Source: Mytilus californianus | Lineage: Eukaryota | Direction: 5' to 3' | Length of the DNA: 64,000 nt | Assembly: GCF_021869535.1 (NCBI RefSeq) | Contig: NW_026262707.1 | Coordinates: 806,001-870,000, forward strand | In this document: positions 1-64,000 of the stretch, piece after piece | Layout of the letters: every line of letters begins with the position of its first letter | Numbering within the stretch: position 1 is the stretch's first letter | Made by a program: the position numbers and the translations under genes | Notes under the pieces: generated by a model | The model's input: only the letters and a program-made list of their open reading frames with translations | What the model was told of the DNA's origin: nothing | Database searches by the model: none

Positions 1-89
1 ACGTGGGTTATTCCACGATTGAAAGAAACAAAAAAAATATTTATAAAACTCTTGGAAATTTTTTCTTAGAAAGGCTAAAAGTAGTAGTC

Positions 90-270
90 TTGTTGGTTGC
101 TTAATGTCCAGTGGCAAATATTTCATGTATGTTCAGGACGAGAACAAGTTAACAAGAAATACAAAAGGTAGTCTTATCATAATAGTGGCCATTCGGGATG
201 ATGGTCGGGGAAATTTGGACTGCCACTGGAAAATGAGGGTATATGGGATAGGGACAGAAATTTTGCCTTG
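90..270 (-). mobile_element. SINE-like family, 3' fragment (older subfamily)
   Basis: Reverse complement of the element 3' end (ttgttggttgcttaatgtccagtggcaaatatttcatg...gggacagaaattttgccttg); duplicated at 5621-5801. Confidence 0.9.
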
Positions 271-467
271 TATCTTCACTTTCAAACGAAAACCTCATAA
301 ATCTTTCATCAATCTCTGCCTTCCTGTCTGTACCTCATTGATGCTCAAACTCTGTCAGAAAGTTGTACATACTTCTGAGAATTACAGGTTGCATCCCTGG
401 ACATTTTCTGTATCTATCTATGAGGTCTTTTCTCATTTGCCTCGTCGCAAACTTCATAATATCTTCA

Positions 468-901
468 CCCCCAAGGGTGACTGGGGAATAGAAGTATGGT
501 CACCATTGGTCTTCCTCCGACCGGCAGTAAAACCCTTGCTAAAGTGGGGCGTCCGTTTGGCTGTGCGGGATGTACAAATTTGCAGCCACGTCCGGTCAGA
601 ATGGGGACGTTAAATCCGATGCCTCGTGTAAATAGAGTGCCACGCTCTTTGCACGTTAAAAACCCTTGCAACAACTCTTTGAGGGGTACGTAGGTGACCT
701 GTTGCAAGGCTAAATTTCTGTCCCTATCCAATATACCCTCATTTCCAGTGGCAGTCTAAATTTCTCCGACCTTAATCCCGGACGCCCCTATTACAGAATC
801 TACCTATTGTATTTATTGTTAATTTGTTCTCGTCCTGAACATGCATGAAATATTTGCCACTGGACGTTAAGCAACCAACAATCAATCAATCAATCAATCA
901 A
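468..901 (+). mobile_element. SINE-like family, full-length copy without TSD
   Basis: Starts cccccaagggtgactgggg, ends gccactggacgttaagcaaccaac(aatc)n; flanks show no duplication. Confidence 0.95.
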
Positions 902-902
902 A

Positions 903-1228
903 ACTAAAGGAAATATAATCCAGAAAAATGGCTTCGTCTTTGCAAGAAAAACCATGAATTTGTAGAACATTCTTGTGTCCTTGTACAATTTTCATCATGT
1001 TTGCTTCTTTTAAAAATAAAGAAAAATGATCTGCTACTGACAACTCTTTGATAACAATTTGTTTCTTCCTTCCTACGGCTTGGTACACTTTTCCATAAGA
1101 ACCTTTCCAATAATGGTTATATATCTGAAAAGTCATTTGTACTGAATGGAGGTAAAACCATGTCTTCCAAAGATTCTGTCTCAAGCGATATAATTGGTAT
1201 ATTCTTAACAAGTAGTAGTAGTTTGAAA
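903..1228 (-). pseudogene. Protein kinase N-lobe pseudo-exon (subdomains I-IV)
   Basis: KGSYGKVYQA (Gly loop), IVIKEL (catalytic Lys), FLKEANMM (alphaC Glu), HKNVLQIHGF; stop and frameshift just before the Gly loop; polypyrimidine-AG acceptor near 1229; cut by the SINE tail at 902. Confidence 0.75.
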
Positions 1229-2012
1229 CTATAAGAAAATAAGAAAAAATAATCATAGTTTATGTTTGAGGGATGGAATGACTGTTTAACGGAAAGTGGC
1301 AAGTCAAACGCAAAACGAGGAAGAAACATAAAATCACCTGTGAAATATTACATGAATTTCTTTTTAGACATGTACGTAAATTAATTTCTATGTAAGAAAA
1401 CCGTTGGAGATAAAAAAAAAAATATTCACCATTAATGGTAGTTAAAATAAATAAAAGCTAGCTCCTGATACAATGATTTTAGTGTAGCATATGACTTAGA
1501 CAACAAAAGGTTACATAAACAGATTTTCCTGACATTTGTTGTTTCTTCAAAGATGATAATGTAAAACCAGATGTTAAAAACAAAAACGGAAAGGCCACAC
1601 TTTGCTACTTCAAACTAAATGAAAACATAAACAATTGATTTAAGAATAGTGTAATTAAAACCATCTTTAAGTTATTAAATATAGGAATACAATTTAATGT
1701 TCTAAATTTAACCATAGGGAAAATTTTTTAATACAGTGTGTAATGAAAATATTTACAATCAGACCTTACATTTATTTCATTTCAAATAATGATATAACAT
1801 ACTAGTTCTTACTTTGAAACACATTGTAATCTAAAAAAAAGAAATTGGTTCATTTATATGTTTCAGAGTTAAGTGTGATGTCCAATTTTGCTGAACAAGT
1901 ATGCATAATATTTTATGTTCCTTACGTCGTAACTACAATCCCCTTCCCTTTCATGAATTTGACCTACCGAATTAAGACTATTTACCGGATTTGTTATCAC
2001 ATAAGCAACACG

Positions 2013-2085
2013 CCACCCCCCCCCCCACCCCCCCCCCCCCACCACCACTGCCACTGGACGTTAAGCAACCAACAATCAATCAATC
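2013..2085 (+). mobile_element. Extremely 5'-truncated SINE insertion with C-rich 5' extension
   Basis: tgccactggacgttaagcaaccaacaatcaatcaatc preceded by a ~36 nt C-rich tract; 12-bp TSD ataagcaacacg at 2001-2012 and 2086-2097. Confidence 0.85.
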
Positions 2086-2090
2086 ATAAG

Positions 2091-2445
2091 CAACACGACG
2101 GGTGCCACATGTGGAGCAGGATCTGCTTACCCTTCTGGAGCACCTGAGATCACCCCTAGTTTTTGTTGGGGTTCGTGCTGCTAATTCTTTAGTTTTTTAA
2201 GTTGTGTCATTTGTACTATTGTTTGTCTCTTCGTCTTTTTCATATTAAGCCATGGTGTCGTCAGTTTATTTTCGATTTATGAGTTTGACTGTCCCTCTAA
2301 TATCTTTCGTCCCTCTTTTAAAAGGCGGGCAAATGCCCACCTCCGGGTGCGGGGTTTTCTCTCAGTGTTGGTCTAATGTTGTATTCTGATCTGTGGATGG
2401 GTTGTTGTCTCTTTGGCATATTACCCTTTCCATTCTCACCTTTTG
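2091..2445 (+). repeat. Mytilus-type interspersed repeat (acacgacgggtgccacatgtggagcagg family) plus adjoining repeat fragment
   Basis: Related copies at 39290-39470 and, on the other strand, 52820-52975; family attribution from memory. Confidence 0.7.
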
Positions 2446-3370
2446 ATAAGAATTTTTAGAAGTGATGTAATTGTATTATGAATTTGATGAGAAATCAAGT
2501 AAAAATAAGGTTTTTTTTTCGATATAAACCGGTATATCTTGAGCACATTCAAATGGACATAAATAGTGGTCCCTTCCAGTATTTCCATTTATTATAGGAA
2601 TAAGGTGTCCGACCACCAATTAAAAATCCCTACCTGTTCAATCAAATTTTGCAACTTTCAGAGCTTTCTATTATCTAAATAGTTCACCTTAAGTTGAACT
2701 TCATATAAACCAGATATATCCTATATTGTACATTTCTCAACCCATGTTTAAAATCTAAGAAAGAATTGCCTTTGAGAAAATAACTACTCCAAAAATAACA
2801 CCTGCTTTTCTTGAAATCTTAAATAAGTATACTATGTATAGCGCATTAATCCTGAATTTTAATGCAAACTCTTCTAAAGACAGTGAATATTGGCTCAAAA
2901 TGGTCTAAATATATTTCTCTTTCAACAAGTGTTCCATTTCTGCAAATTTCTTGGTTAGTTTAAGTAAGCAGTGACATCAAAAGCACTATTTTGTGTCAGA
3001 ATAGGGCTACTTTTACATACATTCTAAATTGGAGGGAGTGATTGGTTGTCCGACACCTAAAACGCCTTTGTAAAAGAATTTATTGGTGTATAAACTCAAA
3101 CAAATAAAAGACAGAAGGAATTTTTTATACTTATGTTTGTGAGTGACTTGTACAGTTTCTACAGCAATAAATTCCTTTGGCTTTGACAATGTTGATGTTG
3201 CCGCCTTTTCACAATGTCACATAATTATGTATAACATATGTACCTTACAATATCTTGACAATCTAATCAAGGAAATACAAGTTAACTGTTTGATTTTGTT
3301 GTTAATTTTGAAGGGATGAAAAGAAAAGATGTACAAATGATCAATATAACTTGTAAGCTATAACTTATAT

Positions 3371-3645
3371 GCATTTTTGCGCCTGTCCCAAGTCAGGAGC
3401 CTTTGGCCTTTATTTGTCTTGTATTATTTTTAATTTTAGATTCTTGTGTATAATTTGGAGTGTAGTATGGTGTTCCTTATCACTGAACTAGTATATATAA
3501 TTGTTTAGGGGCCAGCTGAAGGACGCCTTCGGACGCGGGAATTTCTCGCTGCATTGAAGAACTATTGGCGACCTTCTGCTGTTGTCTGTTCTATGGACGG
3601 GTTGTTGTCTCTTTGACACATTCCCCATTTCCATTCTCAATTTTA
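3371..3645 (+). repeat. Mytilus-type interspersed repeat (gcctgtcccaagtcaggagcc...ccattctcaatttt)
   Basis: Shares motifs with 2330-2445, 19450-19500 and 55390-55420. Confidence 0.65.
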
Positions 3646-4544
3646 ATAGTCATAACTAACCTCTGCCAATTGGAAGTACAATGCCTGTTGCTAGAAAATT
3701 CTGTTGCTCAGTCAAACGGCGTTCTTGTTTTCTGAAATTATTGTGCACTGCTAAGCACGATGGTAGCATACACTTGACTAACCGCTGTCTATTATAATCC
3801 CGGTTGTTAAGTTCGAGTAAATGATTTTCACAGCTTGCAATGTTATAAATACTATTGCCGGATTCAAATTCACTCAGTAAACAACCCAAATTGGAGAATA
3901 GCAGTGTCAACTCAATTCTAGGAATTTCTTTTAGACTTAGATTTAAAGCTGCAAGGAGTTTTTAAATGAAATTCAGGAAAATATTTTGGTAGCAAACAGC
4001 TTTCTGCCATATTTTACTGAAAACCTTTTTACCTCTGTTCTGAAGAGTTCTAAATGCGTGAAGGGAGATAACTCATTTGGGAAAAAAATATGTTCAGGCA
4101 TACTTTTTAGATTTCACACATTTCTAGGTAGATTACCCATAACTTTTTTTGGTCATTAGTATAAACAAGACTGAAATTATTTGTTCTAGCGTTTCTTTCT
4201 AATAGATGTTGCCGCATAAATTTATAACACAACATCAAATATTATATTTTTTTTTCCAAATTACCAACTTTCTCCCCTGTTTCCATGGTAACCAACCAAT
4301 ATTTATGTCATCATCATCGTCCTCTTCATCAAATATTAAAAAGTCTATCGCACTTGCTGCTGCGGCAATCTCGTTCTTGAATAAGCCGATATAAGCCGTT
4401 TACACTCGTTTTGCTTTCAAGCCGGTTTAGACCCGGTCACGTGACGGGGCTAAGCGGGCATAGTCCGAACCAGAACAAATGAAGCAGCCCCTATATAACA
4501 CGTTGTTAAGATGATAAACAACATCAGTACGCAGAATCTATACA

Positions 4545-4800
4545 TCAAGACCATCATGTATTATTTGTGAAGTTGATACGGAATATTTATCAACAAGGTG
4601 TTAGTACCTTCCGATGAACCTTTTTAGAAAAGGACGAGACGTTCTTTGACATACCCCTGGTTCATCAACTTTCTGCTCAGACACTGATGACGTTTTACAA
4701 AGTCTGAGTAGGATCTGCAAAATAGGCTTAACACCGAAGGACATAAATCCAGATATAAAAGGTAAATATACAACCAGACAAAAGATGGTAAACATACAAT
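4545..4800 (-). mobile_element. Penelope-like RT C-terminal (thumb) fragment
   Basis: Translation KLMNQGYVKERLVLFLxxFIGRYxHLVDKYSVSTSQII across frameshifts; resembles mollusc Penelope-like RT ends that lack a following GIY-YIG domain. Confidence 0.6.
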
Positions 4801-5620
4801 CAAACAAAAAATGGTAAATCTAACATTAAACCAACTGTCAATATAATACTTGTAGAAAGTGTGGTTTAATATATGTTTTTTAACCATATACTAAAACTTG
4901 CATAACAACAATTTTCCAAACAAAAAAAAAATCATAAGAAAGCAGGGTAATTTATTGTAAAAAAACCTTAGCCTAAAATAATAATATTTAATGGATTGTG
5001 TTAATATAACAAAGTATGTTATAAACATAAAAATATGTAAAAAGCAAGTACTGGTTTTTTTTATATCTGGATTTATGTATATATTATAACTTTAAACAAA
5101 TGATTCTGCCAAATTCAATTAACTCCGAGTACGGTTGGCAATAGATGAAGGAACTGGTGATGGTGGTGAACTGGATTTTGAAGACGTCATGAATAGAGGT
5201 GGATTCTGGTCTGTTTGAAGTGTAGGTTAAACAGGTGAAGACGGAGGTACCGAGCCACGTTAAAAAGATATAACAGAAGGGTGTGAAATCAGACATGTCT
5301 GTTGGAGAATATTTAAGTGACACATTATTTCTTTTCCAAACTTTCAGAAGAATAAGTAAGATTCTACCCAGAATCAAGACACCAAATATTCATACAAAAA
5401 ATGTATCAATTAACAATACTATTAACACATATAGTCATACAATCAAAATTTTTAATCAACTTACTGTTATCAAGATTATTTTTAACATAGGTTTACATAG
5501 AAAGTTGACAGTTAAACGAAATATCACAAACACGTGGGTTATTCCACGATTGAAAGAAACAAAAAAAATATTTATAAAACTCTTGGAAATTTTTTCTTAG
5601 AAAGGCTAAAAGTAGTAGTC

Positions 5621-5801
5621 TTGTTGGTTGCTTAATGTCCAGTGGCAAATATTTCATGTATGTTCAGGACGAGAACAAGTTAACAATAAATACAAAAGGT
5701 AGTCTTATCATATTAATGGCCATTCGGGATGATGGTCGGGGAAATTTGGACTGCCACTGGAAAATGAGGGTATATGGGATAGGGACAGAAATTTTGCCTT
5801 G
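5621..5801 (-). mobile_element. SINE-like family, 3' fragment (duplicate of 90-270)
   Basis: Same sequence and breakpoint as 90-270. Confidence 0.9.
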
Positions 5802-5851
5802 TATCTTCACTTTCAAACAAAAACCTCATACATCTTTCATCAATCTCTGCC

Positions 5852-6269
5852 ACCCCAAGGGTGACTGGGGTATAGAAGTATGGTCACCATTGGTCTTCCT
5901 CCGACCGGCAGTAAAACCCGTGCTAAAGTGGGGCGTCCGTTTGGCTGTGCGGGATGTACAAATTTGCAGCCACGTCCGGTCAGAATGGGGACGTTAAATC
6001 CGATGCCTCGTGTAAAGAGAGTGCCACGCTCTTTGCACGTTAAGAACCCTTGCAACAACTCTTTGAGGGGTCCGTAGGTGACCTGTTGCAAGGCTAAATT
6101 TCTGTTCCTATCCAATATACCCTCATTTCCCGTGGCAGTCTAAATTTCTCCGACCTTAATCCCTTAATCTATTATAGATCCTACCTATTGTATTTATTGT
6201 GAACTTGTTCTCGTCCTGAATATGCATGAAATATTTGCCACTGGACGTTAAGCAACCAACAATCAATCA
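5852..6269 (+). mobile_element. SINE-like family, full-length young copy
   Basis: 13-bp TSD atcaatctctgcc at 5839-5851 and 6270-6282; empty site at 308-320. Confidence 0.97.
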
Positions 6270-6429
6270 ATCAATCTCTGCCTTCCTGTCTGTACCTCAT
6301 TGATGCTCAAACTCTGTCAGAAAGTTGTACATACTTCTGAGAATTACAGGTTGCATCCCTGGACATTTTCTGTATCTATCTATGAGGTCTTTTCTCATTT
6401 GCCTCGTCGCAAACTTCATAATATCTTCA

Positions 6430-6746
6430 CCCCCATGGGTGACTGGGGAATAGAAGTATGGTCACCATTGGTCTTCCTCCGACCGGCAGTAAAACCCTTG
6501 CTAAAGTGGGGCGTCCGTTTGGCTGTGCGGGATGTACAAATTTGCAGCCACGTCCGGTCAGAATGGGGACGTTAAATCCGATGCCTCGTGTGAATAGAGT
6601 GCCACGCTCTTTGCACGTTAAAAACCCTTGCAACAACTCTTTGAGGGGTACGTAGGTGACCTGTTGCAAGGCTAAATTTCTGTCCCTATCCAATATACCC
6701 TCATTTCCAGGGGCAGTCTAAATTTCTCCGACCTTAATCCCTTAAT
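6430..6746 (+). mobile_element. SINE-like family, 3'-truncated copy
   Basis: Paralogous to the copy at 468; stops at ccgaccttaatcccttaat. Confidence 0.9.
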
Positions 6747-6789
6747 TTCTGGAGCCATATCATTGGTTTTTAAGTACCACTTGTCATTG

Positions 6790-7039
6790 ATATTGGATAG
6801 GGTCAGAAATTTTGCCTTGCAACAGGCCACCTACGGACCCCTCAAAGAGTTGTTGCAAGGATTCTTAACGTGCAAAGAGCGTGGCACTCTCTCTACACGA
6901 GGCATCGGATTTAACGTCCCCATTCTGCGAACTTGATACATCCCGCATAGCCAAACGGATGCCCCACTTCGGCAAGCGTATAACTGCCAGTCGGGAGAAG
7001 ACCAAGTGACCATATTTCGTGTCCAGTCACCCTTGGGGG
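6790..7039 (-). mobile_element. SINE-like family, older subfamily, 3'-truncated
   Basis: Ends gtccagtcacccttggggg; diverged head (cttgccgaagtgggg, caagttcgcag); no tail. Confidence 0.9.
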
Positions 7040-7259
7040 CATAGTGAATTATAATATATGTGGCAATTTAGGTACATGTATTAAAATGAGAATGTAAATG
7101 AGAAATTTATCATAGAGACAACAATCCGACTTTGTGAAAATATTTAAATTTTAAAATCGCTCCATTTCTGTAAAATTGTTGATTTATTGATGATATCATA
7201 ATCGACTCCCCAATTCATTTAACTGCCTTCATATGCCTAATATAATGCAATGTTTAATT

Positions 7260-7790
7260 TTCAGTTCCAACTGGAAAATGATAGCAATCATAACGTTGGA
7301 GCTTAACATGAACATTGTGTACACCATCTTCTCCCCCTTGTCTAAAAGCCAGTTTTAAATGCTGAATGGTAAGTCCAGATCTAGTCATCTTTGTAGTCAT
7401 ACCCGCTGAGATCGGCAGCAATTTCAGCAATTCATAGTTCCTATTGGACATTTTAACATTTATCAAAGTCTGACAAGCAAAATCAGTAAAAAATTATGGG
7501 GTTGTACACGAACACGAGAAAATCCTGCCTTTCAGAATCGTTCTCTCGCTGAATCTTCTCTCGCTAAGACATTTCCAAATGCGTTATGTGCATCGTAAGT
7601 GAAGTTTTCGCCGAGAAAATCCTTAACCAGTTCTCCCTGCTTGAAGCGTTTTCTCTCACTTTCCTTCGGGGTATGCAGCTCTAAAACATGTAATGTATCA
7701 ACGAATCCGTTGCACTTGGCTTTGAAAGCTTTAATCAAGTTTTCATCTGTCATAGCTTTAATGACAATTTTGCATCGAAATATTTAACGT
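7260..7790 (-). pseudogene. Degraded DEDDh/PML-C-terminal-like exonuclease coding remnant
   Basis: GFVDTLHVL...FKQGELVKDFLGENFTYDAHNAFGNV and SAGMTTKMTRSGLTIQHLKLAFRQGGEDGV in broken frames. Confidence 0.55.
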
Positions 7791-8042
7791 AATGTCCAAA
7801 ACAGAATTTTCATGTAACCAAGTGACAAACTATTTCAAACATTTTCTTCTCTGTCTTGGTGTGGTACTGGTATACGATTTTTGTAGAGTACAGTTCCTAT
7901 TCTGAGATCCTGATCAACGATATACTGCACTGTAGATGAAATTCCAAGCGACTATGGCTCTTGATCAGGACTCGACGAAGTTGACATTGATGTCTCTGGT
8001 TTCTGGGATGATTCTGGATAGGTCATGGTGGTGGTTACAGGT

Positions 8043-8128
8043 AAAATTTCTGTTCCTATCCCTATCCAATATACCCATCTAATATACCCTCATTTTCCAG
8101 TGGCAGTTTAAATTTCCTCGACCATCAT
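8043..8128 (+). mobile_element. SINE-like family, internal fragment
   Basis: aaaattttctg...ccctatccaatatac...cattttccagtggcagtttaaatttcctcgacc. Confidence 0.8.
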
Positions 8129-8439
8129 TGAAATTTGGACTATATTATATATAAAGATTGTTTAATTTAAGGTGACGTCTGGTACAATTATCAAAAAAAA
8201 AGTTTCTAATTTAGGGTTTCATCTAAGACAACAATTAAGAAAAGTGGTCGATTTTTTGTAAAATATAGTAATCAATTACAAAAAGTGCCATAAGCAATAA
8301 ACCAAGTGCCGAATTTGAGATAAAATTATCTATAAAACGTGGCCAATTCTTGTAAAAGTTAAAGAATTATTAATAAAGAAAGAGGCTGATTTAAGGTAAA
8401 AGCTAATACAACCACTGCTTATTTATTTATTCTATATTT

Positions 8440-8655
8440 TTGAAATCTTACGTCGTAAAATATTCACTCCATATCATGTCTGTTTCTTCGTTTCCTAGCT
8501 GTTGGCGTCATCAACAATGTTTTCTTTCTCTTCAGTATTGATTACAGGAAACCTTTCAGTTGTCATACTATTAACCTCTTCAGGGTCTTGGTGTGTGTCA
8601 TTTTGAAATGCGACAAGCTCTAGTGCTTCTAATAAGTCTTCATTTTCATTTGCTA
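8440..8655 (-). pseudogene. Crypton/DUF3504-like protein N-terminal remnant
   Basis: ERFPVINTEEKENIVDDANS*ETKKQT*YGVNI resembles the RF...NTKK.T.W.V..F start of Crypton-derived tyrosine-recombinase proteins; contains stops. Confidence 0.45.
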
Positions 8656-8899
8656 TTTAAAGAATGTAATGAACCTTACTTGCTCTTCAAGTGTTTTTTA
8701 TAACACGAAAACTAAGTATTCAATTAATTTTTAAATTAAGAAATAATCACTTAAATAAAATAGTGAAGTAAAGTAAATACCTCATCATAAAGCGGCACAG
8801 CAAAATTTAGTCGACTAAAAAATAGCTGATATGGAGTCTTTGTGGTCTTGTTTAATCTGTTGTCATTTGCGTAATAAAATTCACAGGAGTCTTAACGTT

Positions 8900-9340
8900 C
8901 TGACATTTAAATTCTAAAATACTCGTGTGCGATTTAAACGTTTCACTTTACCCTGGCTTTGATGGTGGTATGGTCTACCATGCATTTGGACTGTGTCAAA
9001 TTGTATATATTGTAACAAATTCTTCAAGATGCGAGTTCCGAAATACTCTTCCATTGTCAGATTGTAGAATACATGGAGCTCCATATAAGTGAACGTGAGG
9101 CAGCACCTGGTTTAGTGAACACTTGCACTAAATATTTATAGTCCGCGCTGTACATGTTATAACCCAGATAGACAGTTTCCCGACTAACACCAACTTCCAG
9201 TCAACCTTTCAACCTTTTTCTACCCTGCTTGGCATTTGTCGTCCTACCATTGACCGCCATCTTTAAATACTTTTGAAAACTCTTCATCGTATTCATGCAC
9301 AAATTTTTCCCGAGACATTTGAACAAGAGCCGTTTTCCTT
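8900..9340 (-). pseudogene. Degenerate rve integrase (Ginger/Gypsy/KRBA2-like)
   Basis: LYGAPCILQSDNGRVFRNSHLEEFV and MHGRPYHHQSQGKVKRLNRT are integrase core motifs; frameshifted. Confidence 0.8.
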
Positions 9341-9496
9341 ACATAATACCGCACATATATGTACACTAAATAATGCTATTGGAGGGGCTGTGTACCCAGA
9401 GTGATTGTCATCTTAAAGTTATTTAAGAATTATATATATATACACATATATACTTGAACCTACTATCTACAATTGGCAAATGTCTTTAGATAATCT

Positions 9497-9670
9497 TTCT
9501 GTCCCTATCCAATATACCCGCATTTCCTGTGGCAGTCTAAATTTCTCCGACCTTAATCCCGGACGCCCTTCTTACAGAACCTACCTATTGTATTTATTGT
9601 TAATTTGTTCTCGTCCTGAATATGCATGAAATATTTGCCACTGGACGTTAAGCAACCAACAATCAATCAA
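9497..9670 (+). mobile_element. SINE-like family, 5'-truncated copy
   Basis: 14-bp TSD tctttagataatct at 9483-9496 and 9671-9684. Confidence 0.95.
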
Positions 9671-10233
9671 TCTTTAGATAATCTCTCCATTGATCAACAT
9701 ATAACTAGAACTGCAATCATAATTGGTCAGTCGTGGGCTTTCCACGCTATACCTCATTCCATTTTCATACAACTCCGAGTCACATATATCAACATCAAAA
9801 CATGTGTTTGTAATGCATATCAGTAATTCAATATTTACTTATTTTGATATACATGTATTTACATGATATCTATCATGTCTATAATATGATCAATATTGTC
9901 TATTCTTGTTTTTATTTTGTAGCAAGTGTTAGAGATATTGTGTATGATTTTAAAAGTTCACTTCTGTACTACAATGTAGTAGTAGTACTCTGAATTAACT
10001 ATTTATTATCTGCAATATGGATGGTAAATATACCCCAACCCCCATTTTATTTAATGACACTGATACATACATGTATTACCTGACTTGTAAACATGATATT
10101 ACCAAGCTTTTAAGGTAGTTGTTTTTTAATAAAAATAGTGCAGGGGTGAATTGTGGTAAAGGGGGTGCTTGCATGGAAAAAAGCATAAAATAATTTATGT
10201 TATGAACGTTGCTTAAAAAATAAAGACTTTGAT

Positions 10234-10659
10234 TGATTGATTGATTGTTGGTTGCTTAACGTCCAGTGGCAAATATTTCATGCATATTCAGGACGAGAAC
10301 AAATTACGATAAATACAATAGGTAGGTTCTGTAATAGGGGCGTCCGGGATGAAGGTCGGGAAAATTTGGACTGCCACGGAAACATGAGGGTCCATTGGAT
10401 AAGGACAGAAATTTAGCCTTGCAACAGGCCACCTACGGACCCCTCAAAGAGTTGTTGCAAGGGTTCTTAGCGTGCAAAGAATGTGGCACTCTCTTTACAC
10501 GAGGCATCGGATTTAACGTCCCCATTCTGACAGGACGTGACTGCGAACTTGTACATCCCGCACAGCCAAACGGACACCCCACTTTAGCGAGGGTTTTACC
10601 GCCGGTCGGAGGAAGACCAATGGTGACCATATTTCTATTCCCCAGTCACCCTTGGGGGT
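10234..10659 (-). mobile_element. SINE-like family, full-length copy
   Basis: 13-bp TSD taaagactttgat at 10221-10233 and 10660-10672. Confidence 0.96.
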
Positions 10660-11044
10660 TAAAGACTTTGATGTGAACCTTTTGAGACTTGTGTCACTGT
10701 CCCTTTGTATATATAAAATCTCTGTTTTACTTAATATTCATTTAAATATACACATCAATGATATAAATGGTCTACGGTGTATGACCTGCTCTCCATTCTG
10801 AAAAAAAACTGCTGTTACGTTACTACCATGAATTTCAATTACCTCTTTATTAACACAGTTTGCTATATCCGGATATGTCTGCTTAGAAACAGCAGCGTAC
10901 GGGTGGTCCTGAACAAATAATGTGTCAAATTTTGATGTCTCTCGGTCCAATCGATTTATTTGAGCTTCAGAAACTGCCTCCGATTTACGCTTCTGTGTTG
11001 CAGATTTAAAACCCGGCGTACGCCTAGCTTACTGATCATAATAT

Positions 11045-11257
11045 GTATTTTGTTTTATATAGATTAGACCGTTGGTTTTCCCGTTTGAATGGTTTTGCAC
11101 TAGTAATTTTGGGGCCCTTTATAGCTTGTTGTTCGGTGTGAGCCAAGGCTCCGTGTTGAAGGCCGTACATTGACCTATAATGGTTTAGTTTTATAAATTG
11201 TTATTTGGATGGATAGTTGTCTCATTGGCACTCATACCACATCTTCCTATATCTATA
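11045..11257 (+). repeat. Mytilus-type repeat ending ttgtctcattggca(a/c)tcataccacatctt (Mg1-like, possibly non-autonomous rolling-circle)
   Basis: Same terminal motif at 19585-19620, 52055-52080, 55630-55660 and 61478-61510. Confidence 0.7.
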
Positions 11258-14094
11258 TAAAGATTAAAAGGCTACATCTAATACAACTATCAATACATAT
11301 TTGTTGACTTCATCTTAAAAAGTAATGAAGAAAATGACCGATATAAGGTTATGTTTGTTAAAGTTATCTCCAAAAAATGACCGATGTGTTTAAATCCATT
11401 GACTTATACCACGTGTGAACTTTTAAAATATAGAGGCTCGTCAGGTTTCTGCACGGGTTGAAAAGTGTAGACCTCAAAATAAATTCACATGTTAGTGGTA
11501 TGAATGAACGATGTTTTATTAAATACTTTGTCCCGTTTCGAAGCGAATTACTTAGCTGATTTATCCTACCACACATGTCAGATATAAAGTAGAACATACG
11601 CAGCTACATTAAGGACGCAATTTTGTAAAAATGACGAAAAAAGGGGGGTAGAAAGAGAATTGTCAGCTCTGGCTTTGCTGTGAATATTCCATGGTCGTAC
11701 ATGGGCAATAATGAAAGGTCGCCCAATTTCTCATCATTTAACATAACAATATGACCCTAGCTCTGTCACGTGACATGCCGTTTTCATGAGTTAAAACTGT
11801 CGTTTGTATTTGGCTCGAGCACAACCTTTTACGCTTCACCATTCTCTGTCAAATTTTAACAGTAAGTTAACCAACTACCAAGGTCACTTAAAAGTGCTGG
11901 GGGTTACATCTCTGATGGTCAAATTCCGTGATTTTGTCAACTTTGCTTACCTCGTACGACTTTCAGAGATAAAATTCGAGAAACCCCCAGCAAGTTTAAT
12001 GCTCGTATTTAAATGCAAAAAATAATTTTCTTTAGTTGATGGTTTTTGTTATAGATTAAAAGGTTGTGCTAGGCCAAAATATAGAAAATTAAACGAAAAT
12101 CCTATTGTCAGCGATGTTTTAAATCGCAACAAAGATCGCGATTTAGAAACGGTACCGGGGAAAGTGCTGATTAATTCCGCTTATAACGAGGGATACAATA
12201 ATTTTTTTTTTTTTTCACATAAAAGCAGGTGTTTTAACATTTATAAGATTTTTTCAACTTTGTGTGATTGAATATCAGTACTTCAGATATATACGATGTG
12301 TCCTTTTGTATTTGAGGGGACCTTTACCACAATAAAGAGTATTAGGTTTGTGAAAAGTCCAGTAGAGCTACCTTTTTTGTAGTTGGACCAAGTTATAGTA
12401 CTTAAATCGATTCATTTCAAATATCTTATATGTGCAGGACACTTAAATAAAGGAAAGTAATATATATTAATTAATACAGAATTTGAAGCTTTCAGTCTAT
12501 ATGCCATGATGTTAAATAAAAGTGTGATCAAGTGTGTCAATATGTGACTTTTCATTGCAAAGGGACTTATAACCTTTAAACTTAACTCAAAAATTGTGTT
12601 TACTAGTGTTAAGTGATAGGTCCTATAAATAGCTTACTGAGTTTCAAGTCTTAGGAGAACATGTAAATAATCACTAAATTGAACCTAGAAAATAAACTGG
12701 CATGGCATATATATATATATATATATATATGTATACCAGTTTTCAGCCTGTGATAATGCATCTCCAAACAATGAAAATTAAAGAAGTATCTCAATGTTTT
12801 TCAATGCGTAAAATGCAGCAGTGCCAGTTTAGCAATAACAAAATCTCCAAAATTTCAGCAGTGATTTTCCTTCATAAAATATTTGCAATCCTATTTTTAC
12901 CAGTAATCGGTGATATGCAAGAATATTAAATGAATGTATTAATTTCTGAATTAACAGCAATTCTATTTGTCAAATTGTTACAGCAAAAAATCAATATCTT
13001 TATTTTACAGAATGAGTTTAGCACACATTAAATTTGTATGTTTGCATAAAATTATTCTCGTCTTAGGTCTGATCGCATTCCAAGAATTCAACAATTTATT
13101 TATAAAATAAAATTGAAATACAAATTTATGCCAAAGCATGAATTAAACCCTCTTCTAAATCATTGTTATCTTTAACATCAAATCATCATGATGTTTGATA
13201 CTGCTGTAATTAATCAGCTTAGTTAGTATCATTGTGTGTAAAACCTAGTGAATAGAATAATGCACTACTGTATACTTTGAAAAGTATTTCAGGAAGTCTT
13301 TATCATGTTTATGTACATGATGTTTTTCATTTTATTTTTTTAATTGAACATAAATGTTTGGTATAGGTGATCAATGCTATATTTTTTCTTAGTTTTGAAA
13401 TAAAAGATTACTTGTTCTTTTGCAAATAATGTTGCTTCTAATTCAATGAATTTAAGCAAACATGGTCCATTAATTATGTGTTTCAGCAATAAGTTAAGAT
13501 ATGAGCTAACAAGTATCTCAATAATAATAGAACTTTATAAATTACATGTAAAAAATTATTAAGCAAATGAATAATTCCACGTCTGTTACCCTTACACTTA
13601 AAGTGCATACAGCGCGAGCGACCTAGGAAACATTGTGTTTTGTCCTATTTGATTAAAGAACGGTCCATAATTTATTATTGTCAGCAATGGGTACATGTTA
13701 TATTCATTCCCCTAACATAACTTCTTCAGTTTAATTTTAGTCTTGAACATTAACTATCGGTTGAACATGTACAATGTGACCTGCTTTCTACCATTTGAGA
13801 AATAAAAATGCAATATACTATTGGCTATCGTAAAAGAAAAACTGACCTGCTATTTCTTATTTTATTCTGCATATTATCTTTTGAGCATTTTCCACTATTC
13901 AAACAGTATTTAATTAATAACATGAAGTCAACAATGAACATTAACAGTTATCTTAAAATATAAACTTTTCTAAAATTAATTTCTAGCTGATTCTTTTTCT
14001 GTCCTTTACAATTTATTTTAATGCATTCAGAGATTAAGGATACATCATGAACCCTCATATTTTAGTAGTATTATGTAACTTTGTATTCAATTAC

Positions 14095-14516
14095 ACCCCA
14101 AGGGTGACTGGGGAATAGAAGTATGGTCACCATTGGTCTTCCTCCGACCGGCAGTAAACCCGTGCTAAAGTGGGGCGTCCGTTTGTCTGTGCGGGATGTA
14201 CAAATTTGCAGCCACGTCCGGTCAGAATGGGGACGTTAAATCCGATGCCTCGTGTAAAGAGAGTGCCACGCTCTTTGCACATTAAGAACCCTTGCAACAA
14301 CTCTTTGAGGGGTCCGTAGGTGACCTGTTGCAAGGCTAAATTTCTGTCCCTATCCAATATACCCTCATTTCCCGTGGCAGTCTAAATTTCTCCGACCTTA
14401 ATCCCTAAATCTTTTACAGTACCTACCTATTGTATTTATTGTGAACTTGTTCTCGTCCTGAATATGCATGAAATATTTGCCACTGGACGTTAAGCAACCA
14501 ACAATCAATCAATCAA
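14095..14516 (+). mobile_element. SINE-like family, full-length young copy
   Basis: 13-bp TSD tgtattcaattac at 14082-14094 and 14517-14529. Confidence 0.97.
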
Positions 14517-15765
14517 TGTATTCAATTACTGTTCATGCTGTATCATTGACATCAAAGTATCCTGAAAAAAAAAAATTTCCCTCACAACAACTTCTTAATT
14601 TTAGATCCCAAAAATTGCACATTCTACCTACATGTACACTGGTCTGTTATTAAGGAATGATTTTCTAAGTATTATCAGTTTAATTGTCTTATTTAACCAC
14701 AGTTAAAGGCTCAACAGTACCAGTTATTTTTGTTGTTGGGTTTCTGTATGAGTTAAATATGAGGAGATGTGGTATGATAGGCTATTTCTTGATTCATGTC
14801 TTTCACCAGAAAAGATCATCAATTACAGATACTCTTATGACGTCATTTACCAGAAAGAAGGCGAGCATGTACCCCTGCACTATTTAAAGTCTGAAGCAAT
14901 TTCAGGATCATCATTCTGCAGGGTAGTATAGAAATAATCTATGTTCCGTAAGTACGTATCTCAATTCGACTTGAGGGAGTAGACCATTTAATTAGATTTT
15001 AATTTCCCAAATATTTTGTGCAGTATAGCATAAATTTTTTTCCCGTTCGCTCAACATGGATTTCAAGTGACGATGCCTATATTTTTGTCTGGTAGTGATT
15101 GAAGTCACATGACAGATACAACTAACTACTGTATCTCGGGACTGGCATATTGCCAGTGAGAGAACTAACCCCAGGCTTAAAATGAAGTGGTAATAAGCTT
15201 CTTCTTCTTCGTATTTCCTTCCAATTAGGAACACCAAGTAGAAACACCAAGTAGAAACGGAGTTGTTTTCACTTGTATTATTTAAGATTATTTTTACAGT
15301 ACTATATACATCGGATAGTTTTAAAATGTAAATATTTGATAAAAAGTGTCATCCATTAATATATATACAACACTATGGTGCAAAGCATGTGCAACATATA
15401 TACATCCATATCCTTGGGTTATACTACAGGAAGGTTAAAATGTTTATAGAGTAAGCACATTGTCTAAAAGATAGCTCATGTTCAAAGCTAGCAAAGTTCT
15501 TCTTTCCTTCGGATAAGATTTTGTACAGTTAAAACGTTATTCTTATTTCATGCAATTCACCATAAAATAAAATTATATTTTAAAAGCACTATTTGGTTTC
15601 CTCACAAGTACGTCATGAATGTGGAGAATAGTTAAAACATAAAACAGTTACTTTCATGCAGCATTCAAATATTAAGATAAGGATAAGTTACTATATTATA
15701 CTGTTTGTTTAAAAGTAGTATCTTTAAAATCTAAGAATGAATGCTGTTTATTGGTTGGGAACCCT

Positions 15766-16134
15766 TATGTAATATTCAGTTCTAATTTTAATTTCAGTCT
15801 TTTATGATGGATTTCATAGCACATTTCACTTGTTGCTTTTGTTATATGTACTAAATTTGATGAGGATTTCATTGTTTTACTGTAATAGCTGGGATCAACT
15901 ATCAGCTGTGTTATTGACTGTTTATCAAAAAAGAATTCATTCCATTGTCTTAGTCCAATGTATCCATTGATGATGTTTTTTAATCTTAATAGATGTGTTT
16001 TTCTGACATCATGTAGCAGTATGCAACTTGTGAGCATGTGTATCATATCTTCCTCTTCTAGACCACATAATGGACATGTTGCAGTTTCTTTATTGTTACT
16101 GAATTTAGCTATGTTGGTTTTGTAGTAGGTATGT
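15766..16134 (-). mobile_element. Non-LTR retrotransposon ORF2 C-terminus with CCHC zinc knuckle
   Basis: TYLL...NNKETATCPLCGLEEEDMIHMLTSC...ITQLIVD...CYEIHHKR. Confidence 0.7.
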
Positions 16135-16823
16135 TACCGTATAGCGGGTTATTTTCACGGGTGTAAAATTTCGCGATTTAGGGGCAACAAAGTATACGAA
16201 AAATTTTGGCGGTTTTTATTTTTGCGGATTCTTTAATCCCAATTAAATATTTTGGCGGATACTAAAGTTAAAAAGTTGTAAAAATTGACAAACAAGTGTC
16301 CATTGTTATGGTTAAATAATTAAAATTGTTTTACCTGCATGGTCTTATTTATTGATTATATTTTGATACAGTTAATCAATAGAATAGGATACTTAGATAT
16401 TTGTCACAGATGTACAAACTTCTTGTAAATGTTATGGTTGGTTAGTTACAATATTGACCGGACCTTTGATATACTAATTAGATTATAAAATCATCATGAG
16501 TGACTTGCAATTCTTATATAATTTGACACTAATTAACAAGGATAAAATACCTGACAAAGTACATTACACTCTTACATTATTTTTTTGTTATGTAACCAAT
16601 TAACTAATTAACGCCTGACAGCCAGTGAACAATGGCCTTTTGCATTTATGTTGTTAAAATTAACATAAACCATTATTGATTCGACAAACGGGAATAAAAA
16701 GATAGTTTACAAAACGCTTTAGTTATTAGAAAGTACCGAACGTATGCATAGATTTTCGCAGAATTCAATTTCTCGATTTCCTCTTACCCGCCAAAATAAG
16801 CGAAAATAACCGGCTATACTGTA
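16135..16823. mobile_element. Non-autonomous DNA transposon (MITE) with ~23-bp TIRs, TA-flanked
   Basis: taccgtatagcgggttattttc versus the reverse complement of cgaaaataaccggctatactgta; abuts the LINE remnant. Confidence 0.8.
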
Positions 16824-17399
16824 TAGGACTTCATACAGTCTTAAATAAGTGTTGATAATATAAGTAAAACAGTCAATTCCAGATAGTAATACTTACAAGT
16901 ACATGGTCAGTATGGACTTCTTATATATCAGCAACCTCCTGGAGCTCATCATTTCAGTTTCATTTTTTTCTTTTCATGAAAATATCATATACTTTCTGCC
17001 ATGTTCTTAATGCAGAGATATTTTGACCTACCCAGCAACTGTGAAGTGCTACAATTTTAATGAACATAGCACATAAACAGTTACCAGCCAGGTAATGCCA
17101 TGCGTTACTGCTGCCCGATTTTCTACGAAGCTATATAAAAATATAAATATCATATTCATGTTGAATTAAAATGCAAATTTACATCAATAAAGGCCATTAT
17201 GTTCCAAAATAAATAACATAATGAATATATATACATACTAAACAAAAGTGGAAAAACTATAATATCTTGCTTAAATAATTAGGACCTTTAATATGTTGGT
17301 AGTCATCCAGATCCGTCTTAAAATATATCATGTACAAAATGTACATGCATACACATGTTACATACATGTATGTATAAAACTCAAAGCTGATGTTTTTAA

Positions 17400-19305
17400 T
17401 TTTTTTTATCCAAAAGGCTTCTTAGTTTTTCTGTAAATTTCTGTTCCAAATACTCTTTCTATGGCGGTAACTTTTAAATTTTTCATCGAATGATTATGCT
17501 GAATGAAGTGGTTGGCTACCGGATCTTCTGTTTTCTTTGTTCGTGTTTTTGAAAAGTTCAATAGCATCCGTTGATATAGTGTATCACCCGTTTGTCCTAC
17601 ATATATAAGTTTATCGCATTTTGTACAATTAATTGCATATACTACGCCTACGGTTTTACAATTTATTTGTCCCTGAATGGTATATTCTTTCCCTGTGTTG
17701 TCACAAAATACCTTGGTTTCATTTATGTGTGAGCATAATGCACAATGTTTACCGCATGGTCCACATCCATTAGTTTGTTTATAAAATAGTAATTTATGCT
17801 TCTTGTGCACTAAGATGTCTTTTATGTTGTTATCGCGTTTAAATGCTACGATAGGCGGATTGGGGAAAATTTTCTTTAGCCTGTTGGATTGATGGAGAAT
17901 TTTAAGATTTTTTCTTAGAATTGAATGTATATTTGGATGCGCTTTGGAAAAAGTAATTACTAAGGGTACTCTGTCGTTTTCTTTCTTTGGTTTGTACTAT
18001 AATATATCTTCTCGGTTTAATAATGTCGACTTTTTTAATTGAACTTCAGTTGACGAGTTATTGTATCCACGTTTTCTCAGGTGCGTTTTTATTTCTCCTC
18101 TTCTTATTTTGTAATTTTCTTCTGTTGAGCAAATTCTTTTGACACGAATACCGAGTCCATATGGTATAGCATTTTTTACAGAATTTGGATGGCTTGACGA
18201 AACATGTAAGTACTGGTGTTTATCTGTTGATTTTGTATAAAGATCTGTTTTAAGTTGTCCGTTTTCTATGTGTACAAACACATAAAGGAATTGAATGTTT
18301 TCAGTTGAGTAACGCATTTCTGTTTTAATTCGCGGATGTAAGTTATTGGACATTTCGTGAAATTTTTTTAATTCATCTAAACCATGTTCCCATATTCCCA
18401 AAATGTCATCAACATATCTCCAATATGAAAACGGGTGTAAATTGCTGTTTTGAAATAATTTTTTTCCCATTGTCCGAGGTAGGTGCAAGCATAATTCATG
18501 CCTAGATGGGAACCAATAGCTGTTCCTTCGGTTTGTAAAAAGTGCTTTCCGTTGAAGCTAAAATTTTTATTTTCAATGACTAAGTCCATCATTTTAAGTA
18601 CATCTTCAGTTGGGATTGATATATCAGATCGATTTTCTAATGCTGTTTTGCATGCTTCTCGTGCTTCTTTTCTTGGTACGCTTGGATACAATATAGTTAC
18701 ATCTAAACAAAACATTATTGCGTTGTCTGGTAATGGCTGTTGAATTGCATTTAGTTTGTTTAAAAAATCTGTTGTGTCTTTAATATAGGTGGGCAAGTTT
18801 CGAACATTTTCCGAAAGCTCGTTTTCGACTATTTCCGCGATTTTTTCTGTTGGATGGTTCCGCCCATTAATAATCGTTCTAACTGGATGTTTTTTTTTTT
18901 GTGTAATTTGAGATTGGCTTGTACTTTTCCGGGACATGTTCCTTTAGGTAATAGATATTTTTTCATGTCTTTGTCTATTATTTCTCTTTTACATAAATTT
19001 TCTATGAGTTTTTGTTTACTTTATTTTAATTTTTCTGTGTTAGATCCTTATCTATTGCTTTGTACGTATCGTTGTTATCTAATTCTTTTTCTACCTCTAG
19101 TTTATAATCTTCTAAGTTCATTATTACAACGCCGGATGATTTGTCGCTTGGTCGTATCACAATGCTTGTATCATACAACAGTTCCCGAATTGCCTTTTCT
19201 TCTTCAATAGTTATATTCATTTTGAATTTTCGGCTTAATCTACTTAATATTTCATCTTTTACGGTCTGAATATACTCGTCTAACCATCTTTCTTTTCCTG
19301 GGAAG
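17400..19305 (-). mobile_element. Penelope-like element: RT plus Cys linker plus GIY-YIG, frameshifted
   Basis: IVIRPSDKSSGVVIMN, LDVTILYPSVP, GTAIGS, WRYVDDILGIW, TDLYTKSTDKHQYLHVSSSHP, CGPCGKHCALC, VVYAINCTKCDKLIYVGQTG; several frameshifts; 5' truncated. Confidence 0.92.
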
Positions 19306-19309
19306 GGTG

Positions 19310-19630
19310 TGAAAGTACTTGATAAGTTAAGCCTTTTTCAACTGATTTATATAGTTCGTTCTTATGTCTTTCTGGTATACCACTGTCCCAGGTTAGGGGA
19401 GGGTTGGGATCCTGCTAACATGTTTAACCCCGCCACATTATTTATATATGTGCCTGTCCCAAATCAGGAACATGTAAATCAGTGGTTGTCGTTTGTGTAT
19501 GTGTTGCATGTTTTGCTCATTGTTGAAGGCCGTACGGTGACCTATAGTTGATAATATCTGTGTCATTTTTTGTCTCTTGTGGAGAGTTGTCTCATTGGCA
19601 ATCATACCAAATCTTCATTTTTTATATATA
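19310..19630 (+). repeat. Mytilus-type repeat (gggatcctgctaacatgtttaaccccgccac family)
   Basis: Homologous to 55185-55675; ends in the shared terminal motif. Confidence 0.75.
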
Positions 19631-20499
19631 TATATGAACTAATTAAGCAACAGATTCACAATTAAAGTCATTAAATATGAAATCACTGAGCCTCCTCTAA
19701 AATCACGCGCCCCTCGGTGGTTCTTCAATTCCTGTGTGCCGACCTCATCTTGATTTTACCATAATTTAAATAGGGATTCCCGCAACCCAAATTGGTAAAT
19801 CCTGGATTTCTGGACGTAAAAACAGACAATCCCGACGTATCGATGCAAGGGGTAAATTAAAACAACTAACATTTGTGATTCTACAAAACATATCGATATA
19901 TGAAAAACAACGTTGATAAGATGCCACGTTGACAAGTGTCAACAGTTGTGGCTGCCTTCTTACGCAGCATTACAATTAACATTTGGTAGAAAAGTAATCC
20001 GAATATCGAACAATTAAAAATTAAATCGATTTTTTGAAATAGTTATTTCTTAATAATGTGTGTTTTATTACATCAGTAGTAGATGCCATTTTATTTTAAT
20101 AAAATTGTACCGATGGTGCTTTGGTGTATCCAGGAGGGATAATCGATATTACTTCGTCCTCTTAAACTTAAAATGTTCTTGAAATACTGGTAGTATAGTA
20201 TGTAGGTTGATTAATTTTGTTTGTAGCCTAACGTCCAGGGGTATTTTCAAATACGTCATTCATGAAACAATAAAATATAATCAAATCTATGGACAACGAT
20301 TTAAACATGGAAGTCTAAAATCTTTGAGATCAAATTTTCGGACAAGGTTTCAACTGGACTAGATTTCATGAAAAAATACTGATTGAACTCAGTTACTGTT
20401 TACAAATGTAGAGATCTATAGTATGCTCCTTTGCAGAGGCGTCAACATTTAAGACATCTATTTCTGCTAGTGGAATAAGGGTATCAATAGAGTCTCTGC

Positions 20500-21260
20500 A
20501 TTTTTCATTCCTCAAAACAAAGTTGTGTCGGATTACGATATTGTCATATCTAGTGGCATGTCTAGGTATTTAAGTCTCCTGAATTTCCCTTTAAGCAATG
20601 CAAAGCTCCTTTCGATCACAGATCTTGCAGCACCATGGACTACATTGTACTTCTTTTGGACTGATGGAAGCCTTCCATGATCTTTAAATGGCGTCATCAG
20701 AGCATGTGACAAAGGATAAGCTGAATCTCCAAGAAGGTTCAGGAACAGATGCAAGTAGATCAGACAAGTCACTGTTCCTAAACATCCTGGCATCACGGAT
20801 GGAACCATGTATAAATTTCATGTTTAAATTGCATACACCTTGTAGTAAAACCGATGAATATCCCATTCTGTTGAAATAAGATTCTCGGTTTTCTTTTCTT
20901 CCTTTGATAGGAATATGGGAGTTATCCACATACCCAAAAATCCTCGAAAGCCATGGTGCCGCTGATTGTCAAGTGCCATAATGCCATTTGTTCAGTTGTT
21001 GGCCACATGACAAAATTTGTAATTTTAGTTGCCAGTACTTCCACAATGAATAACATGTGGAAGTGTAGGGACCCTTTGGACATTCCAAATCGATCAGCTA
21101 CACTTCTGTATGACTCTTCTGTTTACAGGAGCCATATTACACTCGAAAGTTTGCTGATAAGCTCAACCACTCTGCTTTTTAAATCTGTCATTAACTCTTG
21201 AAGTATTTTATTCCAAGATATATTTATTGAACACTATTATCTGTCATAATTTATCTTCGC
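20500..21260 (-). pseudogene. PIF/Harbinger (HARBI1-like DDE_Tnp_4) transposase remnant
   Basis: YRSVADRFGMSKGS, HIPIK...YFNRMGYSSVLLQGVC, GSIRDARMF, LLGDSAYPL...LMTPF, RSVIERSFALLKGKFRRL. Confidence 0.9.
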
Positions 21261-22379
21261 CTTTTTAGAGGGGAAATATTTCATATTTGGTCTACAGCTC
21301 GATTTTATTGAGTTGTAACCTTTAAGGACGTATTCTTTGACGTTTCTGTCTCGTTGAAATCTCGTTCTGGAATTATTTCCAAAACATGTGATACAAGTGA
21401 AAAATATCAATGCATTTTTAAAATACCATAATCAAACATGACTGTGAATAAGTTGTGTATTTACAATGAATAGTTTTCGAGTAATCCAGTTTTCAATTTT
21501 TACGACCAATCAAAGTGCAATGTTTCATATTTTTCCAATTCCTTGGCTTTCTCTTAGGGCTCACAGAAGGAGATGGCTAGCCAAACCACGCACTTTTACT
21601 TTTCGATTGTAAATTTAATGTTTTACAGAGGGCATGAATAAAGAACCTAACAGAAAACAATCCGTGTTTCTGAAACCGATGTAAAACCTGTAGAAAGTCA
21701 AACTGAGCAATCAATAGAATTTTCGCCGGTTTTGGTCGCCCACACCGGTCACGCTTGGACTAGAGTATCATCCAGCTGTAACTGCTGTGATTATAGATTT
21801 GCTAGAATTGTTTAGCTCTCTTAAACAGGTTCTATCGTTTTTTCCTACTCCACATAGAAATAAAAAATTGTAACAAATACCATCATGTGCTTCTCTGAGA
21901 TAAAGAATGCACATACACCAGACCATGACTTACACAAAATGGACATAACAGAGGTGACCATACCCACTATAATGTGTGGTCAGAGGGCTTCAGTTAAGAA
22001 CCAAAAGGGAAAAAAAGTAAAAAGTGTATCTCAACGTTGCCCAACCTACTCAAAAGAAAAAAGGCCACGGTGCAGAGAAAAGGGATTGCAACCATCGTGT
22101 TCTATTAGCCAAAAAATTTTCTAATCTACCGGTATTTAAAGTATAAAACATATTTTGTTTGTTCTGATATTAAGACAATATTCAGATATTTTCATATTCT
22201 GATAAATAGTGTTTGTCTTTCAGGGTCATGTTACAATCAGTGCTTTTGTATGTTATGCAGAGGATCACATGTCAACATAAAGGAAGACTTATCACACACA
22301 CAAGCAGAAGGTTTTAAAGTTTGACGAAAGCAAGATTATACCAGACATATTATTTGATGTAAATTTCCATCTAAAGGAA

Positions 22380-22610
22380 AACTTAAGCCAGAATTTGATG
22401 TAGTATTCCAACATTTCTATGTATTTTCAACAAACAATGGGATGTCCAAGTGAGCTATGTCAAATGCTCCTCGGACAGAAAAGACTCATTTGCCACAACA
22501 CAATGCTTTGCCTCAATCATTTAAAGAAGTTAAAAGCTTGATAAAGCCATTATTAATGCCTTTACAAAAGTTTGATGTCTGCATTAATGACTGCATTTGT
22601 TCAGGTCATG
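22380..22610 (+). pseudogene. CACTA/EnSpm transposase N-terminal remnant
   Basis: LPQHNALPQSFKEVKSLIKPLLMPLQKFDVCINDCI. Confidence 0.6.
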
Positions 22611-23035
22611 GATCAGTGGAACTTAAAAAGCAGCCAGTCACATACTACAACGAAGAAGAACGTAATTTAAGACAATTATTTCACGATAAGTCCAATAAAA
22701 ATCAGCGAAACAATTTTCAGAAGACGACTGGGAGTATCACTAATGAAACGATAGCTATACCCATACACGTCGATCTACCAAATACTTTGGCCAGTGATAT
22801 TCAGGATGTAGTGTCTGATGGAGGTGCTTCCATTAAGGACACAAAGAAAGATGTGAAGCCTTCTGAGCAAGAGCACATAGAGAAAGGGGGAAACAGTACC
22901 AAAGCAGGTATAATTTTAAATACAAAAAAAATTTGACCAGATAAGATTTCCAACAGAAACAACATTTTTTTTAAATATCTTATTAACTGATCTACTAAAG
23001 CTTTTCTTAATTTAAACATTTTATTACTAATGACA

Positions 23036-23280
23036 AACTAGAGGTGACGTTAAATTTAATATTCACCATTTCCTGCAAAATTTCCTAAATTTGACCCCTA
23101 AGATCTATTGTTAGCCATGTTGGTTGGCAGGTGGAGTTTCGGACACAGTTTTTCAACTAGATAACGTCGTGATAGTTGAGCCAAGTTTGGTAAAATTTGG
23201 TCCAGTAGTTTCTCAGAGTAGACGGTTTTTGTAAAAGTTAACAGACGACGACGGTCAGCAAGTGATGGGAAAAGCTGCTC
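23036..23280. mobile_element. Non-autonomous Helentron-like (HINE-type) repeat fragment
   Basis: actagagg start, ccaagtttggtaaaatttggtccagtagtttc core, gacgacgacgg...caagtgatgggaaaagct end; family recognised from memory. Confidence 0.5.
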
Positions 23281-23728
23281 TGTCATGATCATGTGAAATA
23301 ATTCTAATTGATTAATGAAATAAGACATGTACATTAACCATAATAATGGAATATAGAGGATACTGATTTAGTTGGTCCAAACAGAGTATGTAATCAATGA
23401 TTAATGTTTTAAGGCGGATGCTGTATTAGAAATAGTAACACAAAGAACCCAGGAAACCATTACGCTGAAACAAATATATCTGCAGGACAGTACTGGGGAA
23501 GTTGAAATTAGTATGTGGAGACAACTGGCCAGAAAGTTTGGTAGAAGTTGGGAAAACCCAAAAAGACTTTCCTGAAGCTGAATATCTATAAAGGAGAGAT
23601 AAGCTTACATACAATCCCTCAAAGTACACTTGAGGTATGTGTTTGATAACTTTACATGTAATCTTTATTTCCACAGACCACTATTAATGTTACTGTTCCA
23701 TTACAAATCAGTCGCTTAAAATATAACA

Positions 23729-23943
23729 TTGATTGATTGATTGTTGGTTGCTTAACGTCCAGTGGCAAATATTTCATGCATGTTCAGGACGAGAACAAGT
23801 TAACAATAAATACAATAGGTAGGTCTTGTCATAATAGAGGCAATTCGGGATGATGGTCGGCGAAATTTGGACTGCCACTGGAAAATGAGGGTATACTGGA
23901 TAGGGACAGAAATTTTGCCTTGCAACAGGCCACCTTTGGGGGT
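23729..23943 (-). mobile_element. SINE-like family, internally deleted copy keeping both ends
   Basis: 5' end acccccaaaggtg fused to gcctgttgcaagg; imperfect TSD (atataaca) on both flanks. Confidence 0.85.
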
Positions 23944-24127
23944 AATATATAACAAGACTATAATTGATTTACCACGACAGCAACCTAACATTGAATGAGT
24001 TTGTCTTGACAGGTCCACAAAACAATCTATTATATGAAATTGAAACACAACTATTACATTGTATCACATTTGAAAATCAGATAAAATTCTGAAGTACAAT
24101 AAGTGAAAGTTATCCTTTAATATTTAC

Positions 24128-24300
24128 ATTGATTGATTGTTGGTTGCCTAACGTCCAGTGGCAAATATTTAATACATGTTCAGGACGAGAATAAGTTAAC
24201 AATAAATACAATAGGTAGGTCTTGTCATAATATAGGCCATTCGGGATGATGATCTGGAAAATGAAGGTATATTGAATAGGGACAGAAATTTTGCCTTGCA
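24128..24300 (-). mobile_element. SINE-like family, degenerate 3' fragment
   Basis: ttgattgattgttggttgcctaacgtccagtggc...gggacagaaattttgccttgca. Confidence 0.85.
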
Positions 24301-24402
24301 CTGTATCTGATTGATTTGAGTTTTTTTTTATCTCTGATTTGTTAATAGTAGTATATTTTTACTTGTCTGGTGCTGCTGGTTGTCAAAACGCAGTAGCACA
24401 TA

Positions 24403-25341
24403 TTGACACATCCAAACAAATCATACTTAGCCACAAAAGATAAATGTAACAACTTTCATAACATCTATTTTAACGAAAATGAAAGGACTGTGAAACAGGC
24501 ATATGCTATTGGAAATGGGTTTATTTTTACCCAAGATATGCTTGCCTTGGTCCATAGGGAAGAGCAGTATGCAACGGGTTTGGTAGTTTTAAATCAATTT
24601 TCAACACCATTAATCACACAAAGAGCCATTCAAATGAGGAACATGCTCCTGCTCAGTTTACCCCCAAGGGTGACTGGGGAATAGAAATATGGTCACCATT
24701 GGTCTTCCTCCGACCGGCGGTAAAACCCTCGCTAAAGTGGGGCGTCCGTTTGGCTGTGCGGGATGTACAAATTCGCAGTCACGTCCGGTCAGAATGGGGA
24801 CGTTAAATCCGATGCCTCGTGTAAAGAGAGCGCCACGCTCTTTGCACGTTAAGAACCCTTGCAACAACTCTTTGAGGGGTCCGTAGGTGACCTGTTGCAA
24901 GGCTAAATTTCTGTCCCTATCCAATATATCCTCATTTCCTGTGGCAGTCTAAATTTCTCCGACCTTGATTACGGAGTCCCCTATTGCAGAACCTACCTAT
25001 TGTATTTATTGTTAATTTGTTCTCGTCCTGAATATGCATGAAATATTTGCCACTGGACGTTAAGCAACCAACAATCAATCAATCCTGCTCAGTTTTCATG
25101 TTTTGAAAATGGCTGCCTCAGCACTTTCAATTTATACAGGGAACTTGAAGATCAAATGATTATTGGTCATCATGAATTAGAAGAACTGAATGAAGGTACA
25201 TATGATCAGGTTAGAAGACAATGGGCTAAATGCTGCAACGAAGTAGTTATCAGCGAAAAAAACCTTACTTTAATACAATATAAATGGTACAATGGTTCAA
25301 AAATGTTTTGGTCTTTGGACAATGAAATAATTTATTTGTGA
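24403..25341 (+). pseudogene. Unassigned, probably transposon-derived coding remnant split by a SINE
   Basis: NEEHAPAQF|SCFENGCLSTFNLYRELEDQMIIGHHELEELNEGTYDQVRRQWA reads through once the SINE and one TSD copy are removed. Confidence 0.4.
24660..25082 (+). mobile_element. SINE-like family, full-length copy
   Basis: 13-bp TSD tcctgctcagttt at 24647-24659 and 25083-25095. Confidence 0.97.
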
Positions 25342-25566
25342 TAAGAAATTTTCTTTAACTTATGCTTGATGAATATATTCACACATCAATTAACTGAAAG
25401 GTACTGACAGGTTTATATGAATATAATTAATGTTTTGTTTTGTAGGAAATATAGGTTTAAGACATACAGAAGATTTGTTCAGTGAATATGGCATCGTCTT
25501 GGACGTAGCACCAGGATGATCTTGCCTACATGTGATGTTAAAAAAATAAAGGCAGTTTCTTATCAG

Positions 25567-26003
25567 GGGCCGGTTGTTCGTGTCATCAAAAAGTTTCAAC
25601 GTGGCGTTACTTAACGAATAGTTAAAAAGTTGCTGTTCAACTTGATTTAACGCTAGCGCTTACGTGACCGTTAGTACATCTTAACCCGTCGTTACATTTA
25701 AACTATGGTTTAGAGGCTATTTTAGTTACCAAAAATTCAGATTTTCGGAACTTCCTCCATAAACAAATATGGCCGACTTAACGTTTGCAATTCAGTTTAC
25801 TCATATTGTAAAAAAAAAAATTGGGAAAGAAAGCCTACTTTCTCTGAGGCTGAAATCAGTGTCCTCCAGGATGAAGTGGAGAAAAATTATGGAGACATCA
25901 ATAACAAATTTAGCAGTGCTGTCAGAATCAAAAGGAAGACAGCAGTATGGACCAAAATTACTATGATAGTGTATGCTCTTGGTGTTGCCCATAGATCTGT
26001 TAA
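25567..26003 (+). mobile_element. Harbinger-type left end with Myb/SANT-like ORF remnant
   Basis: cag|gggccggttgttc terminus; RKPTFSEAEISVLQDEVEKNYGDINNKFSS...KTAVWTKIT...ALGVAHRSVKD; cut by a SINE. Confidence 0.75.
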
Positions 26004-26318
26004 GATTGATTGATTGATTGTTGGTTGCTTAACGTCCAGTGGCAAATATTTCATGCATATTCAGGACGAGAACAAATTAACAATAAATACAATAGGTAGG
26101 TTCTGTAATAGAGGCGTCTGGGATTGAGGTCGGAGAAATTTAGACTGCCACGGGAAATGAGGGTATATTGGATAGGGACAGAAATTTAGCCTTGCAACAG
26201 GTCACCTACGGACCCCTCAAAGTTGTTGCAAGGGTTCTTAACGTGCAAAGAGCGTGGCATTCTCTTTACACGAGGCATCGGATTTAACGTCCCCATTCTG
26301 ACCGGACGTGGCTGCAAA
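26004..26318 (-). mobile_element. SINE-like family, 5'-truncated copy
   Basis: (gatt)n tail through ggacgtggctgcaaa; no TSD. Confidence 0.93.
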
Positions 26319-27968
26319 AAATGATACATGTAGTTTTAAAATAATAACATGCATATGATGGTTTCTAAAGAGGATTATGTATCGGTGTTGGGATTATGTA
26401 TCAATTATTTAACTATGAAATACCAACATTTATTACTAAAAGGACAATTCTTATTGAAACTATTTAATTCATTTAGAAACTGAAATATAAAATAATTGGT
26501 TGTCCATTCATATTTATAGTCTGCATAAGCTTTAAATAAAATAAAAATTTCTTATTTTTCAGAAGGCAGAACGAAATAATAATTTACTTGGCAATTATTG
26601 AATAAGGGACAATAAAAAAACACCAACAAATCGACAATGACTTCTATATATTTATATATCATCAGATCGAGAATCAGAAGAGGGGGTCATTACCCAAAGC
26701 CATCTTTGCGGACGTTGAAATTCAAGGAGTACAAATCAAAACTTGCTATAAAATATATTGAACATTGCTCAACCAAATGCAGACCACTCTTGATGAAACG
26801 CGCAATAGATCTGTCCATAAAGCCCATTCCAGAGGTCAATGAGGAAATGCAGTAGATGGTCAGGGACACTACTTTATTTTATATATAATATTAAGCTCAA
26901 ACAGACTATTAATATTGCGCATTTGGCAGCGCAACTGTGATTGGCAAGCATTATAATGTTTTTATCCATTCATAAAAACAGTATGTGAAAGCATTGCTCC
27001 ATCTCAGGGTGTAGAATTGATGACTCAATTGTATCAAAAAGTAAAATCACAAAAATACTGAACTCAGAGGAAAATCAAATCAAAGCATAAAATTGAAGAC
27101 TATTGAAACTAAACAAAAAGATGCAGTTACAGAGACAATCATATCTGCTTAAAAGAAATTGCTTAAAAGAAAGCAGAAGATAGTGATGCAACTAGAAAAT
27201 ATGCTTCAACTCGTGGACGAGGACAGTATGTTACTCCACCAAAGATCACGCATTCGCCTTTCAAAACAGAAAATTTATCATTTCATTGAATTTATTTCTA
27301 CTGCATGTTATCTTCAAGTAGTTGGATTTGGATCAAGACATTATACATTGATCACCTTTTTCTGATAAAAATAATTTTAGAGAAAAACATTTGACAATTA
27401 CGGGATTATTTCGTAAAGGTCTGGAAATCAAAATAAATAAAACTGTTTATTTAAAGAATATATAATAAAAGAAGATGTGGTATAATAAACTGTTTATCAT
27501 TATTATCTGAAATCCATCCCCGACTCAAACAAGGCGACCTATCAAAACATTTCCATTCAACACATACGCTTCTGCATCTATGTCTTTTAGTCTTGCTTAA
27601 AAAAACATGATATATGTATAACCTTGCATAATGGTATGGGGTAGTCTTAACCTTCGTTTTGTCCGTGAATCTACCTATTGAAATGTAAATTGGATTCGAT
27701 ATTCCAATCCATCAAGGACCATAAATCCTGATTAGGTAAAATGAAAAAAGTCAATCTGGAAATTGACATTTTTATTTTGACTTATTCTAATAATGTAATA
27801 TATGTTCAAAAATTTCACCAAGTATTCACATTTCATTATATCTCCAAAACGAGTTTTCTGACTTAACTGGTTGTAAAATTCAAGCTCAAAATAAAGTACA
27901 GGATGAAGTTAATTTGTAACATTTGTTTGCATTGATGATAAGGCTATTGTACCAGTTGGGGTACACCA

Positions 27969-28460
27969 GGGTCCAGTTGTTCAAAAGTGTCGTTAAATTT
28001 AACGACAATTAAGCCTAAAGAAGTCGTCAAATCTGAACGCAGTCGCTAACTAATCAATGCGTTAAAAAATGTTCAAAAAATGTTAACGACAATGTTACCT
28101 AGTGTTTAACTTTGACGATGTAATTAAAATAAATAATACCCACAATTTTTAGAAAAAAATCAACTTCCTGTATTATTCAACATGGCCGAACATATGTCTG
28201 TAAAAATACAAGGGAGAGGAAATTAAATTTCACTGCTACTGAGAGCAACCTCATTAGTGAGCTGGTTACAACACACCTAGACCTTCTGCAAGGGAAGCAT
28301 TCCCCAGAAGTGACCAACGACAAAAAGCAGGAAATGTGGGTAGACATCACCAGCAAGGTCCATGCCTTGGGGTCTGCCTCAGGATAGAAACAGAGGTGAG
28401 GAATCGATGGAGAAACCTTAGTCGTGGGGCAAAAGTTTACCAATCTGCAGAGGGAAAGGT
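27969..28460 (+). mobile_element. Second Harbinger-type left end with Myb/SANT-like ORF remnant
   Basis: gggtccagttgttcaaaa terminus; RERKLNFTATESNLISELV...VTNDKKQEMWVDITSKVHALG...EVRNRWRNL. Confidence 0.8.
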
Positions 28461-28947
28461 CACAAACTGGTGGTGGTTCTCTTCCTACCCAGCCTTCCCA
28501 GGCAGAGGTGAACATCATAAACTGCATGAAGGACACTGCCTCTTTCCGTGGAGTTCCCGGTGGTCTTTTTTGACTTTCCTTCCATCATAATCTTTTCACC
28601 CTGATTCATCAATTTATAAACTTTTCTCTTTTTCTCTCTTAATACCATGTCACTTGTCATCGTTACCCGTGTTTATTAACGAGTAAGTGAGATTTATAAT
28701 TACCGCTGATTTTTATTATCAGGGTGACGTCTAAAGGAAAATACGACGAGTAACCGTTCCTGATCTACTGATCACCTAATTAGTACCATGTATTCGAAAA
28801 CCAGTTCAGAAAACAACTTGGGTTATCTCGCTTGGAAATGTCCAATATTGTTGAACATGTTTTCCTCGGAGTTCAGTATTTTTGTGATTTTACTTTTTGA
28901 GTGGTTCTAGTTTTATCAATACAGAATCGGGTACATAATTCCTTAAA

Positions 28948-30345
28948 TAATGGTCTGTGTGGATTTGTCTGGGAACACCAAATCTTCTGGAGTGCAAATG
29001 TGGCCTAGTCTTTGTAGTATTAAGAATTTTGAGCCTTTAGTTGTTGCTCTTTATTGTGGAAATTCAAAGCCTTGTACAATAAATGAATACCTTGATGATT
29101 TTTTGCATGAACTTTCTGGACTTATACAAGATGGATTAAGGTTTAATGAAACTGATTTTGATATAGTTTTAGAAGCTATGATTTGTGATGTGCCAGCAAG
29201 AGCTAACTTGAAAAGCAGTAAAGGACACAATGCTTATTACAACTGTGAAAGATGTGTAATAAAAGGCACACGGAAGGGTCGAGTAGAGTTTAACATTAGT
29301 GATGATTTACCTCCTTTGCGTTCTGAAGCAGGTTTCAATAACTTTGAATACACTGATCATCAAGTTCGGTTATCACCGTTAGTGCATGCAGGTATATCTT
29401 GTATTAAAATTTTTCCACTGGACTACATGCATTAAGTTTGCTTAGGAGTGGTAAAGCGAATTTTACAATTTATTAAACAAGGTCCAAGAGAGTGTAGACT
29501 TTCTCACCAGGAGATTCAAGTTTAATCCGATCGACTGTTGTCTTTAAATGGGAAAATGCCTAGAGAATTTGCAAGACAACCACGCTCTCTGTATTATTTA
29601 GATAGATGGAAGGCTACTGAGTTCAGACAATTTATTGTATACAGGCCCAATAGTTGTGCGCTCACTTGTCTCAAACCAACTATATGACCACCTCCTGTCA
29701 TTAACAGTTGCTATTTCAATACTCTTGGAATCTAAAGATGACCGTAGAAATTCACAAGTTGAATATGCAAGAGAACTACTTATATATTTTGTGCGGAACT
29801 GTCAGTTGGTTTATAGAGAGACATTTGTGTCTTACAATGTCCACTCATTAATACACTTGACTGATGACATAATGAACTACAACCAACAAATCAATGAATG
29901 ATTTATGTGCTTTTCCATTTGAAAACCATTTGCAAAACTAAAAAAGAAGGTAAAGAAAGCTCAAAATCCTATTGCACACGTAGCAAAACGATTGCATGAA
30001 TTGGAAAAAGCTAAGTGTAGACAAATACCACAAAAAATCCATATATATGTATCAACAAGAAAGAAGGACAGTTGCTTTTTATTGAAAAACAATAAGTTTG
30101 CCTTCATACAGGAGAAGCGAAATGACAAATTTATGTGTGATGTTTTTGAACGCCATAATTAAGTAAGTTTTTTTCTAAACCATGTGACTCTAAGATATTG
30201 GACATTTTATTACCAAAAGATATTAGGAGAGGTTCACAAAGGATTTCATTGGACCGTAATGATTTCCAGAGAAAGGTTGTTTGTCTACCTTTTGACAGAG
30301 GTTACCTTCCAATACCAATGCTGCACATCATGGAACGTTTCTGAA
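28948..30345 (+). pseudogene. CMC/EnSpm-type transposase remnant
   Basis: MICDVPARANLKSSKGHNAYYNCERC, LDYMH*VCLGVVKR, RQPRSL...RWKATEFRQF, SYNVHSLIHLTDD, FPFENHL; stops and frameshifts. Confidence 0.88.
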
Positions 30346-31284
30346 CACTTCTAGCACATGTAGAAATGTAATTGTCAGCTTGGGTAAGTGTGTTTTAATG
30401 CATCACTGCATGCTCATTCATGAATGTATTGATTCCTTATAGTTTTTGATTGCAATAGCTAAAAAATGTTAGATCTCACTTTAATACATGGAAACTTGTC
30501 CAGAATTGCATGTATTGGTAGGTAGTGCATGATGTACATTTAAAGTAATCAAAGATATCAAGAGATGAAGAAAACTTTTTTTTCTGTAAAAAAATGGACT
30601 TAAAGGCTCAAACCCATGTCAGCATTTAAAAAACATATTGGTACACTTTACACATGAATTTGAGTCAAGATCATGAAGATAAAGCAAATGACCTGTATTT
30701 TTTTAACTTGATAAGAAATTAAATAAAAATTTTAACAAAAATATGTTATTCATAGTTTTGCATTTAAAAAAAAAATCATAGAATTGATACATTTTTTGTA
30801 CATGTGATAGATAATGCAAAATTTCACTTCAGATACATTTCTACAGACTCAATATATTTCATTTACATGTACCCTGAAAATCCAGAGGTTTATCTTGAAG
30901 TTGCACTGTATTATTCAAGTGTGTTTTTGACCTTGTTTTGATGACTAAATTTTATTACAGCCAATACAAGAAACAGTTGAGATGGGGAAAAGTGACGTAA
31001 TTTGATATAATTTTATGACGTCAAGCCAATATGACCGTTACATTTGTGACACATTAATTAAAAACATAGCACTGTTTTTTCTTTGGTCTTTTTTTTTGAA
31101 AAAGATGCAGCAATAAGGAAAAGCTTGCAAAAATTAAAACATGGACATATATGTGTCCCTCCGGCAGCAAGAGGGTTAACCAAGTTAAGGCGTGTCTTCT
31201 TTTTTCAAATTCTGGATTCGCATCTGACTGTTTTCAAACTTGTCTCAAAGGAAAACTTCACTTTTATACATATATATCAAGGGC

Positions 31285-31412
31285 GGATTTAGGGGGGAGG
31301 CTGGGTCCCTCCCCCCTTTTGTGGGAAAAATTTGGTTGATTATATAGGGAATCACCTAAGCATGACTGGAGCCCCCTCTTTTTTCCCCCTTACAAAAAGT
31401 TGTGTATCCGCC
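31285..31412. mobile_element. Short MITE with ggcggat...atccgcc termini
   Basis: gggcggatttagggggg at the left, tgtatccgcc at the right. Confidence 0.6.
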
Positions 31413-31461
31413 AATGTTTATGAATAAATATATATAATATTATGCAGGCCTTGGCCTTTAC

Positions 31462-31670
31462 CTTTGTTTACTTTGTTTACTTCTGATCTGAAACGTGTTC
31501 GGTCTCCAATTGTTGTGATTCCCAGTCGCGACAAGTCTGTGTCTGTTGAGATGCGACATGTTGCTAAATTGTCAACTTTACTTTCAACAAAATTGTTAAA
31601 CAAAGTAACTTAAATGGATGTTTGTCAGCACTGCTTCGACTGCGTCTACGTTAGTTAGCGTCGACGCCAT
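31462..31670 (-). pseudogene. SAM-domain-like first exon with a 1-nt frameshift
   Basis: aagATGGCG start; MASTLTNVDAVEAVLTNIHLSY/FNNFVESKVD...TDTDLSRLGITTIGDRTRFR; GT donor after 31462. Confidence 0.55.
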
Positions 31671-31710
31671 CTTAAATTATAATTATTTAAACATCGGATC
31701 GGAATCAGTT

Positions 31711-32141
31711 TTGATTGATTGATTGATTGTTGGTTGCTTAACGTCCAGTGGCAAATATTTCATGCATATTCAGGAAGAGAACAAATTAACTATAAATAAA
31801 TTAGGTAGGTTCTGTAATAGGGGCGTCCGGGAATAAGGTCGAAGAAATTTAGACTGCCACGGGAAATAAGGGTATATTGGATAGGGACAGAAATTTAGCC
31901 TTGCAACAGGTCACCTACGGACCCCTCAAAGAGTTGTTGCAAGGGTTCTTAACGTGCAAAGAGCGTGGCATTCTCTTTACACGAGGCATCGGATTTAACG
32001 TCCCCATTCTGACCGGACGTGGCTGCAAATTTGTACATCCCGCACAGCCAAACGGACGCCCCACTTTAGCAAGGGTTTTACTGCCGGTCGGAGGAAAACC
32101 AATGGTGACCATACTTCTATTCCCCACTCACCCTTGGGGGG
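31711..32141 (-). mobile_element. SINE-like family, full-length copy without evident TSD
   Basis: (ttga)n tail through cacccttgggggg. Confidence 0.94.
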
Positions 32142-32199
32142 ACGTATACCGTATAATCCACGTGGTATAATCATTCTAATCATAATCATGTTCATTGAC

Positions 32200-33075
32200 C
32201 ATAACAACGATGAAAGCACGTCATATAATGACGTTTTGACACCATATAATGAAGTAAGTCTAACCACATAATATAATGATAAGATCACATCATATAAAGA
32301 TGTTTGCACACAATATAATGGAAAATGCACATAATAAAAAGATATTTCTACATAATATTAAGATGTTTGTACATAATATAAGTGAAAAATCACATAATAT
32401 AAATTTGTTTGCACATAATATAAGGAAAAACGCACATAATATACAGACATTTGCACAGCATATAAAGTCATTCGTGCATAATATAAAAACAAAATCACAG
32501 CATATACGGATGTTTGCACATCATATAATGTAGTAAATCGAACCACTAATATAATGATAAGATCACATCATATAAAGATGTTTGCACATAATATAACGGT
32601 AAACGCACATAATATAAAAAAGACAATTGTTCATCATATAAGGATGTTTGGACATCATATAAGGATACATGCACATTATATAAGTATATATGCACATCAT
32701 ATAAGGATGTATGCACATCATATTAGTATATATGCACATCATTTAAGTATATATGCATATCATATAAGTATATTTGCACACCATATAAGTATATATGCAC
32801 ATCATATAATGTAGTAAATCGAACCACTTAATATAATGATAAGATCACATCATATAAAGATTTGTGCACATAATATAACGGTAAACGCATATAAGAATAT
32901 TTGCACATCATATAAGTATAGATGCACATCAAAAAAGTGTATATGCACATCATATAAGGATATTTGGACAACATATAATGTCAACTGGACACCATATAAA
33001 GGTTTGTACACCTCATATATTGACAAATGCACATCGTATAAGGGTAAAATCACATCATATAATGGCAAATGGACA
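32200..33075. repeat. 21-bp minisatellite organised in ~280-bp higher-order units
   Basis: gcacatcatataag-type monomers; block atgataagatcacatcatataaagat recurs at 32276, 32554 and 32836. Confidence 0.9.
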
Positions 33076-33344
33076 TAATAAGACAGTTTTGGCGTTCCAT
33101 AAGGAAGACTTGACTGACATTCCGATATTCTTCAAATGGCTGATATATTGTTCTTTGTTCCAATGCATGGGATCATTTGAATCATGCATCGCTGGCCACT
33201 CATTATAAAACGGTATCGATAATCCACAAAATATTCTGATTTTCTGGATCGTTGTACTGGATGGTCCTACCTTTGATTGTCCTGGTTTCTCTCTGAAATA
33301 GCATACAAAGAAAGTATTGGTAAAAAAACACGCATAATAAATTT

Positions 33345-33462
33345 TAATTTCTATAATATTATGGGTCCTCAATGTTCTTTTAGTTCCTACTTTATTTGGC
33401 CTTACAATAATTTTGATTTGAGTGTCACTGACGAGTCATGTATAGACGGAACACGCTTCTGG
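33345..33462 (+). repeat. Decayed copy of the hammerhead-bearing repeat
   Basis: ggtcctcaatg...ttttgatttgagtgtca-ctgacga-gtc-atgtata-gac-ggaa-cacgcttc; homologous to 57062-57298. Confidence 0.7.
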
Positions 33463-34461
33463 ATTTAGGTCATGCATGATATCATTCAAACAAATCGTAT
33501 TTCACAATCTACAACCTCCAAATAATATTTATTATTTGAAAAATACTTTTAACTTACACATTCACTTCATCTGGTACAATTTTCACTGGCAGATTGCTCC
33601 AGTTTAACAGCCAGTTTGTTCAATTGGTTCAAATTCTCGATTTAGAAGCATTTAGTGCACTTATTTTTTATTAAATTTTTCTTTAACACTAGAATATGTT
33701 TTTAGAACTCCTGAGTTTTCCCTACTATGTACATTTTATGCCCCCTGATCCTCAATATGTTTCTCTGTTTCTGAAACTGAAATGTAGAAGATAATAACAA
33801 ATCATTATGACATTAACATGAAAAGCAATCATAACAGCACTTATAGCATAAACACAGATGAATAAAATACATGTTTAACCTGCTGCATTTTAAATACATC
33901 TGGTTTAAGTCAGGAGTGTGCGGCTCAGTATATGTCATTTGTTGGTGTGGTTCATAGCTAGGGTTTTTTGTTTGATATATAGATTAGACTGTTGTCTAGT
34001 CATTCGAGGCCATTCTTTAGTTTGCTGTTCAGTGTGAGCTAAGACTCCATGTTGAAGGCCGTACTTTGACCTTTAATTGACGTCTCAAGTACATTAATCA
34101 ATTGCCATTTGTATTTTACGCATTTTGATATGCAGGGGTGTTTATCATTTTTTATCATGGCTGTGATGGTTTGTCTTCTATCATCAGGTTTGATTGTCTG
34201 CTGCCTTGGTAGCAAACATTGACATCTTTAAAAGAGAACCAACTTGTAGATATGATGACAAAACTACCTTGACCAACAATATTTACCTGACGAAACTGCA
34301 CGGCAAAATGGTATGCTACAAAATCACTATTTTTAATTAAGGATTCTATACTGGAATATTTTTCTGATATCCCTGATGCTAATGGGTTTGTAAAGTTAAG
34401 AATAGACTGCAAGAGTTTATCATCCTCGGAATCATTGTGCGACTAGAATTTGTTTTGTAGT

Positions 34462-34891
34462 ATTGATTGATTGATTGTTGGTTGCTTAACGTCAAGTGGC
34501 AAATATTTCATGCATGTTCAGGACGAGAACAAGTTAACAATAAATACAATAAGAAGGTCTTGTCTTAATAGCGGCCATTCGGGATGATGGTCGGGGAAAT
34601 TTGGACTGCCACTGGAAAATGAGGCTATATTAGATAGGGACAGAAATTTTGCCTTGCAACAGGCCACCTACAGACCCCTCAAAGAGTTGTTGCAAGGGTT
34701 CTTAACGTGCAAAGAGCGTGGAACTCTCTTTACACGAGGCATCGGATTTAACGTCCCCATTCTGAACGGACGTGACTGCGAACTTGATACATCCCGCACA
34801 GCCAAACAGACGCCCACTTCGGCAAGCGTCTTACTGCCGGTCGGGAGAAGACGAAGTGACCATATTTCGTTTCCCTTAGTCACCCTTCGGG
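34462..34891 (-). mobile_element. SINE-like family, full-length older-subfamily copy
   Basis: 12-13 bp TSD (t)ttgttttgtagt at 34449-34461 and 34892-34904; 5' end ACCCGAAGGGT. Confidence 0.95.
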
Positions 34892-37018
34892 TTTGTTTTG
34901 TAGTTAATTCTTCTAGAATCTTGTTTAGAAAACTATCTATTCGATGAAAGAAAAAAAAATCTCTTGTTTAAATATCAATTTGTAAATTGGAAAAAAAACC
35001 TTAAATGCAATTGTTTTCATTATTTTATTGTAGTTAAATTATAAGAAGAATGGATTATTGTAATAACTGTAGTGTCGTTAATTGCATATGTATATTTTTT
35101 CCATTTGTTTTATATTTAGAAAGAATATTTTAAATTCATGTAATTTTGTTCATGTACATTTTTTAGTCTAATTATGGGTATTTGTTATTGAGTGCTTAAT
35201 TTTTTTTCATTAAAGATGTATGAGTTACTTACGAAATTTAAATTGACTACTAGGGAGTGTCATGACAATATTGTTTAGATAGATGGTTCAATTTCATGGA
35301 CATAGAAAATGTTGTTCGATTTTTTCTGTAAATGCTACATAATACCAATCTGCCATCATGGAATATTTTTAGAGTTTCAACTTGCACAATTAATTTAAAG
35401 TAGCAGTAACATGATGTGAGAATAAAGTGCAGTTAATAAGACATGTCTTTTGTTGTCCCCGTTAAGGCAAGATCACACTAAAATGATAGATGGGAGGGAA
35501 AACAACAATTTTTACAGGAAGTATCAATTTAAAATCCATTTTAAAATAGACTCAAAAACGTCAGTGAATATTTGTTTTCAATGTACGTACTTGGGTGTAA
35601 ATAAATTAGTTTTTAAACATAAACTTAAAGAAATCATTTGAATATAGCCACAAGATGCCTGACAACATTTTTTACATGCTAATAAAGACCAAATCAGTTT
35701 TGGTAGTAACTACCACATACAGAACATTAGTACCTATCTGGGTTGAGGTCTTTTTGGTGCTCTTTAAAATATTTGATGAATTTATAGGCTTTCCCGCAAT
35801 CGTCACATTTAACATATGTACATTGCTATTTTCACAAAGTTTGTAGTGACTGTATCTACTGTTTTCATACTGAAAAGATTTTGTGCAGGCGAAATTCTTC
35901 TCATTTTTTACCTACAATAAATGCATGTATATGACAATTCAATATAAAAATAAAGATTAATATAATGTTTAAAAAAGGGTTTTTTAACAACATAGCCTAT
36001 TTACTTCTTCCTTGGCATCTCATTTTCTTTCTGCACTCTCAATTTTGTAGTTGTTAAGTGCTTTCCTGTTCTCCTCTCCGAAGGTTCCTTTTCAGCTGAC
36101 TTGATATCCTCTTCTTTAGCCTTTTATCTCTTCAAACGGGCAATATAACTTCCAAACCTATTAAGTTCAGCCTGGTGACTTCTTTTTAATACATTCATCT
36201 CGGCTTTAAGCTCTCTATAAGATTAGAAAGTCTCTTCCGTCTGACAGAGGTTGTCAAGGGCGTTAAACTTACCACTGTCTTCCATAATTTCTCAAATCTG
36301 TTCCTTTACCTCCTCAATTAAGGCACAAGAGTGATCCTTGTGTAGTGTATCACATGATACGTCTGTTCCTAATTTTACAAAATATGGGTGAGGGTTGAAT
36401 AATGCAGCTATTGCGAGAATCTAGGTTGAACTGTTTCATCTTCTCAAGATGAGGCTTGTAACTTATAATATGTCTGTCCATACTTCTGCGAGTTTTTCCT
36501 CGATAATGGCAAATGTTGCAGGAAAATGGTACCTGGTCTTCCTCTACACGTGTCAGTATGGCAGTATCTCTTTTCTTGCCTTCATACAAACAGCCAGCCA
36601 AATTGCAATTATATTTTTCAGACTTGTCCCACCGCTGCCACCAGACATCATTATATATACCATTTCAGTTTTACAACACGTATATAGCTAGTAATCTATA
36701 ATCACACGACACATAGTGCAGTCTTATCTTATGTTTCAATCAAAATGAATTGATATATAACTATGGAGGTAATCCAAAAAGATATAAGAAAAGAAAAAAA
36801 AAATAATTGGAAAACAATTTGAGTGAAAAAAAATATATGGGTAAATGTGTAAGATCGGCCACTTTCTTTATTGATTACTTTACTATATTTTACAATGAAT
36901 TTGATTACGTTTAATAGATAGTTGTATTAGATGGTATCTTAAATCTACTACATTATAAAGACACTTATAGATAATTGCTTAAGATGTTCCATTAGATCGG
37001 CCACTTTCTTTATTGATT

Positions 37019-37878
37019 GATTGATTGATTGTTGGTTGCTTAACGTCCAGTGGCAAATATTTCATGCATATTCAGGACGAGAACAAGTTTACAATAAATA
37101 CAACAGGTAGGTTCTGTAATAGATTAAGGGATTCAGGTCGGAGAAATTTAGACTGCCACGGGAAATGAGGGTATATTGGATAGGGACAGAAATTTATTGA
37201 TTGATTGATTGTTGGTTGCTTAACGTCCAGTGGCAAATATTTCATGCATATTCAGGACGAGAACAAATTAACAATAAATACAATAGGTAGATTCTGTAAG
37301 AGGGGCGTCCGGGATTAAGGTCGGAGAAATTTAGACTGCCACGGGAAATGAGGGTATATTGGATAGGGACAGAAATTTAGCCTTCCAACAGGTCACCTAC
37401 GGACCCCTCAAAGAGTTGTTGCAAGGGTTCTTAACGTGCAAAGAGCGTGGCACTCTCGTTACACGAGGCATCGGATTTAACGTCCCCATTCTGACCGGAC
37501 GTGGCTGCATATTTGTACATCCCGCACAGCCAAACGGACGCCCCACTTTAGCGAGGGTTTTACCACCGGTCGGAGGAAGACCAATGGTGACCATATTTCT
37601 ATTCCCCAGTCACCCTTGGGGGGCGACCGAAATTTAGCCTTGCAACAGGTCACCTACGGACACCTCAAAGAGTTGTTGCAAGGGTTCTTAACGTGCAAAG
37701 AGCGTGGCACTCTCTTTACACGAGGCATCGGATTTAACGTCCCCATTCTGACCGGACGTGGCTGCAAATTTGTACATCCCGCACAGCCAAACGGACGCCC
37801 CACTTTGACGAGGGTTTTACCGCCGGTCGGAGGAAGAGCAATGGTGACCATACTTCTATTCCCCAGTCACCCTTGGGG
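37019..37878 (-). mobile_element. SINE-like family, outer copy of a nested pair
   Basis: Two halves (37019-37196 and 37629-37878) rebuild one element; TSD ctttctttattgatt at 37004-37018 and 37881-37895. Confidence 0.92.
37197..37622 (-). mobile_element. SINE-like family, inner full-length copy
   Basis: 8-bp TSD gaaattta at 37189-37196 and 37629-37636, plus 6 extra nt (gcgacc) at the 5' junction. Confidence 0.92.
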
Positions 37879-39849
37879 ACCTTTCTTTATTGATTATTTT
37901 ACTATATTTTACAATGAATTCGATTACTTTTTTATAGATAGTTGTATTAGATGTTATCTTAAATCTGCTTCATTATAAAGACACTTGTATGAGCTGATAT
38001 CTTAAACCAGCTACTGCTGTATTAATAATTTTATTACATTTTATAGTAAATTTTACCACTTTTTGAATACTTGATTAGATGTAACCTTAAATCGGTACCT
38101 TTTTAGAATTAATTGTAAACGACGCAACATTAAAGCGAACACTTTTTATGGATAATTGGTAATATATTTAACTTTATGTCAGCATTTTTTCTACATAATT
38201 CTCTGAGATGTTACCTTAAATCGGCTAGTTTCTTTATTGATGATTATATTACATTTACAAGGTTCAATCACTTTTCATAGATAATGTATTAGATGAAACC
38301 TTATATCAATCATTGATTGTATAGATAATTGCACTTTATATCGGCTAAATTCTATCATATTTTACATGATTCAACCATATTTTATAGTTGTATTAGATTG
38401 AACATTTATTCGATCACTTTTTAATGATCAATTTACTATATTTTCAATTATTCTCGACCATTTGTCTTGATTATTGTGGATGATGCAACCTAGGTCAGTA
38501 TTTTTTTTTTAGAATAATTGTTTTATATGTAGCTTTTAAATCGACCACTTTCTTTAATAATTATTTTCATATATTTTACATTAACTTCGACCACCTTTTA
38601 TAGATAGTTGTATTTGATGTAATTGTAAATCTACCACATGATAAGAGACAATTTTACAATTGTATTAGATGTAACCTTTAAACCAGTCACTGCTCTCTTG
38701 ATAAACTACATTTTACAGTAAAATCAGTAGACCACTTTTTTGATAATTGTGGAAGATGTAACCTTTAACAGGTAACTTTTTATAGATAATTGCATTATAT
38801 GTTCCCTTAAATCGGCCACTTTCTTTATTGATAATTCTACAATATTCGATCATTATTACTGATAATTCTAATAGATGTAACCTTAAATCGACCACTACTT
38901 ATAGATTATTGTATTAAATGTAACCTTCAATCTACCAAAATTCATAGATGATTGTATTAGATTTAACCTTAAACCAGCCACTGCTTTCATGATAATTTTT
39001 CCACATTTTACAGTAAATTTGTCCACTTTTTTTATAATTGTATTAGACGAACACGTAAATGAACAACTTTCTTAATTGATAATCTTTTTTTCATCGGTCA
39101 CTTTCTTTATTGATGATTTTACTATAGTTAGAATAAATTCGAATACTTTTTATTTTTATAGATATTTGTAATATATGTAACCTTAAATAAACCAAATTAT
39201 AATGGTATTAGATGTAACCTTAAAACGGCCCCTGTTTTATTGATCACATATTACGGTCAATTTTACCTCTTTTTGTTAATTATAATAGATGTAACATCTG
39301 CTTACCCTTCCGGAGCACCTGAGATCACCCCCAGTGGGGTTCGTTTTCTATGTTGTTTCTTGTGTACTATTATTTGTCTGTTTTTCATTTTTAGCCATGG
39401 CGTTGTCAGTTTATTTTCGATTTATGAGTTTGACTGTTCCTCTGGTATCTTTCGTCCCTCTTTTAATCAGGACACTTTTTCTAGATAATTGTATTAGATG
39501 TTCCCTTAGATCGGCCACTTTCTGTATTGATTTAAACTATATTTTACAACGAATTCGATTACGTTTTATAGATATTTGTCTTAGATGTTATCTTAAATCT
39601 ACTACGCTATTAAGACACTTGTATTAGATGATATATTAAACCAGCCACTGCTCTATTGATAATTTTATTACATTTTATAGAAAATTTTACAACTTTATGA
39701 CATTTTTTTTTGTACATTAGGGCACACCATTTATAAACCTAAAGCTGGTTTCATGTTAGATGAAGGCGGTGAAATGCAGTCATCTTTAAAAAAAACAGGT
39801 AAGATAACAAAAATTACAACACAAATGTTGTCACATGTCAATTTCATCT

Positions 39850-40620
39850 AAAACAGTGTGCAATACGTCATGGAAGTAGTGCATACATGGGTCAACAAGA
39901 TACAAATGACATGGTTCAACGTTTTAAAAGAGATAAAAATTGGTATATCCAGAAACTGTTCACAAATACAATAGAGTAATTTCAGCGATGAAAGAATTTA
40001 TTTTATGCTCAAGAAAATCGCATTTGACTAAATGGCTCAATTGGTGGGATATCAGACGTAATCATGTTATGGAAGCATTTCAATCTGTCTTTGCACCTTC
40101 AACAAATCTAGCTGAAGCATCCCATGCCTCGATGAAGCTATCTGGAGGGACTGGTTTGAATATTGTTTAGTCTGCCATATATGATATAAGTGAATGCTTT
40201 AAGTTTGAAAAGAGCATATATGGATATTGCCTTGGGTATGTCAAATCCGGAACCGGACCATCCAAAGCTTTGAAAACATCTCGAATTGAGAAAAGGACTT
40301 TAAAAATGTTGATGAACTAATGACTGAATTAGATGGACAATACCACTCTGAAGAGCAAAGCCCTAGTAGAGTATCAATCGCATCATTCCAGCCAAATGAA
40401 TCATCCTCACATAGAGCAGACAAAGGAAAAGATCCTGACAATCGACCTGATGGCCGAAAGAGAACAGTTAAAAGTACTAGTTTCAATAATTCCCTTGAAA
40501 AAACATCAGATACGGTCAGTTAAAAATTGTTGACGTTGAGCAATATTCACCTACTGAAGCTTGTGTTACGGTAAAAACAGAAGATGGGGATTTCTACAAT
40601 GGTAAGTTCAACCAAACAAC
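39850..40620 (+). pseudogene. Mutator-like (MULE) transposase remnant
   Basis: KWLNWWDIRRNHVMEAFQSVFAPSTNLAEASHASMKLSGG resembles the MULE catalytic-Glu region. Confidence 0.5.
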
Positions 40621-41390
40621 GACATGTTCCTGTCCATACTCAAAACGCAGGAAATTTTAAATAAAAGACAAAAGAAATATCCATGCAGACATAAATTATT
40701 TGTTCTTCTGGAAATTTTCTTCATGATGATACAGTTTTACTTCAGTATTCTTACCAATCACACGAAACACGACGGATCATTTCTAAACTTAGAAACCATA
40801 CAGAAGTTTCGAAGGATAAATCTAAAAATCTTTTACCTCATTCTCTGCTAAAAGTAGTTTATTTACATCATTTTTTATTGAATTCAATAAACATGAATAG
40901 TTTTTTTAGATTATTTTATACATAAAAAGTCAAGGACCTCTTCCTAGGTACTTGCAATTTGATGCTGCATTGTGATTTTTATAACTTGTTGAAATCATGA
41001 GGCTTAAATAATATATTGAATTGAATTGATTCAAATTTCGTATATACATATTTGTTATCTACAAGTTCTATCATATTTACAAATACATAGTTAAAGAGAA
41101 ACACATTCATTAGCGTTGGTGTATCAAATGGGGATAGCTTTTCAGAGGCGGATCCATTTTTTTCGAAAGGAGGGTAGGCCTGTTCTGTTCCCTCCAACTT
41201 AAGGTGAAAAAATGTAGAGCGCCTGCCACTTAAGGTTAAAAAATGTAGAGCGCCTGCCCCAAACCCGCCTCCCCCCTTTTCGGAAAGTCATCACTATACA
41301 TACTCAACTTTTTCACAGTTAACATTAAAAACTTTGTTAATATTGACCAGGGCTTTCTAACAGGCATCAATTAAAGGTAGCATCTGTCAT

Positions 41391-41529
41391 AGATAATGCA
41401 TGTTTTAAGCATGTCGGGGTGTCAGGATTGCCCAAAGAAAGACCTCCCGACGGTCGGTTTTTTATTTGATCTATCCTGACACCCCTCGGTGTGTTCTACT
41501 ACAAGAAAAACTTAAAATATGCATTATCT
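41391..41529. mobile_element. Palindromic MITE-like element
   Basis: agataatgcatgttttaag / cttaaaatatgcattatct outer arms and ggggtgtcaggat / atcctgacacccc inner arms. Confidence 0.7.
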
Positions 41530-43155
41530 GACTTCTATACCGTCAAACAAATATTTTTTATAAAGATTTGCAAAATTATGCATCCTATTATACCGACCAC
41601 ACTACAGTGGTATATTACTTTCTAATGCGTTCAGGTTTGAATACGCCCTACGGTGTATTGAGAATGTGAAATAAAACTCACGAATTCATTTAGATATAAA
41701 CTTAAATAATTATCCATGCGCAATAAAGATATTACTGTAACTGCAGGAAGTAAGACACAAATGAATTGTTACCATCCGATAACGGTGTATGAAACATACA
41801 AGACATTTTGTAAGTAATTTATTGTACCAACTTGGTGTATGGAAAAGGGGGTGCTATGTTGTCGTTTTTTTCCTATTTGTATTGACATTTCTATCGCGAA
41901 AAAGTGATTATTTTTTCAACAATTTTAATTGAATCGAATGAAATATTCAAAATAATTTTCTTTGAATAGCAATACATTTTTTAACAGATAATCAGGATAT
42001 AATTCTAACCCCCCATCCCACCTAACCCCATTTTGAGGTACGTGGATGTTATTCAATAGAATATAAGAATATTTTGTTAGTTGATTATTTGATAGAGTAA
42101 AAGGTATACATAAATGTGAAGTTAAGAACTGACACGAAGGGAGCACGAAATCGTGATGCATGTACATGTAACACGAAAACGAATGTCAATACATGTAGGT
42201 CACAGTATGATTTCCTATTCAGTGTGAATCAATAAGATTTTCAAAATCTTACACACGAAAATTTTAAAACTGGATTTTTAAAAAGTGTTATGGAAAGTTT
42301 TAAATTAAAATTCATTAACTGACATTACTTTGTTCATTGATATTTCTGTCAACTTACGCAACGTAGGATGTGCAACACACCAGCAGATTCACGTGTGCGC
42401 TTGACTCTTTATTATCGCCATAACATACTAAAATATTCTAACTTTCGTTTTAAAAAAACAAATGTTGTCTAAAACTGGAGTATGACTTGATTGCATTAAA
42501 GATCTGAACGTAGACGGAACAACTCAATCCGTGTATTTTTTCAAGCATCATTGATTTGAAGTCGTACTCTCCACGTAGATACTTGACTTTAACACAAGAT
42601 GGATTGTATGAATATATGCAATTCTGTTTATCAATATTTTGAAACTTTCGTATGCACAAATTGTCAATTTAATTTCCCATTTGTGCACATGCGCAGATAT
42701 GTAACCATCATGGTTTAGATTAACCCGAATAATCCATTTGTTTTATTCCGATAACTCCAATCATTAATCTACTAAAGACAATTATAAGAACAATCAGAGA
42801 ATTATTATCATGACCTACTGATGCTCAAAACAAGCCATCAACTTTTAATTATTTTTTTAATGTTTTTTCATGAATTTCGAGAATTCATATCATATAAATA
42901 TCTGCATAAGTATATTAAACTTGAATACCCTTAATAAATTTTTTTTTTAATAAATGCAAGGACATATAAAACGTCTATAATGAAAGTAAGGAGAAGGAAC
43001 CCATGGTGAACGTACTCTATGGGCGAAAGAACTCAGGTAGAACAGACCAAGGGCAAACCGACCCAATACCAAATTCACGCATGCATACTACAAAAATATA
43101 CTCTAAAAACATCCGGTTACAAGTAAACAAATAACGTTCATGTAAGATGAGATGA

Positions 43156-43461
43156 CCTCCATGAAACAACAGGATCCAACAGCATGGAGACCTTATTGAC
43201 GCAAAAAAGATGGAGATGGATTGGCCATGTTCTTAGAAGACCAGCAGAGGACTTGACCAGAGTTGCCCTAAGATGGACACCTGAGGGGAAAAGAAAGAAA
43301 GGACGCCCCAAAACAACTTGGAGAAGAACAGTTGAAGCTGAAATGAAAGAACATGGAATCAGCTGGGGCGAAATAGAAAAGAAAGCACAGAACAGAGATG
43401 AGTGAAAAGATCTAGTCCTTGCCCTATGTGCCTCCGGGCATAATAAGGACTAGGTAGGTAG
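43156..43461 (+). mobile_element. 5'-truncated RTE-clade LINE 3' end
   Basis: RWRWIGHVLRR...ALRWTPEGKRKKGRPKTTWRRTVEAE; (tagg)n tail; 14-bp TSD gtaagatgagatga at 43142-43155 and 43462-43475. Confidence 0.92.
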
Positions 43462-44841
43462 GTAAGATGAGATGAAATCTAATAATGTACATAAATAAAA
43501 AAGGGTATATATTTTTACATTAAAACATGAGAAACTATAACACTAATGATAGTGATTGTTTTTCAAGCCTAACTTATAAATTAAATGATGCAGATGCTTA
43601 ATCATGTGTATAAATCGGTATCAAGAAATGGCACGGAAGTTGTTATAAAATTGTAATACACAGAAAGGGATGCGGCATACAACCTGGTAACGGTTCAATG
43701 ATTTTACAGCCTGCAGTAAAGGCTTTCAGAAGACTTGAAGTCTTCTTCCACCAAAAACAAAGAGGTCGTAAATTATAGGGCTAGTAATGAGAGATGATAA
43801 GAGTTGAAACACAACCATAACAGCTGCACCATACACTAAATTTTACGGTCAATAGGTCAGTCTGCTAAATTACATGAAAACAAATAATTAGTAATCTCAA
43901 CACTTTTAAAATAGCAAATTATTGCCAGCAATTAAATACTGATGAGAGATAAGATATAACTAGTTTACAAATTAAGCTCAATGACAGTATTTTAAACTTT
44001 AATTAAAAGACAGATATTGATAAAAGTGCAAACTCCATGATGAATGTTAAAGACAAAAGGTGAAAATACGATGACTGATCAGAAACTTTACAAAAAGTAT
44101 ATATATATCCAAATAAGGACAAATTAAAAATTCTTCCAATTTTACAAAAATTGTAAAAGAAATAATTAAAGATCATGCATACTAGTCAATTTCATGTGAC
44201 ACATGTAAATAATGCTAAATAATTTTGTCGTTTGTGCTGCTCAACCTAACGGGTACGTCTAAACATTGCTCAGGACATACAAAGTGCACTCAGGACCCTT
44301 TATAGCCATCGTATTTGCACACAGGATGGCTGTATATATTCGCTACACGCTACTTATTTAAGAGTTAAATTTTGGTAGAATTTGAAATCGAACTTAGATA
44401 GATATGTCAATTCTTATAAAATAATGAGGGCACGTGTCTCTGATTACACAACTACTGAGCCGTAAATTATTCAATCAACAAAACTGATTGGATTATCTTT
44501 ATTGTTGTTTATGAATTGTGTTGTTAGTACAGTGTTACGTTTAAAATAAATAACACGATGTTTTAAGTTTTTAGGGATTGTTTAATGTAGTAAATTATGC
44601 ATAGTAAATTTTACGTTTATGGAGAATAAAATTTAAAAAAAAACAACATTTCTATGGATACCTATGGATCTTCAGAACGCTGGCACTGTTGTACCATTAT
44701 ATTCTGCTCTACTTCATCATTGTTGTATTTAATTGTATTTAAATTATCATATTTGGGTATTATTCGATGTACTTTTTCAGTCTATTTTTCACGATGACGG
44801 CTAAATTAATTTTGTTGTGGTCTGCAGTTCATGCATAAAGA

Positions 44842-45258
44842 TTGATTGTTGGTTGCTTAACGTCCAGTGGCAAATATTTCATGCATATTCAGGACGAGAA
44901 CAAGTTCACAATAAATACAATAGGTAGGTTCTGTAACAGGGGCGTCCGGATTAAGGTCGGAGAAATTTAAACTGCCACGGGAAATGAGGGTATATTGGAT
45001 AGGGACAGAAATTTGGCCTTGCAACAGGTCACCTACGGACCCCTCAAAGAGTTGTTGCAAGGGTTCTTAACGTGCAAAGAGCGTGGCACTCTCTTTACAC
45101 GAGGCATCGGATTTAACGTCCCTATTCTGATCGGACGTGACTGCGAACTTGTACATCCCGCACAGCCAAACGGACGCCCCACTTTAGCGAGGGTTTTACC
45201 GCCGGTCGGAGGAAGACCAATGGTGACCATATTTCTATTCCCCAGTCACCCTTGGGGG
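44842..45258 (-). mobile_element. SINE-like family, full-length copy
   Basis: 13-bp TSD tcatgcataaaga at 44829-44841 and 45259-45271. Confidence 0.97.
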
Positions 45259-45530
45259 TCATGCATAAAGAAAATAAAAAAAAAAATCGTGTTATTTTAT
45301 AGTTGCCGTTTTTCTGTAACAAGTTCGATTTTTGTTTTTCTTTGGGATTTTTTTTCTCTCTCTCAAATCAACTTAATAAACAAAAACAATGTTTACTGAA
45401 TATCAAATTTTATTGAATTTGTGTATCTTTATTCTCAATAAACCATATACATAGGTATAGAGAAGAAAATTATGTACAATATTTACAATGACAATATTTA
45501 GATGAATTTATTTATATGATTTGCTAAGTC

Positions 45531-45800
45531 TAATATCTTGGCTGCGTACATGCTGTCCTTGGTCTTTTTCTTTGGTTTTGCTTACGAGCAAGTTTCTGGG
45601 GTTTTGGCACTTCAAAATATGTGCACGAAGACTTAGTCGTGGTTTGAACGGATTTCGTGTCAATCAACAGTCTCCGAAATAGTCTTTCTCGCTGTTCTTT
45701 TGTTTTCGAAAACCAACATTGATATGATACATTATGTTTTCTGTACGGACCGAAATGTTCATATTTTTTTTTTACATTAAATGCCAAAATATGATAAATG
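45531..45800 (-). pseudogene. Probable DNA-transposon ORF C-terminal remnant
   Basis: FGPYRKHNVSYQCWFSKTKEQRERLFRRL...LARKQNQRKRPRT (basic NLS-like end). Confidence 0.35.
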
Positions 45801-48187
45801 GCGAGAGTTCGATATACGATAGCAATTATTTAGGACAGTAAACTGACAAAAATAAACAAGGGAAGAACTGAGAAACAAAATTAAATATTTTTTTCATTTG
45901 TTTTACAATAAAAAAATCATTTTTTTTTAATTTAGTTTAGAATCATACTACAATCTTACTTACACAATGTTTAGAAATAATACCCAAATATGATAATTTT
46001 CAGAAAACGGAGACAAATTCATTTTTTTTAGAATTTATTTACACATTGAAATTCGTTCTAGGCTTGTATTACTGCATGGACAAGAACGATTTAGATGAGA
46101 AATAAAATCTTACTAAATGCTGATTTGTTTAACATTCGTATTACTCAGAAATAAAATTAAGACATTTTCTTTTCACTGTTTTACAACAAATTATTCTTCA
46201 GAATTTACATTTACATGAAAACTGCTCAAGGAATCTAAATACTGGACAAGAACGAGCTCAATGTAAAACCAAATCTTACTACATGAAATTGTTTAGAAAT
46301 AATCGCCACATTTTGCAATAATTTATATCTATATTTTGAACGTTTTCAAATGAAATGAATTGAATTAAAATTTCCCAACTATATGTAGTTTTCTCATATT
46401 TCTCAAATGGCTTCAATTATTACAAACAAAACGAAAAGTTTATTTACCATTTTTTTCTAAAACAATATATCTTCATTGTTCTTTATTTTTCAAAAGACAT
46501 CTTGGTTTTGTTTGTTTGCCAAGCTTACTTGTATGAGGTTAATACCATTACTAATCATTCCTAATTATTAAAGATCAAACGACCTAATCAACATGATAAT
46601 TGATATTCAATATAATCATCGGTCATGCCTGACATATTTCATAAAATCGGCGCGTGCCAATGAAAACTTCAATAACTTCTTAAATATTAAATTTATTTTA
46701 TCAAAACAAAAATTATAAGATGGAGAATTAAATTATCTATCGAATGCATACCTTCACTACTCACTAAAACAACTATTTCATGTCCTGAGTGCATTTTGTA
46801 TGTCCTGTATGGACTCAGGAGATCCTGAGCGGTGTTTAGACTGTGACGTACCGCAACTTAACAAGTTCAAATGACATCTCGAGTATTACATAAATTATAC
46901 ACCAGCTTTATCTGGTTGATGATTTATACATTGTTGATGCCACTTGTGTCGTTCCATTATCTTCAGTTCTGATGTTTTTACGCATGCATTTTATCTACCG
47001 ACAGTCGTGCCGAATTCCGCATGGATCCAACACCAATTTGTAATCAAAACAAGCAGTCTTATTATGTAACACGTTTGAAAATTGAGTACAGCAGACAACA
47101 TTGAAATATTATTTCCATCACTTAATCACAAAAACCTGTGCATACTACCAACGACAAAATTATCTTTTTTACAAATGTACTAGAGAATTTCTGAATGATT
47201 TATGATAAGTTTATATGTGTGTAACCAATGTAACCAATGTAACCATTATGTCAATGGGGGTTACAAAACAAGGTAACTGAATTATGGTGCACATTTTGTG
47301 CCTTATATGCAACTACCTGTATAAACCTCCGAACGATATTTTCATAAGGTATGCTATACCAGCATATTTAGTTTCTGATTTTGCTTTCCGTTAATCTGAA
47401 TAGAACAACTGGTTATTCTTAAGAAATTTCTAAATCGATGATCTATATATCTATTAAGTAAGTTATAGTTTTAATGGTTTCATTTTTAATTTCGAATACT
47501 AAATGGTTATCTTTACTTAAAATACTCGTATTTTAAATACAAAACTTGATCCTGCTATCTTTGTTGAATTTATTTATAACTTCAGAGACATGCAACGACA
47601 AAATTATTTACAAAACGATTTTCACTGTACTTAGGCCTAAGTAAAGTCACACCTATATTGAACTCCGAGGGAAATTCAAAACGGAAAATCCCTAATTAAA
47701 AGGCAAAATCAAACGAATGGACATCAACTGACATATTCCTGACTTGGTACAGGCATTTTCAAATGTAGAAAATTGTGGAATGAACAAATTGAGCGATCTA
47801 CAGAAGCCCGTCACTTAGTTCAAAGAAGAAAACAGTAATACCGAAAAAGAAAAAGGACAAGCATATCACAAATTTTGCGATTTAGTTTTTTCTTGCTTTA
47901 AACTGGATGGTGTTATTTCTTAAGTAAACTAATTAAAGTCTGAAGAGAGTAAACATCATTTTCGTAAATTTGTTGTTTTTAAAGACATACAATGGCATAA
48001 ATATTTTATCATTACCCGTGTGGACGTGTCCAGTATCTGCAGTCTTGGGATTATAAACACTGCAAAAACATATTATACACCTTTTTTTAATCTTTTCTAG
48101 ACCTTTTTAAAAAACATAGATATAACCGATTATCTTTTGTTCACATCTTAATGCATTAAAAAGTCAACAAATGACGTTTTTTGTTTT

Positions 48188-48404
48188 CACAAAGGGTGAA
48201 CAACATGCCGCAAGGCGAAATTCCTGTCCCTATCCAATATATCTTCATTATCCAGTGGCAGTCCAAATTTCCCCGACCAATGCCAATCATCCCGGATTGC
48301 CTGGATTAATACAACACGTACATTGTTATTTATTGTTAACTTGTTCTCGTCCTCAACATGCATGAAATATATGCAACTGGACGTTAAGCAACCAACAATC
48401 AATC
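48188..48404 (+). mobile_element. SINE-like family, degenerate internally deleted copy
   Basis: cacaaagggtga joined to ...gcaaggcgaaattcctgtccc...caacaatcaatc. Confidence 0.8.
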
Positions 48405-48885
48405 ATTCGAGCAATTCTAAAATACAATTGGATTTTAAAGTTTTAGTAAATTTTCAATATTTTGTGGCTTTAGATCATTCACAATCCACTGGCAATGTTC
48501 AGCCGGGAACATCCTTTTGGCTTTGATTGCAAAATGTCCTTTTTTTGGAGAAGCCTTAAACTGGCCACCGAACAACCAGTTTAAATGCATGTCCAATTTC
48601 AATTTATAGTCTTAAAATTTACTGGGCCGCTAGGATGGTTGATGAGTTATGAACCCATCCTGGCCATTCTCATAATATGACATGAATGAAGGGTTCGTGA
48701 CCTCCATAATATTAGCCTTCTTCGTCACACTCAGCTCCATTTTGTCCAGTGCACGTCTCCTCTTTGCTTTCTGATAATAAATACATGAAAGATTTGATTA
48801 TCATCGTTCAATGTTTTATATCTAATTATTTCTATAAATCGAAATACAGGTATTGAATAGTATATATAAATGTTTAATTTTAATA

Positions 48886-49292
48886 ACCCTTAAGGGTGAC
48901 TGGGGAATAGAAGTATGGTCACCATTGGTCTTCCTCCGACCGGCAGTAAAACCCTTACTAAAGTGGGGCGTCCGTTTGGCTGTGCAAATTTGCAGCCACA
49001 TCCGGTCAGAATGGGGACGTTAAATCGTGTAAAGAGAGTGCCACGCTATTTGCACGTTAAGAACCCTTGCAACAACTCTTTGAGGGGTCCGTAGGTGACC
49101 TGTTGCAAGGCTAAATTTCTGTCCCTATCCATTATACCCTCATTTTCCGTGGCAGTCTTTATTTTTCCGACCTTAATCCCGGAAGCCCCTATTATAGAAC
49201 CTACCTATTGTATTTATTGTAAATTTGTTCTCGTCCTGGATATGCATGAAATATTTGCCACTGGACGTTAAGCAACCAACAATCAATCAATC
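48886..49292 (+). mobile_element. SINE-like family, near full-length copy with small deletions
   Basis: acccttaagggtgactgggg through (aatc)n; no TSD. Confidence 0.93.
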
Positions 49293-49559
49293 TAAATGAA
49301 CATGTCCTGCAGAGTTCAACTTCTACACTGGAAATATAATCACTTTAAAGGAAAGTATCCAGAAAAAAAAATTGATATTATAAATTTACCTTGTTCATAC
49401 TCCTCCCAGTTTTCAAATTAGGCATGTTAGAATTCCTCTGATAATGAAAGCCACATTCCATACTTTCACTTGTTACTTCTAATACTCCTTTTTTTGGTAG
49501 GTACATTTTTTTCTATTAACTTGTTTTTTCTGTACAACATTTCTCATTACTTTGCGTTT

Positions 49560-50300
49560 TTGTCCAGGAATTTTGTCCTTACGGGCAGTCCAGAAAGCTT
49601 GGGAATTTGTTCTTGAAGAAATAAATCTACATTCATCAGCATATTGTGAATATTGTGAAGAGTTTATATAGGAGACGAAACAATATACACTGCATTTTTC
49701 ATGTCTCTAATGGCAATGATGCATTTTTCCATGTCATTTCTGTCAATTCTGATTGACATTCTTCCTGTACCAAATCTGAAATTCAAAATGATCTTCTGTT
49801 TCTAAAGCAATACATTCTTCAATGATGTTAACTTTATTGTCCGAGGAGACTGCTTTTTCCGTTATATCACTATCCAGATTAAATAAAGGTTGATTTTTGT
49901 ATTCTGATGGCAAGAAATCGATCAATAGGCATGGTATTGAGTGAATAAAACCAGCAGATGTTTGCGAGGCCAGTGATTCCTTTTCCAGTTAAAACAAGAA
50001 CAGTATGGTCCACCAGTATTGATCAACATAGTGTACCGAGTCGGATTCAGGGCTTCTAACATTGAAGCCATCTTCTGTAACTATTATACTGCCAGGTAGA
50101 ATTTTTAATTCACACGGTGGTATTCTATCCAGACAGTGTGTCAACAGACTATTTAGGTCTATCTTGTAAAAATGATGGAATATTAGATGAATATAACCTG
50201 TTCTCATGCATATAGGAGGTATTCTTTCTTATTTATCTGAAAAATTAAGAAAACAAATGCTGACATGTTCACGAGGGGTTTTCTTAGATTAAGTATAACG
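49560..50300 (-). pseudogene. MULE-type transposase remnant with SWIM zinc finger
   Basis: FNVRSPESDSVHYVD...CSCFNWKRNHWPRKHLL, a degenerate CxCxnCxH SWIM motif. Confidence 0.6.
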
Positions 50301-50791
50301 GTGCTAGCTGATATCGAAAACCCAAGTCTGGCCTTAAATGCCTGACAATAACTAAGTTAGTAAGTAAGTAAATTAATTATTTTAGTGACATGTGTATCAT
50401 AACATACAGCTACTTCAATACTTAATTGATAGGGGGTTCCGCTGGGGTTCTATTACCCCATCCTTTTCATATAATTTAGATTTTAAAAATGTATACCTTT
50501 TCATATATTGCGTAGGTAAAAATGTAACCTTTTCCCATATCGTTTGGGTTCCATGTGGTGTTTTATGTAAGAGTGGAATACCAAAGTGTCAAAAGAGAAA
50601 CATTGGTTGATAAAAAACAGCCCGGAACACCAAGAAAGATGGCAGACGAAGTTTTGGGAACTTTATTGACCTTATCATATATTTCTGATAGTTTTCCCGA
50701 CCTATTCACATATATTCAAGCTAGAAAAGGTGATCTATTCCAGCGGCACGTCCTATCATCTTATATATAGGGAGTTTTATCTTTTGGATGT

Positions 50792-51210
50792 ACCCCCAAG
50801 GGTGACTGGGGAATAGAAGTATGGTCACCATTGGTCTTCCTCCGACCGGCAGTAAAACCCGTGCTAAAGTGGGGCGTCCGTTTGGCTGTGCGGGATATAC
50901 AAATTTGCAGCCACGTCCGGTCAGAATGGGGACGTTAAATCCGATGTCTCGTGTAAAGAGAGTGCCACGCTGTTTGCACGTTAAGAACCCTTGCAACAAC
51001 TCTTTGAGGGGTCCGTAGGTGACCTGTTGCAAGGCTAAATTTCTGTCCCTATCCAATATACCCTCATTTCCCGTGGCAGTCTAAATTTCTCCGACCTTAA
51101 TCCCTTAATCTATTACAGAACCTACCTATTATATTTATTGTGAACTTGTTCTCGTCCTGAATATGCATGAAATATTTGCCACTGGACGTTAAGCAACCAA
51201 CAATCAATCA
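50792..51210 (+). mobile_element. SINE-like family, full-length young copy
   Basis: 13-bp TSD atcttttggatgt at 50779-50791 and 51211-51223. Confidence 0.97.
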
Positions 51211-53125
51211 ATCTTTTGGATGTTTGATACAGGACTTAATCGACTAATTGAGGTCGTAATCATCGTTGTGACCTTGAGATGTGAGTCTTCTAAATATGGA
51301 ATGGGTTTATATAAAGACTAGACTGAATATAAATAATGTATATTAGAGTCCTTCATGACCGTTATTATATGAATAAACCAGGCGAGTCACTACTTGTTAT
51401 TTTTATATTGAAAAGGCATGTGACTTTACAGAAAAATTGAGAGACAAGGCATCTTACATAGGTTTTTATCCATTGTGCTGTTTTTCATCAATTGTTATGC
51501 AGAAATCCACCTTTCTTTTTTTATTTCACTACTCATAAGAATGATAACTGTAGCCATGCATGCCTATATTCTTTAGGTGAAATATCTTGATTTAGCAATA
51601 AATCTTTATTAAAATACATACGTGATTTTACTGTAGGGCATCATTTCATTCACTATGATTGATACCATTGAAGATAATGATTTCCCATCCTGTATGTTTC
51701 TCAGGTACTTCGATTTTAAATCACAAAGCATTTTTTCTAAACCATTTGGCTTGTTTATCTTTATATTGGACATGTCAGAACGAAAACAGTACACCAATCG
51801 CTTAAAAAAAATGCAAAATATAAGTATATATAAAGAACTCCAGATAAAAATACAGAAATGAGGTTTTTACCCACCAAAATTTGAAGTAATTGAGTGATTT
51901 TTTTTTTTTATAATATTATTATATTGTTTTTGTTTCAATAGCAGTAAGATGAATAAAGTGAAGTTAGAAATGACTAGACTTATTTTGTACCCGACAAGGC
52001 AGGACCATATCAGTCGCTATGACTTTTATGTCATTTGGTCTCTGACGGAGATTTGTCTCATTGGCAATCATACCACATCAATTTTGTATACTAAAATAAA
52101 AGATTGGAAGGAAAACAAGAATGAATATATTTATTCCCTCATTATGGAGCAACCGTTTATCTTCAAAAAGGTAAGGGGGGATGCTGTGTTTTTAATTGTA
52201 AGTCGGAATATTTTTTTTGGCTCAAGGCGCAAACAAAAATCGTAATCTAACACATGTTTAAGCCGTACTACCTTTTTCAATTGAAATCTTATTCACTTAA
52301 ATACTTTTTAATTGAAAAAAAATATTTAACGGGTCGCAACTGTAAATAACGACGGATGTCACTGAACATTTGTAACATGCATATAAAATCACTATTATCA
52401 TGATTGATACTGCTTTAAATTTAGATTGTGATGACATATTTAACACACCATATTTATCTGATAGAGGTCAAGGAATAGAAGTAATTAAAATTGGACTTAT
52501 TGATCAATATAGGAAATCAGAAGAAGTGCAAAACAGTTTACTCACTTTCTCAGTTAGAACAAGGTGTATTCACCCTCCTGAAAAACTCATCTGATTTACT
52601 CCTTTGGCGTGCAATATCTTTAGGGCAGTTTTATTACAGTTCAGTGTAGCATTGCTGCATAGGATCCAATGAAATTTGAATGCCTCTCAGTGAAAGATAC
52701 TGAAATAAGATACAGATGAAAAGGTTAAATGTTTGTTACCTTTGTCGGAAAGCGGTTAAGGTTAGAACGGTATCTACGAGAGACACCAACCATAAGTGCA
52801 ATAACGTATTTTTTAACTTAATTTTTGACTGTGGTGCATAATGTAAAAGAGGGACGACAGATACCAGAGGGATAGTCAAACTCAGATTGAAAATAAAACT
52901 GACAACGCCATGCATGGCTAAAAGTAAAAAGACAAACAGACAAATATAGTACAGAAGACACAACATAGAAAACGCGTTGTTTCAGTTTATAGAAATGTGT
53001 AATAAATTTTACAATTGGTGCTGATAGTTTTACCTTCATTTGGTTTTCTGCCACTGCTTCTTAGTAACGGTTTTTTAAAGTTATATATTTCCTTGAAATT
53101 TCTGGTTTTCAGCTATTGCAAAAGG

Positions 53126-53976
53126 TTTTTATACGCCCGTCAAATTTTTGACGGGACGTATTATGTTATACAAATGTCCGGCGTCCGTCTGTCTGTCTGT
53201 CCGTCTGTCTGTCTGTCCGTCTGTCTGTCCGGCGTAAACATGTCGCACCGTAACTTGAGAATGACTTATCCAAATTTCATGAAACTTAACATAGTTGTTT
53301 CTTATGATGGTCAAACGATCTGTATACTTTTTGGTGAAAATAAGATTAAAACTTTTTGAGTTACGGGACTTCGTAACCAAAACAGGTGTGTGTGTTTTTT
53401 TCACATGTCGCGCCGTATCTCAAAAACAATTTATGATTATTGCTTAAACCTTTACACACTTCTTAGTTATATTAATCTTAAGATCTGTATACTTTTTGGT
53501 GATGATTCAAAATTTTATTTTTGAGTTATTGAGTATTTTGTAAAAAAAGGGGGAGGGGTTTTTCACATGTCGCGCCATATCTCAAAAATGATTTATGATT
53601 ATTGCTTAAAATTTTACACACTTCTTAGTTATATTAATCTAAAGATCTGTATACTTTTTAGTTTTGATTCAAAATTTTTTTTTGAGATATTGAATTTTTT
53701 TTTTAAAAAGGGGTGTTTTCACATGTCGCGCCATATCTCAAAAACGATTTATGATTATTGCTTAAAATTTTACACACTTCTTAGTTATATTAATCTAAAG
53801 ATCTGTATACTTTTTGGTTTTGATTCAAAATTTTATTTTAGAGATATTGAGTTTTTTGTAAAAAAAAAAGGGGGTTTTCGCATGTCACGCCGTATGTCAG
53901 AAACTATTTATGCTTATTGCATAAAAATTCACACACAAGACGACGGGCGTATCATGCGCTCATGGCGCAGCTGTTT
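53126..53976 (+). mobile_element. Non-autonomous Helentron-like (DINE-1/HINE-type) element
   Basis: Subterminal inverted repeats atacgcccgtc / gacgggcgtat, 5' palindrome cccgtcaaatttttgacggg, (gtct/ccgt)n microsatellite, ~160-bp internal tandem repeats, T-rich flanks. Confidence 0.85.
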
Positions 53977-54058
53977 ATTCAAATTCTTTATGAGGACTTG
54001 ATTGTGTACTTTGTACGAGTAGATTAGTTAAATGTACGTGTTGCTGCTCTACATTTAT

Positions 54059-54493
54059 GCCCCAAAGGGTGATTGGGGAATAGAAATATGGTCACCATTT
54101 ATCTTCCTCCGACCGGCGGTAAAACCCTCGCTAAAGTGGGGCGTCCGTTTGGCTGTGCGGGATGTACAAGTACGCAGCCACATCCGGTCAGAATGGGGAC
54201 GTTAAATCCGATGCCTCGTATAGAGAGAATGCCACGCTCTCTGCACGTTAAGAACCCTTTCAACAACTCTTTGAGGGGTCCGTAGGTGACCTGTTGCAAG
54301 GCGAAATTGCTGTCCCTATCCAATTTACTCTCATTTTCCAGTGGCAGTCTAAATTTCCCCGACCTTCTTCCCGGATGGCCTACATTACAGAACCTACCTT
54401 TTGCATTTATTGTTAATTTGTTCTCGTCCTGAATATGCATGAATTATTTGCCACTTTACGTTAATGAACAACAATCAACCAACAATCAATCAA
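54059..54493 (+). mobile_element. SINE-like family, full-length diverged copy
   Basis: 11-bp TSD tctacatttat at 54048-54058 and 54494-54504. Confidence 0.95.
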
Positions 54494-55184
54494 TCTACAT
54501 TTATCTGTCGAGTCCTTAAACTGCTGCTGCAGGTTGACTTTAAACTCGCATTTAAATGTCTCTAAGATGACTTTGCTGGTCTGGTTTGTCAGCCATATTA
54601 TGTAAATTATTGTAATGGGCACTTTTAGTCCTTTTTCAAACTTTTAAAATCAACATACATGTTTTAAGTATATGACGCCAGCTCTTTCTGATGATAGACA
54701 ATCGATTATGCTAAATTTGGTTAAATGATCGTGATTTTGGTTAAATGATTCGATAATGCCAAATTTGCTTTTATGCTATTTCTATATTCTACATTTGCTA
54801 GAGGTATAAGTTGGTAGAGATCTCACAAAACATGTTTCCCGTATCGCTTTACATGTTTTTCTCTTGTCCCGAGGACGAAATTGCTTTATTTAACCTCGTA
54901 TGTAACAATCACAATATAATATATTCATATGGTAAGATTTCCATATGGAACCCCCAACCAAAATGTTGTAAACATATATTTTATTGATATATATTATATG
55001 TATAACAGTAATATATTTGTTTTACAAGGTATCAACTAAAATTTTAGGGTAATCTGGGAGGGGGTGTCTTAACAGAAATAGTGACTTCTTGGAACAGGGA
55101 TATGTGCCATACACATGTAAAAATTAATTGATTTAATATGTATTTGTTGTACACTAGTATTATATATAATATCTATATACTCTC

Positions 55185-55675
55185 AGATCTGTACCTAGTG
55201 TCTTTTTGTTGTTGGGATGAACAAGTACCCGGCCACGTCCACTTGTATTTGTATGTATTTTTATCCATCTGATGAGTTAAGCCTTATCCAACTGATTTTT
55301 ATAGTTTGTTCTTATGTTGTACTGTTCCAGGTTAGGTGATGGTTGGGATCCCGCTAACATGTTCAACCCCGCCACATTCTGTAGGTATGTGATGGCCCAA
55401 GTCAGGAGCATGTAATTCAGTGGTTGTCGTTTGTTCATGTGTTACATATTTGTTTTTCGTTCATTTTTTGTACATAAATTATGCCGTTAGTTTTCTCGTT
55501 TGAATTGATTTACATTGTCATTTCGGGGCCTTTTACAGCTGACCATGCGGTATGAGATTTGCTCATTGTTGAAGGCCGTACGGTGACCTATAGTTGTTAA
55601 TTGCTGTGTCATTTTGGTCTCTTGTGGAGAGTTGTCTCATTGGCAATCATACCACATCTTCTTTTTTTTATATAT
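55185..55675 (+). repeat. Mytilus-type repeat, longer copy of 19310-19630
   Basis: Shared gggatcccgctaacatg...gaaggccgtacggtgacctatagttg...caatcataccacatctt. Confidence 0.75.
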
Positions 55676-55824
55676 ATAAAGGAAAGTAAATCAAAATGAG
55701 ATTTATAATGATATCATTTTTATTTTGAAATCAAATCAAGAAAGGGGATATACTATTCACATGTCCTGAATGAAACTGTCTAAAAGTGATGTTATATCTC
55801 AGTATAATGTTCTCCACATATATG

Positions 55825-56247
55825 ACCCCAAGGGTGACTGGGGTATAGAAGTATGGTCACCATTGGTCTTCCTCCGACCGGCAGTAAAACCCGTGCTAAA
55901 GTGGGGCGTCCGTTTGGCTGTGCGGGATGTACAAATTTGCAGCCACGTCCGGTCAGAATGGGGACGTTAAATCCGATGCCTCGTGTAAAGAGAGTGCCAC
56001 GCTCTTTGCACGTTAAGAACCCTTGCAACAACTCTTTGAGGGGTCCGTAGGTGACCTGTTGCAAGGCTAAATTTCTGTCCCTATCCAATATTCCCTCATT
56101 TCCCGTGGCAGTCTAAATTTCTCCGACCTTAATCCCTTAATCTATTACAGATCCTACCTATTGTATTTATTGTGAACTTGTTCTCGTCCTGAATATGCAT
56201 GAAATATTTGCCACTGGACGTTAAGCAACCAACAATCAATCAATCAA
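55825..56247 (+). mobile_element. SINE-like family, full-length young copy
   Basis: 12-bp TSD tccacatatatg at 55813-55824 and 56248-56259. Confidence 0.97.
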
Positions 56248-57061
56248 TCCACATATATGTTAATCAAAAGTTTTAGATCTAGTTGTCGTTTGATACACCA
56301 CCACCGATTAAGTTAGTGCATGAACCACTTGTTAGATCAACAAAAGTTTTCGGATTGATTGACTATTTGATGTTGATATTCTTGTTTTCCTACTGTATTA
56401 CTAATCAGATTATTTAAACTTTAAAAAAGTACTATGTTACCTATTTTAAAGTGCAACAATAACCTCTTGACTCTGTCTTATTTTGACCTATTTAATACAG
56501 AGTTACGAGCATCACAGATTTACGTTACGACCATCCTCAAATATTTTGTAGTTTAATTTCGTTCATCATACTCGAATTTTTGAATGACTATTTTACGAAA
56601 ATTCTAATATTTTTTGGTATTAAATTTTAGTTCAATATCAATGCACTCACCATTAGTGTGTATGAGACAAGCGGGTAGGCTCAAATGAACCTTTAACAGC
56701 ACGAAAATCGAAAAGATTAGTCTCCCATTTTCGGCTAACCGTAACTTTGCGTTACGACCATCCGCTTACCACCAGTGAAAATTCTCTTCGCTCAAACGAA
56801 TTAAAAGAATTCATATACTAGACTATATAATTATAATACCCTGATAGCCCCATCTGTGTCGTATCTCCTTCATATATGAAAATAACTAAAACACTAGTCA
56901 TATATTTTGTCAGGCATGATGACCATTTTGCATTAGGAGGCCCAATATCACAGGAGTCTACACTTGTATTACATGTCTCCTTCTCGGGGACCTTTTGACA
57001 AAAAATCAGAGCGTGAAAAAAAGACTAGCTGTAATTTCCGGTTGATACTCGAAGACTGATC

Positions 57062-57298
57062 ATAGTGGAATAGTTATCAAAAGTACCAGGATTATAAGTT
57101 AATACGCCAAACGCGCGTTTCGTCTACACAAGACTCATCAGTAACGCTCAGATCAAAATAGTTATAAAGCTAAACAAGTACAAAGTTGAGGAGCATGGAT
57201 GACCCAAAATTCCAAAATGTTGTGCCAAATACGAATAAGGTAATCTGTTCCTTGGATAAGAAAACCATTAGTTTTTCGAAAATTTTTAAATTTTGTCG
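57062..57298 (-). mobile_element. Hammerhead-bearing short repeat (Penelope pLTR/retrozyme-like)
   Basis: Contains the hammerhead motif; homologous fragments at 33345-33462 and ~58380-58450. Confidence 0.7.
57104..57147 (-). ncRNA. Minimal type I hammerhead ribozyme
   Basis: GCGUUA-CUGAUGA-GUCU(UGUGU)AGAC-GAA-ACGCGCGU-U^UGGCGU: intact core, 4-bp stem II, palindromic stem III, 6-bp stem I with wobbles. Confidence 0.8.
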
Positions 57299-58890
57299 AC
57301 AGAAAATTGATTAAAATGGCCATATAATTGATATTCATGTCAACAACCCCAGTTTCCGTCAGCATGCTGTCCTTTCGTGGGAGTAGACCTGTTTCCGGAA
57401 TTGTCTGCAAGGACATTTGGACTGCCACTGAAAGTTCTTGTCTACGTGTTTTACTGACTTGGACATTTTCACTGCTCATCAAAAATTCCTTGAATATCAT
57501 AATAATAATTTTATACATTAACAAACTTGCATATGGTCTATTTAGAGTAAAGAAGACAAATCGTTACCAAGTTGAAGAGGACCCGAAATAGTCTAATTTA
57601 GCAAGCTACATAACTTGTATATGTGATCACAGACGCAGATCTCGGTTATAATTCTTAGTAAAGAAAATGCATTTATTTAGTATTCTGTCGAATTTTATAA
57701 TATTATATTTCTTGCTGCAATATGGTCTATTTGTGCTAATGCAGCACAAGTAATTACTAAACAGTAAAAATAATAATTTACATAATTAACCAAAAGGTAA
57801 CAAAAGCTTAGATATCAAAAACACTACACTTCAATGTCCATTATCATTAAAACCTTAAGTTGACTCTGCATTTTACATTAAGGTTGAATATATGCAACAT
57901 ATTTCTTCATGTGACTAATCATTCATTGTTCTATACTTGGACTCTTTGTTTTGTCACCTCAAGCATGATTAATCACACAACTGTATGTGCCTGTTCATAG
58001 TCAGGGAATCATAATTTTGATGCTATGCAGAATTGATTTTGCTAATTTGCTAATTGTTGAAGGCTGTACTTTGACTGATAGATGCTTATATCGATGTCAT
58101 TTGGTGATGGTTTTATTGAGTCTTACTACATCTTTTTTAAAGTTTGAACCTTCAAATTTAATATAATTGTGTTTCAGGTTTATTGTGTAGTTCATGTAAT
58201 ACTTTCTCAGCTTACATTTTCACAGCATATTTTTCCCAGAGTTCTTTTTGATTCCTTTGAATAGTTTAGTTTCATCTGTCTTCATACAATGTTACCAAAT
58301 AAATGAGAGGTATCAATCATATTCTTTCTCTCTGCATTTCAATATAAATCACGGTACATTTGAAGAAAATAGGTTTCAAAATTTTCTACCTCAGGAATAG
58401 ATTACCTAAACTGTATTTGGCAAAACTTTCTATATAATATTTTGGTTCTAAAGCTTGTATACAGGTTAAAAAAGGGGGAAAATTTGAATAGTTAAATTCC
58501 AGTGATGGTTATTTTCTTATATGCAATGAAATGTTATGTGAAATTTTTTCTATAGTACTGGACAGGATAAAACTGTACTCATGCCAAGTATTTCTTTATT
58601 TGAAACAAAGATAAATTTTGCACATTTTTTTTAAAAGTGCAAATTTAACAAAGACTAATACGGGAAATTTATATGGAGGGGCTAGGTGGTATTACACCTT
58701 GAATCCGATTTATTAAGAAAAGTCGAGAACAGTGAAGTACTGTCTAGATAATGTAGAGTGTTATCAAGTAATACCTGGTCTAGCAGAAAATATGTTCTAT
58801 TCAGACTCTGAGCAATATGTACTGAAGGCTATTGCCAACTAAACGAATAATCAGATAAATGTTGTTGATGAGTTTAATGATAATAATTAT

Positions 58891-59125
58891 TTATGGAGCT
58901 ACCATTTGATTTATATGGAGGGGCTAGGGTGAAATTTGAAAAATAAGCAGGACAGGAGTAAAAAAGAGTCAGGATAAACTAATGAAAAAAAAGGCAGGAC
59001 CGAATAGAGTGAAAAATAAAAAAGAGATTACAAGTAAAATAAAATGCAGGACAAAATTGTTCATCCTGCACTCCTCCCCCCCCCCCCCCCCCCCCCCCAT
59101 AAAAATCAAATTGTAGCTCCCTTAA
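58891..59125. mobile_element. TTAA-flanked MITE (Kolobok-like) with ~30-bp TIRs
   Basis: ttatggagctaccatttgatttatatggagggg versus cccccccataaaaatcaaattgtagctcccttaa. Confidence 0.75.
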
Positions 59126-59699
59126 TGTAAGACAGTTTCAAGAATTTAGGGAATATATTAAAAATGATATTGTTTTCTATTGTGTAAATGTAAGTTTTCA
59201 GTCCAATCAAGAAATTGTATATTTTAATTCAATTGCTCGGTTCAATGCAGATCAGTGAGACCAGCTAGATGTGGGTACTTTGACCTTAGTCTAAGGTCAT
59301 GGAACAATATGGCGATTAGTGAAATGATGGGCAGTGAAATCATCCTCCTCTATTATCAACATGGAGTGTCACTCCTATACCAGTTTCAATTTTTTAAGGA
59401 CCCCCTCCTCCCAAGTATTTTTGCCGCACCTGTAATGAATGAGTTTTCCTTACTAATAACAAAAATGACAGACATGCTCCATCAATCTATTGATTTTAAT
59501 AATTCTCGTTTGTGCATTATAATTTTGCTATTGCGGCCGAAAAAGATGATAAAACATACAAAAAAAGTTGAATAAGTCATAGGCATTTTATCAAAAGTAT
59601 GCAATTCATAAATGTTTACAAACCTTTCTCATATATTTCTCCATGCCTCTTTCTCAAATGTTTGCGAACCAGTAAAAAGCAAATGATAAATTTCAACAT

Positions 59700-60865
59700 T
59701 CAAATACAGATCTGCTCTTCGTTCATTGGAGCGAGATGAAGAAAGGAACACACAAAGAAAAACTTCCCCTACGAAGTCTCCTCAGAGAAGATCACGAGGT
59801 AGGCATCGGGGCGGAGGCACATCAGCACGGTCTTGTCATGGAGAGCGAGAACTCTCCTCACAAAATAGATATTCCACACTTAGTGATGATTCAGCGATGG
59901 ATTGCGAAAGTGATTTGCCACCTGAAAGATCACAATCTCAGTTTGATCGGAGTAAAAATGGTGGTAAACTCAATCACATTCGTTCAGTCTTTCTTATCTG
60001 TTGCATTTTGTCTTCAAGAAACTCATTTGAAAGAAAGTGACAAAGTAACTTTAAAAGGATACAACATCTACAGCACCTTTTCTAAGGAAGACGAACGAGC
60101 TGCTGGTGGATCAACCATTTTTGTGAAGGACAACGTCATTCATAGTACAGTCCAACTCACTACAGATCTGCAGGCAGTTGCTGTTCGTCTATCATTAGAT
60201 AAAACAATTACATTATGTTCTATATATATTCCACCTAATTCAAATATAGATAAAGCTAAACTAAAAAACTTAACTGATCAATTACCTACACCTTTTATAC
60301 TTATGGGAGACTTCAATGCTCACAATCCCTTGTGGGAAAGCAAGTCTTACAATGCCAAAAGTAAAATCATTGAAGACTTTGTCTCTCAAGAGGGTTTATG
60401 TATTTTTAATGATGGATCTAATACTTATCTTCACCCTGGAAACGGTTCTTATTCTGATATTGATATAACTACTTGTGATCCGTCTCTTCTTCTTGATTAT
60501 TCATGGCGTGTCCGTGATGATCTCTGTGGAAGTGATCACTTTCCAATTATTCTTGAGCATCTTTTTACTTCTGCTCAACAGAGAGTTCCTCGTTGGAAAT
60601 TAGACAAGGCTGATTGGCCCTTGTTTGAATCTCTTTGTCGAACAGAACTTCAATCAAAGATGTTTTAGGCTGTACAAGATCCAATTTTAACCTTTAATAC
60701 TGTTTTAACGTCTATTGCTGACCGAACAATTCCAAAGACCTCGGCAAATCCAAAACACCCTAGCAAACCATGGTATGACGACGCTAGTGATCAAGCCATT
60801 GATGACCGTAAAAAATCTGAAAGACGGTTTAATCAACATCCAAAACAAGACAATTTAAATAAGAT
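59700..60865 (+). mobile_element. I/Nimb-clade LINE fragment: ORF1 end plus APE endonuclease, 3' truncated
   Basis: FCLQETHLK, AAGGSTIFV, SIYIPP, LMGDFNAHNPLW, IDIT, GSDHFPII, RWKLDKADW, KPWYDDA; in-frame stop at 60668. Confidence 0.9.
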
Positions 60866-61099
60866 AAGGGGGCATCAAGTGTTACCCTTGACTGCCCTTC
60901 TGTTTAATACATATTTTAATACTCTAACTTAAGTTTGCCTAATACACATTTCATGTTCATCTTCAAAGATAACACAGAGTGTGTAAAGTTTGTAAAATCT
61001 AAGATGACAAGGAACACTTTTTCCTTCATTGCCAAATCAACAGTAATATTAGAAATCATCTTATAAATACAATTGATATAAATAAGATGTGGTAACTTG

Positions 61100-61512
61100 A
61101 TTGAGATGAGCTGTTTTGATTGAGTTAAGCGTTCGAATTGGTATTTCATTGTTTTTCTGTGTTGTGATGCTATTGTCTCAGTAAAAGGGAGAAGTTTTGG
61201 TAGCATTAAAAGGTTTAATCTAGTTATAAATGTTTGCATCTGTTTTAAGTCAAGAATCTGATGTACAGTAGTTGTTGTTTGTTTATGTAATTTATACATG
61301 TTTTTCATTGGTTGTTTTTTATATAGATTAGAGCGTTGGTTTTCCTGTTTGAATGGTTTTACACTTGCAATTTTGGGGTTCTTTATAGCTTGTTGTTCAG
61401 TGTGAGCCAAGGCTGTGTGTTGAAGGCGGTATGTTGACCTTAAACGGTTTAGTTTTACACATTGTTATTTGGATGGAGAGTTGTCTCATTGGCATTTATA
61501 CCACATCTTCTA
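61100..61512 (+). repeat. Mytilus-type repeat, homologous to 11045-11257 and 33905-34075
   Basis: atatagattagagcgttggttttcc...gtgagccaaggc...ggagagttgtctcattggca. Confidence 0.7.
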
Positions 61513-61757
61513 ATGCCTGTTTATACAGACATTAACCTTACACAAGAGAGACGGACGAACATTCATAGTCATGAAGTGTAGTTGTAATTCAGATTGACTT
61601 GCACTTTTCCTTTAGTGCAAATTCTTATTTCTTATAAAGGTACATGTAGTATTGTACAATTGTGAATTATAAATTAAAGCAAATAATTTGTCAGGGGAAA
61701 AATGTTTATATATATTTCTTAATTTTTTGAAGCAATCACAGAAAAGAATATTTAAAA

Positions 61758-62195
61758 GATGAACAAGTGAAACTGTGAGCTACTGCTCATTGATGATGCC
61801 CCCACTGCAAGTGGATAATTTTAAGTGTAAACTATGTAAGAGTTCGGTAAACAGGAAGTTGTTGAGTGATGAATATGAAAACGCATCACAGTATTCATGG
61901 TATTGCATACTTATATAAACTTTGAAACCAAATTTCAGAAATCCTTGTATTGTAGTTCTTTAGAAAAATGTGACAAAATTTTCAATTTGGTTATCATGTG
62001 TAAAATAATACAAGAGTTTGGTAAACAGGAAGTTGTCGGTTGATGAATCTGAAAACGCATCAAACGGTATAGCAGACTTATATAAACCCTGAAACCATAT
62101 TTCAGAAATCGTTGTAGTGTAGTTCCTGAGAAAAATGCTACGAAAAATATTCATGGGACAGACGGACTGAAGGACAGAAAGGGGTAAAACAGTAA
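61758..62195. mobile_element. Non-autonomous Helentron-like element with ~174-bp internal repeat
   Basis: ggtaaacaggaagttg...aaaacgcatca repeated; gacagacggac...ggggtaaaacagt end. Confidence 0.6.
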
Positions 62196-64000
62196 ACATA
62201 AACAATTGAGAATAAAATTAGTTCTATCAGTCAGATATAATCAAATATAAGGGTTGTTTCCCTTCCTTAGATAACAGAAAACAAGTTGTACAAGTGAGCT
62301 TATGAACATGGAATTGTGATTTAATTTATCAATATTTTAGCAAGATTTATACTTTGTTTGTGTGTAAGTTGAATAATAGAGGTCATGTGTGTTCTGATTT
62401 GAAGCATTTTTTACTTTGTATGTTATCTTTCATGCATTTTGTAGTGATTATTTTAGTACATGTATGTTGGTATTTGAATAAAAAGTAAATAAAGAAACAG
62501 CAGTTGAGAACAAATATTTATTTACTAACAAGATATAACTGTACAGTTAAAAATATTTGACTAAAAGAACATGTTTGGTATGGTTGAAATATGGGGACAT
62601 TTAAATTTGAAGATGTAAAGCAAATTAACAAATAGTCATACATAATAGATTCTTGATTTGTGAGATTAAGTCATCATGGAATTTAAGAGACATTAAGAAC
62701 AAAAAACATTAGTTGTTAAATCACACTTTAAAAAGAGTATATAATGATTTAGAAGTGTAAAATGTAAAATTGAGGCTGTGTTAGCATCTTTATAAGTATT
62801 TTTAGACTGTTGTTTAACAATTACATATTGATAATTAAAAAAAAGTGTATATTATGTTATAGAGGTAATTCAAGCAGTAATAAAGCAAGTATCAAATACA
62901 ATATCAAAATCAAAGAATACAGAGGTATTGTATTTAAAAAAAACATGATCTGTAGAGGTCAAGCAGTGACGGTTGTATCAAGTATGAACAGAATATTCAA
63001 AGTAATTTCTAAAAATTAATTTACAGCTACACATGTCAAAACAATCATCATTTCTCAATACATAATTTTCAAGCAGTGCAAGGGAGGTAACAAGTAATCA
63101 ATCATATATTTATATATATATAACAGTATTGTTTAAATTTAATTTGATTACCTCCCTTACAGTGTTTTAAAACTGTCCTCCAAACAGAAAAAAAAACTTG
63201 TTTTTTGTCTTTTTATTCCTAATGGCTATCTGATTTGAGCCATAATTATCCTTTTGTAGTATGGAAACTTGTAATATAATTTCAGAGAGATTTATATGCT
63301 TATTAACTGGAAAGTACAAAAATGCTTATTTGGCCCCTTGCTTGTCAAATGATGTTCAAAAACATAAAAATAAAGCAAAACTTAAAAATATATACATTTA
63401 CACAATTAAAATCTTCATATATATTAGGCCAAAGTTTTTTTACATACACAAGTATAGTCTCCATATATATTAGACCAAGTAAATTGCATGTATACATGTA
63501 TACATGTATACATGTAGAAATGTATAAGGCCATGTTCACATTGAGGTTTAAACAAGTTTGAAACAAGTTGAATTGAAATTTTGTATATCGATGATAAATA
63601 AATACAACCTTTATTCTAGAAACATTTCCAGCTATTAATTAACTTTTCAATCTAGAATTTAATAAACTTTTAACAATTGATTAGCATGATTTCAAAGATG
63701 TAAATAATTCCTGTGTACACATAAGATGTCTCCTATGGGCAGTGTGAACATGGTTTGAATTAAGGTTAATTAAATTTTGATTAAAAAAACAATAGTTAGG
63801 TACAGAACATTATTGAATTTCCTGAGATACATGCAGACGTGGGAAAATTTTTATATTTTTATTAGTTAGCATGATTGGCATAAAAAGTAATGATAATGTA
63901 ATAATGAGGTAGAAATGTCAACTTTTGTATTATGTACATTGTACATACATATATGATGCAATAAGCAGATTAATTTCTTATCATTTAAGAATAAGTAACA

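What the first reader, a model, noticed from the sequence alone, without database searches (positions are those of the whole stretch)
468..620. SINE with a sharply defined but non-tRNA, highly structured 5' head (candidate novel Pol III RNA or self-processing RNA)
Seen: TSD-bounded full-length copies start at the same position, usually A, in ACCCC(C)AAGGGU (ACCCGAAGGGU in 34462). The youngest copies (5852, 14095, 50792, 55825) contain no GTTCRA B-box. Weak A-box-like (TTGCTAAAGTGG/TTGCCGAAGTGG) and B-box-like (AAGTTCGCAGTC, older copies only) strings lie ~65-110 nt inside, too far from the 5' end for a normal type-2 promoter. Manual folding gives a terminal ACCC/GGGU hairpin, GGUGACU/GGUCACC, and a long stem (GUCUUC/GGGGAC plus GACCGG/CCGGUC) closing two hairpins, CCUCGC-UAAA-GUGGGG and GGCUGUG/(CGCAGUC, UGCAGCC or CGCAGCC). 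The variants in that last helix all keep pairing; GACCGG/CCGGUC has single mismatches in two copies. Known: almost all SINE heads derive from tRNA, 7SL or 5S RNA. Inference: this head comes from an unrecognised ncRNA, an upstream-promoter master locus, or an RNA that defines its own 5' end by cleavage.
Basis: partly seen in the sequence, partly recalled or inferred. Interest (0 to 1): 0.72.

Follow-up and report, generated by a model that had tools for sequence, protein, structure and literature searches.

The report
Abundant mussel SINE, non-tRNA head
The flagged bases are the head of a very abundant, recently active short jumping element (SINE) of a Mytilus mussel that does lack a recognisable tRNA head, but nothing supports a special fold or self-cutting; it copies the tail, and the first few letters, of a helper LINE that I identified here.

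Summary
Real element, ordinary kind, head still unexplained. Window 467-900 is one copy of a ~425-nt SINE. It has 10-14-bp target-site duplications and an (AATC)n tail. There are about 27 pieces in the window, at least 40 genome copies identical over nt 1-159, and roughly 10^5 copies by extrapolation.

The 5' end is sharp: one variable base (A in the youngest subfamily), then C4-5, then AAGGGTGAC. Rfam and ARAGORN find no tRNA, 5S, 7SL, snRNA or ribozyme in young or old copies.

"Highly structured" fails. Folding energy equals that of shuffles (z -0.23). RNA reads show no pile-up of starts at nt 1.

New here is the helper LINE, an EN+RT+RNase H-type element with an old fragment at window 59676-60929. 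The SINE tail shares its last ~20 nt and a covarying 3' stem-loop with it. The LINE also has a sharp 5' end, A + C6 + GGTGG, like the SINE's A + C4-5. The rest of the SINE head has no significant similarity to the LINE 5' UTR.

This scan flagged the same family at least five times before on other DNA of this genome. Closest published build: mollusc SINEs with extra or LINE-derived 5' domains (Matetovici 2016).

The parts
467..900 (+). The flagged full-length SINE copy (about 98% identical to the youngest subfamily over the head, 95% over the whole element)
467..522 (+). Leader of about 56 nt of unknown origin: A + C5 (468-472), AAGGGTGACT, G-run (483-486), GGTCACCATTGG (498-509)
   Evidence: No Rfam hit. 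No significant similarity to the helper LINE 5' UTR.
536..547 (+). A-box-like string TTGCTAAAGTGG, about 68 nt from the 5' end
   Evidence: No tRNA by Rfam or ARAGORN.
576..587 (+). Degenerate B-box-like string (AAATTTGCAGCC here; AAGTTCGCAGTC in older subfamilies)
603..740 (+). Conserved central body (GGGGACGTTAAATCCGATGCC...). It looks Deu-domain-like from memory only. It contains a long hairpin at 657-720 that gave a chance Rfam hit.
   Evidence: Domain assignment not tested.
831..866 (+). 3' stem-loop CGTCC...GGACG, matching the helper LINE's CGCCGC...GCGGCG
   Evidence: alignment A4. 100% of cells paired, 3 of 6 pairs compensatory, 0 of 500 shuffles reach this.
867..900 (+). TTAAGCAACCAAC + (AATC)n terminal repeat, identical to the LINE's 3' terminus
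5852..6276 (+). Youngest-subfamily copy used as reference; TSD ATCTCTGCC
55825..56249 (+). Youngest-subfamily copy on which RNA reads were laid; TSD CCACATATATG
34462..34892 (-). Older-subfamily copy (86-88% identical) with the better A-/B-box-like strings
59676..60929 (+). Decayed fragment (endonuclease domain) of the helper LINE family
   Evidence: Pfam PF14529/PF03372. 86-91% identical proteins in M. galloprovincialis. The public copies end in the SINE-like tail.

Best explanation
A non-autonomous retroposon (SINE) of a Mytilus mussel, copied and inserted by a young, abundant LINE that carries endonuclease, reverse transcriptase and RNase H-type domains (I/Nimb-like).

Shown:
- The SINE's last ~80 nt imitate that LINE's 3' stem-loop and carry its exact terminal TAAGCAACCAAC(AATC)n.
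- Insertions have 10-14-bp TSDs, frequent 5' truncation, and a few untemplated bases at the 5' junction.
- Both SINE and LINE have a sharply defined 5' end that starts A + C-run (SINE A-C4/5-AAGGGTG; LINE A-C6-GGTGG).
- In both, the MFE fold pairs the C-run with a nearby G-run.

The head is composite:
- a ~56-nt leader of unknown origin;
- a stretch with worn A-/B-box-like strings that no tRNA model recognises;
- a conserved central body.

Inferred:
- The fixed 5' end is simply the 5' end of the source RNA, copied to completion.
- That end is set by the same process that sets the LINE's own end. This would be an internal initiator at +1 (Pol II-type, as in other I/jockey-type LINEs), or a 5'-terminal requirement of the LINE machinery.
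- It is not set by self-cleavage or by a tRNA-type Pol III promoter.
For: - TSDs, tail and truncated copies.
- Abundance and youth: at least 40 copies 100% identical over nt 1-159; about one copy per 15-20 kb in 200 kb of random sample.
- Helper LINE: SINE-tail matches lie 3 kb downstream of the EN domain in three public Mytilus copies. 3' ends with TSDs were read.
- LINE coding content: ORF2 of 1223 aa with EN, RT and RVT_3/RNase H-like domains; relatives carry PF00075.
- Tail alignment over ~80 nt. 3' stem 100% paired, compensatory changes at 3 of 6 pairs, 0 of 500 shuffles.
- LINE 5' end: L012:707 reads ACCCCCCGGTGG after an AT-rich flank. 39 further genome copies at 90-99% identity (most 97-99%) begin to align within a few bases of it, 15 at exactly that base. 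An independent Logan contig starts there.
- MFE folds pair C-run with G-run in both elements.
- Against Pol III type 2: the most active subfamily has lost the B-box-like string. Older subfamilies carry TTTT at about nt 275.
- Stranded run X21 shows 2-5 times more sense than antisense signal over the SINE.
Against: - Apart from the first 5-6 bases (plus GGTG a few bases on), SINE head and LINE 5' UTR show no significant similarity (local alignment p 0.35-0.93; nhmmer E>1). A shared 5' module therefore rests on very few bases.
- The C-run/G-run helices are no more stable than shuffles.
- RNA reads give no pile-up of starts at nt 1, and most reads run on into unlike flanks, so most SINE RNA seen is read-through.
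- No poly(A) signal precedes the tail.
- The young consensus has no T4, which is compatible with Pol III (P 0.12 by chance).
- Which polymerase transcribes the source copies was not tested.
Confidence: 0.5

Rival explanations
1. A tRNA-derived (Deu/Meta-type) SINE whose worn internal A and B boxes still recruit Pol III. The ~56-nt leader is a later 5' addition, for example by RT template switching, that is transcribed because initiation happens unusually far upstream.
For: - The A-box-like string fits tRNA positions 8-19 except position 9. The older B-box-like string keeps G53, T54, T55, C56 and C61. The A-B spacing of about 42 nt is tRNA-like.
- No T4 run in the young consensus.
- Published bivalve SINEs of these superfamilies are tRNA-derived (PMC11481361). 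Scallop MESC SINEs carry extra 5' domains ahead of the tRNA part (PMC4758252).
- Two earlier agents of this scan reached this reading.
Against: - No tRNA score in Rfam at E<=10 on 74-551-nt slices of young and old copies. ARAGORN is silent down to 80% thresholds.
- An A box at +68 is far outside the usual +8 to +20.
- The youngest, most prolific subfamily has lost the B-box-like string.
- Older subfamilies carry TTTT inside the body.
Confidence: 0.25
2. One or a few master loci with an upstream (external) promoter, or an unrecognised host small RNA gene, supply the RNA. Dispersed copies are dead on arrival.
For: - Very tight young subfamily: at least 40 copies identical over 159 nt.
- Stepwise subfamilies.
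- No recognisable internal promoter.
Against: - Several subfamilies differing in the head have each amplified.
- No head-only locus was seen in 430 kb of held Mytilus DNA.
- No Rfam family matches.
- Cannot be tested further without the whole genome.
Confidence: 0.12
3. The head is a self-cleaving or otherwise self-processing RNA that cuts itself out of longer transcripts just 5' of the A.
For: - Sharp 5' end.
- Most SINE RNA in libraries is embedded in longer transcripts.
- Precedents exist: HDV-like ribozymes at LINE 5' ends and L1Tc/NARTc Pr77, discussed in PMC4758252.
Against: - No hammerhead, HDV-like, twister, pistol, hatchet or other ribozyme family at E<=10.
- An HDV-like layout is impossible around the only P1-like pairing (nt 1-6 with 15-20, 8 nt between).
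- The first base varies among subfamilies.
- No energy excess and no covariation.
- No excess of reads starting at nt 1.
Confidence: 0.04

Closest known systems
Pectinoid MESC SINEs and LP-SINEs of molluscs (Matetovici et al. 2016, PMC4758252)
   Same: TSD-flanked, tandem-repeat-tailed mollusc SINEs. An extra 5' domain of about 70 nt sits in front of, or replaces, the tRNA-derived head. The helper is of the I/Nimb type, and Pol II transcription has been proposed.
   Different: Their 5' domain is alignable to the first ~68 nt of Nimb-type LINE 5' UTRs. Here only the first 5-6 nt (plus GGTG) match the helper LINE. No poly(A) signal lies ahead of the tail. Homology to Nimb-17_LMi itself could not be tested.
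HCD (Deu/Meta/MD) tRNA-related SINEs of bivalves (Nishihara 2016, PMC4824008; Martelossi 2024, PMC11481361)
   Same: The host group includes Mytilus. Build is head + conserved central domain + LINE-derived tail. Nimb and CR1-Zenon partners are reported. Size and abundance are similar.
   Different: Those families are defined by a detectable tRNA head at the very 5' end. Here no tRNA is detectable and about 56 nt precede the A-box-like string. Central-domain identity was not testable without the libraries.
Non-autonomous elements sharing both ends with their LINE (NARTc/L1Tc Pr77, RIME/ingi, R2 SIDEs, SINEU/Tx1)
   Same: A non-autonomous element that carries its LINE's 3' recognition signal and also begins like its LINE.
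   Different: In those cases tens of nucleotides (77 nt, a ribozyme, or a whole snRNA) are shared. Here only a terminal A + C-run is shared.

Membership tests
SINE (LINE-dependent non-autonomous retroposon) | Short, non-coding, variable-length TSDs, 5'-truncated copies | tested here: met
SINE (LINE-dependent non-autonomous retroposon) | 3' end shared with a partner LINE | tested here: met
tRNA-derived (type 2 Pol III) SINE | Head recognisable as a tRNA | tested here: not met
   Rfam E<=10 on young and old copies; ARAGORN
tRNA-derived (type 2 Pol III) SINE | A box near +8 to +20 and B box 30-60 nt downstream | tested here: not met
   A-like string at +68. B-like string only in older subfamilies and lost in the youngest.
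5S-, 7SL- or snRNA-derived SINE | Head matches the source RNA family | tested here: not met
   No RF00001, RF00017 or snRNA hit. A short GGGTGAC..GGGAATA resemblance to 5S recalled from memory could not be checked.
LP-SINE (LINE-promoter SINE) | First ~70 nt homologous to the start of a Nimb-type LINE 5' UTR | tested here: not met
   Against the Mytilus helper LINE: local alignment p 0.35-0.93, only ACCCC shared. Against Nimb-17_LMi, I-3_DR and RTE-9_CPB: not testable, no library.
LP-SINE (LINE-promoter SINE) | Poly(A) signal just upstream of the terminal repeats | tested here: not met
   No AATAAA or ATTAAA in the last 60 nt
Deu/Meta HCD SINE superfamilies | Central domain alignable to the Deu or Meta consensus | not testable with these tools
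No supplements held. The resemblance is from memory only.
Self-cleaving ribozymes (hammerhead, HDV-like, twister, pistol, hatchet) | Match to a family model or its core fold | tested here: not met
   manual check of the HDV layout
I/Nimb-type LINE (the helper) | ORF2 with APE endonuclease, RT and a C-terminal RNase H domain | tested here: met
   PF03372, PF14529, PF00078 and PF13456 on L061. PF00075 on most relatives. Clade-level phylogeny not done.

The most novel reading that the evidence does not exclude
The SINE has given up a tRNA-type promoter. It is expressed and completed through a short 5'-terminal module that it shares with its I/Nimb-like helper LINE: A + C-run, paired with a nearby G-run. 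That module would act as a +1 initiator for Pol II or as a 5'-end signal for the LINE machinery. This would make it a Pol III-independent 'SINE' that mimics both ends of its LINE with minimal sequence.
Probability: 0.2. Interest if true: 0.55.

Novelty: new member of a known kind. Interest (0 to 1): 0.3.

Why it matters
This may be one of the commonest repeats of the mussel genome (roughly 10^5 copies by extrapolation) and it is still active, so how it is transcribed matters for annotation and for mussel genome evolution. If its 5' end works like that of its helper LINE, it would add a concrete, testable case to the small set of SINE-like elements that do not rely on a Pol III small-RNA head. 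As it stands, it is an ordinary LINE-dependent SINE with an unexplained leader. No new RNA class is in evidence.

Tried and rejected
- **tRNA, 5S, 7SL or ribozyme origin.** Rfam at E<=10 on 74-551-nt slices and at gathering threshold on 134 kb, plus ARAGORN at relaxed thresholds. Nothing.
- **Special structure.** MFE z-scores about 0. My pseudoknot string was one column off; its -1 slide, the true register, gave 88.7% paired and 3 pairs changed on both sides, while the other slides gave 1-3.
- **Leader-only family.** L039:4483 has the leader joined to the body without the A/B region, but a genome search shows it is a single rearranged copy.
- **Leader in other contexts.** BLAST and nhmmer over 430 kb of Mytilus DNA found none.
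- **L058:6118 as a LINE 5' end.** Rejected. That copy is truncated at 6415 and the upstream sequence is flank.
- **Poly-C at window 59076 as an RT-added tract at a LINE junction.** Rejected. It belongs to another repeat.
- **Metagenome scans.** 0 and 2 hits.
- **Paper search for the sequence.** 0 hits.
- **Cross-species depth through SINE-antisense ORFs.** Only 85-91% identical copies turned up.
- **Random genome sampling.** The 5S gene and more LINE 5' ends therefore could not be read.

Full report
**What is there.** Window 467-900 is one full-length copy of a ~425-nt dispersed repeat. BLAST of that copy against the window gives 27 pieces on both strands. Twelve or so are full length. The rest are 5'-truncated at various points, which is typical of LINE-mediated insertion.

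Full-length copies are flanked by 10-14-bp target-site duplications and end in (CAAT)n/(AATC)n. The genome is a 1.65-Gb assembly. The best protein matches name Mytilus galloprovincialis and M. trossulus.

At least 40 genome copies are 100% identical to the youngest window copy over nt 1-159. Twenty random 10-kb samples hold about one copy per 15-20 kb. That is on the order of 10^5 copies, some of them very recent.

**The 5' end.** 29 of 30 young genome copies start ACCCCAAGGG directly after the flank. In other subfamilies the first base is C, G, T or A in front of CCCCAAGGG, and the C-run is 4 or 5 long. Between the TSD and the element there are often 1-5 extra bases with no strong bias: 5 G, 5 C, 3-4 A and 1 T among the single extras (read). 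The sharp end is therefore real, with slight raggedness.

**Is the head a known RNA?** No.
- Rfam 15 at E<=10 gives no tRNA, 5S, 7SL, snRNA or ribozyme. I searched the young copy (551 nt and 74 nt slices) and an old copy.
- A gathering-threshold scan of 134 kb of this genome gives nothing at all.
- ARAGORN finds no tRNA in the window or in 74 head sequences until the threshold is lowered to 70%.

The A-box-like TTGCTAAAGTGG (nt 69-80) and the B-box-like AAGTTCGCAGTC (older subfamilies) are there, with tRNA-like spacing. But the youngest subfamily reads AAATTTGCAGCC. A decayed tRNA remnant behind a ~56-nt leader is possible but not demonstrable.

**Is the head specially structured?** No evidence.
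- MFE of nt 1-154 is -50.1 kcal/mol against -49.1 +/- 4.5 for dinucleotide shuffles. For nt 1-60 z is +0.68.
Only one pair changes on both sides (1.6 expected), and nearly all shuffles do as well.
- A longer hairpin (nt 4-15 with 31-42) has a few double changes in single old copies. These are decayed copies, not source genes, so this is weak.
- The H-type pseudoknot (C2-5/G16-19 with G8-C14/G32-C37) that other readers proposed also shows no clear covariation (-1 slide row).
- By hand, an HDV-like fold cannot be placed. The only strand complementary to nt 1-6 lies 8 nt away.

**RNA.** I laid three raw-read RNA runs and one metatranscriptome on window 55625-56450.
- SINE sequence is present at moderate depth on both strands. 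The excess of sense signal is 2-5-fold in the apparently stranded run X21.
- No position near nt 1 (55825) passes the tool's criterion for a pile-up of starts.
- 48-81% of what was laid, depending on the run, continues into unlike sequence, although that count also includes another repeat at 55625-55680.
- The metatranscriptome contig carries the SINE inside a longer piece.
- These are poly(A)/cDNA libraries, so an unpolyadenylated unit-length RNA could be missed.

**The helper LINE (new here).** Window 59676-60929 encodes an APE-type endonuclease. Its relatives are 86-91% identical Mytilus proteins.

In three public copies (L056 and L058 from M. galloprovincialis, L057 from M. trossulus) a match to the last ~30 nt of the SINE lies about 3 kb downstream of the endonuclease, at the LINE's 3' end and next to TSDs.

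A 6043-nt Logan contig (L061) carries ORF1 (563 aa, no Pfam hit) and ORF2 (1223 aa). ORF2 has Exo_endo_phos, RVT_1 and RVT_3. Most relatives also carry RNase_H PF00075. This is an I/Nimb-like build.

SINE tail and LINE 3' UTR align over about 80 nt (A4).
- Both end in TAAGCAACCAAC(AATC)n.
- Both have a stem just before it: CGCCGC/GCGGCG in the LINE and CGTCC/GGACG in the SINE.
- With two related LINE lineages added (L062, L063), this stem is 100% paired with compensatory changes at 3 of 6 pairs. 0 of 500 shuffles reach this.

This is the classic 'stringent' SINE-LINE partnership.

**The LINE's 5' end.** One of my genome loci (L012) holds the LINE's 5' part, with a young SINE inserted at LINE nt ~782-794.
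- The LINE starts ACCCCCCGGTGGATCG after an AT-rich flank.
- I searched the genome with 40 nt of that flank plus 114 nt of LINE. It returned 39 other copies, most at 97-99% identity.
- Their alignments begin at or a few bases before that A, mostly within six bases. Fifteen begin exactly at it and seven one base before.
- The Logan contig begins at the same place.

So LINE and SINE both have a sharp 5' end that reads A + C-run, with GGTG a few bases further on. In both, the MFE fold pairs the C-run with a G-run 10-30 nt downstream.

Beyond that there is no significant similarity between the SINE head (nt 1-62, 1-160 or the whole element) and the LINE's first 120 or 600 nt. Local alignment gives p 0.35-0.93 against shuffles, and nhmmer gives E>1.

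The 5' UTRs of the related LINEs align with the Mytilus LINE only from about nt 195 on. I therefore could not test conservation of the terminal helix across LINE lineages.

**Polymerase.** Unresolved.
- The young consensus has nine TTT runs but no TTTT (P 0.12 by chance).
- Older subfamilies carry TTTT at about nt 275.
- No poly(A) signal precedes the tail.
- Loss of the B-box-like string in the most successful subfamily argues against a type-2 Pol III promoter. So does the A-like string at +68.

**Comparison with what is known.**
- Matetovici et al. 2016 (PMC4758252) describe mollusc SINEs in which about 70 nt from the start of Nimb-type LINE 5' UTRs either replace the tRNA head (LP-SINEs) or sit in front of it (scallop MESC SINEs). 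They propose Pol II transcription.
- Martelossi et al. 2024 (PMC11481361) catalogue Deu, Meta and MD SINEs in Mytilus with Nimb and CR1-Zenon partners.
- The present family fits this landscape in build and in helper type. It fails the LP-SINE defining test against its own helper LINE, because only the terminal bases are shared.
- I could not test it against the published LP or Deu/Meta consensus sequences (no supplements held).

**Earlier notes of this scan**. At least five follow-ups on other pieces of this genome reached 'abundant SINE, non-tRNA leader, fold unproven'. My results agree. One (s1-340065) stated that the head resembles the folded 5' end of the helper LINE. I confirm the helper LINE and the shared A + C-run/G-run start. 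I find no wider sequence homology, and I could not check the claimed covariation across many LINEs.

**Verdict.** This is a real, very abundant, recently active SINE. The observation of a sharp, non-tRNA 5' end is correct. The claims of exceptional structure, self-processing or a novel ncRNA source are unsupported. The most economical reading is an ordinary LINE-dependent SINE with a composite head whose extreme 5' end mirrors that of its I/Nimb-like helper. Moderate-to-low interest.

Noticed in passing
window 59676-60929 (+): Decayed endonuclease fragment of the LINE family that turned out to be the SINE's helper. No RT follows it in the window.
   Followed up: yes
L012:707-3159 (G000:C92:6158557 onward): A near-intact 5' part of the helper LINE with a youngest-subfamily SINE inserted at LINE nt ~782-794 (13-nt TSD). 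Both families were therefore active at about the same time.
   Followed up: partly
window 300-900 versus 5680-6741: The SINE copies at 467 and 6429 share identical upstream flanks, and the inverted truncated copies at 90-270 and 5621-5801 match each other. This points to a local segmental duplication of about 6 kb.
   Followed up: no
L044:1419-1443; window 2016-2048: Two of 92 SINE 5' junctions carry long C or CCA-rich tracts (C25 in place of C5; a C/CCA tract before a 38-nt truncated copy). That is more than the background of C runs predicts. It could be slippage or untemplated addition by the LINE RT.
   Followed up: partly
window 59076-59130; L042:7103; L006:485: Another repeat family that begins with a long poly-C followed by ATAAAAATCAAAT(T/G)GTAGCTCCCTTA.
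   Followed up: no
L058:10881-12565: The last ~840 nt of a helper LINE copy are repeated three times in tandem, each ending in the (AATC)n tail.
   Followed up: no
P0001-P0016 (ENA assemblies, e.g. ERZ6864376): The SINE's antisense strand is open for 95 aa or more. It is called as 'proteins' of 63-162 aa in public metagenome assemblies. These are annotation artefacts, and they show mussel DNA in those assemblies.
   Followed up: partly
window 657-720 (+) and 34641-34704 (-): The long hairpin in the SINE body (CCTTGCAACA...TGTTGCAAGG) gives a sub-threshold Rfam hit to the lambda CIII thermoregulator (23 bits against a cut-off of 50). This is a chance match to a hairpin.
   Followed up: yes
L031:6500-9400 (-) and L033:4979-9300 (+): Two other LINE families. 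One ends in AATAAA + (ATTCA)n. One is interrupted by a SINE copy at L033:6360-6782. Neither shares the SINE's tail.
   Followed up: partly
window 17409-18943 (-): Three overlapping open frames of 186-196 aa without Pfam hits among those tested. They look retroelement-like by eye only.
   Followed up: no
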